Shown here in pieces: positions 1 through 64,000 of a DNA stretch of 64,000 bases. Origin of the DNA: Paragordius varius. Its lineage: Eukaryota > Animalia > Nematomorpha. A model generated the notes under the pieces. That model was not told the DNA's origin. It worked only from the letters and a program-made list of their open reading frames with translations, and did not search any database. The translations under genes and the position numbers were made by a program. The stretch spans positions 11,842,001-11,906,000 of the forward strand of contig OZ176054.1 in the NCBI GenBank assembly GCA_964247055.1, given 5' to 3'. The number at the start of each line of letters is the position of its first letter. The stretch's first letter is position 1.

Positions 1-817
1 TTTCACACTTTTCAATGTTATATCATTCTATGTTTTAAGAATTCTTATTTATAGATATGATTAGTCTGCTTTAAAATTTGACGGATTTTACCAATTGTTT
101 GCCCATTTAGATCTTTGGCATATATTTGAATGATACCTATTTCCTTTCACTTTTTAACATTTTCAGATGACTTTTTTGTATGAGATGAATAGTATCATAA
201 AACTTATGTAAAAATCTTGTCGGCAAAACTAAGTTGTATTAACTATTTGAATAACCATGGTTTGATAATACTGCATTAACACCTTTTCAACCTTGATGTA
301 CCTTTTAAATTTATACTTGTTTTTCTTTAATTTCAAATCACTTTTATTTTCTATTTTCGGACCAAAAATAAGCAAACAAATATATAAAATACATATTTTT
401 TCGCAAATCGCTTCTCTATAATATAAATATATACTTGATATCGTATTTACCTGTAGAAAAAATATTTTTTATTTCAAATAAATTAAAGGTGTAAAAATAA
501 TTTTTTCAAACATAAACGTAAAAGTATACATAAATCAGTATTATCTACCTATTATTTATTTATTTACAAAAATTCGCATTAATACTATGAGCTTGGTTTA
601 CAAATACGGTGTACATGTTATTATCAATATTAATTTTGTGTAAAAAATTGGTTATCAATACAAATTCAATCCAAATAATATAAGAATATTTTATAGATAT
701 TCCTGGTCAATGAAATTATTATTTTTTAATACCAGCTAAATGTTACACAATTTGAGAAGTTATAAACACATTAATATATATTCCACAAATTCGCATTTAT
801 GATTTTAAAAATGAATA

Positions 818-3800
818 ATGCTGATTCCCTTTTCGTCTTTCGACAAAACATACAAATCTATAACTAAAATTGAAAATATAACAAAGTTTAAAAATAGCTT
901 TGAAATTGCCTTAACCAATGATAATAATCTATCAGATTTTCGGAGAAGAAAACTGTTGGATGTTCAAAAATTAACGGGAGTTGTTATCACTATGATATTA
1001 CTCTTAAGTATGCCTCTGAAATATGCCGAAACATTGGCATTGTATAGCAACGGTCTGTATGGAAAAATTTCAACAACTAATCCAGCCTCTTCCAAACCTT
1101 CTTCCGCACCAAAAACATTAATTAAACGGCCAAGTGGTAATGCTAAAACTGGGGACAATACCAACAAAAAAACCATGTTTGATGATTACTTTGGATTTTC
1201 AAATTCCATTTCAGATTCATATCCACAATCTAACGAAAGATATTCAATTCATGATTCCCAAACATCTAATCAACATTTAGACTCTTATAATCAACAAAAT
1301 CAACAACCACCTTCAAATACAAGAAATGAAGTCGCCGTTTTTGATAGAAATGTTGGAGGAGTGCGTATAAACAATGCACCTATCATTCCATTCGTGATTA
1401 AAGAAATGAGACCAAATTGCATTGAATTAGATATCAGAGCGTCTGGTTCTCCTACCCCAAGCGAACTATATCGAAAACAAAATATCTGGCCACCAATTCT
1501 AAAACAATTATTTGCCCTCTCAAACGATGAAGTGTTGAATAATCAAGGCCCGAATTTCGGTAATGAAATTATTAAATCTCCTACCTATAGCGTTGACATG
1601 ATGTATGATAAGCTAAAGAAAACGCAATTACCTGGCTTGATTTTTAACACAAATCAAAATATAATTTTTAAATACGATTATCATCGCTTCATGACAAAAG
1701 TAATAATTTATGTTATAAAAGTTTTCATATAATATGAATGACTTAAATTTTTGGATGGGAAGAAACCCAATTTCAAAGATTAATTAAAACAGTTGAGTAA
1801 CGCCTTTTTAGAATTAAAATTACTCTTTACTTTAAAGTAAACAGAATTTTTACTCCACAATACATAGCGCTTTTGTAAATTTTTATTAAAATTTGGTATA
1901 AATTTAAATTACGTGTATAAATTGAAAACATTTATACTTTTTTTGCCTTAATTTTAAAATATATATATTTATATTATATCTGCAAATATCCTTACAACAC
2001 CTAACATAGGTGTAAAATAGTTTACATGAAAGAAACTTAAACAGTTTAAATAGTATAAAATCTCGTAAAAAATTAAAATTTTATAGATGTAATGATGAAC
2101 GATGGAGTAGGTTATTGACATTAATTTAACATTTATTTCTCACATTTTTTATATATTACCTTTAAAAAAATTAAATTAATTTTCGCAATACAAAAGGGGT
2201 TTGAGATATAAATTACCCCTACTAAATTTAAATATCTCCATTGCATACTGTTTATTTGAGTTAAGGTATCAGGTATTACCATATATTTATTTTTAGTAAT
2301 AAAAAATGTTTTCATCTTTTATTGATAGATAATACTATGCGTTAAAGTTCAGAAAATACGGTAGCTTCACCTCTAATATTGTTAAATGTATAATATATTT
2401 CTTCTTTGCGGTTGCAAATGATTCATAATTAAAAATAAGGTAGCAAACCAATACATTACTTATTTTAGTTCCTAATATATGAACACCCGTAAACCAGGCG
2501 TATTCTTAAGTTTTTACAGGTTTTTCGGTAAAAAAACATGTAATATTGAAAGGAACTTAATTAGTTATTCAATTTAAAAATTGCGCACCGGCTCCTACAT
2601 ATTTCACCCATCTTTTAGGTAATATTGGAATGCCGTGCCACAAAGATTCAAGCCATTTTTCAACGTCTTCGAAATTATTGAAGTGCTGCTCAGCGATGGT
2701 GTGTCACATTGATGCAAAGTTGTATTAGTCAGACGGAGCCAGGTCTGGAGATTTAGGGGAGGCAAAAGAATTAAAGTTATTCAGGTTGGTTTGGCTGTGT
2801 GACACTGAGCATTGTCATGTATCAAACTACTTTACCTTGTCTTCGGTCGTTTTTCGGTTTATGCTTCAAATTGATCCTTTGTTGGGGATTCTTTGTGTAT
2901 AAAAGGCCTCACCAAGTGTTTAAAGAACACAAAATATCGCTCAGGTCTCACCAAACACAAAGCACGGTCTTCTTGCCGAGTTTGTGTCGGACCGGGTTGG
3001 CTAAAAAGACACGATTTTCTAGTTTGGATTTACAAAATAAAGCCATTTCTGATCACCCCTCCCAATCGGATGGAAAAATTTTTTGTGACGTTGAAATAGG
3101 ATTTCACAAGTTGTGATTCTCTATTTGACGTTTATTTAAATTATGTGGGCCCATTTAACGATTTTATTCGTCTTTTTCATTGCTCGCATATTGATTGTTT
3201 TTTTGTGATACATGCGGTGCTTTAGCCAATAACTGTTGTTAAGTGTGATTTAGATCATCATTCAATTACTCTTGCACTTAAGCGTCTCCGCAGTTGTGTG
3301 GTCTACCCGAGCGCCCACACTCTTTCACTAGAAATTACTACTTTTAAAATCAAACCAGGTTTCACATGTGCTAATCGATAAATATTTTTTACCTGCAAAC
3401 GAAAACTTTCATCAGCCTTTTACTTTTGATGGCAATGGGTGCCGTAAACGCTCTTTTTTCAGTCACAAAATTTGACCTGATTACCGAATGTTAAAATATG
3501 CTAGTTTTCGGTGAACTCAACTTGTGTGTGTTTGTCGTTCAGATGAATAAATTGAGTGTGTAATTATCGTCTGCGTACTTTTTGCTGATGTCTTCTTTTA
3601 GTTAGACCGGTAATAACTTATGAATACACCTGGTACAAGTGATAATCGCGGATTTTAATTTAGATGCATTTGCCAATAGCCTAATAATAGGTGGTGATTA
3701 CAAATTTTTATAACTTAACAAATTAAATTCATTTCAAAATTAAAATTTTTAAAGTGCTAAATTATAGGAGAATTTATAGTAGGAGAACACTTAAATGGTA

Positions 3801-5632
3801 ATGTTATCTCGTATACATCATTACATGTGGACGTCTCTCATCAATAGTAATCATTTACTAGTTTAATGAAAACTTAAGTTCTAATATAATCTGTTTTCTA
3901 AAAGAATGTGGACTTTATATATATTATACCACATTATTAACTCATGAATTCGACGCTTGATTTTACATTCTTCCCTGTTTCAAAATAGTTTTTATTTATA
4001 TTTAAAATTAATAAATGTCCATTCTAGCCCTATATAACCTAATTTTCTTATTAATTTAAAATATCCATGATTGACATATGTTTTTAACACTTTATTACCT
4101 TTTCATTTTCTTGTTCTAGTTTACCTTTTGGGGTATTTTATATCCCAAAGCTCAATTTTAATAAACTATGGTTTTAATTATATTAGTAAAATTTAATATC
4201 AAACATTGTTCTCATGTATTGGATAAAACAGCTTTTATTTATTATAGTTTTGTGACTTCTAGTGTTTAAAACTGAGACAACTACAAAACACGATTGAAAC
4301 GAACAGCTGATATTCAAATCATAATCTATCAGGTGGAAAATGTAGCGTGAAATCTCCTTAAAGTTCATTTTCTAACCATAATACATTTATTTGCCTGTTG
4401 CATTAGCGATAAAAAAAATATAGAAAAAAATGGCGGCAAAAAAGTTTGTGATGAGGATGTTTTACATACATTTTTTAAATTTTTTTGTACAATGCCCTTA
4501 AAAAGCTAAAGAAGGCCAATTTTTAAATTCGGCTTAATACCTTAAATAACATTTGTGTGTGTTGTTACAGTCGAGGTTGACTTTTTGAAATATAAATAAA
4601 ATTTTAAATAACTTTTAAGATATTTAAATTTCAAATAGCTCTGGTGTATATAAAACTAACCCCAAAGATAATGGAGTGTTAATTTTATTTTAAGTTATAA
4701 TAAAATTTTGTAACTCCATTTCTCCAAATCATAGTCAAAATGAAAAATCAGTTTTTGGTGGATTTTGTTTTTTGCAACTATTTCTCTCGTTTAACCTCCA
4801 ATTTTCAGATTTTAGAAGCTTATCATTCCTATTCTATCAAGATATCTATTGGTATTTTAAAATTTCCACTATATTAAATATGTTGTTTTAGAGCTGTTCA
4901 CAAAAACTTAATCAACTCTCCTTTATGATTGCTTTCGAATGGCCAGGATGCCAACTCAAAGTTTTAAGAGGTTTAATTGTGGATACATTGGACAAAAAAC
5001 CGAAAAACGATTTGCCTCCTAAAGATAGAAATACTTATATTAGAAACGGTTTGGATTTCAACAATCCCACCAGCAATCATGTTAAATTTGAATTACATAA
5101 AGTGAGTAGGGCTTTAGACATAACCCTTACTGCAAAGAATCCTTTAGACGATGATATCAATGGCAAACTTGGAGGCTTAGCAGCTTTAGCGGTGAAGGCG
5201 GGTTTCTCTTGGGTTCATTACCGTGATCGAAATTATATTCATGTTTCGGTTAGGGCAGGTTGGATAATTTAAAATATTTACAATTTTTTGACAATCTCTT
5301 AATAAATTTCTATATTTGGTAATGAAAAATTAAAATTTTACGGACAAAAAGTAAAAATTAGAAGACAAATGTGATTTTAAAAAGGGAGGCCTAATTTTTC
5401 AAACCTGAATTTTCCTACGTAAACTCTATAATTATAATTTATATAAATCGAATGCATTTCGAAAGACAAAACGATGAGTTATATTTTAAAAAAATCTAGA
5501 TTTAAACTATAAATTGTCTTTTTAAAACAATATTTCTCTTTTAATTTTTATGATTTTATGTATAGTTTCAATTGTATGACATTATAAATATTAGATTTGA
5601 CTGAAGATTCCAAACAATGGAATAGAATTTGA
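818..5632 (+). CDS. hh: Divergent hedgehog-family protein, Hedge (N-terminal signalling) domain only, about 428 aa; exons 818-1699, 4892-5258 and probable 5595-5632
   Basis: Exon 1 has PFVIKEMRPNCIELDIRASG (cf. SHH [20 protein letters not shown]) and LIFNTNQNIIFKYDYHRFMTK (cf. [25 protein letters not shown]). A GT at 1700 and AG at 4890-4891 join in phase 0 to SCSQKLNQLSFMIAFEWPGCQLKV (cf. [24 protein letters not shown]), followed by LHKVSRALDIT and LAALAVKAGFSWVHYRDRNYIHVSVRA. A phase-1 donor at 5259 can join AG 5593-5594 to give DLTEDSKQWNRI-stop, with AATAAA at 5901. Exon 3 is the least certain part. Confidence 0.9.
2460..3715 (+). mobile_element. Possible LINE APE-endonuclease relic split by the mariner insertion
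   Basis: Removing the mariner joins LVPNI*TPV (NIYAP-like) roughly in frame to QVIIADFNLDAFANSLIIGGDYK (IIGGDFN-like). Only short motifs support this. Confidence 0.3.
2494..3633 (-). mobile_element. Degenerate mariner (Mos1-like) transposon in hh intron 1
   Basis: About 30-bp imperfect TIRs (CCAGGCGTATTCTTAAGTTTTTACAGGT; ACCGGTAATAACTTATGAATACACCTGG followed by TA). The minus strand has decayed transposase motifs FHPIGRGDQKWLY, HDNAQCHTAK and KSPDLAPSD. Confidence 0.85.
4100..4543. repeat. Dispersed repeat family E (AAAATGGCGGC core, ends ...GGCTTA(A/G)TACCTTAA); related segments near 24900-25170, 43860-44030, 44290-44656, 48500-48760
   Basis: Visually matching blocks, e.g. gttttgtgacttctag and aaaatgtagc at 4250-4330 and 44420-44525, and a shared terminal GGCTTA.TACCTTAA. 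Confidence 0.6.
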
Positions 5633-5899
5633 ACTGCAACATTCCTAAATTTATCCAAATATTATTTATGTATTTTCTTGGGGAAATTAGTTAGTTATTA
5701 TTTTACAATTACCTATACAATTTAATAATTTACAATTATCCCGTCTAAAATTACGATAAAATAGTTATATTCATATAGAAGATCAATTCGAAATAAATCA
5801 AATCATATTTTATTTCCTAATAGGTAGGTATAAGCCCCTCGTGCACTACTGTGTATTAGTCGACGATTTCATTTTAGTGCATTTATAAATATTTTTCCC

Positions 5900-6830
5900 C
5901 AATAAAAGAAAAGGATGAATAATCCTACAAAAGTTGTTACCTTTAAGAGCTAATTTTATAGGTGAGTGCCCTACTTATAAAAATCACTACTTGACTTTAT
6001 TTGATTTAAATGTGAAATAACTATAATTACTATTGAAACTATATATATATATATATATATATATATGGTCTTATAAGTTTTTCCGAAAAAAAATTACACG
6101 CCACTTATTTTTTTTATATGGTGGCATATTTGACATTGGCTGTGATCCTGATTATAGTTTATAAGAATACGTTCAAATTTTTCCTTTTTCTTTACTTAAA
6201 ATCATTATTGATATTATATAATCTTATGCGAAATGATGCTTCGAGGCCACATTGTTTTTATATGGTGGCGCATTTTACAGATAGAGGAGTCCTACCTACG
6301 GGTTAATTTCAAAGGTACACTAAAACGAGGAATAGTTGGATCCATTATTAAGTTCGAAGGGTTTTCCGAAAAATTGCCTCAAACCCATATTACTTTATTA
6401 TGGTTGCATACAGTATGAGTGAGTATACATTGAAAAGTTATTAATTACTGCCAAATAGTAAATACAACAAAGAGCAGTATTATTGGCTTATAGTTTTTTT
6501 TTCACTTTTTCCTATTATTAGCCCATAATAATTCTCTTTGCTGCATGCATATGCTATTTGGCAATAATTATTAACTTTTTAGCAATATATACTTACTCAT
6601 ACTGTATTTTATAGAGGGCGGATAGTGCCCAGCGGCTCATCTAAAAAAACGCTCAACTAAAATTATTGCCTTTATGCGGAAAAAATAAACCATAATTTAA
6701 TCCATATAATTTCATAACTTGAGAGAAAACCAGCAAAGCGATTTTATTAAAAATGGTGACATATTTAACATATGGTGGATCCCTACCAAAAGTTAATAAA
6801 AAAAATCATTAACTTTCATTATAATGTGGT
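5900..6830. repeat. Degenerate repeat family F (ATGGTGGCG / TTGCCTTTAT motifs), related to the 45650-46750 tandem array
   Basis: Recurring tatggtggc at 6117, 6261 and about 6770, and attgcctttatg at 6665; the same motifs recur in 45650-46750. Confidence 0.45.
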
Positions 6831-6870
6831 AAAATCATGAAATCAATATGGTCAAAGTGTTGTTCATATA

Positions 6871-7181
6871 TGTACCATTTACTATTCAAATTTACCCTTT
6901 TACATTTCAAATTCACCCTTAAACAATTCAAATTCCCCCTCTAACAATTTAAATTTCCCTTCAAATAATTATATGTTTTTTAAAATTAAAATTTACCTAT
7001 ATTTATATATATTTTGGAAAAATAAAATTATGTTTTAAATTAAAATAATATTGAAAAATAATAAACTATGTAAAGATAATTTTACATTAATAATGAGTTA
7101 TATTATATGGTTCGAAAACACATAATTTATCTTAAGGGTAATTTGAATTGTTCAGGGTGAATTTGAACTGTAAAAGGTATA
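6871..7181. mobile_element. MITE family A copy (TACCATTTAC termini, subterminal AATTCAAATTCACCCTCGAAC repeats)
   Basis: Inverted termini TACCATTTAC...GTAAAAGGTAT, tandem 20-21 bp units at both ends and a shared AT-rich interior of about 180 bp. Confidence 0.85.
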
Positions 7182-7675
7182 TAAAATGGTGTATTTTGTA
7201 TGCCTAAATCTTTTGACACCCTGTAAAATTGTTGGCTATTAAATTTTTATAGTGTCTGGTTTGTATATCGGCTCTTTTTACAAAGGGTGTAACTCTACCC
7301 AGCAGCCAGTTTGAAAAAAGCGCTGGGCTAAAATTTTTAAAATTGGTTAGGTCTATAAAATTATATTTGGGGACTAAGTTTTTATTTTGCAGCTAAACAC
7401 AGGGGCTGATTTTAAAAAACCGACTATGTTCGGCTAAAACGAAAGAAATTATAAAAATTTTATTCTTAAATTTAAATGAGCCACCTATTTGAATATTTTG
7501 TCTGTAAGGGACTTCTCTTTTCTTAGAAACTCTTATTTCCGACGGGGTGGTGTATCGAGCCACAAAATATAAAGGTGGTCAAATATAGTCGGTACATTTA
7601 TAAATGGATTAATTATACTTTTAAACTTAAATGGGTCTACACATTTTTTAATGTCTTAAAGGCAGCATTTTACAT

Positions 7676-7713
<38 letters not shown>

Positions 7714-7978
7714 CTTTAATCCGGGATATTTACTAATTGATAAATAATTGCAATCGGACATTTTCACTTAAATTTTTTAGGAAATCGGTAGTTAGTAATT
7801 TATTCAAAAAGATTATAACTGTTAAAATATAGGTGCGAAAATCGACCTATTTTATACAGACTTTCAACAGTCGATATATTAACAAAAACCTAAAATACCA
7901 TTTTTCAGAAGTCATAGATCCGACTCTCCAGTTCAATATCTTCTGAGAATCTCCAATTCTAATATAGATATGCGTTTA

Positions 7979-9259
7979 TTAAACAGGTATCCAAATTTGC
8001 GGATAATGTAGCATATTCCAGTCCCTTACGATTTCAGGGTAAAATATAATTGGACCGTTATGGTCATTTGAATGGGATGATAGTCCATTTATGTAATTAT
8101 TTATATTACTTTCGTTTCGATTATCAAGGTAAGCCGACCACCATCCAAATGTCCCATGAGTTATGATACGTACATCTGTTTGAGATAAAATATTTAAATC
8201 TACAGCAGATGTTATATGCTCTTCTTTCACATTATCTTGCAATAATAATGGTTGTTTTTTGCGTTTTAGATTTCTAAGAGTTTGCCCGGAACAACCTATA
8301 ATTTCATACTTTTGGAATAGGTTATTATTATAAACTAACAATTTTTGCATCCAATAATTGACACTATCTCCACATATGAGGTAAATTGGTTTGAGATATG
8401 TATCATTATACTTTTTTAAACTTTCTTCGTTTTGTAAATATTTGTTGGCCCGATCAAAGGCGCGCATTAGAAAATTTATTACATTCAATTTTTTCGTCGA
8501 TTTATTGTGTTGTCGATTGACAACGGCCTGTACAATATTATCCCTTCCTCTAATATGTACGCCAATTAAAATAAATTTTTGATTCAGATGTGGTTTTGAT
8601 TCAGAAATCTCGGTATGTTTTAATTTATCGATTTTAAGCGAAAGATTTTTCATCCGTAGGTGTGTTAAATGCTTGACATAAGGTGTAAATGTGAAACTTT
8701 TCTTGATTAATTTGTCCAATATGGTATCATGCGAAAAATATAGGTAAGAATTTGGATAACCAAAAAATAAGCGTACATTTTGAAACAAAACTCTATCCAG
8801 AAGACTTGGCTCATACGGTTGATGTAATTCGTATGAAACGATACTTAAAATAGTTTGATTCTTTTTATTTTTTGAGTTTTTAACGATCCAAAGATCTGTT
8901 AGAGCATTTGTTTGTTTTACTTTTGTGTCGAAAAAAAAATGTGACAAGTTAATATGCTTTCCAGTATTTCCTCTTTCCGTTAAAAGTTGTGGCTTAAACA
9001 CCGCTAAATTTGAGTTAGCATATGACTCCAGCGCAAGTTTATAAGTTAAACTTTTTAAGGCAGCTATTTGAAACATTAGATTACCAAGCCTTCCACTAGC
9101 TTGCCAGGCTATATATTGAGGTTGCTCCTTAATAATACTATGGTGTAACCGGAATTTCAGAGTACAAAGAGTTAGTAGCATCAGTATTAATATAATAAAA
9201 GATTTGATATGGGAAGAGAATATTTTGCGTTTTATAGTTCTTAATAATTTTAACCACAT
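7979..9259 (-). CDS. Alpha-1,2-fucosyltransferase (glycosyltransferase family 11), intronless type II membrane protein, 426 aa
   Basis: Basic cytosolic tail, TM segment IILILMLLTLCTL, and GT11 motifs GRLGNLMFQIAAL, IGVHIRGRD and DLNILSQTD...GTFGWWSAYL. Confidence 0.9.
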   Translation of the reverse strand: MWLKLLRTIKRKIFSSHIKSFIILILMLLTLCTLKFRLHHSIIKEQPQYIAWQASGRLGNLMFQIAALKSLTYKLALESYANSNLAVFKPQLLTERGNTGKHINLSHFFFDTKVKQTNALTDLWIVKNSKNKKNQTILSIVSYELHQPYEPSLLDRVLFQNVRLFFGYPNSYLYFSHDTILDKLIKKSFTFTPYVKHLTHLRMKNLSLKIDKLKHTEISESKPHLNQKFILIGVHIRGRDNIVQAVVNRQHNKSTKKLNVINFLMRAFDRANKYLQNEESLKKYNDTYLKPIYLICGDSVNYWMQKLLVYNNNLFQKYEIIGCSGQTLRNLKRKKQPLLLQDNVKEEHITSAVDLNILSQTDVRIITHGTFGWWSAYLDNRNESNINNYINGLSSHSNDHNGPIIFYPEIVRDWNMLHYPQIWIPV

Positions 9260-9489
9260 AAATATTGATGGACGCTTTTATGGTAAATTATAAAATAATA
9301 ATGAACATAAAGTATATAATAAAAGACAAAAAATAATTTAAAAGTCTGATTTAACAAAGATTGTTCATTATTGTTTTCCAGTGTCACATAGAAAATAAAG
9401 TTAATGAATGAAATTTATTTTTGTCCTGTTTATTATTCTATTAGATAAAAAAATGCATATATTAATAGAAATTAAAAAAATATTAATTA

Positions 9490-12198
9490 TTAAATAGTTA
9501 TATTATAGGATACAAATCCATTATTGGGAATAGTTATGGATCTGCTATAATTTCGATTTCCAATCACAATCTATATTGAAAAAATATTCATATCTGAAAT
9601 ATTTGTCTGTTTTTATAAAAAGGTTAAATAAATTTGTTATATAAGAATTTCAAATATATCCAAAATTCGATCAAAAAATGCTGTAAATTACCGTTAAGTT
9701 ATAGAAGCCTGGAAGTAGGATTCTATGATATTCACCGTTCTTACTAACGTAAGTGGGATGTCTTCTCCCTTTGACAAAAACTTGGCCCCCAGAAGATGAT
9801 ATAATACCATTTTTATCCTTTATAAACCCAGAAACACCTATTGAAATAAAAGTTTCTCATAATTTAAAATTTAGTATAGTAAAATTGAAATTATACAGAC
9901 AAAAAGTAAAAACATAAAGACAAATATTTTTTTGAACCGCCATACTTTTCTAACCTTGATTTTTGAATGATCTAATCACATCTGTAATATGATTCCATAT
10001 AAATCTCTACTGATACTTTACCATTTAAAACGATGATGGGTTATATCAATAAATTCAAGTTTAAAAAAATATGGTTGACTTTTGAAAAACTTTTTTATCT
10101 TTATGCCGATCCTTTTTGTCTGTATAATTAAATTTTTCCTATAATCTATACCTCTTAAAGATGAAAGCAAAGATTGCTTTAGGGATTCTTTGTTTTGATT
10201 CCAATAAGGTAGCAAATTGCCTTGTGGGTAATGTTTACAAGAGACTTCGAGTGTGAGCTCAAATACACCATGATAAATATAATTGTAATCTTGCATACCT
10301 CCTGTAAAATATTAATAAATAAAAAGATTTTATGGCAGAATTCACAGGAATTTGGGTTTTTTACAGTTTTTTAACAGATTTTTACCAAAAAATTAAAACA
10401 CATTGAGGTTAAAGTTATATTATTATTATTATAAAAACTTGATTAATTGTACCTTGTATGGAATACCAAGCCACACCATTAGTTATTCCATCGGTAAAAC
10501 GTTGCCCACAAATACCTCTTGGGATGTCAGGATGTGACAATGAATAAACTTTTGAAATGTTTTTGAAGACATCATCATCCGGAGAGTTATAATATCTACT
10601 GGCTAGAAAGTATGAGCAGAATTTAAGGTAAAAAAAATGTGGCAATTACACTCAATAAAAATTAGAATTATACAGACACGTAGAAACTAAAATATATTTT
10701 TTCAAAAAAGACAAATGTAATGATTTTTTAAATTATTTTGGTTCGCAAATTACACAATAGAGAGGTATAAATTGATAAACTCAATTACAGTATGCATTCT
10801 AATAGTTGTTTATTTCACACTATATTTGGGCAATTTGCAACACAGTAGTGTAAACAACAAAATATTGAATAAAATAAACAAAGTAATGTAAAGAGAAAAA
10901 ATATTTAACTTTTTTTCTTTCCATCAACTACTGTGTTACAAGACCAACTATAGTATGAAAAAAGCAACCATTAAAGTGCATATATATATACATAATTTAA
11001 GTCGTAATTATATGTAGTTTATGTGGTAAACAATCAGATAATATAAATGTGGTTGTCTTTATGGTACAATATTTTAAATATTAGTTTCCACGTTTTGTCT
11101 GTATAATTTCAATTTTTATGTATTATAAGTTATTTTGACTCTTTTTAACAGTATAAAAAAATGTACATTGCTAATTTAAATTAGTTTTTGCCAGATAGCA
11201 TATGCAGCAAAGATATAGCAATAAAAAGTGAAAATATAACTATAGCCCAATTATATTTCCCTTTGCTTTACATGATATCTGACAATAATTTACTAGAAAT
11301 GTATACTTACTCACACTGTATACATCTGAATGAATAAATTGTTAATTACCTATGTTTGGAGGTTTATTATCATACGGATAATTTACGACTAAGGCACCAC
11401 CATGAAATGATAATGAGAAAACGAACGGCCATTCATCTAACCAATCCATAATAGCTTGAGTTTCTGGTTGAATTTCTTCACTGTTGGGTTCAAAGAAGTC
11501 GGGGAAGTTGCGATTTAAATCGTACCCATTGGCATTATATCTATTTTGTTTGATAATTAAATATATATAATAAATTTTTTAAATTTAAAGCTGTTTGCAA
11601 ATAGACCGCAGGCTAAAACATACTATAAAATGGAGTTTTGATTTTTATGAATTACCGAGTGATGTCCTCATATCCATCAGGGTTCATAGAAGGCAATAAA
11701 TGCAAGATAGTTTTATCAAACACATTAGACATTTCACGTAATCCATTTTGTTCGAGCAAGTATTCAGCGAAATGCAGTAAAACTTCTTTCCCAATTGGCT
11801 GTAAACAATTTGAAAAATATTAGATTTGAATTTTTTTTGAGTTGTTTAAATCGGAATTTAATATATCCAACCTCGTTCCCATGGATATTAGCGACAAATT
11901 TTACGTGTCGATAACCTCGGCCCTTAGATTTTTCTGGATTTTGGCTTCCTATGGCTAAGACCCATAGTGATTTCCCTAAATTATTAATTATATAAATTAA
12001 CGCATTAAGGTAATTAAAAAAATAAGTACCTCTAACACTTTTGCCAATGGAATAAAGGTAGGTTTGGTTGGGAAAACGTTCACTCAGGCCAAATAAATAT
12101 TGTTTAAGGTCTTCATAAGAATGATAATTGAAATCCAAACAATATAAAGATGAAAATGACAAAAACTGGAAAAGACCAATAAAAAAAATATTCATCAA
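9490..12198 (-). CDS. CPM: Carboxypeptidase M-like M14B metallocarboxypeptidase, 377 aa; exons 12030-12198, 11872-11975, 11656-11798, 11350-11540, 10453-10602, 10152-10301, 9692-9837, 9490-9570
   Basis: Signal peptide then LDFNYH; Zn motif HGNE; PSMNPDG; DLNRNFPD; [13 protein letters not shown]; [16 protein letters not shown]; catalytic ELTLEVSC; transthyretin-like [10 protein letters not shown]. Exon lengths sum to 1134 nt in frame. Confidence 0.9.
9878..10140. mobile_element. MITE family C copy (TIR CAGTAAAAATTGAAATTATACGGACAAAACG-like) filling most of CPM intron 6
   Basis: Left agtaaaattgaaattatacagacaaaaag and right ctttttgtctgtataattaaattttt are inverted copies. The same TIR occurs at 5330, 10660, 11090, 21900, 28890, 31040, 36420, 49983 and 51580. 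Confidence 0.75.
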
Positions 12199-15100
12199 AA
12201 TTTTTTTTTATAAAAATTCACAACTATTTTTTCAAAAATATCCCTATATAAAATTATTAAGTGCTTTCTATCTGTCTTTATAGAGACAATTTGATCAATA
12301 TATATATAAATATATATATATATATATGATTAGTATGATATTTGATATCTTAACAATATTTAATTACATTGTTTCCACGAATAAATATCAAAAAAACCTT
12401 GTTTGACTTAATACCTTAATGTGTGGAAGGAAATAAATAGTAAAAGGGTTATTTATAAATATGTGTGTTAACAATAATTCTTAATCAAAATTATCCTTAT
12501 TCATTTGTTAATTAACTTGCTTCGATATTATAATTAACATAATTGTCAACCTTATATTAGTACGTTTCCGATTTTTTAAAAGATCTTGCTAGATTTTTGA
12601 TTCGAAATAATTACAGTCTTTATTGCAATATTATATCAAAACAGGGATCCGTTAATTGGTTTTTTATGGAAAAAAAAGTTTATCCTAACGCGCTTAAGTT
12701 CGAACCCTTCCTGTTTAAAATCAAATTTTGCTCATCAATCAAAATGTTCACTTATTAATTATAAAAAATTCGCTTGCAAAATTTTTCAATAAGGATTATT
12801 ATTAAGTATGGCAAGCTTCTTTAATCATTAAGATCGTAAACTAGCTGGTGTGTTGGCCTTTAAACATACATAAAAGTAGATTTTTAATTTTTATTCTATT
12901 AAGGCGATAAATATTAATATTTTTTACCCCTAAATGTGATAGGGCAGTCTAGGCTTGTTTTAAGTATTCTCACATGCAGGAAAATGTTAAAATACTTGAA
13001 ATTACAAGAGATAATTCGATTTTATGTCCCAGTTCTTAGTCAATTTAATAAAAACTTATTGGGTAGGGTCGCCTTTTATCTGTTCTATTTAAGCTTGACA
13101 CTTAAAATTATCAATATTTTTAGATTAAGCGAATTGCAAAAGAGAAAACTCGGTAAACTATGCCAAACAAATATTTAAAATGATTTTGAGTTAATGAATC
13201 TTAATTTATTACGGTGAGTTTGAAATGATCAAAGGTTGAATTAGAAATGGTGGGGTCTGAGAATTTAAAATCTTTAAGGGTGATGTTTTAAAGGGTCAAA
13301 TGTAAATGGTATATTAATAAACATTAATTTTAAATATGTTCTTAGGTACATTTCAAAGCTGTTATCATTTTTGACCATTTCCACCTCTGATTAATGCAAA
13401 GTCGACGGTCAGAAAATCTTAAAACATGCAAAAATAAATTAAGGGCCATAATTTAAAATGGTCACAAGGGGGGAATTTCAAACCCAAACATGTTAATAAT
13501 ATAAAAAATATATTCATACTCATTTTGAGCGTGCAATTAATTGTGTATCAGTTATCATCTTTTTACAATTATTTACATGAGATAATAACTCTATATGGAT
13601 ATATAAATTGAAATATTAAGTAGTATATAGTTTTTGCTTTCGTATGTTATGTACAAACTAGCTATAAAAATTTATAATGAAAACAATAAATGCGGTTTGG
13701 TACACGGTTTTTGGGCATTATAAAATGCAATATATGTATAAATATATATATAATAAAAAACATAAATCTTTTTTATTAAAAATACATAGATATCGTATGG
13801 CTAAATTAAAAATTTCATTCAGATATTGTTATATGCTAAAATTTTGAGCAAAATAAAAAAATGTATTTATGTATGGCTAATTGGCATGTTAATACAAAAC
13901 ATTCATGTATTCTTGATGTTTTAAGCGCAAAACTAAATGCATATCTTTGGGCATAATTGTTACCCTGCGGGCATGGATAGCGCATAAATTACAATCCTCC
14001 AATAGGGTAACCAAAAACGCTTCTGCGGCCTATATATATTGAAATCGTAAATTATATTTATTGTGTATATATGTTTTTATATACATGCAGATTGGGTTGG
14101 ATTTTTAACAATATTAAATATAACTGATCGACCGTTTACAAATGTATATTAACGTTTAATACCAGTTTTTGTTAACTGATTGTTACCTTAAATCGGTTTA
14201 TATGTATTAATAACAAAAAATAAATATATATAAAATTACAATATAAAAATCGAAACTTAATTTTTTTTATATTATGTAAAAATCATATGCCCAATTTTTT
14301 AACTGTGGTTTTCCATATATGGGCATGAGTGCAGTCTTTATAAATCCTAACCTTTAATTTAAATCTCATTTGGTTGTAACTTAATTCCTTTTTCACCCTT
14401 TAAAAAGGATTCTTTTGGTGTGTCTTTGTGCACTTTGATTATATACGAAAGAAAATCGGAAAAATAAATTTTAGGGGCACCAGTAATAATCACTTTTACA
14501 AAACCGTAATATTTCCTATAATATTTTTGAGGAATATTTTTTGCATATTAAGGATAGTTAAGAATTTGAATCTTAGATAATTTTTAAAAATCCTTGCGTG
14601 ATCCGGTTAAAAGAAAAATTCTATGGTCAAAACCATGTATCATGCTAAAAAATATGTAATTTTATCCTATGGCATATTTAATATTACCTCTTGCAAGCAA
14701 GCCAAAGCGGGAACGTGCCATTTAAAAGATTTTCCACCCAATGAAAAATTTTGGTCGCAAATTTCTTTAATCTAAATAGATATATTATAGAAATAAATTT
14801 AATATATTGTTAAGCTATATGCTTAAAAAAATTAACTTCGAAGCCATAAATATCCAATTTATACGAATACTCTATATCTGAAATATAATTTAGAAATATC
14901 GTAAATTATTTTATTACAATAATTGTAAAAATTGATATATCTTAATAACAAAATGTTATGTAAGCTTATAATAATAAATGTTAATTATTTTCTTTAACAA
15001 TAAAGTGCTCTATTCACTGGGAAAATAAGCAGACAGATAATATATTGTTGTAGTTCAGATAAAATAGCAAACAATATTAATAAATAAGGTTAACATAGTG

Positions 15101-15429
15101 TTAAAAATTAGTAAAAATAAAAATATTTATTCTGAAATGTATATAGGAAGGAGGGTTATGATCTCCAATAATATTTAAATTTTGATTATTTTGATTAAAC
15201 TATATTCATTGCTAAATGATGTTTAGGTATGCATATAAGTATTAATTAAACTGACCAATAAAATTGTGCACATAATTTTGTAGATATATTGAGTTTAAAA
15301 TACATCTAATTTATGTAATCTTTTATTGGGTGGGGATTAATATTGAGTTGTAATGAATTCAAACTTTTTTAAAGTAAGCTCACAAGGCAATACAAATGCT
15401 GTAGGGTTTAAATATTATTTTTGTATTCA

Positions 15430-15515
15430 AAGACCAACTTGAAAAAATTAGGGGCCAACTAAAATGTTAAGGACCAACTCAAGTGTTGATGGACACTCTT
15501 AAAGTGTAAATGGTA
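15430..15515. mobile_element. Solitary degenerate end of MITE family B
   Basis: aaggaccaactcaagtgttgatggacactcttaaagtgtaaatggtaa matches the family B right terminus. Confidence 0.7.
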
Positions 15516-15946
15516 AATTAATAATCTACCTAACTGTCTCTATCAATTGCATTTATCAAAGAGAATAATATTGTTATTTAAACTCGCCAGAAAATTTCTT
15601 TTCGCAACATATTCTCGCTTTACAGTCCAAAAAATGGGGACTTTTAAAGAATAAAAAATTTATTATAGGAAATTTACCTTATGGGAATTATTTAACCATC
15701 TATGTATAGCACCTAGCAAAAAATACTAATTAATGTTAGAACACCATTTGGAATATGTAATGAAACCACAAAGACGTCTCGTGACAAAAATGAAAAAACT
15801 ATCTATTTTCCTCAACCATAAACAATATAGATTTAACGAAACGAAACAGATTAAACTAAATAGACTTTTTAACAAAGAAAATAATAATATACTAAAATTA
15901 TCGTTTAACACCTATTTTCACTGATCTTTTAAAAAACACTAGCTTA

Positions 15947-16258
15947 TATACCATTTACAGTATAAATTCGCCCTTGAATAATTCAAATTCACCTTCGAAC
16001 AATTCAAATTCACCCTCGAACAATTCAAATTCAGTCTAAAAATAAATTAGGTGTTTTCGAACTAAGATAACTCATTATTAATATAAAATATATATTTATG
16101 GCATAGTTTATTATATTTTCAGTATTATTTTAATTTAAAACAAAATTTTTATTTTTTTAAAATATATAAAAATATTGGTATTTTTTTTAAAAAACATATA
16201 TTTTATTTGAGGGTGAATTCGAATTGTTTAAGGGTGAATTTGAATTGTAAATGGTATA
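15947..16258. mobile_element. MITE family A copy
   Basis: TATACCATTTACA...TGTAAATGGTATA TIRs with AATTCAAATTCACCCTCGAAC units. Confidence 0.9.
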
Positions 16259-16779
16259 TTAAAATTTTAAGTTATCACTCACTAAAAGGCTCAACACGTA
16301 TAAACATAATGGTGGTCGGAAAAATAGTGTTAAACATTTTTCCTTCCCCATCAAAAAATGCCTATAGGATTCAAGCAAAAGAACCTGAAAATTTGGATAG
16401 CGCGAAAATAACCCAAGACATACTAATAATTTAAAGGATTAGGCTTTGTCGACCTGGAAATGTTGTAGGTAAACTATCAGAGACCTTTTCCAAGTCGACG
16501 AAGACCTAATGAAGAGGGAACTCTCATTAGTAAAACGATTGTAACTGTCTTAATATAATAATAATACGAATATAGCATCTATTGTACTTTAATTATTATT
16601 AATAAAACCATTATGAGTTTGTCGAGCAGAATTGCTTCATATATTTTGACATTGAAAGCTCTAAAAGTTTAATAGGCGGCCGCCTGTAGGAGCCAGGATG
16701 TAGAGTGGGAGGTATAAAACTTTTTTCCATTTAGAGATTAAAAATAAAAGTACAACAGATGCTATATTCTTCGCATTAT

Positions 16780-17620
16780 ATGACAGCTACGATCGGCTTA
16801 CTTTAATAACTCCCCACTTCATTACGCTTTTGTCGACCTAGAAAAGGCATGTGATAGTGTGCTGCCTAGAACACTTATATGATGAAGGCCTTTAAGTAAG
16901 AAAGGGTGTGAAGAAAGGATAAAAAAACTAATAATGAAACTTATTATCACAATAGTTATATGGTTTTACCCAGAATTTTATATTGATTTGAATGACATAA
17001 ATGTTCCGTTATGAGCCCTATATATTTTTCAATGTGTAGTCCTAGATGAAATTACATGCGACATAAGAAGAACAGGCATTCCGAGGCAAATCTTGTTTGC
17101 CGATACTTGTCTTAAGACAACCTTGTACATAACTTTGAAATATGGAGATTTACCCGAGAAAGTTTTGATTTTAAAGAAAATTTCACCACAACCAAATTTA
17201 TGGCGAAATAAAAAACACAGTAGCCTTGAGGTATCTCTAGCAAGAATGTTAAATCTAACTCTATTATGTGCTTACGACGCAATTTATGGGTACATAAAAG
17301 TGTTCTGTTCTCAATTCCTTGAACATATTAAACTTCGTATGCAAAGAATGTAATGAATTAAAACCGGTTCAAATTACAAAACCATATATTCGCAACGCTC
17401 ATGCAATAGAGATTGTAGAATAGATTTTTTAATAAACCTCGGCAATGATATGATTGCCGGAGAAAGTGTAGAGAAAGCAGTAAATTGCTTCAGCTAAACT
17501 TAGAAAAATATCACTTAATAAAACACATATTAGACCATAGCGAAGAATACGGCGCACAAACCTGACCACTTACTAAAACCAATAAATAAAATCTAACAGA
17601 AGATTGAATCCTTTAACAAT
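16780..17620 (+). mobile_element. RTE-clade non-LTR retrotransposon reverse transcriptase relic
   Basis: Frameshifted motifs YAFVDLEKACDSVLPR (FVDLEKAFD.VPR) at 16823 and VLDEITCDIRRTGIPRQILFADT (MLFADD) at 17039. Confidence 0.75.
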
Positions 17621-18590
17621 TCTTTATATATTAAACTCAACCAAACACACTTTTGATATAAATTTTCATGTATACATAATCTTTAAAACATATCCAATTT
17701 ATCATATTATTAAAATCAGTGGTAATCAACAGAAAATTTAAAGGGCCGCAAACCATATAATACCGATAAAAATTTCATAGCTGTTTGACACATTTGCAGA
17801 TGATATTTATACTCAAAAAAGATACATAAATGATTTAATATATAATTCAGGGCGGCCATAAAAACCACTTTTAGGGACGCATGCGGTCCCTGGTTTAAGT
17901 ACCATTCATTTTTACCAAACGACTAAGTTGCTTAGATCAGACTAATCGAAGAGACAATAATAATTCAAAAAAGATGTGGAATTATATATTAATTTCAAAA
18001 GCTTTGTGCCTACAAAACCTGAAAAAATCAAAGACACAAAAAATATTTAAGGAGCCTAATGCAAAATTTGGAAGAAAATATATATGCACTCATTATTAAA
18101 TACACTGATTAATGATGATGATAATTAACTTTTATACACAAAAACTAACGTCAAAACTTTTGTTACATAATATATGAAAGATATAATAATACCAATCGTA
18201 TAAAAGGAGCGCGTCTAATTAATAATTGTGTAGATTTTTGGTACATTTTAATTTCTTCAAGCGCCTTATATCCTCGTGGGTGCCTTTTACGTTTAAGAGT
18301 AGCTATATTAATATAAATAAAACTCATACTATTCTGAGATATATTTGAGACGCGTTTTCTGGCATTTTTTACCCCTGAAATAGACTATACAAATAAAATA
18401 TTTTAATATTGTCTGATAATTAATATATATTTTAGTCTAAAAAGTGCAAAATTATACCGGTTCAGACCGTGCTGGATGAGATTTTGATCCTATTAAAATT
18501 ATATTTGTTAAAAAATAAACTTGGCATTTTTAAATTTGGCGCCTCGCTTCATACCTCATCCCACAAAAGCAAATTAGGGTGCGGTTCCAT

Positions 18591-21500
18591 ATGCCTATTT
18601 TACAGTTCAAAAGTTGTGTCAAAAATACGTCCAGTTTTTTCGAAATATTTACCCGAAGTTTTTCAGGTTAATATTAAATCTAAAAATTATTATATTTGAT
18701 AATACCAAACAATTGATTACAATTTACATGATTATTCCGTTTTTTTAAAATTTTAATCTTCATTTATCAATACAGCCAAACCATTAAAGAATCATGGCAA
18801 AGATATTGTGATTGTTGAAGGTGTTCGAACCCCGTTTGTTCAATCGGGAACCGTATTCAAAAACGAAACCCAGCACTCTTTAGCTAAATATGCTATAAGG
18901 TTAGATTAATTTTTCATAATAAATACATTTTTTGATTAAAATTTAGGATTTCTATATTTAAAGATTGTTATCAAGATAAAACGTAAAAATTAAAATACTT
19001 TATTATAATAAAGTCAAATTTATATAAATAAATGATCACAATCATAAAATATATAATTGAGTGTGTTATTAATTTACATCTCTAACCAAAAACGACATAT
19101 TATATAAGAAAATCACGTTAAAACAAGTATGCGGTCCTTATAAAAAATTATTTAAGGTTTCACATTTCGTATTTTTAATTCATATATTAATTTTAATAAT
19201 AAAATTTTATAATTTAGCGGATTGTTAAATAAAGTTGGAATTCCGAAAGATGCCATAGAATACGTGGTGATTGGTAATGTGGTTCAAGATTGTAAAACAA
19301 CTAATGTCGCTCGTGAAGTCTCATTTTTTTAGCATTAAATTTTTTTTAGCATAAATAGTTTAAAGTTTTAACTAAAAAAAGTACACCTCAAATCCCTCTT
19401 TGAAAATATTATTTTTACTCTTAAATATATTGAAACAACTCTTTACATGTTTGATTCAGGTAAAAATAATTATTTTACTTGGCGTAGTTTAATTTAGTAT
19501 CAAATCTAGTTTCGTAATTTTAAACAGTCATTTATAAAAAATAATCAAGGTTATACTTTAAAATTTTTCATATAAGTTATAATTTTTTTAAACAAGACCC
19601 TTAAAATTAAATATTTCCCATATTTTTTTTAATATGTTATCCAAAAAAGACTGGAAAATTTTGTAGTTTTAAAGAACTGAAATGCGGATAAATTGAAATC
19701 ACAATTACAATTTTTTTTCGAAATAGGCTTCCCTATTAGCTGGGTTGAATGAGAGCACACCAGCGCACACAGTTAGTATGGCTTGTATTTCCTCAAATCA
19801 AGCTATCACTTCATGTAAGCTTTGCACTTGTTTAAACGAACAATTTTCAAATTACAATCATAATTTTGTTTTCGATAATGTAAAATTAGCCAAACAAATT
19901 TAATAATTTATATGTTAAATTGTCAATGAAAATATAAAGTAATAATATGTGGTTTTTTATCAATAGTAATTATAAAATCTTTCACAAACGTTGTACACTT
20001 ATCTATATTATTTGCCTACTTTGGGTTTTCACACATTTATAAATTTCGTATTTTTAGTAATATAATTGTGATTGGTAATAAATTGGAACTTAAAAAACAA
20101 TAAATACATAGGTATTGGTTACATAAACAGTGGAACGTGTGAAACATGTATTGCGGGTGGCGTTGAATTGCTTTCTGACATTCCTATCCGTTTTAGTCGT
20201 CATATGCGACAATTAATGTTAAGCTACCCAAAAGCTAAAACGCTAGGCTCTAAGCTTGCTCTAATGACGCGAATTACTCCAAAATCTTTGATTCCAGAGG
20301 TTTTTAGGGAATATTTTTAGATTTTAAACATACCATTTACAATTCAATTTCACCCTTAAACAATTCAAATTCACCCTTAAACAATTCAAATTTATACCCT
20401 TGAACAATTCCAACAATTCAAATTTACCCTCAAATAAAATATAAGTTTTTTAAGATTAAATATTACCCATATTTTATATATTTTTAAAAAATAAAAATTA
20501 TGTTTTAAATAAAATAATACTGAAAAAAAATAATAAACTATACCATAAACATATATTTCATATTAATAATGGGTTATATTAGTTCAAAAAAACATAATTT
20601 ATTTTTAGGGTGAATTTGAACTATTAATGGTATATATAAAATTATGGGAAAAAATGGTGGGTGGTTCGATCGGTACAATTTGGTAAAATTTTTAATGCAT
20701 TTTTTACAAAAGATAATAACAAATAAAGTATAATACTGGCCAAATAAGTAATTTTTTAATAATTAATTATTAATAACACACAAAGAAAAAAAATTTTATA
20801 CTAAAACTCACTCTTATAAATTAATCAAGCTTTTAATAGGCAAAAAGGCCAACAAATCATTGATATATCCATATGCTATTTTAATCTCGTTTGGCTTTAA
20901 TATCCACACACTCGATTCTTTCGGACAAAATTTTTTTATATATAAATACTCAAATTTTATTTCAATCTATCTATTCATTGATAAATTCTTTGGAAGCATT
21001 TAATTATTTCACTATAATCTAGTTTAATTACTCAATCTACATTTTTTATAAAATGGGCATTTAAAAATTGTGGAAATGTTTATATATCATTTTCAATTAA
21101 ATTCACCCTCGAACAATTCAATTTTGAAGAATTCAAATTCCCCCTAAAAAACATTTTTGAACTAATATAACTCATTTTTAATATGAAATATATCTTTATG
21201 GCATAGTTTATTGTTTTTTCACTATTTTTTAATTTTAAGCAAAATTTTTTTTTTTAAAATATAGGTAATTTTTATTAAAAAACACATAATTTATATGAAG
21301 GTGAATTTGATCTGCTCAAAGGTGAATTTGAATTGTAAATGGCATTTAGTTAGCAATTTATCGTTTTTAAGTTACCAGCAGTTGCTGAGTTTAGTACGAA
21401 CGAAACTATGGGGCATTCGGGCGATAGATTAGCTACAGCTTTTGATATAAGTCGAGAGGACCAAGATAGATATGCATTACGGAGCAATACACTCGCTGAT

Positions 21501-21861
21501 AAAGCCTTTAAAGCTGGTCTTTTAACTGATATTTTAACGTTACCTATTGGAGGTATATATATATATATTTATATCATTTACAATTCAAATTCACCCTCAA
21601 ATAAATTACATGTTTTTTAAAATTAAAATTTACCTATATTTTTATATATTTCTTTTGAAAAATAAAATTATATGTTGTAAATTAAAATGATATTGAAAAA
21701 ATAATAAACTATGGCATAAAGATATATTTCATATTAAAAATGAGTTATATTAGTTTGAAAACACATAATTTATTTTTAGGGTGAATTTGAATTGTTCGAG
21801 GGTGAATTTGAATTGTTTGAGGGTGAATTTGAATTGTTTAAGGGTGATTTTGAACTGTAAA

Positions 21862-21898
<37 letters not shown>

Positions 21899-24412
21899 AT
21901 TTACAGTAAAAATTGAAATTTGAAATTATACGGACAAAACGTGAAAATACAAAGATAAATATTTTTCTTTACTTGATTTCTTTTAAATACATTGTTTTCA
22001 ACTACAAAGTATAATATAGAAATGTAAATTGTCTTATGATTTACTGTTTTATTTTTGATTTCCAAAACGATTTAATCGAAGGTATTTGATATGTATGTAC
22101 ATGTATGTGTGCGTTTAAAAGAGATTTCGATTTTTTAATTTTATTATTCTGAAGGTATATAGTTATATGATCATGTTTACAGCGCACAAAATTAAATTTA
22201 GATATTAAAATAAATTTGAATATTTTGATATTCGCTTTAAGAAGCTAAATAATTAATGATTAGTTAGGATTTTAGACACAAAAATCTTTAGATCAGAATA
22301 CCTTTTCTAAAAAACGATGAGGAATTATTATTTTATTGTAAAAATAAAATATTTGTCTTATTTAAGCAATTGATATAAAATGGAAATGATTTAAATGTAT
22401 TCGTAAAATATATATGATTTTATATTTTTATGATATATAGATTTTTTTATATTAGTATTATGTTTATAGTCTAGGTTTTTTTTAAAAAGTTACTTGCAAG
22501 ATGATAAGATTATTTTTTATTTAGTATATTTTTATTATCATCCATATATCAAGTGAATGACGAATAGAGCATAATAATTATTAAAAATAATTAATTTTAA
22601 ATATCGAAATTATAATTCAGCAATAATTGAATTTAATTTTAAATTATATATTTTAGGTTACTACAATATCGAATATAAAACCAAAATTAAGATATTAACT
22701 AAAAATAAACTTACTAATTAAAAATGAAACTAAAAAAAACATTTTTAAAATAATATATTAGAAAAAATTTGTCATACTATTTATAATGTTAATATATCAT
22801 AACAATACTTTTTTTGCAGAATATTTTCTTAAATTAGCGAATATAATTTCTTGATTTTACATTTAGCAAAAGAGCCCATAAACGCAGATAATGGGATTCG
22901 CGTAAGTGATTTACCCACCCTCGGTAAGCTAAAACCGGCTTTTGTTCGACCCTATGGTACTGTTACGGCTGGAAATGCTTCATTTTTAACGGATGGAGCC
23001 AGTGCTGCCCTAATTACCACGGCTAAGAAAGCTAAGGACCTTGGACTAAAACCAAAAGCCTTTTTGAGGTAAGGAATTATTTTAATGTTTCGTTTTAAGT
23101 TTTGGAATTTTTTTCAAATATTTAGTTAAATACTACAGCCTAACGTTTTTTTACGGTAAAATAACCCCTTATTTATTAATTTTGGATTTTTTACAATGGC
23201 TCTGAAAACCAAGAGTTTTTTTACGGTAATCAATATTTTAAGTTCATTCGTCCAGTGTCTTTTTCCCGAAAATTTAATTACATAAAGATCGCTAAAAATC
23301 TGATTTACGGTAAACAATTCATATATTTTTAGTTTTATAATTGGATTTTTTTGCAAAACTTCTGAGTTTTCCCAGCGTTGTCAGTTGATGCTATGTTTTA
23401 AATGGATTAAGAAAAATAAGTTGTAATGAATGCTCACCACCATTATTTTAGGAGGAATAAATATAATATTATATATATTATATTATAAAATATAATTATT
23501 GTATGACTGATTTAGAACAGATTTACTGGTTACGTGTACATTGAATAAATGCGCGCTAATTTATATAATTACATAGTTTTTTTCTACCAAATATTTTTTA
23601 CGAAATACATAGAGATTTCTTGTACGTTTCCCAAGATCCTAAAGATCAATTATTGCTTAGTCCGGCATATGCAATCCCTCGACTCCTAGATCGAAATGGA
23701 TTGACCGTGGCTGATATTGAAGCATTTGAGATTCATGAAGCTTTTGCTGGACAAGTGTTGGCTAATCTCAGGGCTATGGATAGCGATTACTTTAATACGC
23801 ATTACATAAAACGACGGGCTGGAAAATTTGGTTTGAATGAAAATCAAAATTATTATATGTTTATTTTTTCGTTAATAATTAAAAAAAGGAGCAAATCTCG
23901 CGATATTTCCTTCATAAAATGTATAACAACAATTGTGAAATAAACAATATGCTATCAATTTACTTGTCTATTTCATATTTTACAGACCAAAACGATGGGT
24001 TATCTTATAAAGCGAATTTTAAAAAAATATTTCCCTTTTAGTTACGCTTTTCCATCATCATTGTCAGCCCAGGGTAGGCGAATGTTAAACCTATTATTCG
24101 CAACACTTGATATAATTTAAGTCCTTACACTTAAAAAAAAAGACTTTAGAACCTGTATTTTTTTACTTTTTTTATCAACTTACTTTCTATTGTGAAGGTG
24201 CAATCCCAATGGACAAAATTAATGTTTGGGGTGGTTCCCTGAGCCTAGGTCATCCATTTGCCGCAACCGGGGTCCGACTAGTTATAACGGCCGCTAATCG
24301 AATGTTAAACAATAAAGATTCGCCCCAAAATAAAACCGGTTTAGCTGTAGTCGCTGCGTGTGCCGCGGGTGGACAAGGACATGCAATGTTAATTGAACGA
24401 TACGCTCAATAA
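18591..24412 (+). CDS. HADHB: Mitochondrial trifunctional enzyme beta subunit (3-ketoacyl-CoA thiolase), 463 aa; exons 18591-18666, 18776-18899, 19218-19317, 19727-19814, 20112-20299, 21372-21552, 22867-23068, 23613-23830, 24198-24412
   Basis: Presequence ending FTRSFSA; VEGVRTPF; active-site MACISSNQA; [16 protein letters not shown]; [12 protein letters not shown]; HEAFAGQ; GHPFAATG; [12 protein letters not shown]. Exons sum to 1392 nt in frame. Confidence 0.96.
20330..20634. mobile_element. MITE family A copy in HADHB intron 5
   Basis: TACCATTTAC...TAATGGTATA termini with subterminal units. Confidence 0.9.
21083..21345. mobile_element. MITE family A copy (interior reversed) just upstream of HADHB exon 6
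   Basis: The interior is the reverse complement of that in the 20330 and 21570 copies. Confidence 0.85.
21570..21867. mobile_element. MITE family A copy just downstream of HADHB exon 6, abutting a (TA)n tract
   Basis: TATCATTTACAATTCAAATTCACCCTC...GAACTGTAAATGATATA. Confidence 0.9.
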
Positions 24413-25769
24413 ATACTTTTTGATTATTGGAAAAAACAAATTTTTGCGGTTTTAAAGGTGTGTTTGGGTTTTGGATATTGAATTGTGTTTTTTACACTTT
24501 ATTTGCTGCAAACTTACATTTTTTACTTTATTAATAGTTTGCTACAAACCATAAATTTATTAATTTTATGGACAATATTTTGATGATAGAAATAATAAAT
24601 TGATGTTATCTAAATATGGAATAAAAATTTAAATTTTAAAGAAAAAACTTATGAAAATAAGGGTAAAATATCTTATTACATGCATGAAAACAGCCATAAT
24701 CTTTTAAACTTTAATTTTTTTCATTAATCACACCTATGGAATTAGGTTGCGAATTAAGGAATAGAAATGTAAATTGTAAAAAAACTCAATTATTCATGTA
24801 ATTCATTTAGTTTATTTACTATACTAAGTTGAGAAAAATCGAACTATTTCGGCGTTCCACGGATTTGTTATATTATTACACCGAGCAATAATACTGAAAA
24901 ATAAGGGTTAAATTTGAATTATGTTTTAACTCATGCACACATTTAGTGTTTAAATTTCTGCCTTCAGGTTCACCATAAAGAAGTATTATAGTTGCTAGTA
25001 AATTAACCATAATATAAATCTATTTGTCTGTCATATTAGCGATTAGAAAAATAAAACAACAAAATGGCGGCGAAATAGTTAGAGATGAGGATTGTTTTTT
25101 AATTTTACGCTTTTAAAAAGCTGTAAATTATAAACTAAAAAACTTAAGTATGCAACTTGGTATTTCAGGTATATATTAAAATTACTTTTTACTATTCCCT
25201 CAAAAGTAGTGAAGTGCTGAAAGTATCATTTTAGGTCTAAAAGTATTTATAAAAAATGACAATATATTTGAACTTTTAACGGAACCTCTTAAGTTAAGGC
25301 TACACACAATCATCAAAATTAACTAACAATAGTTTGTTTCGTTCATCTTTAGCGATGCATTGAACCAGACTAGAGAATCCATAATTTTACATATATTTAT
25401 TAATTGTTGACAAACACAGTACGATATATACATAAAATTATGACTACATAAAATAATTGTTTTAACAATAGATAGTAATGATATGCAATTAAACTTTAAA
25501 TTACAAAATGTAATTAAGCATGTTAAAGGTCATCAAAATCTTCTGCATCTAAAATCCAACTGGGGCTAGCTTTTTCCCTTCCCTGTGGATTCATAGCTGT
25601 AGTGTGATATGTGTACCCCGAAGTATTATGTAAATCAATCCCTGCTTTTGAACATTTTCTAATTTCTTCGGCTGAAAGGTCCGGACAAAACAAATACTTT
25701 ACTTTCTAAATTATATATAAGTATAATTTAATATTATAAAGACAAAGCGCAAAATTAATAAAAGACAAA

Positions 25770-26325
25770 TATACCATTTGCACTTCAAGAGTGTCCTTGA
25801 ACACTTCAAGTTGGTCCTTGAACATTTCAGGATGGTCCTTGAACATTTCAATGGTTTTTAAAATTTTTAAATTTTGATTTAACCATAATTTTTGCATGTA
25901 TTTTTTTTATTATTTTTTAACCTAGTTTTCTTGATTTATTATATATTGTTTATTCATTTAACAATAAAAATTATTTAAACTATTTAATTTAACAAATTTA
26001 TTAACTTTTAAATGTTTTCAATCAATAATTGTATATAATAACCCAGAAAATTTATATATTAATTACATTATAAAATTTTATAAGTATCCAAATTAATTTT
26101 AAGAAATTATTAAAGATATACGGTTTTTCAATGATAAAAACTTAATATTGATTTAAAATTTATCATAAGTAATAAAAAACAGGTTAAAAACGATAAAATA
26201 GATGAATGATATACGATATGATTGATAAAAGTTAAAAACAAAACAAAAAAGTCAAAGGACCAACTTGAAATGTTCAAGGACCAACTTGAAGTGTTCAAGG
26301 ACACTCTTGAAGTGCAAATGGTATA
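25770..26325. mobile_element. MITE family B, full copy
   Basis: TIR TATACCATTTGCACTTCAAGAGTGTCCTTGAAC with 21-bp AAGTTGGTCCTTGAACA.TTC units; the interior matches 54774-55576 in opposite orientation. Confidence 0.9.
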
Positions 26326-27463
26326 TTTTAAAAGACACATCCTTATTTTTTTGATCCCTGATTTTATATATGTAATTGTCAATTATAATAGATATGTTAC
26401 CAATTTATGCCATGTTTTATGTGCCTTTTTTATTTTTATTGGAAGTTTTTAGTCAGTCTTATTACTACTGAAAAATTTAATTGATAAAAGTCTCATAATT
26501 TTGTTTTTTTGATAAAACTACACCATTTCAGAGGAGCCTGAAAATTTGTAACTTTTAAAGCCCACATTTTAAATTATAAAAATTATTGCTTTGCTTTTTA
26601 AATATAACATATGGTAAGCTCTAAGATATTTTTTAAAAAAAGCCTCTAGCCTGCAAATAATTTTCATTTTTCAATATCGAGCAATTATCACAAAAATGTT
26701 AATAATTTTCTTATATCCTTTAAAGGCCCAAAAGCACAATGAGAATACTGATACATTTATCTATCAGACTATATATATTTTATCAACATATTTTTTATAC
26801 ACCTCAAATGTGTGCAATGTCAAAGGTGATCATAAATTTGTTCTTGATCTATTTTTAGAAGACTATTTTATTTTTTCGGTTTAAATTTAGGGATAATGGA
26901 AAGAATTCTTAATAAAGTATTTGTCATGCGCAGTAAAAATGTTGGAACTATAGGTGAGGCTGCATTGTGGTTTTTTTATATATTTGTACCATGTTTACAG
27001 CTGAAAAATATTTTTTACAATCAATTTGTTTTGATAAAAAACACGACGGCATCAAACATTATTAGATATTAACAAATGGTCACCTTAAAAATGAAAATTT
27101 CATGTTTAATCGAATTATATTGGCGTCAAAAAAATATTGACTTTATCAATGCTTTATATTTTTCTTCATAATTTAATTTATCGCATATATTTTTTAATAT
27201 TTTTTATAAACTAATGCATATAAATTAAAGTGTTAATATATAAAAATATAATTTTTATAGAGTTAATGGAGATTTCTTATTAAAAATGTGTTATTTTATC
27301 TACATTAACAATGGTATTGCATAAAAACACAAAAATTCATTTGTTATTCACAGCAAAAAATAAAAGTTTCAAAAAATAATATCTTCACGAAAGCTGTTTG
27401 ACTTTATAAAATAGTGCGATCTGCAACTATTCAAAATTCAAAAATCTTATGTAATGATTTTAC

Positions 27464-30400
27464 TTGTCTAAAATTTGGGGCTGAAGTGCGAAACCATTTA
27501 TATATCGCATATCCTGGCACCCAAAGCATAGAGGAAAGGGCCATGATCCACCCCATTATATGAGCCCAGGTGGGATACTCGTAATCAATATATTTTACAG
27601 GGGTGTGTTTAATTAACCCAAATAAAAATACACCCTAAAAGGTAGAAAAAAAAACTATAGAGTTATTATATCAATAAATTCATTATTATACAAAATTTTA
27701 CATACAAACTTACAATACAGACGGCAGGCGTAAAGAACAGCCAACAATACTTGAAATATAACCATGGATAATAACCTATCATTTCGCGGATATCATTCCA
27801 AAATTTGTTTACACCTAGTAGGAAAAAAAATTAAATAATAGGCGTAAATTTCATCGAATGAAATGTTTTCAAACTACGGTAAAAGTCATATTATTAGTTA
27901 GGTATAAAGGGTGTTTCAATTTGTTAATATGGAAATTTATATAAATGTATAGGAATTTATTCATCAATAACAAAATAAAAAAGATAAATGACCATTAATA
28001 TGACTGTTTTCAATATTGAACATTTTAGAGTATATTTTATAATAAGTTAACTAAAGATTCCATAATATTCAAACAATGAGCCGTTCAGATTGAAATTTTT
28101 TTACTTTCATATAAGATTTAATATATCTGTAAAATAAACTATGTATTTAAAACTGGGCACATGGCATATTAAATTTTAGTTAAACTTTCGGGTGTAAAAC
28201 GTTTAAAGTGGATATATACTTAAAAACGAATTAGATGCGCAAATTAAGTCAATCAATTATATTATATGTTTTAGTTAATCAAAGGAGATAATTATAATAA
28301 TAAAATATACCATATGACCATGAAATAGCGACGCATTCAAAAAATATGAGCCAAAGTAAGCAAGTTCCACTGGCAGCATATCCATCCAATATTTGAAACA
28401 AATACATTCCACCCTAATAAGGAATATAAATATAGTTTAATTAAATTAAAAAAATTATCTTTAATCGCCTAAGAAAGATTTTGGAAAGATTTTTAAATAG
28501 TAATAAAAGAAATTTTTGCATACGTTTGTTATTGTAAGTAGGCCGATCAAATAACTTAGTACACAGACCACGGCTATAAACCATTCTTTGTATCGCCTTA
28601 GATTTGGCCATTCGTCCACACAAGCTGTTATGAAACCTTCTACTGTGCAAAACTGAAATAATACGGTAAAAATTGATATTATAAATGCAAAACGTTAAAA
28701 CCATAGTATTTTATCTTTAATATTTCTTATATAAATTATTTTATGACAATATTAAAATATATAATTGATTGTGGACTAATATGCATTTCTATACTTGGCA
28801 ATTTAAAACAATGACTTATATATTTAAAAACAAAGTTAAAAAGAACATCGGTCTATTGAAAAAAATATTTGGGTTCAAAACTGAAATAATACGGTAAAAA
28901 TTGAAATTAAACATACAAAACGTAAAAATATTTTTTTAATTTTAACCTTAATTTTTCTTAGATATTACTTAATCACTATTCGTAAAATATATATGGATTG
29001 TGTTATACATTTCTGTTTTATACTTGGCACATTAATACAATAAGTTATATATTTAAAAACAAGCTGAAAAAGTACATCGGACTTTTAAAAAATAATTTGT
29101 CTTTATATTTTTACGTTTTTTTCCGTATAATATCAATTTTTACTAAATATATATATGTATATATATATATATATATATATACATATACAATTAGATAGAC
29201 ATAAACTGTATATTTCCATAATTTTTAGAATATAATCAAAAATATTCACCTGGCTATCTAACCCAATCAAAAATAGCATGATAAAAAAGCAACAAGACCA
29301 AAGCGAAGAAATGGGTAATTCTGCGATAGCTGATGGATAGACCAAAAACGCCAATCCCGGACCTATATAAATGTAGCAATTTGTATAACAAAAAAGTCAT
29401 TTTATAAAATTTAATAGCTTGATAAAAATAGTTAGTGAAAGACTTAAATTTATTTATATTGAATCCGTTGGATATATTCAGTAGTTAATATATCCTTAAG
29501 CATGAGTGCAACAGTTTTAAAAAACAGTAATTTCTAAAAAGTAAAATTGTAAATTATTTAAAGCACGAATCCTTATAAAATAATATCAAATTTATTTGAT
29601 TCAACGATTTGTTAGATGAAAGAAACAGCATAAATAATCTATGATACCATCTTGAAATTAAATTTAAACATTAAAACATTAAATGAAATTGGTATTTCAT
29701 GTGGGTAGCATGCATTCATTGGCTTGCTTTTTCATTTACATCTTTTAAAATTTAAATAAACAAAATTGGTTATATTAATCCTTAGTCTTAAATATGTAAT
29801 AAAATATTTTTTGGTATTTTAATGTTAAATACCAGATGCGGCCACTTCGCCAACTGGTTTGCCCTGAGACACTGACATAAATCCAATGACGGAAAATATA
29901 ACTACCCCAGCTATTAGGCTTGTTCCACTGTTTATGCAACATATTAACAAAGAATCTCTAAAATATTATATTAATATTTTTTTACAATAAATAAAAATTG
30001 ATGTAGCCCATTATAAACGAATGTAAAAAAATTTTGATGCTATACTTAAATACATCGTTGTGCAGTTTATTGTAACTGCCCAAGGCTATCAAAGTTCCCA
30101 ATCCAAGCCCATATGAGAAAAATATTTGAGTTACTGCATCAGACCAAACCTAAATGGTTAAATATGAGTAAATCTATACTTATCGGTTTTCATAGAAATA
30201 AATGTGTGGTGGAGTCAAAATTTAGAATTAAAATTGTCAATTGTTAACCTCAAAAACACTATTATATCAAAATATATTCTTAACAGTTGATGATAATAAT
30301 AATCGTCTATTATCAAATAATTATTTATTCACTCAATTTAATAAAACAAGACCTGTGAATCTTTCAATCTTGACAAATCGGGTGTCAAATAATATTTCAG

Positions 30401-30666
30401 ACCGACTTTTGCACCGGGTAACGTCAAGCCACGAATCAATAAAATAGCCATGAAAAAGTATGGAGCAAGTGAGGTAAACCAAACAACCTATGGATAAAAA
30501 AAATCTTAAGGTGTAATTTTTTTGACAACTAATATAATAAAGCCTTTTACGAATATTAAAAAATGTATATCGTGGTTGTAATATTTCAAAAAAAATTTAA
30601 TTTAATATTGTTTACATGTTCAAAATGTCATATTTCAGAGATTTAAGCAAATATTTTATTATTTTG

Positions 30667-30699
<33 letters not shown>

Positions 30700-33600
30700 G
30701 GTTCTAAAACATTTATGTTTGAGTGACTTTTTATAAAATCATCATGAAAAGCTCATAATTGTATAATTGATATGATTTTTTGTGAAAAAAAGAATTTTAC
30801 CTTTCCTGTCCATTTAACACCTTTCCATATCGAAAAATAGCATACAATCCATGCAAATAATAAGGCGATTGCCAATTCCCATCTAACAATCCCAATGTTT
30901 TCAATGCCAGAACTTATTTGTAATACTCTTCGTCTGTGTTATCACAAAATATATAAACGTTTAATTTTACAAAGCATAAAATCCGATAGATTATTTTATA
31001 TTTGGAAATACCATTAGGGCCCCCTTAAAAAATCGCACGCAGTAGTGTAAAAATTTTAAGTAAACAGTCCAAACATAAAAACTGAAAGACAAATATTTTT
31101 TTCTCAAAAGAAACCCCATATATTTTTAAACTTTATTATTTTCCTATATAGAAAAGTAAGTAATTACAATTTCGATTTCATACTTTGAACAATGTGTTAT
31201 ATATAAAAAAATCAAAATTGAAAAAGTATATAGGATTATTTTAAAAAAAATATTTGTCTTCATGTTTTTATCTTTCGTCTGCATAATTTTAATATTAAAA
31301 AACGAAAGAAAATTCGTAAAACGAAATTGTTATGTGGTAATCAAAGACAAACACATAAAAAGCATTTTAAGAAAAATTCGTACTCCCAAAATTCTTTGAC
31401 GGGTGAATTAAATTTAGCAGCCGGGATCCACCGCGTAATTCCATACATCCTCGTAGCACATAATTCCAGCCGTGTATTCGTTGAAGGCGCTCGCCCATTA
31501 TCCATTGTTCTTAGGTAATCGGTGAAAGTTCTGTCTCCAGAGGCTAGGAGTCGACCTACTGTGGTACTTGTACAATTTAACAAGCGTTTATCATGATGTG
31601 TTAGGCAATAAGCCGAATTCCACCAATGCCCACACGCTTTCCAAGGCAGCTGTCGAGTTAGCGAGGCCACGAAATAGTAAACGGCATAACATAGGATTAC
31701 AATGTAATACACATTTAACCAACAAGACATTATGGCTGCAGCATACCCTACACCTTTTATCAAAAAAAGAGATTGTGAATGAATAGGTTTAGATATAGCG
31801 GTAATGATTTGATATGGAAAATTTAGTTTGTTTAAAATGGTGTTGTTTTACAGAAACAATTTGATATAAATAATCTTAAAATCCGGTCTTATTTTTTTTA
31901 TAGCCATATATAAAATCTTGTGTTTACCTTCTTAACTAACTCTTTACCTAAAAAGCCTTATGGGTTTAGATGGAAAAGATGTTTAATTTACCAATAAAAT
32001 TTGATTAATTATGTAAAATCATTCCAGATCTTACTAATTTATACAATTCAAACCTTTAAATATCGGACAAATTTTCCAAACACCCAAACCCCCAATCGAT
32101 AGGTATTGCCCCAGTGCGGTTTCCAAAAAGTACATTGGGATGCCACAAAAAAGTACAGCCATAAGGTAGGGTATAAGAAAAGCGCCTAAAACGAATAAAT
32201 AAATAGAAATCGATTTTTGTAAAGGATTGTTAATTTGTTTTAAAGGATAATATATGTTTAAAAAGTTAAAAAGCGAAAGGAAACTAGGTATCATATTTAC
32301 ATGACAATTCATATAAAAAATAATTTTCTACCTATTTGTTTGATTGGTTTGTTTTAAGGCGCCGGCGCACCTATTTAAATGTCGACACCAGAGAGAAAAG
32401 TATATTTGAAAGTATATTTATATTTTATAACTTTTTACTCATTATTTTTGATCTCACAAACATTACATGAAAATAACGACATATCTCCATATTATGTCAT
32501 TATTAAATATAAAAATAGCGTTTTCCGCTAATAGACATATATGGTTATTATTTGAAAATATTCAATTTTTCAAAGGACCCAAAAATATCTGCAAAGCCTA
32601 GTTTTTCATTAGGGGTTAGAAGTAAGCCGCAAAATACCCAGAAACCCTTTTTTAATACCAAACCTAATTTAAATATAGTCTAGAACAGGGGTAGTATAAC
32701 ACAAATGGCTTAGCGGGCGGAATTCAAAAAATTTGGCATTACGAATATTTTATTGGATTTAATTTATTTAATAATATTTGCTGGCCCAATGAAAAATTGG
32801 TTTGAAAATATTATTTGTACTTAAATTTCGTAATATTTTGCATTTAAAATTTCTGGCGAGCTGCGAAAATATTTAGAAGGGCCCCACTGCGGGCCGCGTA
32901 CTGGCCACCCCTTGTTTGGAATATAGTGCCATCCAAAATAACTGGTAGTAAATGTTTGAGACGCTATAGATTAAATATAAATTTTTTTAACAAAACCTAT
33001 AAACAATATAAAGATTTAATTATATCATTATAAATTTAACCAACAAATGTAAAAAGATATGCAAACTCACACTTTATATTTAATTTATCTTAAACGATTA
33101 AACAGGCATATCCCAAAATTTTATTCTATTACAATGATGACTGTTTAGGACGAACATTAAAATTGATTTCACTAATTGATGACATTTTGTTTATTATTAT
33201 AATACTATACAAATAAACTTTATGTTCGGTAAAATGGTATATATGGCCCTCATCAAAGAAAGATGAAACGATATATTTTATTTTTAGCGAGGTTTTTTGT
33301 AAAATCAAAATTGTATAAAAAATATATTTTATGCATCATAAATTTTTATGGATTTATCCATATTTGGTAACCAACAATTAATTAAAAATTAGGGAACATT
33401 TGAAAAGAAAAGAATAAAAGGATATAACCTTAAAGATTTTAATTTTTAGGATAGTATATATATATATATATGTATATATTTATATATATATATATAATAT
33501 AAAATATTTTTTATAGCTAATACAAAAGGTCACATATCGTTATTATAAAGATTACGCTTAAAAACCACAATCATATTTCATATTTTTTTATAAATTTTGA

Positions 33601-35109
33601 AGCATTTTCCTTTTTTAATTTAAGAAACACGTTTTTACAAAAAAATAAATAAACTATTTAAAACTATCCAAAGTCCATTCGTTTTAACTTAAAGTTTGCG
33701 TGTTGTTAATAAAAAATATTATTTCAACTTTAACTTAAAAAGTTTTTGACTTCATCAAATGACCCCATTTGACAAAAGATTTTTTATATATTCGTAAAAA
33801 AATTTCAGCTTAAATTTAACCAAGATCAGAGGTTATTTAACGTTTTAAACGTTAATTTAACCCATGTTGGAGTATGATATTTGGTATATGTGTTAAAAAA
33901 ATTTCTATTTAATTTCAAATTGATTAGCTAATAACTTAAAATTATATTTGAAAAACTTAAATAACAGTGGCATATAAACGGAGATTGTAAACAATTTAAT
34001 ATATTAAATAATTTTGAAAATGACACAAAATTAAACCGACTAACAATACTTTTTTAATATTAACACTAGATTGTGTAATGAAATTAACATTTTATACAGA
34101 ATACTTTAGTACTTACGTAAAAAATATTTTAAGCGTAATATTTACACCACATATCCTTAAAAATTTTAATTAACCCTTAACATTATTAAAATTGCCCTTG
34201 ATATTCGAATTCACCCTTAAACATTTCAAATTGCGCCTTAAATATTAAATTCAGCTCAATATTTTATCTTGGATAATGGGGTAAAAAACCCGCAACTGTC
34301 ATTTAGTGAATGAACCGGTTCATATAGAAATATCATATGACTCAAAACATAGGAAGAAAAAATTTGGATGAAAAATATTTAAAGGCTAATAAATTTTCAA
34401 AAAATAAAACTTGCTTCGGCTTATTTATGCTCATTTTCATAGGCGAATTACAGTAGTCTGCTATCCGCATATTCACATTGCTCTTAATATTTGTTTTTGG
34501 TATATTGTACCGTTTTTAGTCCAGATATAAATTTCTAACAAAAATTGATATTTAAAATTTACTATTAAAAAATAAATGCTTTTTTTTAATTGCGACATAT
34601 GTTAGCCGGTTAAATGACTCCGATTGAAGGTAAATTTTAAATGTAGGGTATATTAAAGAGATAAGAAATAATATATATATATAAAGAATAAACGACTAGG
34701 GACAAAAAAAGCCTGCTTATTTCCAATTGTATATAGTATATATATATATAAAACCGATTGTTTATTAAAATATATTTTGTATAATTTATTCTAGATTTGA
34801 TAAAAAAATGTTTAATATTAAGTGCCAAAAATATATACCTCCACCATTTTTGTAGCACAAATAAGGGAATCTCCAAACGTTACCCAAACCTATGCAAAGG
34901 CCAAGGCATGAGAATATAAAATCGAGCTTAGAATCCCATGTTTCTCGTTTTAGTAAAGAAGCTGATGATTTTGAAGTCCGTACAACACTGGTTGGTATGG
35001 GTTTTACCTTATCTAAAATGGTAACACTTTTACCATCAGACGCTATTGGATTAGCGGATTGCAATTTCGTTGCTGAGCGATTTATAGGATTTATTCCGAT
35101 CCCACTCAT
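27464..35109 (-). CDS. Gat: SLC6 sodium/chloride-dependent GABA transporter (invertebrate GAT type); exons 34839-35109, 32054-32185, 31384-31753, 30801-30933, 30353-30487, 30046-30149, 29833-29957, 29250-29362, 28524-28652, 28311-28413, 27714-27814, 27464-27634; final short exon not identified
   Basis: [89 protein letters not shown] and [14 protein letters not shown]. 629 codons in frame up to a GTAAAA donor at 27463. Confidence 0.93.
28890..29145. mobile_element. MITE family C copy with an adjacent truncated tandem duplicate (about 28650-28876)
   Basis: TACGGTAAAAATTGAAATTAAAC...CCGTATAATATCAATTTTTACT; caaaactgaaataatacggtaaaaattga occurs twice, about 228 bp apart. Confidence 0.75.
31040..31290. 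mobile_element. MITE family C copy in GAT intron
   Basis: cagtagtgtaaaaatt...aaagacaaatatt and aatatttgtctt...gtctgcataatttt form inverted ends. Confidence 0.6.
32686..32914. mobile_element. hAT-type MITE (CAGGGG...CCCCT termini); related copy at 60436-60656
   Basis: CAGGGG start, GCGGGCCGC subterminal motif, imperfect 8-bp flanks gtctagaa/gtttggaa, and acacaaatggctt.gcggg shared with the 60436 copy. Confidence 0.6.
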
Positions 35110-37601
35110 ATGATATAATAGATTGATTGATTTTTATTTATTGGTTAATATATTTTCAAACTTGGCATTATTATTACATAGATAAGCGGAGAATTTTTTA
35201 GGCCATATCGTATAAATCGCGCGAAAAGGAAAGAAGCACACGCACAAATATTTCTGAAAAGTAGTTTTGTGAGATTTATATATATACTTTTTTTATATAA
35301 TTAATTAGAGGAATATTAAAATTGTATGTACTAAATTTAACTAACTATTATAACAAGAGTGTATTTATCATTATCAAATCATTATAGCCCTATAAATTAT
35401 GTTTTGCTTCATTGTATGCTAAATAGCAGTATTATTCCGATTGTTAATGCATTATAAAAGTGCGATATGCAAAAGAAATTATCAGAGTTATTTTACACAA
35501 TTCATTTATTGGATATAAATTATTGTGTTAAATTGTGTGGGTAACGACCAAGCGTTATAGACGAAAAACAAAATTGTTACATTGTTATATATTTAAAACT
35601 ATTTATTTTTTTAAAAATCTTACAGAACAAAAACGATATATATTATACTTCAAAATGCATTAGTAGTTAAGTAGTTTTAGCCTCGTTATATATTTATCTT
35701 TTTTAATTAACTTATAATTAAATTATTTATACATTTTAGTTTAATCCTTTCAATCATTGCCAACAAAAGTTTACTTTAATAGTTTGAAGTGTAATTAAGA
35801 CCCTAATATTAATTAATTTAGCTTTTTTTATATTGCGCTTAGATATTGATAAAAATAATTTTTTATCTTGACCCAATTTTAGCAAAAAATGGATAAAAAG
35901 ATGATTTTTGACCTTGATGAGGTTAATATAAAAGAAAATAGACAAGGGGTAAGCAATTTAAAATATTATTTGGATTATATATAACGTTTTGGTAATATAT
36001 TATATTTGTATTTTTAGTCCGCATGCAAATTATTTTGATAACCAATATATCAACAAATTGTTTGCAAGATATTCAAATAAGAAGAGAGAAATTATTGTAA
36101 TTTGGTTTAATTTATTTTTTTTTTGGGGGGGGGGGACTAAGAGGTTAGTATGACCTATAATAAACAAATTTAAAAAAAACAGTTAAATATTGGACTGACA
36201 CGTTTTAAAAATAATATTTTAAGCCAGTTAAAGCTCTTTTTATATGTTATATTTAATAAACTTTATAACCTTCCGAGGTCATTTAAGGAAATTAACTTTA
36301 CTTTTTATGGTTAATATGAGACAAAATAAACTTAAGCCAGGGTTAGAATTGGAACTTTGGTTTCAGTTTCAACTAAATGTTGTATACTAATTAGGTTTCC
36401 TATATACGGTCAAAAAGGGAATTATACAGACAAAACGTAAAAACTAAAAGACAACATTGTTAAAAGATAACACTTTTTAAAACTCTTATTTTGTATTACT
36501 CATTTACATCCCCAACCTCCATTTCAAAACTCAAAAACATTTTACAAAACCTAAGATTAAAAAAATATGGTTATCTTTTTAAAGACATATTTTCTTTTAT
36601 TATGTTTTGTGCGTAAAAATTTTTACTGTATTAAAATTCCATAACAAGGTACGGCCAAAATTGCCAACAAGTTTTGCCAATTAATTTTTGGTTAAATAGT
36701 TGTGTTTCAGTTTTCTTTCATATTAAATAAAAATTTATTGATAATAAGGTTAAAATTGTATTAAAAATCAATGATAATATTAGTATCAAAAGTATTTGAA
36801 AAAATTACTATAACCACTTTTATAAACATTTATCATATTTATTTTTATGTGATATTTTTACATAAACAATTTCATCAAAAAATGTAATTTTGTGATAATA
36901 TTATAGCGATTAATTTACATTTCATTTCTAGAATCAATTCTATATAAATATAATTTACTGTAGATTCGGACGATGTTTTGGAAAACTAAATAGAATAGCT
37001 GAATAAATTGAAATCTTGCTTTTAGAATCCATTCGTGCCAATCTATCTAAATTGATGATTATAGGATCTAGCTCATTAGATATTGCAGAGATAAGCGGTA
37101 ATTCTAAAAAAAGTTGAAAAAGGCCCAGTAAATGGACAAAAGAAGAGCAAACTTATTTAATCTTGGCAACTTAACTAAAACTAAAGAACGCAATATATTG
37201 AGAAATTTTATTTACAATGTTGTTGCTAAAAGTTAAACTTGAGAGTGTTAAAATTTATTTCATAATCTTAGGGTTATTAATGATATGTAACAAAAGGGTT
37301 GAGTTTTAATGTTATATACGTTACTATAAAGAAATTATGTTTTTTTACAATACTAGATTAGTTGCATATAGCAGGGCTTCTTAAACTTTTGTAGTTCCCG
37401 ACCCCATTTATGATTGCGATTTTCTTAACGACCCCAACAAATATAAAAGAAAAATAATAGTTTCTTAGAAATAACACTTAGAAATTTTGTTGATAATATT
37501 TATCAAAATTATTTCGGTTTTGAGAGATTGACAAAAATAAATCTACATTTTTTATAAATTTCTATAACATTTTCTGATTCATAGTAAATTTATACAAGAT
37601 A

Positions 37602-37900
37602 CTAGCAGGCCCTGTCACGCTTCGGTGTAGCGTAGTCTCACCGATAAATATTCTTAATAATTTGCAATAAATATAGTTAATGGAGATAAAAAATAATAAT
37701 CAACATATTTAATAAAAAGAATGTCTTTGATTATTCTCTGACGGGTTTTTACATAGGCTGATATTGTTTACTCGAAATCGACCATATTTAATCAGTCCCT
37801 TATTAAAGTTAGTATTCAATCATTGGATTTATTTTAAAATTTTCTAAAATTACTTTGGAACAATTTTTAACGATTTCTTTGTGCAAATATCCAAATAATT
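37602..37900 (-). mobile_element. Helitron-like non-autonomous element 3' end (CTAG followed by T); second copy from 44674
   Basis: About 250 bp shared with 44674-44930, starting actagc.ggccctgtcacgcttcg. The minus strand ends gcgaagcgtgacagggccagCTAG-t in the 44674 copy. Confidence 0.55.
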
Positions 37901-38679
37901 TTTGCTAATATTAAATGATTCATTCCAAAAATACCATTATAATATATCATAAACTACATTAAAAAGTCAATCAAAAAAAATATTTTTATATCTGAGCTAC
38001 TCCGAAAGTCCCAATTTTTTCGCTCTTCTGGGGCGTTCTATCAAAATAAATGCAAAAATGCCGGGATTACGCTAACCTTTTTTCTATATGCTAAATTTTG
38101 ATATTAACTCTTTTAAAAATGCATACTTTTTCAAAAATTTAATTTTTCATTTTGTTGAAGCGTATTCATACTATTTTGAGGCATGATGGAAATGGTATAA
38201 AATTACCTTTTCTATATTTCGATTACGTAAACATCACGTCAGAATTTTGATTATCGTTCGTCTTAAAATTTATGTTAAATATAAATTGTTTTTTTTCACA
38301 AAATTAACCCAGATTTTTTAAAAAATAAATCAAAATTATGATATAGAAAATGTGTTCATATCAAAGCGTTTTTAAACCGTTTTAACAAAATTTTGCTAAC
38401 AGATATATAAATAATTACATTTATTAGCAAAATAATTAAGTATAAATCCATAGTAAAATAAAACATATAAACGTTAGCTGGTTTGATCAATACACTAAAT
38501 AAACTATTAATATTTTTATGGATAAAAATATTCTAATAAATTAAAATAAAGATACTATAAAAGTCTATATTTATATTAAATTTCTAAATAAATCTATGTT
38601 AAAAAAATGATAAAATACTTTTCAAGATATCAACTATAAAAATATTAACTATTTTTTTTTAATTTTACCTTACATTACT

Positions 38680-40814
38680 TAATATTTGCTACTTTTTTTT
38701 ATTTATAACCTTTCCCCTTTTATTACGTTTACTTTGCACTTTGATAACTGAAGACTTTTTACTTTTTAATTTTTTTTCTTTTATATTGTCAACAACAAAC
38801 TTATTCAAGTGTTCACTAACTATATTTTGCCCTATAGACGTTAGTATATCTTTCTGATGTCGTTGAGATAATTTTTTGGTTCTTGCTTTAGATTTTGAAA
38901 CTAAATTTAAAGGTTTAGCTGAAGTCTTTGGACATGTTTTTTTTCTAACAGATTCTAAATGAATGAAAATAAGATATCTCTATTATTTCAAATAAAAAGT
39001 AAATGAAAACGAATAAAGCCGCCAAAAATATATATTATATATGCATTACCCAATAAAAAAGCTGTATTAAAAAGTTATTTGTAATATAAAAAATTAAAAA
39101 TTTCAAAAAGTTCTTATAAGTTAGCATTATAAATAAAATATAATATGTATAAATATTAGATACTTATTCCAGCAACGATCTTCTTATCAGCCAACCGGGG
39201 TAATTTGAAAAGAGTAACCTTTTTGTTTCGTAAACATCTCTTTATACAGCTAACTGTGTCTTGTTTTCGTTGCTTACTTTTCCCAGTTTGATTTGATATA
39301 ATATTCTCTTTTTTAACAATAGCTTTGATTGCTGTTTGATTAGTATTATCAAGTATATCAATATCTTCACATTTAATAAGATTCATTTTAGTATCCTCTT
39401 CCTTTCTTATATCAATTTGATTAGGATTTGCGTTAACCAAATATTCATTTTGGCCGTCAGATTCCATCTCAATTTTCATCATTTGTGGGCTAATTATCTA
39501 TAAAACGATAGGGATCAACATTTTGTGTGAATGTTATTTTTGATCAAACAACACACAAATGATTACAAATATATATATTAAGTGAGAAAAAGATATAACT
39601 ATGATTTATATAAAGTTTTGAGAAAAATTTATTTACAACATATATAATATATATTCAACACGGAAAGTTATAATAAGAAAAAGTAATGTATGTTAATTGC
39701 CAATAAAAACCGGTGCTACAAAGTATAGTATCTGTTCTAAGCTGTTCTCCATATAAAGCACATTTTTATCATCACTAATTCATTTTAGTAAAGAAAAACC
39801 CAAAGAATTATAATAAATTAAAATATAATTTAAACATCAGTCATGTCTTGTGTCTGTGGTTCATTCATTTTTTGTGTGCATATTTTCTTGTTAGCAGGGA
39901 TGATTGTATTCAACTTTTCTAAAGTTGCAGCACATCTCTTATTGGTTTTAGCGGCGGAACGAATGGGATTATTATTATCCTCATAACTTTGCTCAAATAT
40001 GTCAGCCTTATTTAAAGTGGGTGCAACAATGTTGTTACTATGATCATCCAAATTATTTAATGAAGGCAGGATAAAAGGCTTCAAAGGTAAAATCATGGGT
40101 GGAACCGTAAACAACCGATTTATAATAGCAATTCCAGGTAAATGATGTGGTTTAAGACGTATCGATTTGTGCGTATCTAACAATATTATTTAAAATTATG
40201 GATAGGGTAAAGAGTCATATTAATGCCTTTATGGTATTTAATGAAAATAAGTATTTAGGGAAGAAAAACATCATATATTTACACATAATAAACAATTAAA
40301 AATATAATTCATTTTGACTCTAAAAAATTACCCAAAAATGCAGTTTGGGATGCACGATCAATAAACATTGGTTTGGTAGTTTTTGTTATGGTTTTCAAAA
40401 CTTTTGATTGCTTGGATAATCGAGCTAAAAAATTATTCAGAAAATTATGAAACCTTCGTATTCCAACATTTTTTTGCGATTTTTCTTTTCATTTTTTTCA
40501 AACTCAATCAGACGAACAGTAGCAGCTTTAAATTGAGCTATCTCATAATCTTTGGTAGACAATTTATATTGTAAATCTTTAATTTCTTTTGTCAATGCCT
40601 CTTTTTCCTACATATTTATAAAAACTAACAAACCAAATGAATGTGTAAAAGTGTATCAAGTAACCCTTTTATACATAATTCATAAGATTCAAACCCACTA
40701 CAAATTAAAATTATTATACTCATCCCAACATTTAGCGGCTTCATATAATAATAAAGACAGAGGTTTCTCTTCAGTAGGAACATTACTCTCGGAATGGCCA
40801 TTTATGAGCTTCAT
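38680..40814 (-). CDS. Uncharacterised protein of about 451 aa with N-terminal coiled coil and Lys-rich C-terminus; exons 40720-40814, 40634-40697, 40454-40607, 40332-40424, 39836-40176, 39164-39497, 38680-38954
   Basis: All six GT-AG junctions are phase-compatible and give one uninterrupted 1356-nt frame joining ORFs 39830-40183 and 39156-39482. EKEALTKEIKDLQYKLSTKDYEIAQFK looks like a heptad segment. The first three introns are 22, 26 and 29 nt. No family recognised. Confidence 0.65.
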
Positions 40815-41601
40815 TCAAACTCGGTGGAGAACCGAGTCAAAAAATGTTGATAAATTGATTAGAGGCCAAAAAATACAAATAAATCTACAGATAATGTAAA
40901 ACATGTAAGATAATAACAACAAATTATCATTGTGTCTAACATATGTACTGAGAGAAATTATACAAAATATAAAAATAATAGAACATTACATGTTTTCACT
41001 CGTGAGAGCGGTCATGTTATACAACCTGTCTCGCCATAAAACTCTATCTATGGCGTCCTCTGCATTAAGTTAATAAATAATAATATAAATAATAAAAGAT
41101 ATCAAGCCACCTTTTAAATTACTTAATCCTTTAGATGATGTTTTTAATAATTAAATTATCTAAATTGTGGTTATTGTAATTTACATTTTAGGATATCCAT
41201 CTCCTAAAAAGTCATATTTTGTCATAAAACCTAGGGCGTTTTTGTCTTTATGTTAAGGTTTGCCTAAACCTTTCGTACTTCTTATTTTTTACCACCAAAA
41301 TTTATAAGTTTTGTTTTCTTACATAAACTTTTAAACCGTATCGTTGTAACACACCAATGAATTTGGTCACCTATTTTTTCAATACATACTCGTGATATTC
41401 GGTTATCTGGATAAAGAATATCTAGTACCCACATTGTTTGAAAGTTCACCTATGCATTTTATAAATAAAACCGGAATCGCTGACCCTGATACTCGCCCTG
41501 GTTTATTTCAATAATGTGTGACAATTCACAATGTTTACTTTGGTATGGTAAAAACCTATGCTTGATTTATGTAACTTTCAGACACATATTTTCGCCTTTA
41601 A

Positions 41602-42170
41602 CACTTCGATTCAAATTGGGGTATCTAAATACCCCGGATTAAATTTGATTTAGGATTTTTAAAATACTACTGAGGAAACGGTCTCAATTTAAATTTATGC
41701 TTCTATCCTAATAAAAATTATATAAATATGCTAAAATATTTAAATAAAATTTTGTTTTGAAAAAAAAAGTTTCATGTCACACTACTTCGACGCCATTTTA
41801 ATTTTACAAATTTTTTGCAAAAATATCGTCTTCATTTAATTTTAAAAGTAAAATTAAAGCTAATTTGTTATTTAAATTACACCTATTGATAAAAATAGAA
41901 AAAGCGGTTTATTTTGTATTATTTTTCAATTTTCCCATACATGTCACGTTGACTAAATTTTTACCTTTCGGTTTTAGCTTAAAGTAAGTAATATCAAGTA
42001 TTTTTGATTAAAATTTTTTATATATTTCGGTTTATTAATGTTATATAAGTGCAAAATTTTGCCATTGTTTTGATTCCTTCCATATTTTTTTAAATATTTA
42101 ATTTTAAACAGGCCGGGGTTTAACTACCCCAATTCGAATCGAAGGACTAAAATGAATGTGATATCAAGTG
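41602..42170. mobile_element. Non-autonomous piggyBac-like element, copy 1
   Basis: TTAA at 41598-41601 and 42171-42174; CACTT termini; internal inverted repeat CTTCGATT...GGGGTA...ACCCC abuts one terminus and is offset by a spacer at the other. Confidence 0.85.
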
Positions 42171-42499
42171 TTAAAGCTAACATATTCTTGTTGGCATCCC
42201 GCGCTTTAGCATAAATTATATGAAATTTTTAATTAACTTTCTAACTAGGAGAATTAGATTGACGGTGGATTTAAAGAATAAAACCAAATTGACTACCTTA
42301 TACTAATCATTCTTATCAGTTCTACACATTCTAATAAAACTTGATTGAATGAGACATCAATCTTATCCCCTTTAATTATGACAATCATTTACACAGTGTC
42401 CGCAAAAAAATATGATAAATAATATATATTTTCATAAAAAATGTTAAATTATCATGCTTTTATTATTATATATGGAATCAATCAGCAAAAATTATATAA

Positions 42500-42550
42500 T
42501 TTATTATAATATAATATTTCGATTACTACAAGTAATCTTTGTCAAACGTA
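42500..42550 (-). ncRNA. Hammerhead-ribozyme-like motif (U3-A8 core variant) downstream of the Penelope ORF
   Basis: The minus strand reads UUGACAA-A-GAUUAC-uugua-GUAAUC-GAAA-U, with a perfect 6-bp stem II. Stems I and III are weak. Confidence 0.55.
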
Positions 42551-42609
42551 AAAATAAAATTAAAATATAAACTAAAATTTAAATTATAAAGTAAAAATAT
42601 TTAATGAAA

Positions 42610-43050
42610 CTAAAAAAACATGTGTGTATTGTTAATAAGAAAAAAATTTGTAATATTATTAATATTGTTAAGGTCTTTCTTTCTATTCATTATATTCCCT
42701 TCTTTGTTAATAAAAAAACTTTCTTTCAATATTCTTTTTGTTTTATTTTCCTCTTTATCGACAACTTCGGCATTCCAGTCTATTTTATGTTTACATTTAA
42801 AGGCATGATATGCCAAAGCCGAATCATTAGTTTTATTCTTGCTAACTGCCGTTTTATGTTCTTTTATCCTAACATCTAATCCTCTTTTTGTTTGACCAAT
42901 GTATACACTGTCGCAATCTTGACATTTAATTTTATATATTATACACTGAGAATTAGGATTCTTTTTCTGTGAATTTAATAATTTATAGATATTATTTAAT
43001 GGTTTAAATATTATTGTGTATTTCTCTTTAAGTGTTCTGGCCTTTAGAGT
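42610..43050 (-). mobile_element. 5'-truncated Penelope-like element: intact GIY-YIG endonuclease frame, no RT
   Basis: Open frame of about 145 codons: IIFKPLNNIYKLL...IIYKIKCQDCDSVYIGQTKRGLDVRIKEH...SALAYHAFKCKHKIDWN...KRILKESFFI...IMNR. Confidence 0.9.
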
Positions 43051-43099
43051 GATTTAAGAAAGTTAAATAGACTTTTTTGTAAATGCTTTATATCAAAAA

Positions 43100-43700
43100 A
43101 AAATTGTGCACAATAAATTTTTTGGAGTGAGCTAAATTATTCCAAAAATATATCTAAAATATATCAAAAACTACAAATCAAAAAGCACAACATAATCTTA
43201 TAAAATTTTAATTTTTAGATGTCTACGAAAGGCTCACATTTTTTAGCCCTTTTAAATGAGCTATTTCTCTTAAAATAGAAGGAAAACTGCCGAAATTGGG
43301 TGATAAATCAACTAAAAATATTTTTTGTGCTAAGCATAATTTTCTTAAGTCATTTTATAACATATTATTGTAGAGGCGCGTACTTCATAGATTCATTGAG
43401 GCTCTATGAAAACGATAAAAAAGATAGGTGCTATAAACCTATAATACATAATTCAATGATGTTGACCTATCATTTCAAAGTTTTGATGCTTTTGGTAAAA
43501 GGAATTCGTTTTTTAAATATTCATCCAAATTTAAAATTAAACGAATGTATAAATATAAGAGGTGAAACAAATGTTGAGCATCATCGAATTATGTATAAAA
43601 ATTGTTTTTTGAATTTATCAAAGCGTTTTTTTACTGTTTACATCATGCCTCAAAGTATGAGTAATCAATAAAATTTTGCAAAAAATAAGTTTTATTAACA
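43100..43700. repeat. Dispersed repeat related to 37800-38420
   Basis: Shared attccaaaaata...atatatca.aaactaca, and tgaggcatgat (present in inverted form). Confidence 0.4.
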
Positions 43701-44982
43701 CTTCATCTTTGTTTTCGCGATGACATATAGGGGTAGTATATCTTAGAGTTCGAAATTGTAAATAAAATTTTTGTTAATGAATTATTAAATATTATTGCTA
43801 TATTAAATTATAAAATTCATATTTTTACAGTTTTCTAATATCTAGCATTGATCTAAACAGTTGATTTTATATCAGATTCTTGATGATTGATGAAATTAAG
43901 CTTAAAGTTATCTATTTACATTTTTAACCATAATTATATTTATTTATTAAATTATAGATTCAAAAAATGGCCGCGAAAAAGTTTGAGATCAAAAAAGAAA
44001 GTTATTTAATTTGGCTTATACCCTTAATATAGACAATGCCTTTTAGTTTTATTATACTAATATAAAAATTTATTTTAGGAAATGTAAATTTAAAATTTCA
44101 ATATCAATAACAATTCGAATATATTTCGATATTAAAAATTATATCATTTACACAATATCTAACTGGATAAACTTCAAAAGGTTAAGTGTTAAAAAATCTA
44201 TGATGTCAAAATTTAACATAAATTTAAAATTTTTATCGCGCAATCTTAGGTATATTAACGTTTATATGACCAGTTCCTTACCTTTCCATTTTTTAGTTGC
44301 AGGGTAGCTTTATATCCCAGAGCTCACTTTTTCAAATAAACCACATTTTTGAAAGTGGGTTTAGTTAAAATTTAATTATTAAACATTGTTTTCATGTATT
44401 AGATTAAAAGGTGTTTTTTACAGTTTTGTGACTTCTAGATTCTAAAATTGGGATCCATATCAGGAGTTGATCAAATAACTGACATTAGAATCAAATATCA
44501 GGTATTTGCTCTTAAAATGTAGCTTAAAATTTTTTTAAAGTTAATTACTTACATTTTCAAACCACAATATACATTTAAAAACCTGTGGCATTAGCAATTT
44601 GTGAAATGCTCTAAGCCTAAATAAAGCATATATTTAAATTTGGCTTAGTACCTTAAATACTTTTATAATATTACTAGCTGGCCCTGTCACGCTTCGCTCT
44701 GTCGTCACCGATAATTATTTTAATAATTTGCAATAAATAGAGGTAATGGAGATAAAATAATAAAAAACATATTAAATAAAAAGAATGTCTTTAATAATTT
44801 TTTAAGATGTTTAAACTCAAATATTGACTCAAAATTAACCATATTTAAACTGTATTAAAGTTAAATATTCAACTATGAATGGATTTTATAAGATTTTCGT
44901 TTTAAGAATCATTGTTAATTTGAAATTCACACAGCTGGAATCAAGCGATATAAAAAGTAAATCATTTGTGGTTCCTTTTTAA

Positions 44983-45545
44983 CACTTGGATACAACAGAT
45001 ACATTTTAGTCCTTCGATTTAGGGTAGTTAAATACCCCAGGTTTGTGTAAAATTAAATTTTCTAAAAAATATGGAAGGCATCGAAACCATGGCAAAATTT
45101 TGAACTTATACAACACTATAAACCGAAATATATAAAAAAATTTATTCAAAAATAATTGATATTACTTATTTTCGCTAAAACCAAAAGGTAAAAAATTAGT
45201 TAACCGACATGTGTGCAATGGTAAAATTGAAATAATACAAAATAAACCGCTTTCTCTATTTCTATTAATGTAAGATGTAATTTAAATAAAAAATTAGCTT
45301 TAATTTTACCCTTAAAACTAAATGAAGACGATATTTTGCAAAAATTTTATAAAATAAAAATGGCGTCGAAGTAGTTTGACATGGAACTTTTTTTTCAAAA
45401 CAAAATTTTATTTAAATATTTTGGCATATTTTTATAATTTTTGAGAAGCATAAATTTAAATTGGAACCGTATCCTTCAGTAGTTTTTTAAAAATCGTAAC
45501 TCATATTTAGACTGGGGTATTTAGATACCCAATTTAATCGAAGTG
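44983..45545. mobile_element. Non-autonomous piggyBac-like element, copy 2, inverted relative to copy 1
   Basis: TTAA at 44979-44982 and 45546-45549; reverse complement of 41602-42170 along its length. Confidence 0.85.
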
Positions 45546-45649
45546 TTAAGGGAAAGTATGATATTATACGAATTCCCTTAGAAATGTGTTTAAATGAACT
45601 AGTATGGCTTCTTAAGTTTTTTGAAAATTTTCCAAAAGCACTCTATTTT

Positions 45650-46750
45650 TATATCGCGTATTAGTTTTTAAACCGGTAGACCCCTACTCATAAACCTATA
45701 TGGAAAAAGTGCTGAATTAAATTCTTTGCCTTTATAGGGGCAAATATTTGAAATCATCTTTGATACCATCGTCTCATGGGTTATTCGAAAAAATACCTCA
45801 ACACTAAATAATCGTTATATGATGGCGTATTTTTAAGGCATAAAGGTCCCAAATAAACAGCTAAAAAAACTGACCTTAATTTTTACCTTACGGTAATATA
45901 AGCTAATAAGCTTATATGGCTTCATAAGTCTGTAAATTAGCTCCAAAACAACGCAATTACTATATAGTGGGGCCGTTTATGGAGGAAGTGTTGGGCCAAT
46001 TTGCCTTTGTATGGGGAATATCTGGAATTATCATAGATTCCATATATATGAGTTCTTGGTAGTAATATTGATTAAAAACTAAAAAAATGTTATGGAGGCG
46101 CCTTTTTTCGGGGATAAAACTTTACTTAGCCACTAATTAAAATAACCCCCTATACGCTAAAATATATGTTAAGGGGTAACAAATATTATACCTTGTTGAA
46201 CTCACATAGTCTAATAGGTTTCTGAAATTTGTCTCCAAAGGCATGCTGTATCGATATGGGGACGCAGTTTTACGCGGGTAGGCCCCTAACAGGAGCGAAA
46301 CAAGAAAACGCTCTATTAAATTTTTTTGCCTTATTTCGGGTAATACCTGGAATCATTATTGATTCGATATGCTCTCGTGGATTTTTTGAAAAAATGCCTC
46401 AAAAACCAAAAAGTCAATCTATGGTGGCGCCTTTTTCGTGGCGACAAGGGCTTAATTAACGGCTAAATTTAAAAATCGCACGGCCTAAATTTTTGTCTTG
46501 TGGGTACTATTTTAAGCACCTATTAAACTCATAAAGTCTGATAGGTTCTCTAAAATTTAGCCCCAAATGCACGCTATTTTGATAGGACGGGCAGTTTTTA
46601 GTGGGTATCTCCTTACCCAGTAGCCAAAATAAAAAAAAAGCAAACGAATAAAATATTTGCCAATACCTGGAACATATATTGTATTTTTACGGTTTCATAT
46701 TTTGGGGAAAAATAGATTCAAAATATTATTTTTGTGGACTTAATTTGAGA
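45650..46750. repeat. Degenerate tandem array, 3-4 units of about 280-325 bp
   Basis: TTGCCTT... and ATG.TGGCG(C/T) motifs recur near 45727/45820, 46001/46091, 46326/46420 and 46657. Confidence 0.6.
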
Positions 46751-47676
46751 AAACTGGCATTTTACGGGGGAGCGGGTAAAAAGAGGGTCTAAATTAAAAA
46801 GCGAGCCGACTAGTTCGGCGCAATCGAAATAATCATAATTGAAATCGAATGATCATACACGTTTTCCGATTGTCAAAAGACACTCGAACTGAGGGCCAAA
46901 ATCAAAAAAGGGCGAAGTTACTGTCGGGGCATTCATTAATGATTATATTTTTTTTATTTGGATTTGAATGGGTCTACCTGTTTTCCGAAACAGATCACAA
47001 AGCCACCACTTTCCATTTTTATAAATATATAGATTTTAGATCATTCTAGGATATAAAAATAAAACGTAATGGATTGTTAAGAAAATTAGCCCATTTTAAA
47101 AGGGCAAAAAAATGTGACACTTTCGTTAATCTAAAATTACATCTATATTGTTTTGCGCTTTAATTGTAATATATGATATATTTTAGTGATATATAGATCA
47201 AAATGTATGTAAAATTAATTATTATCAGATAGGGAAAATTTACCAGGACAAAATAATAAGGACCATGTTAATCCTGTATCCCTATCAAATATATTTCATT
47301 AGATACATTTTTTGCAGACCTCGCTGACGCAGTGCTGATATAAAACTATTATCATGAAAACATGCCAATATCTTTCGTACTCAAAACCAAAACCTCGATG
47401 AGAATTATAATGCAGTTATCTATCAGATATATATACGGACATTTTTATGTACCTACCGATTTTGCAGTGTGTGAGCTATTTAACCATAAAAAACATATGA
47501 GGCTGCTAATTATGATTTATATAATTACTATATATAATATAAATTATCTACACTAATTTAATTATATTATTGAGGTTTTAATATATATATTTGAAATAAA
47601 TGTAACAAATTTGGTATCCAAAAATTGTTTGGTTGAATATCTTACATCTGATTCACTATATCATATTTAACATCAT

Positions 47677-47684
47677 ATCTTTCC
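47677..47684 (+). promoter_or_regulatory. Candidate TCT / 5'TOP initiator of RPLP2
   Basis: ATCTTTCC with +1 C at 47679, 28 nt before the ATG; it fits the polypyrimidine initiator typical of animal ribosomal protein genes. Confidence 0.45.
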
Positions 47685-47706
47685 GATTCGGTGATACTTT
47701 TGATAA

Positions 47707-48287
47707 ATGCGGTACGTAGCGGCATTCCTATTATCCAAGTTGGGTGGAAACGAAAATCCATCAGCAAATGATTTGAAACACATTTTAGAATCAGTTGGTG
47801 TAGGGATCGAAGAAGAAAATTTAAATTTTGTTATCAATCAACTCAAAGGCAAAAATGTTGAGGAAATTATTGCTGAAGGTTTAATTTTTTATTTTAATAT
47901 ATTTTAGGTGGCAAAAAATTGGGAACCCTTTCCTTTGGTGGTGGTGCTGGTGGAGCCGCCCCTGTAGCAGATTCTAAAGGTGCGAAACCCGCTGGAGATG
48001 CCAAAAAAGCCGACGAAAAACGTATTTTATTAATATTTTATTTTTAAAAGGTGCAATATTGAAAGACAAAAATTATTTGTAATTTTTATTTTGTATACCT
48101 ATCTGTGCATAATAAATAAAGGTAATAAGACTAAACACTTATATAAACACTTATATTTAAAATGTTGGAAAATTATGTTTTTTCTCTTATTATAAATTTA
48201 TTTTTTTTCTAAAATTTAGCTGCTAAAGAAGAGAAAAAAGAGGAATCTGAAGAAGACGAAGATATGGGATTCGGACTTTTCGATTAA
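47707..48287 (+). CDS. RPLP2: 60S acidic ribosomal protein P2, 117 aa; exons 47707-47878, 47908-48021, 48220-48287
   Basis: MRYVAAFLLSKLGGN...ILESVG...LKGKNVEEIIAEG and C-terminal EESEEDEDMGFGLFD. Confidence 0.97.
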
Positions 48288-49982
48288 TTTTTTTAATTAT
48301 AATATTTAATAAATATATAAAAATAACTTTTATTAAACTTGTAATCTTTTCACTTATATGTTCGCGACGGCATATTGCGGTAATTTTATATCCCAATCTT
48401 ATCAATACTGTTTAAAAATATTTTATTTATAATTATCAAGCATTGTTTTCCTATATTAGATAAAAAAACTTTTATTTTACAGCTTTATGACAGCTTCAAA
48501 ACATGATTGAACTAAACACTTGATTTTAAAATAAATAAACATCTAGTTTTTGTTGGTAAAATGCAACCTGAAACCTTACTAAATTATATTTTTAACCATA
48601 TACATTAATTTGACTATTCTATAACGATTTGAAATAAAACGGTGAAATAGTTTGAGATTAGGTTTTCTTAATATATTAATACAAAAAATTTTTTTATATT
48701 ATGCGCCTAAAAGACTAAAGAAAGCATATTTTTAAATTTCGCCCAAACCTTACATAATTTAAATTCCAAATCAGTAAAACTACCCCAAAAGGTCATAAAG
48801 TGTTAATATATTATATGTTTTTAAAACCATGGATACTTTTATTAAATTAAAATATGACTCTATCTTTAATATTATTCCTTATATATTTTTTGATTAAATA
48901 TTTTTAAGAATTAATTGTTATACATTTATTTTATGCTAGCTTGCATCAAAAAATTTACAATAAAATGTTTAGATCTCATAAAAAGAAAGCCTTATAAAAG
49001 AAAAAATATTTTATAATACTATTTTAGAAATAAAGAACCATGTTATCAGTTTTTAAGTCGTTAAAATTTGGATCCTGGTATCTAAAAAATCGAAAACTTA
49101 TAAATATTTACAGGTGATTTTTATATATTGAATTAACTTATAATAGTGTCGTGACTTGTATAATAAATATATGTCAAAATAAAATTTAACTTAATCATAT
49201 ATCTTTTGAATGTTTTTTTTTGAAACTCATCACAATTATAGTTACATTTCAAAAAATAGATAATCAAAAGCTTTTGAATGTATTTTAAGATGCTGGAAAA
49301 ATTTCTGATCAGCGGGGAAAAATATATATTCATAAATTTTTAGATATTATTTCAAAATGTTTTTATTAAGGAATCAAAACTAAAATAAATATTTTTTCTA
49401 GAGGACATTAAGAAAGTGAATAAGGGTGATACTTTATAAATATTTGCAGATTAATTAAAGCAATTGGTTGCACTTGATTACATATGATTAAAATCCATCC
49501 GATTCCTTTTCGTATGACAACTAAAAATGATTTATCTAAATCGAAACTATTCATTAAATTTTTATTTTATTCATTGTTACTGCGTTATACATAGTGAGTG
49601 CCATATTGTATTCACACATTTTTATATCAGAGCTCTATCGCATTGTTAATTAATTAGGCGTGGGCGCCGCTTGTGTTAATAAAAATATACACGTACGTAT
49701 TACAATATAAAATATATAATTTTGTGTTATAGGATTATAAAAAATTTGTGAAACATTGTTTAAAATATTCACTCGGTAGTATTTAAGCTTTAGATAATAA
49801 TGTATAATTTTCTATTATTTTATCATTATTATATATCAGTTATTTTATGTGTGATAGTATTTTCAAAAGTTGATAAAATACATTATTATAGGAGAGTGGA
49901 ACGGGAATGTGTGTTTAAAGACAAAGAAATAATATTTTTTTATACAGTAAACAGCGATATTATTGGTTATATTAGACTTTCA

Positions 49983-50189
49983 CAGTAAAAATTAAAGATA
50001 TACGGACAAAACGTAAATATATAAAGACAAATTGCTTTAAACTTTTCAAAATAACTTAATGTTTTAAATTGCAAAATGTAATACAAAAATGTATATTGGT
50101 AACACAATTTTAAAGTAGGGTTGTCTTTTAAAAAAATATCTGTCTTTATATTTTTACGTTTTGTCCATATAATCCCAATTTTTACTGTA
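49983..50189. mobile_element. MITE family C copy (CAGT...ACTG followed by TA, Tc1/pogo-like)
   Basis: About 50-bp TIRs CAGTAAAAATTAAAGATATACGGACAAAACGTAAATATATAAAGACA / TGTCTTTATATTTTTACGTTTTGTCCATATAATCCCAATTTTTACTG. Confidence 0.85.
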
Positions 50190-50962
50190 ATTGGTTAATA
50201 GAGAGCTACAAATGTAAATGCATATATGCAAGTGTATGGGTTAAGTGTGGCAAAAATAATTTTTCTTTATACTTACATTTTTTTCTTCCATTAACCAATT
50301 AATAAACGTATTTAACCGATAATATGGTACAATTTGCTAAAAAAATGGTTTAGTATAAAATATAAAATTATTTTTTTTGTTCATGAATGCATGAGAGGAC
50401 ATGATGTGATTGTGAAAAGCTTTCAACAAATTATCTCATATATTATATAAAACAGTACAGCAAAACAGAAATATCCCATTGGTTATTAAGGAATTTAACT
50501 GGTGCATAAATATGTTTATAATTATACGTCCGTCTTTAAATTTTACATAATCTGAAAAAAATGAATTTACACATGCAATAAAACCCTATATTCACCAATT
50601 AATGTACCTTTATAACGAATAATATGACTCTTTACTGTTCTTATATCAATTATTATATGGTTTAACATGTTCGTTTTGAAAAGACTAAAAAAATGATGCA
50701 ATGCAAATCAAAACACTATAAAGATTTGAAAGTTTATTAAGTGCTGTGCCAATTCATTGTATAAAAAATTTACTAAATTAATTATTCTATTATAATTTAA
50801 TCTTTTTAAAAAAAGTTAATGTGTGTATATGGTTAATGGATATTATTGCAACAAATATTTGGCAAATATAAAACAGTATTTACAAAACCGAAACATGCCT
50901 TGATAACTTTTCAACAAATTGTCTTCAGAATAGATTTTATATTTTACCGCTAAATTTATATT

Positions 50963-53900
50963 TTATGATGGTCTATCAGGGATTCTAGGAGGTAGGGTTG
51001 GGGCACCAGAACTAGTACTGTTGATTCTTCTAAAAGTTATAAAAGAAAAAAATTATACTTTTTGTTTTGGGTAAAACGTATAGGAGTGGAAATGGTAATT
51101 TATAAAGAATAAAATCTTTGATCAAAATTAAACCATATTTTTTCAACGTTGATAATTTTGATATAACTTAATGCTTTTACGTAATATAAAAGATCAATTT
51201 TATGTGTTAAATTGTAATCACATAGGTTATATAGGCAAAATCAAGGTTCAAAAAATATAATTCCCTTTTTTTGGAAGAATGATTTTTTTAAAAAAACGAG
51301 AAAAAAATACTGAGGTATTAGGGGTGGGGGTAATTCTGACATCATACCAACTGGCGTTGAAGGAAGTGGTCTATTGCCAGGAACTGGTCGACCTTATTCA
51401 TATATGTATAAATAAATGATAAAATTAAAATATAGACGGGTGATAAATTTATAAAGAGTAAAATATATTTATTTTATACCCAAAATAAAATAATATTATT
51501 ATGCTTATTTAATTTATTTATAGTGAAAAATCTCAAACTTGCCAACATACATTAAAATCTGTTTATTACTACAACAGTAAAAATTGAAATTATTGTACTT
51601 TTTTAAACCTGATTTAAATAAAATAAACTCAACGTTTAAAATTACAAATTATGAGATAAAGATGTATAGGTTACATGCCCTTAAATTTATATTAGAGAAC
51701 CAAAAAAATGTTCAAAAAATGAATTTTTTCACAATAAATAAAGACACTTTGATGGCAAAAAGAGAGGTAAATTATAAAACTCTTTTTCCTTTCAAAAAAA
51801 AACCTGCAGAAGGTATCCCAGGGGCTGGTCTTTGAGGATTTAACCCAGCAGGCCCTCCTAAACTACTTAAACTGCTTTGTTGTTTGAATGCCGTGTTTCC
51901 AATAGTTGATTGCTTAGTATTGTTAACATTTTTACTGTTATTCATGTAATATGAATTAAGATTAATATCATTCTCATCACCATTATTGGTATTAAGTGTT
52001 AAACCGTGCGTAAGGGGTGATGTAGGCGTACTCGCGGCCCTGTGTAAAAACATAAAAAAAATTGTGAATTATATCAAAAGATATATTAGTGGAATATGCG
52101 CAATTTTATATTCGATGAGAAATTCTAATTTAACACAAATTGATAAAATAAATTTTGTATCAATGGGAAAAATATTTGTTAAAGACATATTTGTAAGGTG
52201 ATTCGTTTTTTACATGCATTGTTGTTTTAAGTAAAATGACTTTTGCACTAATATTTTCAATGCAATACTACTAGATAAGTGGTCATAAAACTGGGATTTA
52301 TTTATTTTATAACATAAACATGTTAAAAACGTTGGGTAAGGCGATTGTTAAAATAAAAAACAAATTTTTGTGTTATTTTTCACGGTTTTTTCTTTTATTT
52401 TTAAAAACACAAAGATATTTGGTAATATTCCAATCTTAAAAAATATTCCCTCAAAATATCGCGTAGAATAAGTTTGATTTTATTAACCATACGTAAAGAC
52501 TAAAAATGATAATTTAAAACGACAAAGAAAACTTATAAAATTTATGTTTTGAATTTTAAGATTTTAATAATAAATTTGGTTAATATGCGATAAATTTTTT
52601 TAAAAATAACCATTTTTTAAATATACATTGTTTATAGTCTTGCATTTGTTTATGCCAAACGATTTTTAAATTGCAAAAAATTTATTGCGTCAAAAAACCA
52701 TTTTTTAATATAAAATTATAAGCCTTAAAAAACCATTTTTTTATGCGTACAAGATGTATTCATAAATTAATTCCGGTTTAAGTAAAAGAAGACGCCAGAG
52801 TCAAAAACGCAGACGATTAATTAATATATACCCCTTATTCATCTAACAATAAAAGGCACACACAATTTGATTTCACCAAAAACTAGCGTAATATTATCGG
52901 AAATCATGTCGAATATTTTACATGAAAAAGAACATTTGCGGCACGCATGCCATCAGAAGAAAAATGCTGTTGGAAGTTATGGCTTGCGGGCAGAAACTTC
53001 TGGTCAGCAGCTCTATCGAATAACAAATGAACATGGTTTTGAAATATTAAAAGTGTGATTTCTTGTGAAAAGTGTGGGCGCTCTGGTAGACCATACTGTG
53101 ATGAGGCTAAAATGCAAGATTTATTGAAGGACCCGATCCAAACTTAAAAACAATTGGCAGATGCATTATAATCATCACAAAAAACAATCAATAGATGTCT
53201 AAGAGCAATGGTAAAGACCAATAAGCTCGGTAAATGGGTCAATTCGAATAGTCAAATCAATCGCAAAATGTCAGAAATTCTGCCTTAATGACACGAAAAA
53301 AATCATTTTTGCATCGAATTGGGACAGGTTATGAGTAATGGCTTGATTTTTAAATCCAAAGCACTTTCAACTTGCTAAGCCGTTCGTTAAGATCAAATTG
53401 CTTAGGCAAGAAAACCATGCTCCTATGCCTTGTAAGCAGAGCGGTAATGTGTATTTTAAATTTTGAAATTGTTAATATCCAACACAATCACTAAAAATTA
53501 CCTAATTTAAACCATGTATTAATCGAAATCGACCGAATTGAGCCAGAAAACATGGCAAAACAATTGTGCGACATGACAATGCTAATCGCACAGCAGACAC
53601 CTTAAAATCGTTTCGATGGGTTACTACATCCACTGAACTCTCCAGACATGGTGCCATCTGATGAATACAACTTCACATCAATAAGATCTCGCAGAGCAGC
53701 ACTTCAATAATTTCGAAGACTTTAAATGGCATGACGAATGTTTTGCCGCAAAAATCAATCAGTTTTTCAGGCTGGTCATTCATATACTACCTGAGAGATG
53801 AGCAAAATGTGTAAAGACAGGTGTACAATATTTTGAGTAAAATTCATTTTAACATGTGTTTTTACCAAAAACCGGTAAAACATGTGAATACACCTGATAT

Positions 53901-56100
53901 TCAATAAATAAAAAATCTTTCTTACATTTGTTTATGTCGATTGGCTCCACCAAATGTGGCCGAGAGTGTTCCGTTCATAGCCAATCCATGCTGAGAGGTG
54001 GATGAGGGTGCATATTTTGCCGATAAATTTCCAGCAAAAAGGCCTAAATTAAGACCTAAACCAGTTGATGGTGTAACATTAACAAGATTATTTGATGAGC
54101 TTGAAGCGATTATAGCAGTAGATAAAAAACTATTATTTGTATTGTTGTTGTGGTTAAGAGCATTTCTAGGTGTTGTACCAACATTATTTGTCGGTCCTCC
54201 CCCGAACCCGCTCAAATCGAGTTGATCGATAAGGAAAGCCGCAGAGTTTGAATTGGAGTTTGTAACATTATCTTTTGCACCTTTTTTAAGGCCACCTGGG
54301 CTACCTATTTTTAATATTGGTTATGTGTAAAATTATATATGCGACACAAAAAAAGTGCAAACACATTATTTTTGTTATCTGTCCTAAAATAAGAAGGAAA
54401 AGTCGATACTAACATCTTAGGTTAGATTTTCATGTTAAATAATTATAATTGGTTTGACTGTTCATTCACGGTCATAAGTAGTCATCATTGCCACAAATAT
54501 AAGTTATACGGTTAACTACAGGTTAACAGTTTAAATTGAATTTAATAGTTTTTAATATATTATAAACAATTAATAATTAGGTAAATTTTGGATTTCTATT
54601 TTTTCCATTCATCATATAACGGATCACAGTCCTGAAACCCTAAAGGCAAACGTTCATATAACATTCTAACAAATTATTTACCAACAAAGAAAGCTCATTT
54701 ATGGTTATTAAAATTTTTCTCGAAAAACTTCTTCCTGTTTTATATCATACCATAATCAAAAGTCTAAATATATTATACCATTTACACTTCAAGAGTGTCC
54801 TTGAACAATTCAAGTTGGTCCTTGAACAGTTCAAGTTGGTCCTTGAACAATTCAAGTTGGTCCTTTAACTTTTTTGTTTTGTTTTTAACTTTTATCAATC
54901 AAATCGAAAATAATTCGTCTATTTTATTGTTTTTAACCTATTTTCTATAATTTAACATAAATTTTAAATCGATATCAACTTTTAATCTTTGAAAAACCGT
55001 ATATCTTTATTAATTTCTTAAAATAAATTTAGATATTTATAAGATTTTAACACGAAATGAAAAATTATATAAGTTTTCTGGGTTATTTATTAAAATTTTT
55101 CATTAAAAACATTCAAAAGTCAATAATTTTGTTCAATTGAAAAAAAATAGTTTTAAACAAAAAAAAGTGGTTTTTTAATAAAAAAATTTATTTTAAATGA
55201 ATAAATATATAATAAATAAAGAAAATTAGGTTAATAAAAAATTAAATAAAAAAATAAATGCAAAAATTATGGTTAAATCAAAATTTATAAATTTTAAGGA
55301 CCAACTTGAACTGTTCAAGGACCAACTTGAATTGTTCAAGGACCAACTTGAATTGTTCAAGGACCAACTTGAATTGTTCAAGGACCAACTTGAACTGTTC
55401 AAGGACCAACTTGAATTGTTCAAGGACCAACTTGAACTGTTCAAGGACCAACTTGAATTGTTCAAGGACCAACTTGAACTGTTCAAGGACCAACTTGAAT
55501 TGTTCAAGGACCAACTTGAATTGTTCAAGGACCAACTTGAATTGTTCAAGGACACTCTTGAAGTGTAAATGGTATATGTTAAAGACATAATATTCTAATA
55601 CCATTGACCATGACATTGATAGATTGTTGGTTATTATGATGTGTTAGAAGTGTACTCATATTTATATCTCCAATAATTTTGAGGGCATCTTTACAAGCCG
55701 AATACATTCGTAAAAGATCTTGCCTTCTGGCCTCCTCTTCTGCACTCTCCTCCATAAGCGTATTCTGTAATTTATAATAAACATGCATTATAATAAGTAA
55801 TTTGAAACTGAATGAAATGCAATGTAATTTAAATATGGATTTATGATTAGAAACTTTGTCGAGCAGAAAGCAAAATAAAGTAAAAATATAAATTATGTAA
55901 ATGTTATGCAAAAATATGCAAAATATTTAATATCCTATAACCATGATAAAAGTAATCAGATATACCATATGTATATCCTGAAAATTGGGATATATGTGGC
56001 ACTTTTAAAAGTAATATTCTTTATGAAATGGATTAATGTTTAATTGTAACTTTTGGCATAAAAAATCTTTAACTAAAGGAGGGTTGACCTTAAAAAGGGA

Positions 56101-56136
<36 letters not shown>

Positions 56137-58162
56137 GCCAATATAAGGCAGATCATTATATTTTATATGAGTAAAAACAACTCTTGGAAGAGCGTTGAAG
56201 TAAATTTATTTTTTTAAAAAAAACAATTTCTGCACTTTTTTGTAAATGATTGAAAAATTAAATTAAATATTTTTATAACTAATCTCTTAAAATATGTCAT
56301 AGAAAAAAAATGTTTAAATAAAATTTATGAATGGTAAAAACTATGTAAAAAAATTTACTTGATCACCGGTTTGGTACAAATTTGCCAACAATTCATTGTG
56401 TATAAATTCTTTAGTCTGAAATATAAAATTATAAAAAAAACAATATTCATAATAAACGCTTTTCTTGATGATATAAAATAAATTATATTTTACAGTTGTT
56501 ACATCATTAAAGGGTAAGGATTTTTGTAAAAATAAAAAATTTAAACAAAAGATATTTTTATTTTAGTTCAAAATATTTGATTAATTAAAAAACTCTATAA
56601 CGATTCGGTTCTAAACTATTTGAAAAACCTATAACCTTAAAACTTGCAACAATTTTCAGATGCATTAAATATAATTTTGCGGAAACAGAACAACCCCTGT
56701 CGATATTACTAAACCATTATATCGACATATACATATTGATATTGAGTCAGATAACATTTTTATTAAAATAAAATTAATAAAAAGTATTCAAAAATGTTAC
56801 ATTTTTGTCAAAAAAAGAGTTGGAAAACTGATAATAAACTCTATACATTTTACTTTAATTTATATAAATTAGTCTAAAAACATCCACTTACATTAGTTAT
56901 CATAAAATACATGACAGTTTTAGGGACAAGATCTTTCACCTCTTTCGTAACAATTTTGAGGTAACTTTCAACCAAATTCCTAATCGTTTCGACTTGGCGT
57001 TCAAGCAAGGGATCCATACTGGTATCACCAGTTGCCTATTTAATTTAATAATTATTGCTTTATTGTATAAAAAAATTATATTTTTTATAACATTTCAAAT
57101 ATTTATCTTAATTTTAAAGTAATTGGAAATAAAAATGATTATAATAGAGAAAATTTCATAAATTTCTATAATAATATGCTATATATATACCATTTCAGTT
57201 CAAATCCATCCCACCATAAAATTGTATTTTAAGATTATGTTACCATTATTTTAATTTCAAAATATAAAATTCTGTTTAATAATATAATTCTGAAAAAATA
57301 ATAAACTATGCCGTATTATATCAATGATATGTTATATTAACATGAAAACACACAATTGATTTTAAGGGTGAATTTGAATTGTAAATAGTATATATCATTT
57401 TAACATGTTTTGTAACATTATCATATATTAGTGAAAGTAAAAATTTGGACAACATTAAATAAAGGATAACATTTTAATCATATAAATAATATTTTATTAA
57501 TACCATAAAAATGACATAAAAACTATAAATTACTATATCTTTTCAGAATATTTTATCGCAGTTACAATCAACACCATAAAAAAACTTATAAAGTGGTAGT
57601 TTAAAAAAGAAAACAATTTCATTGCCTTAATAAAACCACAAGAAGAATGTTATAAAACATGGATTTTATCCAGATCCTATGAGCACCCTTCATTTTTTTA
57701 AATTAGCGTTACTTTTTATGTCTCGCTATAATGGATAAAATGGAATAGCTAAAAAAACTAAAATATATAGTTTAAATATTTACACTTTAACCGATAAAAA
57801 AATCACAAAAATTAGAATTATAAAATATCGTAAAGATTAAATTAATTACCTCTAAATACTATAATATATTACAAAAAAAAACCAATTTTTTCTGATAATA
57901 TAAAACAAAAAATAAATCAAAATGTAGTTACATCAATTTGTGCCTCTTTGTGAGGATAAACTCCAGCTCTCAGGAATGAAGCCTTCCAACCATCCATTTC
58001 CTCTGCACTTTGACACGATAATTCCAATTGTTTATATTCTTTGTAAACGTTTCTAGGGTTATTTATGGAAATATAGATTAAAAAGTTAAAAAAATAATTT
58101 TTAGAATAAATTGAATTGGTAAAATGTGAGCTTATATAGAGTTTTTACTGATAAATGTTGGG

Positions 58163-58204
<42 letters not shown>

Positions 58205-61200
58205 AAAAGAGTTTAATACAAAATAAACTTTATAAAATTTGCGTTTAAATTATACTGTGCTAAGATAATGTTTTTTTAACTAACAAAAAAATATTTTTAG
58301 GTAGGGCTTCATTATTTGCTTAATTTTGATATTTTTTTTTAATTTTAAAAATAAGCTATTTTTTATAGAATACAATAGTTACGTTGGCTAATAAGCCAAT
58401 CATAAATCTATTGTAACTATTTTTTTCTTTTAAAGAATTATAAATGATTAGTAAAATAAATAAAATGACAAAAAATGATATAATTTTTCAAAAAAAAGAT
58501 TTAGGCATCGGAAGTTCTATCATTAAAACGGTTTAGTGCGTTTTTAATTATTTAGTTCTTAAACAATAAAACGATAAATGGTTAAAAAGGTGATACATAT
58601 ATATTAGATATACCATTTACAGTTCAAATTCACCCTAAAAATAAATTATGTGTCTTCGAATTAATATAACTCATTATTAATATGAAATATATCTATTGGC
58701 ATAGGTTATTATTTTTTCAGTATTAAATTAATTTAAAACAAAATTTTATTTATTAAAAATATATAAAAATATAGCTAATTTTTAATCTTAAAAAAACATA
58801 TAGTTTATTTGAGGGTGAATTTGAATTCTAAATGGTATATATATATAATGGACAAAGGAAACCTGCCCTCCGTATTAAACAAAGAAAATAGGTGTCGACG
58901 AGAAAACATGCTTTGTTCAAGGTCACGAATTTTTAAATTATCCAACGGTAATCGGTACTTCATATCTTTTTCCTAAAAACACTTATTTTTGTCAAAAACA
59001 TAAAACTACCTTGAAAGTTATATATCGTTTAACACAGAAAAAGTAAAGTAAAGGATTTAATATTTTTTGTCTATTTCCTTTATTTCTGTAATTGAATATT
59101 GATATATAAATATATTCCAATTTACATTTCAAATCATTTAAAAACTGGCCAAAACGAAAGCCCGTATTACACATATCAATTTTATGGTTTTCTTTATTAT
59201 ATATATATTAATATTTCCCAATATTTTATAGTTTAGTTAGTGTAAATTTTTTAAAAAGTTTAAAGTTTTAGAAACTTTACTTGAAAAATTTAATTAATAT
59301 AAAAATACCTCTTCGTCCTTAAACCAAGTCAAATTTTCGGCCGTTAATACAAACCAATAATCTTTGGAACCGCCTCGCATTATACTAATGTTATGTATGG
59401 ACATGTAGCCTTTGCGAATAACCTAAAACCACAATAATTTTATAATTTTTCTATAAATAAAAATTATAAAAAATTTAATCCATATATATACTTGATTTCC
59501 CAATTTACGTTTAGATGTATTTTCGTTCGTATTTTGTTCCGCGCTATATATATGCATATATATTTTATTAAATATGAATTTTCAAATATTTAGATTTTAA
59601 AAAAATATAATACTTTTATGCTAATTTATCTATTTATTTAATAAAAATTGTATTTTGTAAAATCGGAAATCATTAGACTTTTCAAGTAAATTAAACATTA
59701 GTGATTTTCAATATTTTTAAAATATTAAAATTAATGTTTATTTATTCTACTTAAAACAAAAGTTATTTTATAAGGTAAAAACAAAAAATAATTTTATTAA
59801 CACTGTAACGAAATAATTAGGGATAAGTTACAAATATTTCACACAATTATCATTTAAGCTAAAAATATCCCAACGTTTTTTAATGGGCAAAAAATATTTT
59901 AAACCGAAAAGCAAACACGAGCGATATTGGTTTATAATTTTTAAAAAACACACCTAATTAACCTTTCCTTATATGTTCAATTTTTACTGTAAATTATATT
60001 ACACATTACTTGTGAAATCCGATAAAATCTTCATGATTAGTGTTCATATAAGCCAATTGAATTTCAATCATAAGTATAAGTTGATCCTTGGCTTTTTGTT
60101 CTTGTTCCCTTAAATGACTCATAATTATCCGTTCAGTTTCTTCTCTAAGCCGAGGGAAAGATGCCATCTAAATAAACAAAGTAAAAATAAAATTTTGTTT
60201 TAAATTACAGTAAAAAAATGTTAATTATAAAGAGACATACTCCATACACTGATGACAATTTGCTTTGTTGAAAAGACAACCATACTTTTTTTAAAACTTT
60301 GATTCAAAATATAAAGATGGAAAATGGTAACATAAACTAAAACTATATCATTTATAAAGAATGTATTTATAAAAATATTGCTGTCTTTATAAAATTAGTT
60401 TTACGTTTTGGATTATTTCAAAATTTATCCTAAAGCAGAGGTGGTGACCAACACAAATGGCTTCGCGGGCCACATTTTAGGATCGAAAAATCCGAAATAT
60501 ATGGGAATATTATATTTATTACATTTCATTAAGATTTATTTAACAATTTTTGTAAATTCATTGCCTCTAAATTCGGAGAGATTTATTCATAAAATTGGTT
60601 TAAAAAAATTTGTTTAAGAATTTATATGTTAAGAACCGCATGTCAAACACCCCCCGTTTGTATTGACAAATCAAATAATAAAAACTGCGCTTCGATGCAG
60701 TTCGTGCTAATTAAAGGCAGCAGTCACCATTAAAAATAAAAAATAAAAATAATGTTATACATTAAACAGAATAATTTTAAGCGTTTATATTGATTAACAA
60801 ATAATTCAAATTTGATAAATATATAAATATTCATTTTTAACATTTCAGTCATGTATCATTTATTTTATCAAAAATTTATTTTTTTTCGTTAAATGGGTAT
60901 AAATATTTGGTAAAGAATGGAAAAAAACAAGAGCTCTATGGTAATTCTTATAATTTTTCAATGAACATAGTATTGTTAATACCATAGAGCTCTTATTTTT
61001 TCCATTCTTTACCAAATATTTATACCCATTTAACGAAAAAAATTTTTTTTTGATAAAATAAAGGATACCTGACTGTAAATTAAATTAAGTTTTCTTACTG
61101 TTTAAATTTTATGATTACGTGTAAACATATCTTTTATTATCTCAAAGTGGTCATAAACGCAGCCATGAGTTATTATACCCACCCTACTTTTAAGCAAAAA

Positions 61201-63375
61201 AAGTAAATATTTAAAAAAACTTTTTTGGCACATGAATTGAATATGGTTGAGAGTTCGGATAGAACCATATCTACGCATTTTAGTGTCGGTTCCTTAAGCT
61301 TAGCAATCTGTTTTCTGACGATGGCTTCAAAAGCCATATCTGGGGTAAAAAGACCCACCCTAAACAACGATTAAATAATATATTTAAATTTAAACTAAAA
61401 ACACAATAAGAGCTAAATTCAATAACCATACAATATACACCCTTGAACAAATCAAATTAACCATTATATAAATTATGTTTTTTTAAAAATTAAAAATTAC
61501 CTATATTTAACATATTTTTAAAAAATAAAATTTGTTTAAAATCAAAATAATACTGAAAAAATAACAAACCATCCATAAAGATATATTTCATATTAGAATG
61601 AGTTATATTATTTCGAAAAATAATTTTTTTAAGGTAAATTTGAATTGTCCAAGGGTAAATTTGAACTGTAAATGGCATATTTACAAAATGCAAATGGCAA
61701 TGACCAAAAACATATTTAATTAAACAGAGCCTTTATTAATTATTCAATTGCGTCTTTATGGATTTAACACAATCCTAAGGATTTATATATCTAGAATTGG
61801 TAAATTTGAATTAGTGTGTAGCCAATGTTTAAAATAATTATAAGCCCCTTCATAATTTTATAAATTATTATTATTATTATTATAATTTTGTTCGTTAAGT
61901 TTTTCAATTACAAAAATTAAAACTAAAAAAAATAATTTTAACATTACCTGATACCATGTATGTTACGTATAGCATAACTGATTTCTCGCCTCAATTCTTT
62001 CTCATCAAATTCCATCTATTGTAAAAGAAATAAATTTAGCCAAATAAACTTTTTTTAGTTTAATAAACACTTATTATTATAGTGATTAAATCTTTGTTAA
62101 AGAACAATTTTTAGGCATCTAAATGTTTGATAAGTATTTATATTTATCATCTTAATTTTTAGATTTTTCTATTTATATGCCGAAAAAGCGTTGGTTTAAA
62201 TAAATACCCCTTTGGGAGATTTAAATTTAATATATTAAACTAAAAATCAAATTTAAAAACTTTACATGCTTATTAATATGCGAAAATGTTAGTTTTCTTA
62301 GAAGTTTGTGAAAGTGCTGAGCTGAGATTGAATAAAAAAAGGTTGAGAATGGATAAAATGTTTAAAATAGTTGGATTTTTTGGTTTTTTTTTTATCAAAA
62401 ATCTTTGAAATTAAAAGCCTATAAATATAAAATTTACTAAAGATGGAAAAATTATAAACATCTAAATATCAATATTTTAAAAAGAGCATTTCAAAAATTC
62501 ACAAAAAACTCTAAAATAAACCTTAACGAGTTCAAAAGGGAAGCGTTCATGAAATATTCGATTAATTCTGGCTCCACCAGTCAGTTCCATAGTGTTTATT
62601 TCTTGACTTCCACTGCCGGAACCTTCGATGCTTTTATCAAAATCTGAGGCTATAACTTGCACCAATCTATATTACATATAATTTATTAAAAATCATTATT
62701 TATTAAAATATAAATAATTTTATTGGATTCTTTTATTCAAGTTATTGATATAATAACGATTTATAATTAAGACTCTTTCAAAAAAACTATATAAAGAGCT
62801 TTTAAAGTTGTTATTATGGTTAATCCTAAATAAAATAAAATATCAATGATATAATATTGGCTTATGTCTGCATAAAATTGCATTTTAGAAAACAATTAAG
62901 TTTTAAAATTAAATATAAAATGTATATATTTCACTCTTTTAAATATCATTATACATAATGCTTAGGTTACCAATATATCCAATAGCGTTTTATTTCAAAT
63001 TTAATCTGATCACAAAAAATAAAAAATTTACACGTTAGAAAAAAGTACAATTTCGACAATACCTATTCTTACACCATACCCACTATAATTCAATCCATAT
63101 ATAATATTAACCTTGAAAAACACATAAAGAAAAGAATTTTTTATAAAACCTTTTTAAAAAACCCTTTTCAAATAACATACTGGAGCATGGCTTTAGTTTT
63201 GCGGGTGGGATCATCAGGTTTATAATTTTTGAATTCGGAAACATCCTTTTCCATACTCAACATTTGTTTTTGCAATTTATCTCTCAGGGCAGGTAACGTA
63301 TCTCGAATGTGATTAGTTAGCTGTTGATTCAAAGTGCGTTGCAAATACGGTGTACCACACTTATCAGCAATATGT
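50963..63375 (-). CDS. shi/DNM: Classical dynamin, 5'-incomplete (GTPase domain mostly outside the window); exons 63181-63375, 62522-62666, 61948-62015, 61221-61359, 60010-60167, 59492-59543, 59309-59422, 58863-58972, 57932-58052, 56892-57035, 56359-56415, 55602-55764, 53926-54304, 51804-52039, 51311-51392, 50963-51029
   Basis: [22 protein letters not shown]; [19 protein letters not shown]; [10 protein letters not shown]; [10 protein letters not shown]; PH domain IRKGY...YWFVLTAE...[12 protein letters not shown]; [15 protein letters not shown]; [11 protein letters not shown]; terminal [11 protein letters not shown]. All phases are compatible. Confidence 0.96.
52750..53897 (+). mobile_element. 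Degenerate mariner transposon in a dynamin intron, same family as 2494-3633
   Basis: TA-flanked imperfect TIRs (CAAGATGTATTCATA...CCGGTTT / AAACCGG...TGAATACACCTGA). Decayed transposase: [38 protein letters not shown]. Confidence 0.85.
54774..55576. mobile_element. MITE family B, full copy with asymmetric arrays (3 versus 12 units of 21 bp)
   Basis: TATACCATTTACACTTCAAGAGTGTCC TIRs; 12 x AAGGACCAACTTGAA(C/T)TGTTC at 55296-55547. Confidence 0.93.
57185..57392. mobile_element. MITE family A copy, shortened
   Basis: TATACCATTTCAGTTCAAAT...AGGGTGAATTTGAATTGTAAATAGTATA. Confidence 0.75.
58167..58201. repeat. (TA)n microsatellite; others near 6041, 7684, 12300, 21864, 29157, 30669, 33455 and 56104
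   Basis: Read directly from the sequence. Confidence 0.95.
58608..58839. mobile_element. MITE family A copy
   Basis: ATACCATTTACAGTTCAAATTCACCCT...AGGGTGAATTTGAATTCTAAATGGTAT. Confidence 0.85.
60838..61083. repeat. Long foldback: arms of about 105 bp with a 36-nt loop, in a dynamin intron
   Basis: 60838-60943 is a near-exact reverse complement of 60980-61083. Confidence 0.9.
61423..61680. mobile_element. MITE family A copy, degenerate
   Basis: Family interior and right end AAGGGTAAATTTGAACTGTAAATGGCATA. Confidence 0.75.
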
Positions 63376-64000
63376 CTTTATGCAAAAATAATAGTACAGT
63401 AGAGTATGGCATAAAAAAAGTTTGTCCATAATTAAGCATGCAAACTAGTGTAAAAACATAGGGGGCGGGGGAGGAATTGTTTAATTTTAACCATTTGTTG
63501 TTTATTATCACATACTACTGTAAAATGGATAGCTCTGAAATGACCACCCGATTGTGAAAAAATTCAAAGCTCATCCGAATAAAGAGAAAAATTGATATTT
63601 ACATTTTTTGAATTTAATATAAATTTAGTTTTTTAAATAAATAGTTAATTCTAAGATATTAATAAAAAAAATTCAATTTTTTGATTGTTTTTAGTGTATT
63701 TCAAGCGCTTTAAAATACTACCAAACAAGAAGAATGTGTGAAACAAACGTAACCTAAAACTCTATAACCCAGTATAATACAAGTTAATTTAATTTCGATT
63801 CGCTATTAAAAATGTATACATTTTAAGAGGGGCTACCATATTTTAAATATTATCATGAAAATTTAAAATAAAATTTAAATAGATTTGATCATGCGAACAT
63901 ATGTAGAAAGTTTAAATGTAAATAAAAAATATTATATTTATTAAATTGCCGCTAAAAAAGTTTTTTTTGATGGAATGTATTTTGTAAATTATTTCTTAAC

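Follow-up and report, generated by a model that had tools for sequence, protein, structure and literature searches.

Analysis of a 64,000-nucleotide stretch of the Paragordius varius genome (contig OZ176054.1; hereafter the window) revealed a three-exon gene on the forward strand between positions 818 and 5632, the first two exons of which encode a diverged but significant Hedgehog N-terminal (Hedge, HH_signal) domain. Exon 1 (818..1699, +; 294 codons) is an open frame that runs from the start codon through a hydrophobic, signal-like segment and a low-complexity linker rich in Ser, Asn and Gln into the first half of the Hedge domain, where it carries an insertion of approximately 45 residues relative to its Gordionus counterpart (see below); its last residues are HRFMTK, followed by the donor GTAATA at 1700. 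Intron 1 (1700..4891, +; 3192 nt) is in phase 0 and lies at the canonical hedgehog (hh) position before (R/S)C(K/S)xK. Exon 2 (4892..5258, +; 122 codons plus one base) encodes the second half of the domain, including two lineage-specific loop insertions, and opens in phase 0 with SCSQK after TTTTAG, closing with SVRA plus the single G at 5258 ahead of the donor GTTGGA. Intron 2 (5259..5594, +; 336 nt) interrupts the frame in phase 1, following SV(K/R)x plus G, where canonical hh genes also carry an intron, and ends with the acceptor TATTAG; its donor is weak, and read-through of it yields the four residues GWII and then a stop. The terminal micro-exon (5595..5632, +) encodes D (from the split codon)-LTEDSKQWNRI and the TGA at 5630-5632, and since a direct reading of its sequence found neither a GT nor a GC dinucleotide, onward splicing from it would lack a conventional donor (GT or GC). 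A pattern search located two AATAAA polyadenylation-type signals in the putative 3' UTR (5792-5797 and 5901-5906, +), and a convergent fucosyltransferase (FUT) gene starts at 7979, 2.3 kb downstream. The original prediction, which was made from the letters of the window, had described the phase 0 intron between RFMTK and SCSQK, the phase 1 intron after SVRA-G, the GWII read-through, the 12-residue third exon and the AATAAA at 5901; each of these was recovered as described, and the second AATAAA is an addition to it. The possibility that the insertions in exon 1 represent unrecognised micro-introns was provisionally rejected: the lengths of the visible GT...AG candidates (31 and 59 nt, at approximately 1540-1600) are not divisible by three, and their removal would break the frame with homology on both sides.

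Exon 2 alone matches the Pfam HH_signal profile with an E value of 7.8e-16 (58.6 bits; cut-off 22.1), and the final 120 residues of exon 1 match the beginning of this profile weakly (positions 9-46; E 0.009). Motifs of the Hedge core are maintained, among them (S/G)RALDI and AGF(S/N)WVHYR(D/E)RxYIHVSV. Taking the Zn2+ triad of mouse Shh to be H141, D148 and H183, and its Ca2+-binding acidic cluster to be E90, E91, D96, E127, D130 and D132, alignment places the equivalents of the zinc ligands in the window protein at the His of ELHK, the Asp of ALDIT and the His of YIHVSV, while in Gordionus the first of these is replaced by Leu. The Zn site is also missing in fly Hh, so that this feature is not strictly defining. 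The positions of the Ca2+ cluster are deleted or replaced in both species (FKYDYHRF and KVLRG in the window protein; FRNEMDRY and KVMRG in that of Gordionus). Towards the N-terminus, the most hydrophobic segment, LTGVVITMILLLSMPL (residues 52-67; 971..1018, +), is preceded by RRRK, contains the Kyte-Doolittle maximum (at residue 52) and, judged by hydrophobicity, probably serves as a signal peptide or anchor. The sole Cys of the exon 1 reading frame is residue 201, which lies inside the Hedge core, and no N-terminal Cys of the CGPG type, i.e. a palmitoylation site ahead of that core, was found in this frame; a Cys-bearing coding exon may possibly be located upstream of 818 or outside the window.

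A full HMMER scan of 1.84 billion representatives (a library of representatives at 50% identity) identified the closest relative as the 'desert hedgehog protein-like' product of Gordionus sp. m RMFG-2023 (216/218 aa; XP_065325397.1 / CAK9290418-9), and word-indexed homologue searches employing exon 1 or the Gordionus protein returned nothing new. This protein is already present in public databases, and a literature search found no paper on it. It contains a complete HH_signal domain (profile positions 7-161 of 161, E 4e-38) and no other domain, and the two proteins are 40-54% identical in the Hedge domain; in tblastn searches with the Gordionus protein, exon 1 was matched at 51% identity over 49 aa (1355-1483) and exon 2 at 40% identity over 121 aa (E 1e-21). 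The Gordionus gene possesses the same three exons with the same intron positions and phases, and its protein ends 13 residues past the intron 2 junction (SVKP). The two terminal micro-exons (DVEDRNPKWNSVA, 13 residues, in Gordionus; DLTEDSKQWNRI in the window) are homologous and have the tail motif D..ED...WN in common. When 77 phase 1 acceptor peptides from 5261-7978 were compared with the last exon of Gordionus, that at 5595 clearly outscored all others; its score of 25 was reached by none of 300 shuffles, the highest of which scored 22. The Gordionus protein differs from the window protein in its short N-terminus, where a Cys closely follows the signal helix (TTCGLSY), and in lacking both the long linker and the loop insertions. 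An AF2 model of the Gordionus protein fits the solved structures of ShhN, DhhN, IhhN and fly HhN (TM by target 0.8-0.9), while VanY/LdcB folds are weakly similar to it (TM about 0.4).

The intron positions had been taken to argue for descent from a true hh gene, and comparison with canonical genes strengthens that argument. Exon boundaries read directly from the hh genes of the wasp Trichogramma and the bivalve Sinanodonta place both introns at the same codon and in the same phase as in the window and in Gordionus, the canonical third exon in the wasp and the bivalve encoding GGCF and Hint. In a tree of the exon 2 region, which comprised animal Hh (including two insect sequences) and bacterial Hedge-like domains, the window and Gordionus sequences group together (support 100/99) within animal Hh and apart from the bacterial domains (93/99). 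These data support the derivation of the gene from a true hh. The tree grouping, together with the weak VanY/LdcB fold match, speaks against a place among the bacterial Hedge-like or LAS (M15) zinc peptidases, and the idea that hh was recently acquired from an insect host was rejected, as the pair is not nested with the two insect sequences and has its own very long branch.

No counterpart of the autoprocessing (Hog, i.e. Hint plus sterol-recognition) half was found at the locus. Profile searches of the whole 64-kb window yielded no match to a Hog HMM on either strand with --max (best E 10), and the Gordionus gene with 10 kb of flanking DNA on each side was equally blank on both strands. Between 5259 and 7979 neither a GCF nor a CFxG motif occurs in any forward frame, and the ten longest forward frames of this interval contain no match to Pfam Hint, in agreement with the original prediction, which had noted no G|CF motif or Hint-like frame ahead of the FUT gene and had proposed a hedgehog gene without its Hint domain. 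In place of a canonical third exon of approximately 230 codons there are 12, and the stop falls at about the position of the canonical Gly-Cys cleavage site.

Based on these findings, we consider it likely that this gene is the nematomorph descendant of hedgehog, from which the entire Hog half has been lost and whose Hedge-only form is maintained by selection; from the comparison of two distant species, a Hedge-only hh without its autoprocessing half appears to be conserved across Nematomorpha. A different account, in which a canonical Hedge plus Hog gene resides elsewhere in the genome and the present locus is a fast-evolving, Hedge-only offshoot whose role is new or minor, is unlikely, if far from negligible. 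The stem branch of the nematomorph pair, at 1.15 substitutions per site compared to 0-0.3 for canonical Hh, is of the kind expected of a released duplicate, the 50%-identity library could conceal a canonical Gordionus Hh under the representative of another animal, and in enoplean nematodes, members of the sister phylum, Hh-related genes coexist with a bona fide Hh (PMC2362128). Against this, no second nematomorph protein was identified among the 11 listed matches of the Hedge search that were checked for their source, and direct descent is consistent with the two hh introns and the first residue of exon 3 having been preserved exactly.

That a Hint exon was simply missed, whether because it lies beyond the searched DNA, is too diverged or belongs to an alternative long isoform only, is in our view very improbable. 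RNA-labelled runs gave no contig at the 3' end of the model, the donor at 5259 is weak, and nematode Hog domains are known to be quite diverged from Hh-type Hint, the HMM being built from Hh-type sequences only. However, in a positive control this HMM recovered left-out Hint exons at E values of 1e-43 and 1e-47 together with most fragments of 25-40 aa, and it reports the 58 kb of the window downstream of the gene, as well as 10 kb in Gordionus, as free of Hint, while the broader Pfam model is equally blank in the intergenic frames; furthermore, the convergent FUT gene leaves only 2.3 kb, and the stop-bearing micro-exon, which in the window has no GT or GC donor, is conserved in two distant species. 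Finally, it is hardly credible that the gene is a pseudogene in decay, deprived of its 3' exon and no longer functional: its domain is highly diverged, with Ca2+-site residues lost and long low-complexity and loop insertions, and no expression was seen in small RNA-labelled runs (24-30 Mb), but three open exons and conserved splice-site positions persist in two lineages whose FUT proteins are only 32% identical, the core Hedge motifs and the D..ED...WN tail are kept, and neutral decay would have erased a frame that has stayed open across the divergence of the window and Gordionus sequences.

If the gene is indeed a Hedge-only hedgehog maintained by selection, its product would enter the secretory pathway by means of the N-terminal hydrophobic segment and be released as a ready-made HhN-type ligand, in effect 'pre-cut' in the genome, that would be unable to autoprocess and would carry no cholesterol. 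Cholesterol transfer requires the Hint/SRR module in cis, and for this reason the ligand is predicted to be cholesterol-free, as the original prediction had also reasoned from the established biochemistry of this module. In P. varius the N-terminal palmitate is probably absent as well, because no Cys precedes the Hedge core in the exon 1 reading frame. The protein may therefore be expected to behave like engineered HhN/ShhN, being soluble and acting over a longer range, and by this analogy it is reasonable to infer that its release would be independent of Dispatched. The very long branch, together with the loss of the Ca2+-site residues, suggests that the surface through which the ligand contacts its partners has shifted.

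With canonical bilaterian Hh/Shh the gene shares the Hedge domain (PF01085), the three exons, both introns and, in the window protein, the residues aligned with the Zn-ligand triad, while the canonical genes, unlike the window gene, encode a Gly-Cys-Phe cleavage site, Hint (PF01079) and the sterol-recognition region; relative to canonical Hh, the window protein has lost the acidic residues of the Ca2+ site, has evolved far faster and, in its exon 1 frame, lacks a Cys before the Hedge core. Engineered HhN/ShhN, cut at the glycine of the cleavage site, resembles it both in the end of the product (12-13 residues past the exon 2/3 junction in the nematomorphs, 10-11 in the canonical case) and in the lack of cholesterol predicted for the window protein; the former is a laboratory truncation, whereas the window gene is natural and evolutionarily conserved, and its tail bears no relation to the xSxxAxKSGG of canonical Hh. 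In the papers searched, Hedge without Hog is described only for the giant hedgling-type proteins of sponges and cnidarians, in which Hedge is fused to vWA and cadherin repeats with no Hog following, Nv 200640 having 3592 residues (PMC2362128). The Hedge domain without a following Hog is the feature in common; hedgling, however, is an adhesion-type protein of several thousand residues encoded by many exons, whereas in the window the frame stops 12 residues into exon 3 and the Gordionus protein, at 216-218 aa, contains HH_signal only, so that a vWA/cadherin continuation is absent, and the organism is a bilaterian whose sister phylum retains bona fide Hh. The warthog, groundhog and quahog proteins of nematodes, which combine a Hog domain with a non-Hedge N-terminus, are products of a derived remodelling of hh (PMC2362128, PMC6956190). 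The outcomes are the reverse of one another, chromadorean nematodes having kept Hog without Hedge and the nematomorph gene Hedge without Hog.

Autoprocessing and the addition of cholesterol are regarded as defining steps in the biogenesis of bilaterian Hedgehog, and the role of the lipid has so far been probed mainly through engineered truncations such as HhN and ShhN. A natural hh gene that ends at about the cleavage site, and that appears to be conserved across a phylum, is a comparable experiment performed by evolution: it would indicate that a lineage can retain the ligand while dropping the Hog module, and it offers a test case for the need for the cholesterol adduct, for Dispatched and for the lipid-binding interface of Patched. 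It also bears on the history of hh in Nematoida (nematodes and nematomorphs), as chromadoreans lost Hedge, nematomorphs appear to have lost Hog and enopleans have both, which would imply that Hedge and Hog were separated independently in two sister phyla. More tentatively, and with doubt prevailing, this gene may be the sole hedgehog of Nematomorpha, a pre-cut, cholesterol-free and, in the present species, probably palmitate-free ligand with a rewired downstream pathway; if so, it would be the mirror image of Nematoda, in which only the Hog half survives in the chromadoreans studied (C. elegans, Brugia). A still bolder version of this suggestion would have the soluble ligand released into the arthropod host.

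DNA contigs of two public sequencing runs span the region from exon 2 to exon 3 unchanged, and this region is thus not an assembly artefact; two runs have even depth through the introns, as expected of DNA. RNA-labelled runs are tiny (24-30 Mb), gave no contig on the gene and are uninformative on splicing either way. The DNA runs contain four variants in exon 2, two of them synonymous and two conservative, and a cluster of indels at 1520-1534 in which the frame is restored (+2, -1, -1). On the Gordionus chromosome that carries the hedgehog gene, a homologue of the GT11 fucosyltransferase is located 420 kb from it. Both introns of the window gene contain repeats: in intron 1, reads pile up to between 5 and 300 times the background over the repeated elements at 2473-3654 and 4049-4639, while in intron 2 a depth spike with loose ends marks a high-copy repeat from near 5325.

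Within the very AT-rich window (26% G+C), the hedgehog (hh) gene comprises three predicted exons on the forward strand: an open reading frame from the ATG at 818 to 1699, with the donor GTAATA directly after it; an open stretch at 4892–5258, preceded by TTTTAG and followed by GTTGGA; and a micro-exon at 5595–5632, which encodes D-LTEDSKQWNRI and then a stop codon. Exon 2 matches Pfam HH_signal, the Hedgehog N-terminal signalling (Hedge) domain (E 7.8e-16; 58.6 bits versus a cut-off of 22.1), and the 3′ end of exon 1 gives a weak match to the beginning of this profile (E 0.009–0.12). Judged from these matches, the predicted Hedge domain is real, divided between two exons as originally proposed, and strongly diverged. 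Translation past the donor that follows 5258 (GTTGGA) ends at an in-frame stop after GWII, again as foreseen.

Searching exon 2 with HMMER against all 1.84 billion representative proteins returned as best match a 216 aa protein (P0001), which, together with a 218 aa sibling (P0151), belongs to the nematomorph relative Gordionus sp. m RMFG-2023 and carries the RefSeq name ‘desert hedgehog protein-like’ (XP_065325397.1). This protein consists of a signal-type helix followed by a complete HH_signal domain (profile 7–161 of 161, E 4e-38) and terminates 13 residues past the intron-2 junction (SVKP), and Pfam detected no Hint domain in either the 216 or the 218 aa form. At the Gordionus locus (L001), exon 1 ends with DRYMSK before GTAAAT, exon 2 starts with TCSEK after TTTATAG and ends with SVKP plus G before GTTACC, and a micro-exon approximately 1.3 kb downstream encodes D-VEDRNPKWNSVA and then a stop.

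The terminal micro-exons of the two genes have in common the split Asp codon, an ED pair and a WN pair. All 77 phase-1 peptides following an AG in 5261–7978 were compared with the Gordionus tail: the one at 5595 came out on top (score 25), ahead of the next independent candidate (8) and of the best among 300 shuffled intergenic sequences (22), which substantiates the 12-residue third exon of the original prediction. Direct reading of the sequence revealed neither a GT nor a GC dinucleotide in 5595–5632, which leaves this micro-exon without a conventional splice donor for joining to any later exon.

Concerning the origin of the gene, exon borders were read in the canonical hh loci of the wasp Trichogramma brassicae (L004) and the bivalve Sinanodonta woodiana (L003). 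The middle exon of each opens with RCK(E/D)K in phase 0 and closes with SVKS plus G in phase 1, while the last exon runs from a split Glu or Asp codon, through GGCF, into a whole Hint domain. Both intron positions and phases in the window and in Gordionus are exactly those of the wasp and bivalve, which bears out the earlier argument for descent from a true hh gene; by this criterion both nematomorph genes are hh genes with a reduced last exon. As predicted from these borders, that exon is cut from approximately 230 codons to 12–13, and the stop codon falls close to the position expected for the Gly-Cys cleavage site. A maximum-likelihood tree of the exon-2 region, including animal Hh and bacterial Hedge-like domains, united the window and Gordionus sequences in one clade (support 100/99) inside animal Hh and separate from the bacterial domains (93/99). 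The stem of this pair measures 1.15 substitutions per site, compared to 0–0.3 for canonical Hh branches, and nesting of the pair with the two insect sequences was not seen in this tree.

The absence of the Hog module (Hint plus sterol-recognition half) was assessed using a profile of 11 Hh Hog domains, applied with all filters off to every open frame of at least 12 residues; no match was obtained on either strand of the 64-kb window or the 30.5-kb Gordionus locus (best E 10). A control profile from which the wasp, sawfly and bivalve sequences had been left out recovered from the same database the Hint exons of the bivalve and wasp loci at 3e-47 and 6e-43, respectively, and also most 25–40-residue fragments of these domains (1e-10 to 1e-3). 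The broader Hint model of Pfam found nothing in the ten longest forward frames between the hh gene and the fucosyltransferase (FUT) ORF, and neither GCF nor CFxG occurs in any forward frame of 5259–7979, in agreement with the original reading of this interval as devoid of a G/CF motif or Hint ORF. An assembly gap is rejected as the explanation because contigs from two public DNA runs span 5199–5682 with zero differences from the window and the Gordionus assembly is independent. These analyses show that the gene, as predicted, encodes a Hedge domain plus a short acidic-aromatic tail, without the Hog module.

All three exons are open and their splice sites retained in both the window and Gordionus, as are the core motifs (S/G)RALDI and AGF(S/N)WVHYR(D/E)RxYIHVSV, at a divergence where neutral sequence is predicted to be unrecognisable. 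Variants of exon 2 in public DNA runs are synonymous (4957, 5002) or conservative (4916 L>F, 4935 F>Y), and an indel cluster at 1520–1534 in run X1 (+2/−1/−1) restores the frame; this pattern, few in number as the variants are, points to constraint on the hh gene. Modelled by AlphaFold, the Gordionus protein reaches a mean pLDDT of 81.5, exceeding 90 through most of the core, and matches solved ShhN, DhhN, IhhN and fly HhN chains at a TM-score (by target) of 0.8–0.9 and 37–46% identity.

In canonical Hedgehog proteins, Hint and the sterol-recognition region together perform Gly-Cys cleavage and cholesterol transfer in cis, and engineered HhN/ShhN ending at the cleavage glycine is secreted, with Dispatched-independent release and altered range and potency. 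The nematomorph product would be a natural, cholesterol-free counterpart of HhN. A hydrophobic segment at residues 52–67 of the window protein, preceded by RRRK, fits a candidate signal peptide or signal anchor. Because the sole Cys of the 294-codon exon 1 sits within the Hedge core, the usual N-terminal palmitoylation site seems to be missing, whereas the Gordionus protein has a Cys right after its signal helix. The window protein also appears to contain loop insertions and a long linker. With sites assigned by Shh numbering, the alignment places H, D, H at the Zn-ligand positions in the window and L, D, H in Gordionus, and both proteins have lost the acidic Ca2+-site residues by deletion or replacement. 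These changes and the long branch suggest a shift of the binding surface since Hog loss.

In Bürglin's 2008 account, Hedge without Hog appears only in a 3592-residue hedgling-type protein of Nematostella and a sponge EST, while the enoplean nematodes Xiphinema and Trichinella possess bona fide Hh, and C. elegans and Brugia Hog-only Hh-related genes (Bürglin 2008, PMC2362128). In contrast to the hedgling-type protein, the nematomorph product is small and of secreted type. A phrase search for Hh lacking Hint gave only that 2008 paper, and a full-text literature search found no paper treating nematomorph hedgehog; as far as can be seen, the Gordionus protein is public in databases yet apparently undiscussed. 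What appears new is that a bilaterian phylum has an hh descendant that is Hedge-only, small and of secreted type.

The FUT ORF (7979–9259, reverse strand; GT11-type, intronless, 426 aa) converges on the hh gene, and its single significant match among 5.8 billion proteins is a Gordionus protein (32% identity) whose gene shares a chromosome with Gordionus hh at a distance of 420 kb. The Gordionus FUT homologue is one of two tandem copies. The Gordionus loci resemble the window in G+C content (27%). We infer that the window belongs to a nematomorph lineage remote from Gordionus; if so, the Hedge-only state would be older than their split.

Elsewhere on the reverse strand lie M14 zinc carboxypeptidase exon fragments (10018–12198; Pfam Peptidase_M14 at 10418–10645 and 11767–12198), a sodium:neurotransmitter symporter (SLC6/SNF) exon (31344–31763; Pfam E 1e-19) and a 21-nt tandem array (55226–55616) with two open frames (heptads NNSSWSL and EQFKLVL), beside an ORF that weakly matches dynamin GED (55582–55911).

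Around hh, short high-copy repeats at 4049–4639 (intron 1), 5231–5427 (intron 2, from ~5325) and 6413–6600 (3′ flank) reach summed contig depths of 50–1000x local background in public DNA runs X1 and X3, have many loose contig ends at their borders, and look like MITE-type elements. Region 2473–3654 of intron 1 (~5–10x background depth, 32% G+C), whose open frames of 68–105 aa gave no Pfam match, is probably a decayed transposon. In run X1 the exon-1 linker region (936–1323) occurs in two versions, with 18 differences in 284 nt, meaning high heterozygosity or two strains in this low-complexity part of the protein. The hh-FUT intergenic region carries a 21-nt tandem repeat of ~3–4 copies at 6884–6970, with related inverted copies near 7127–7190.
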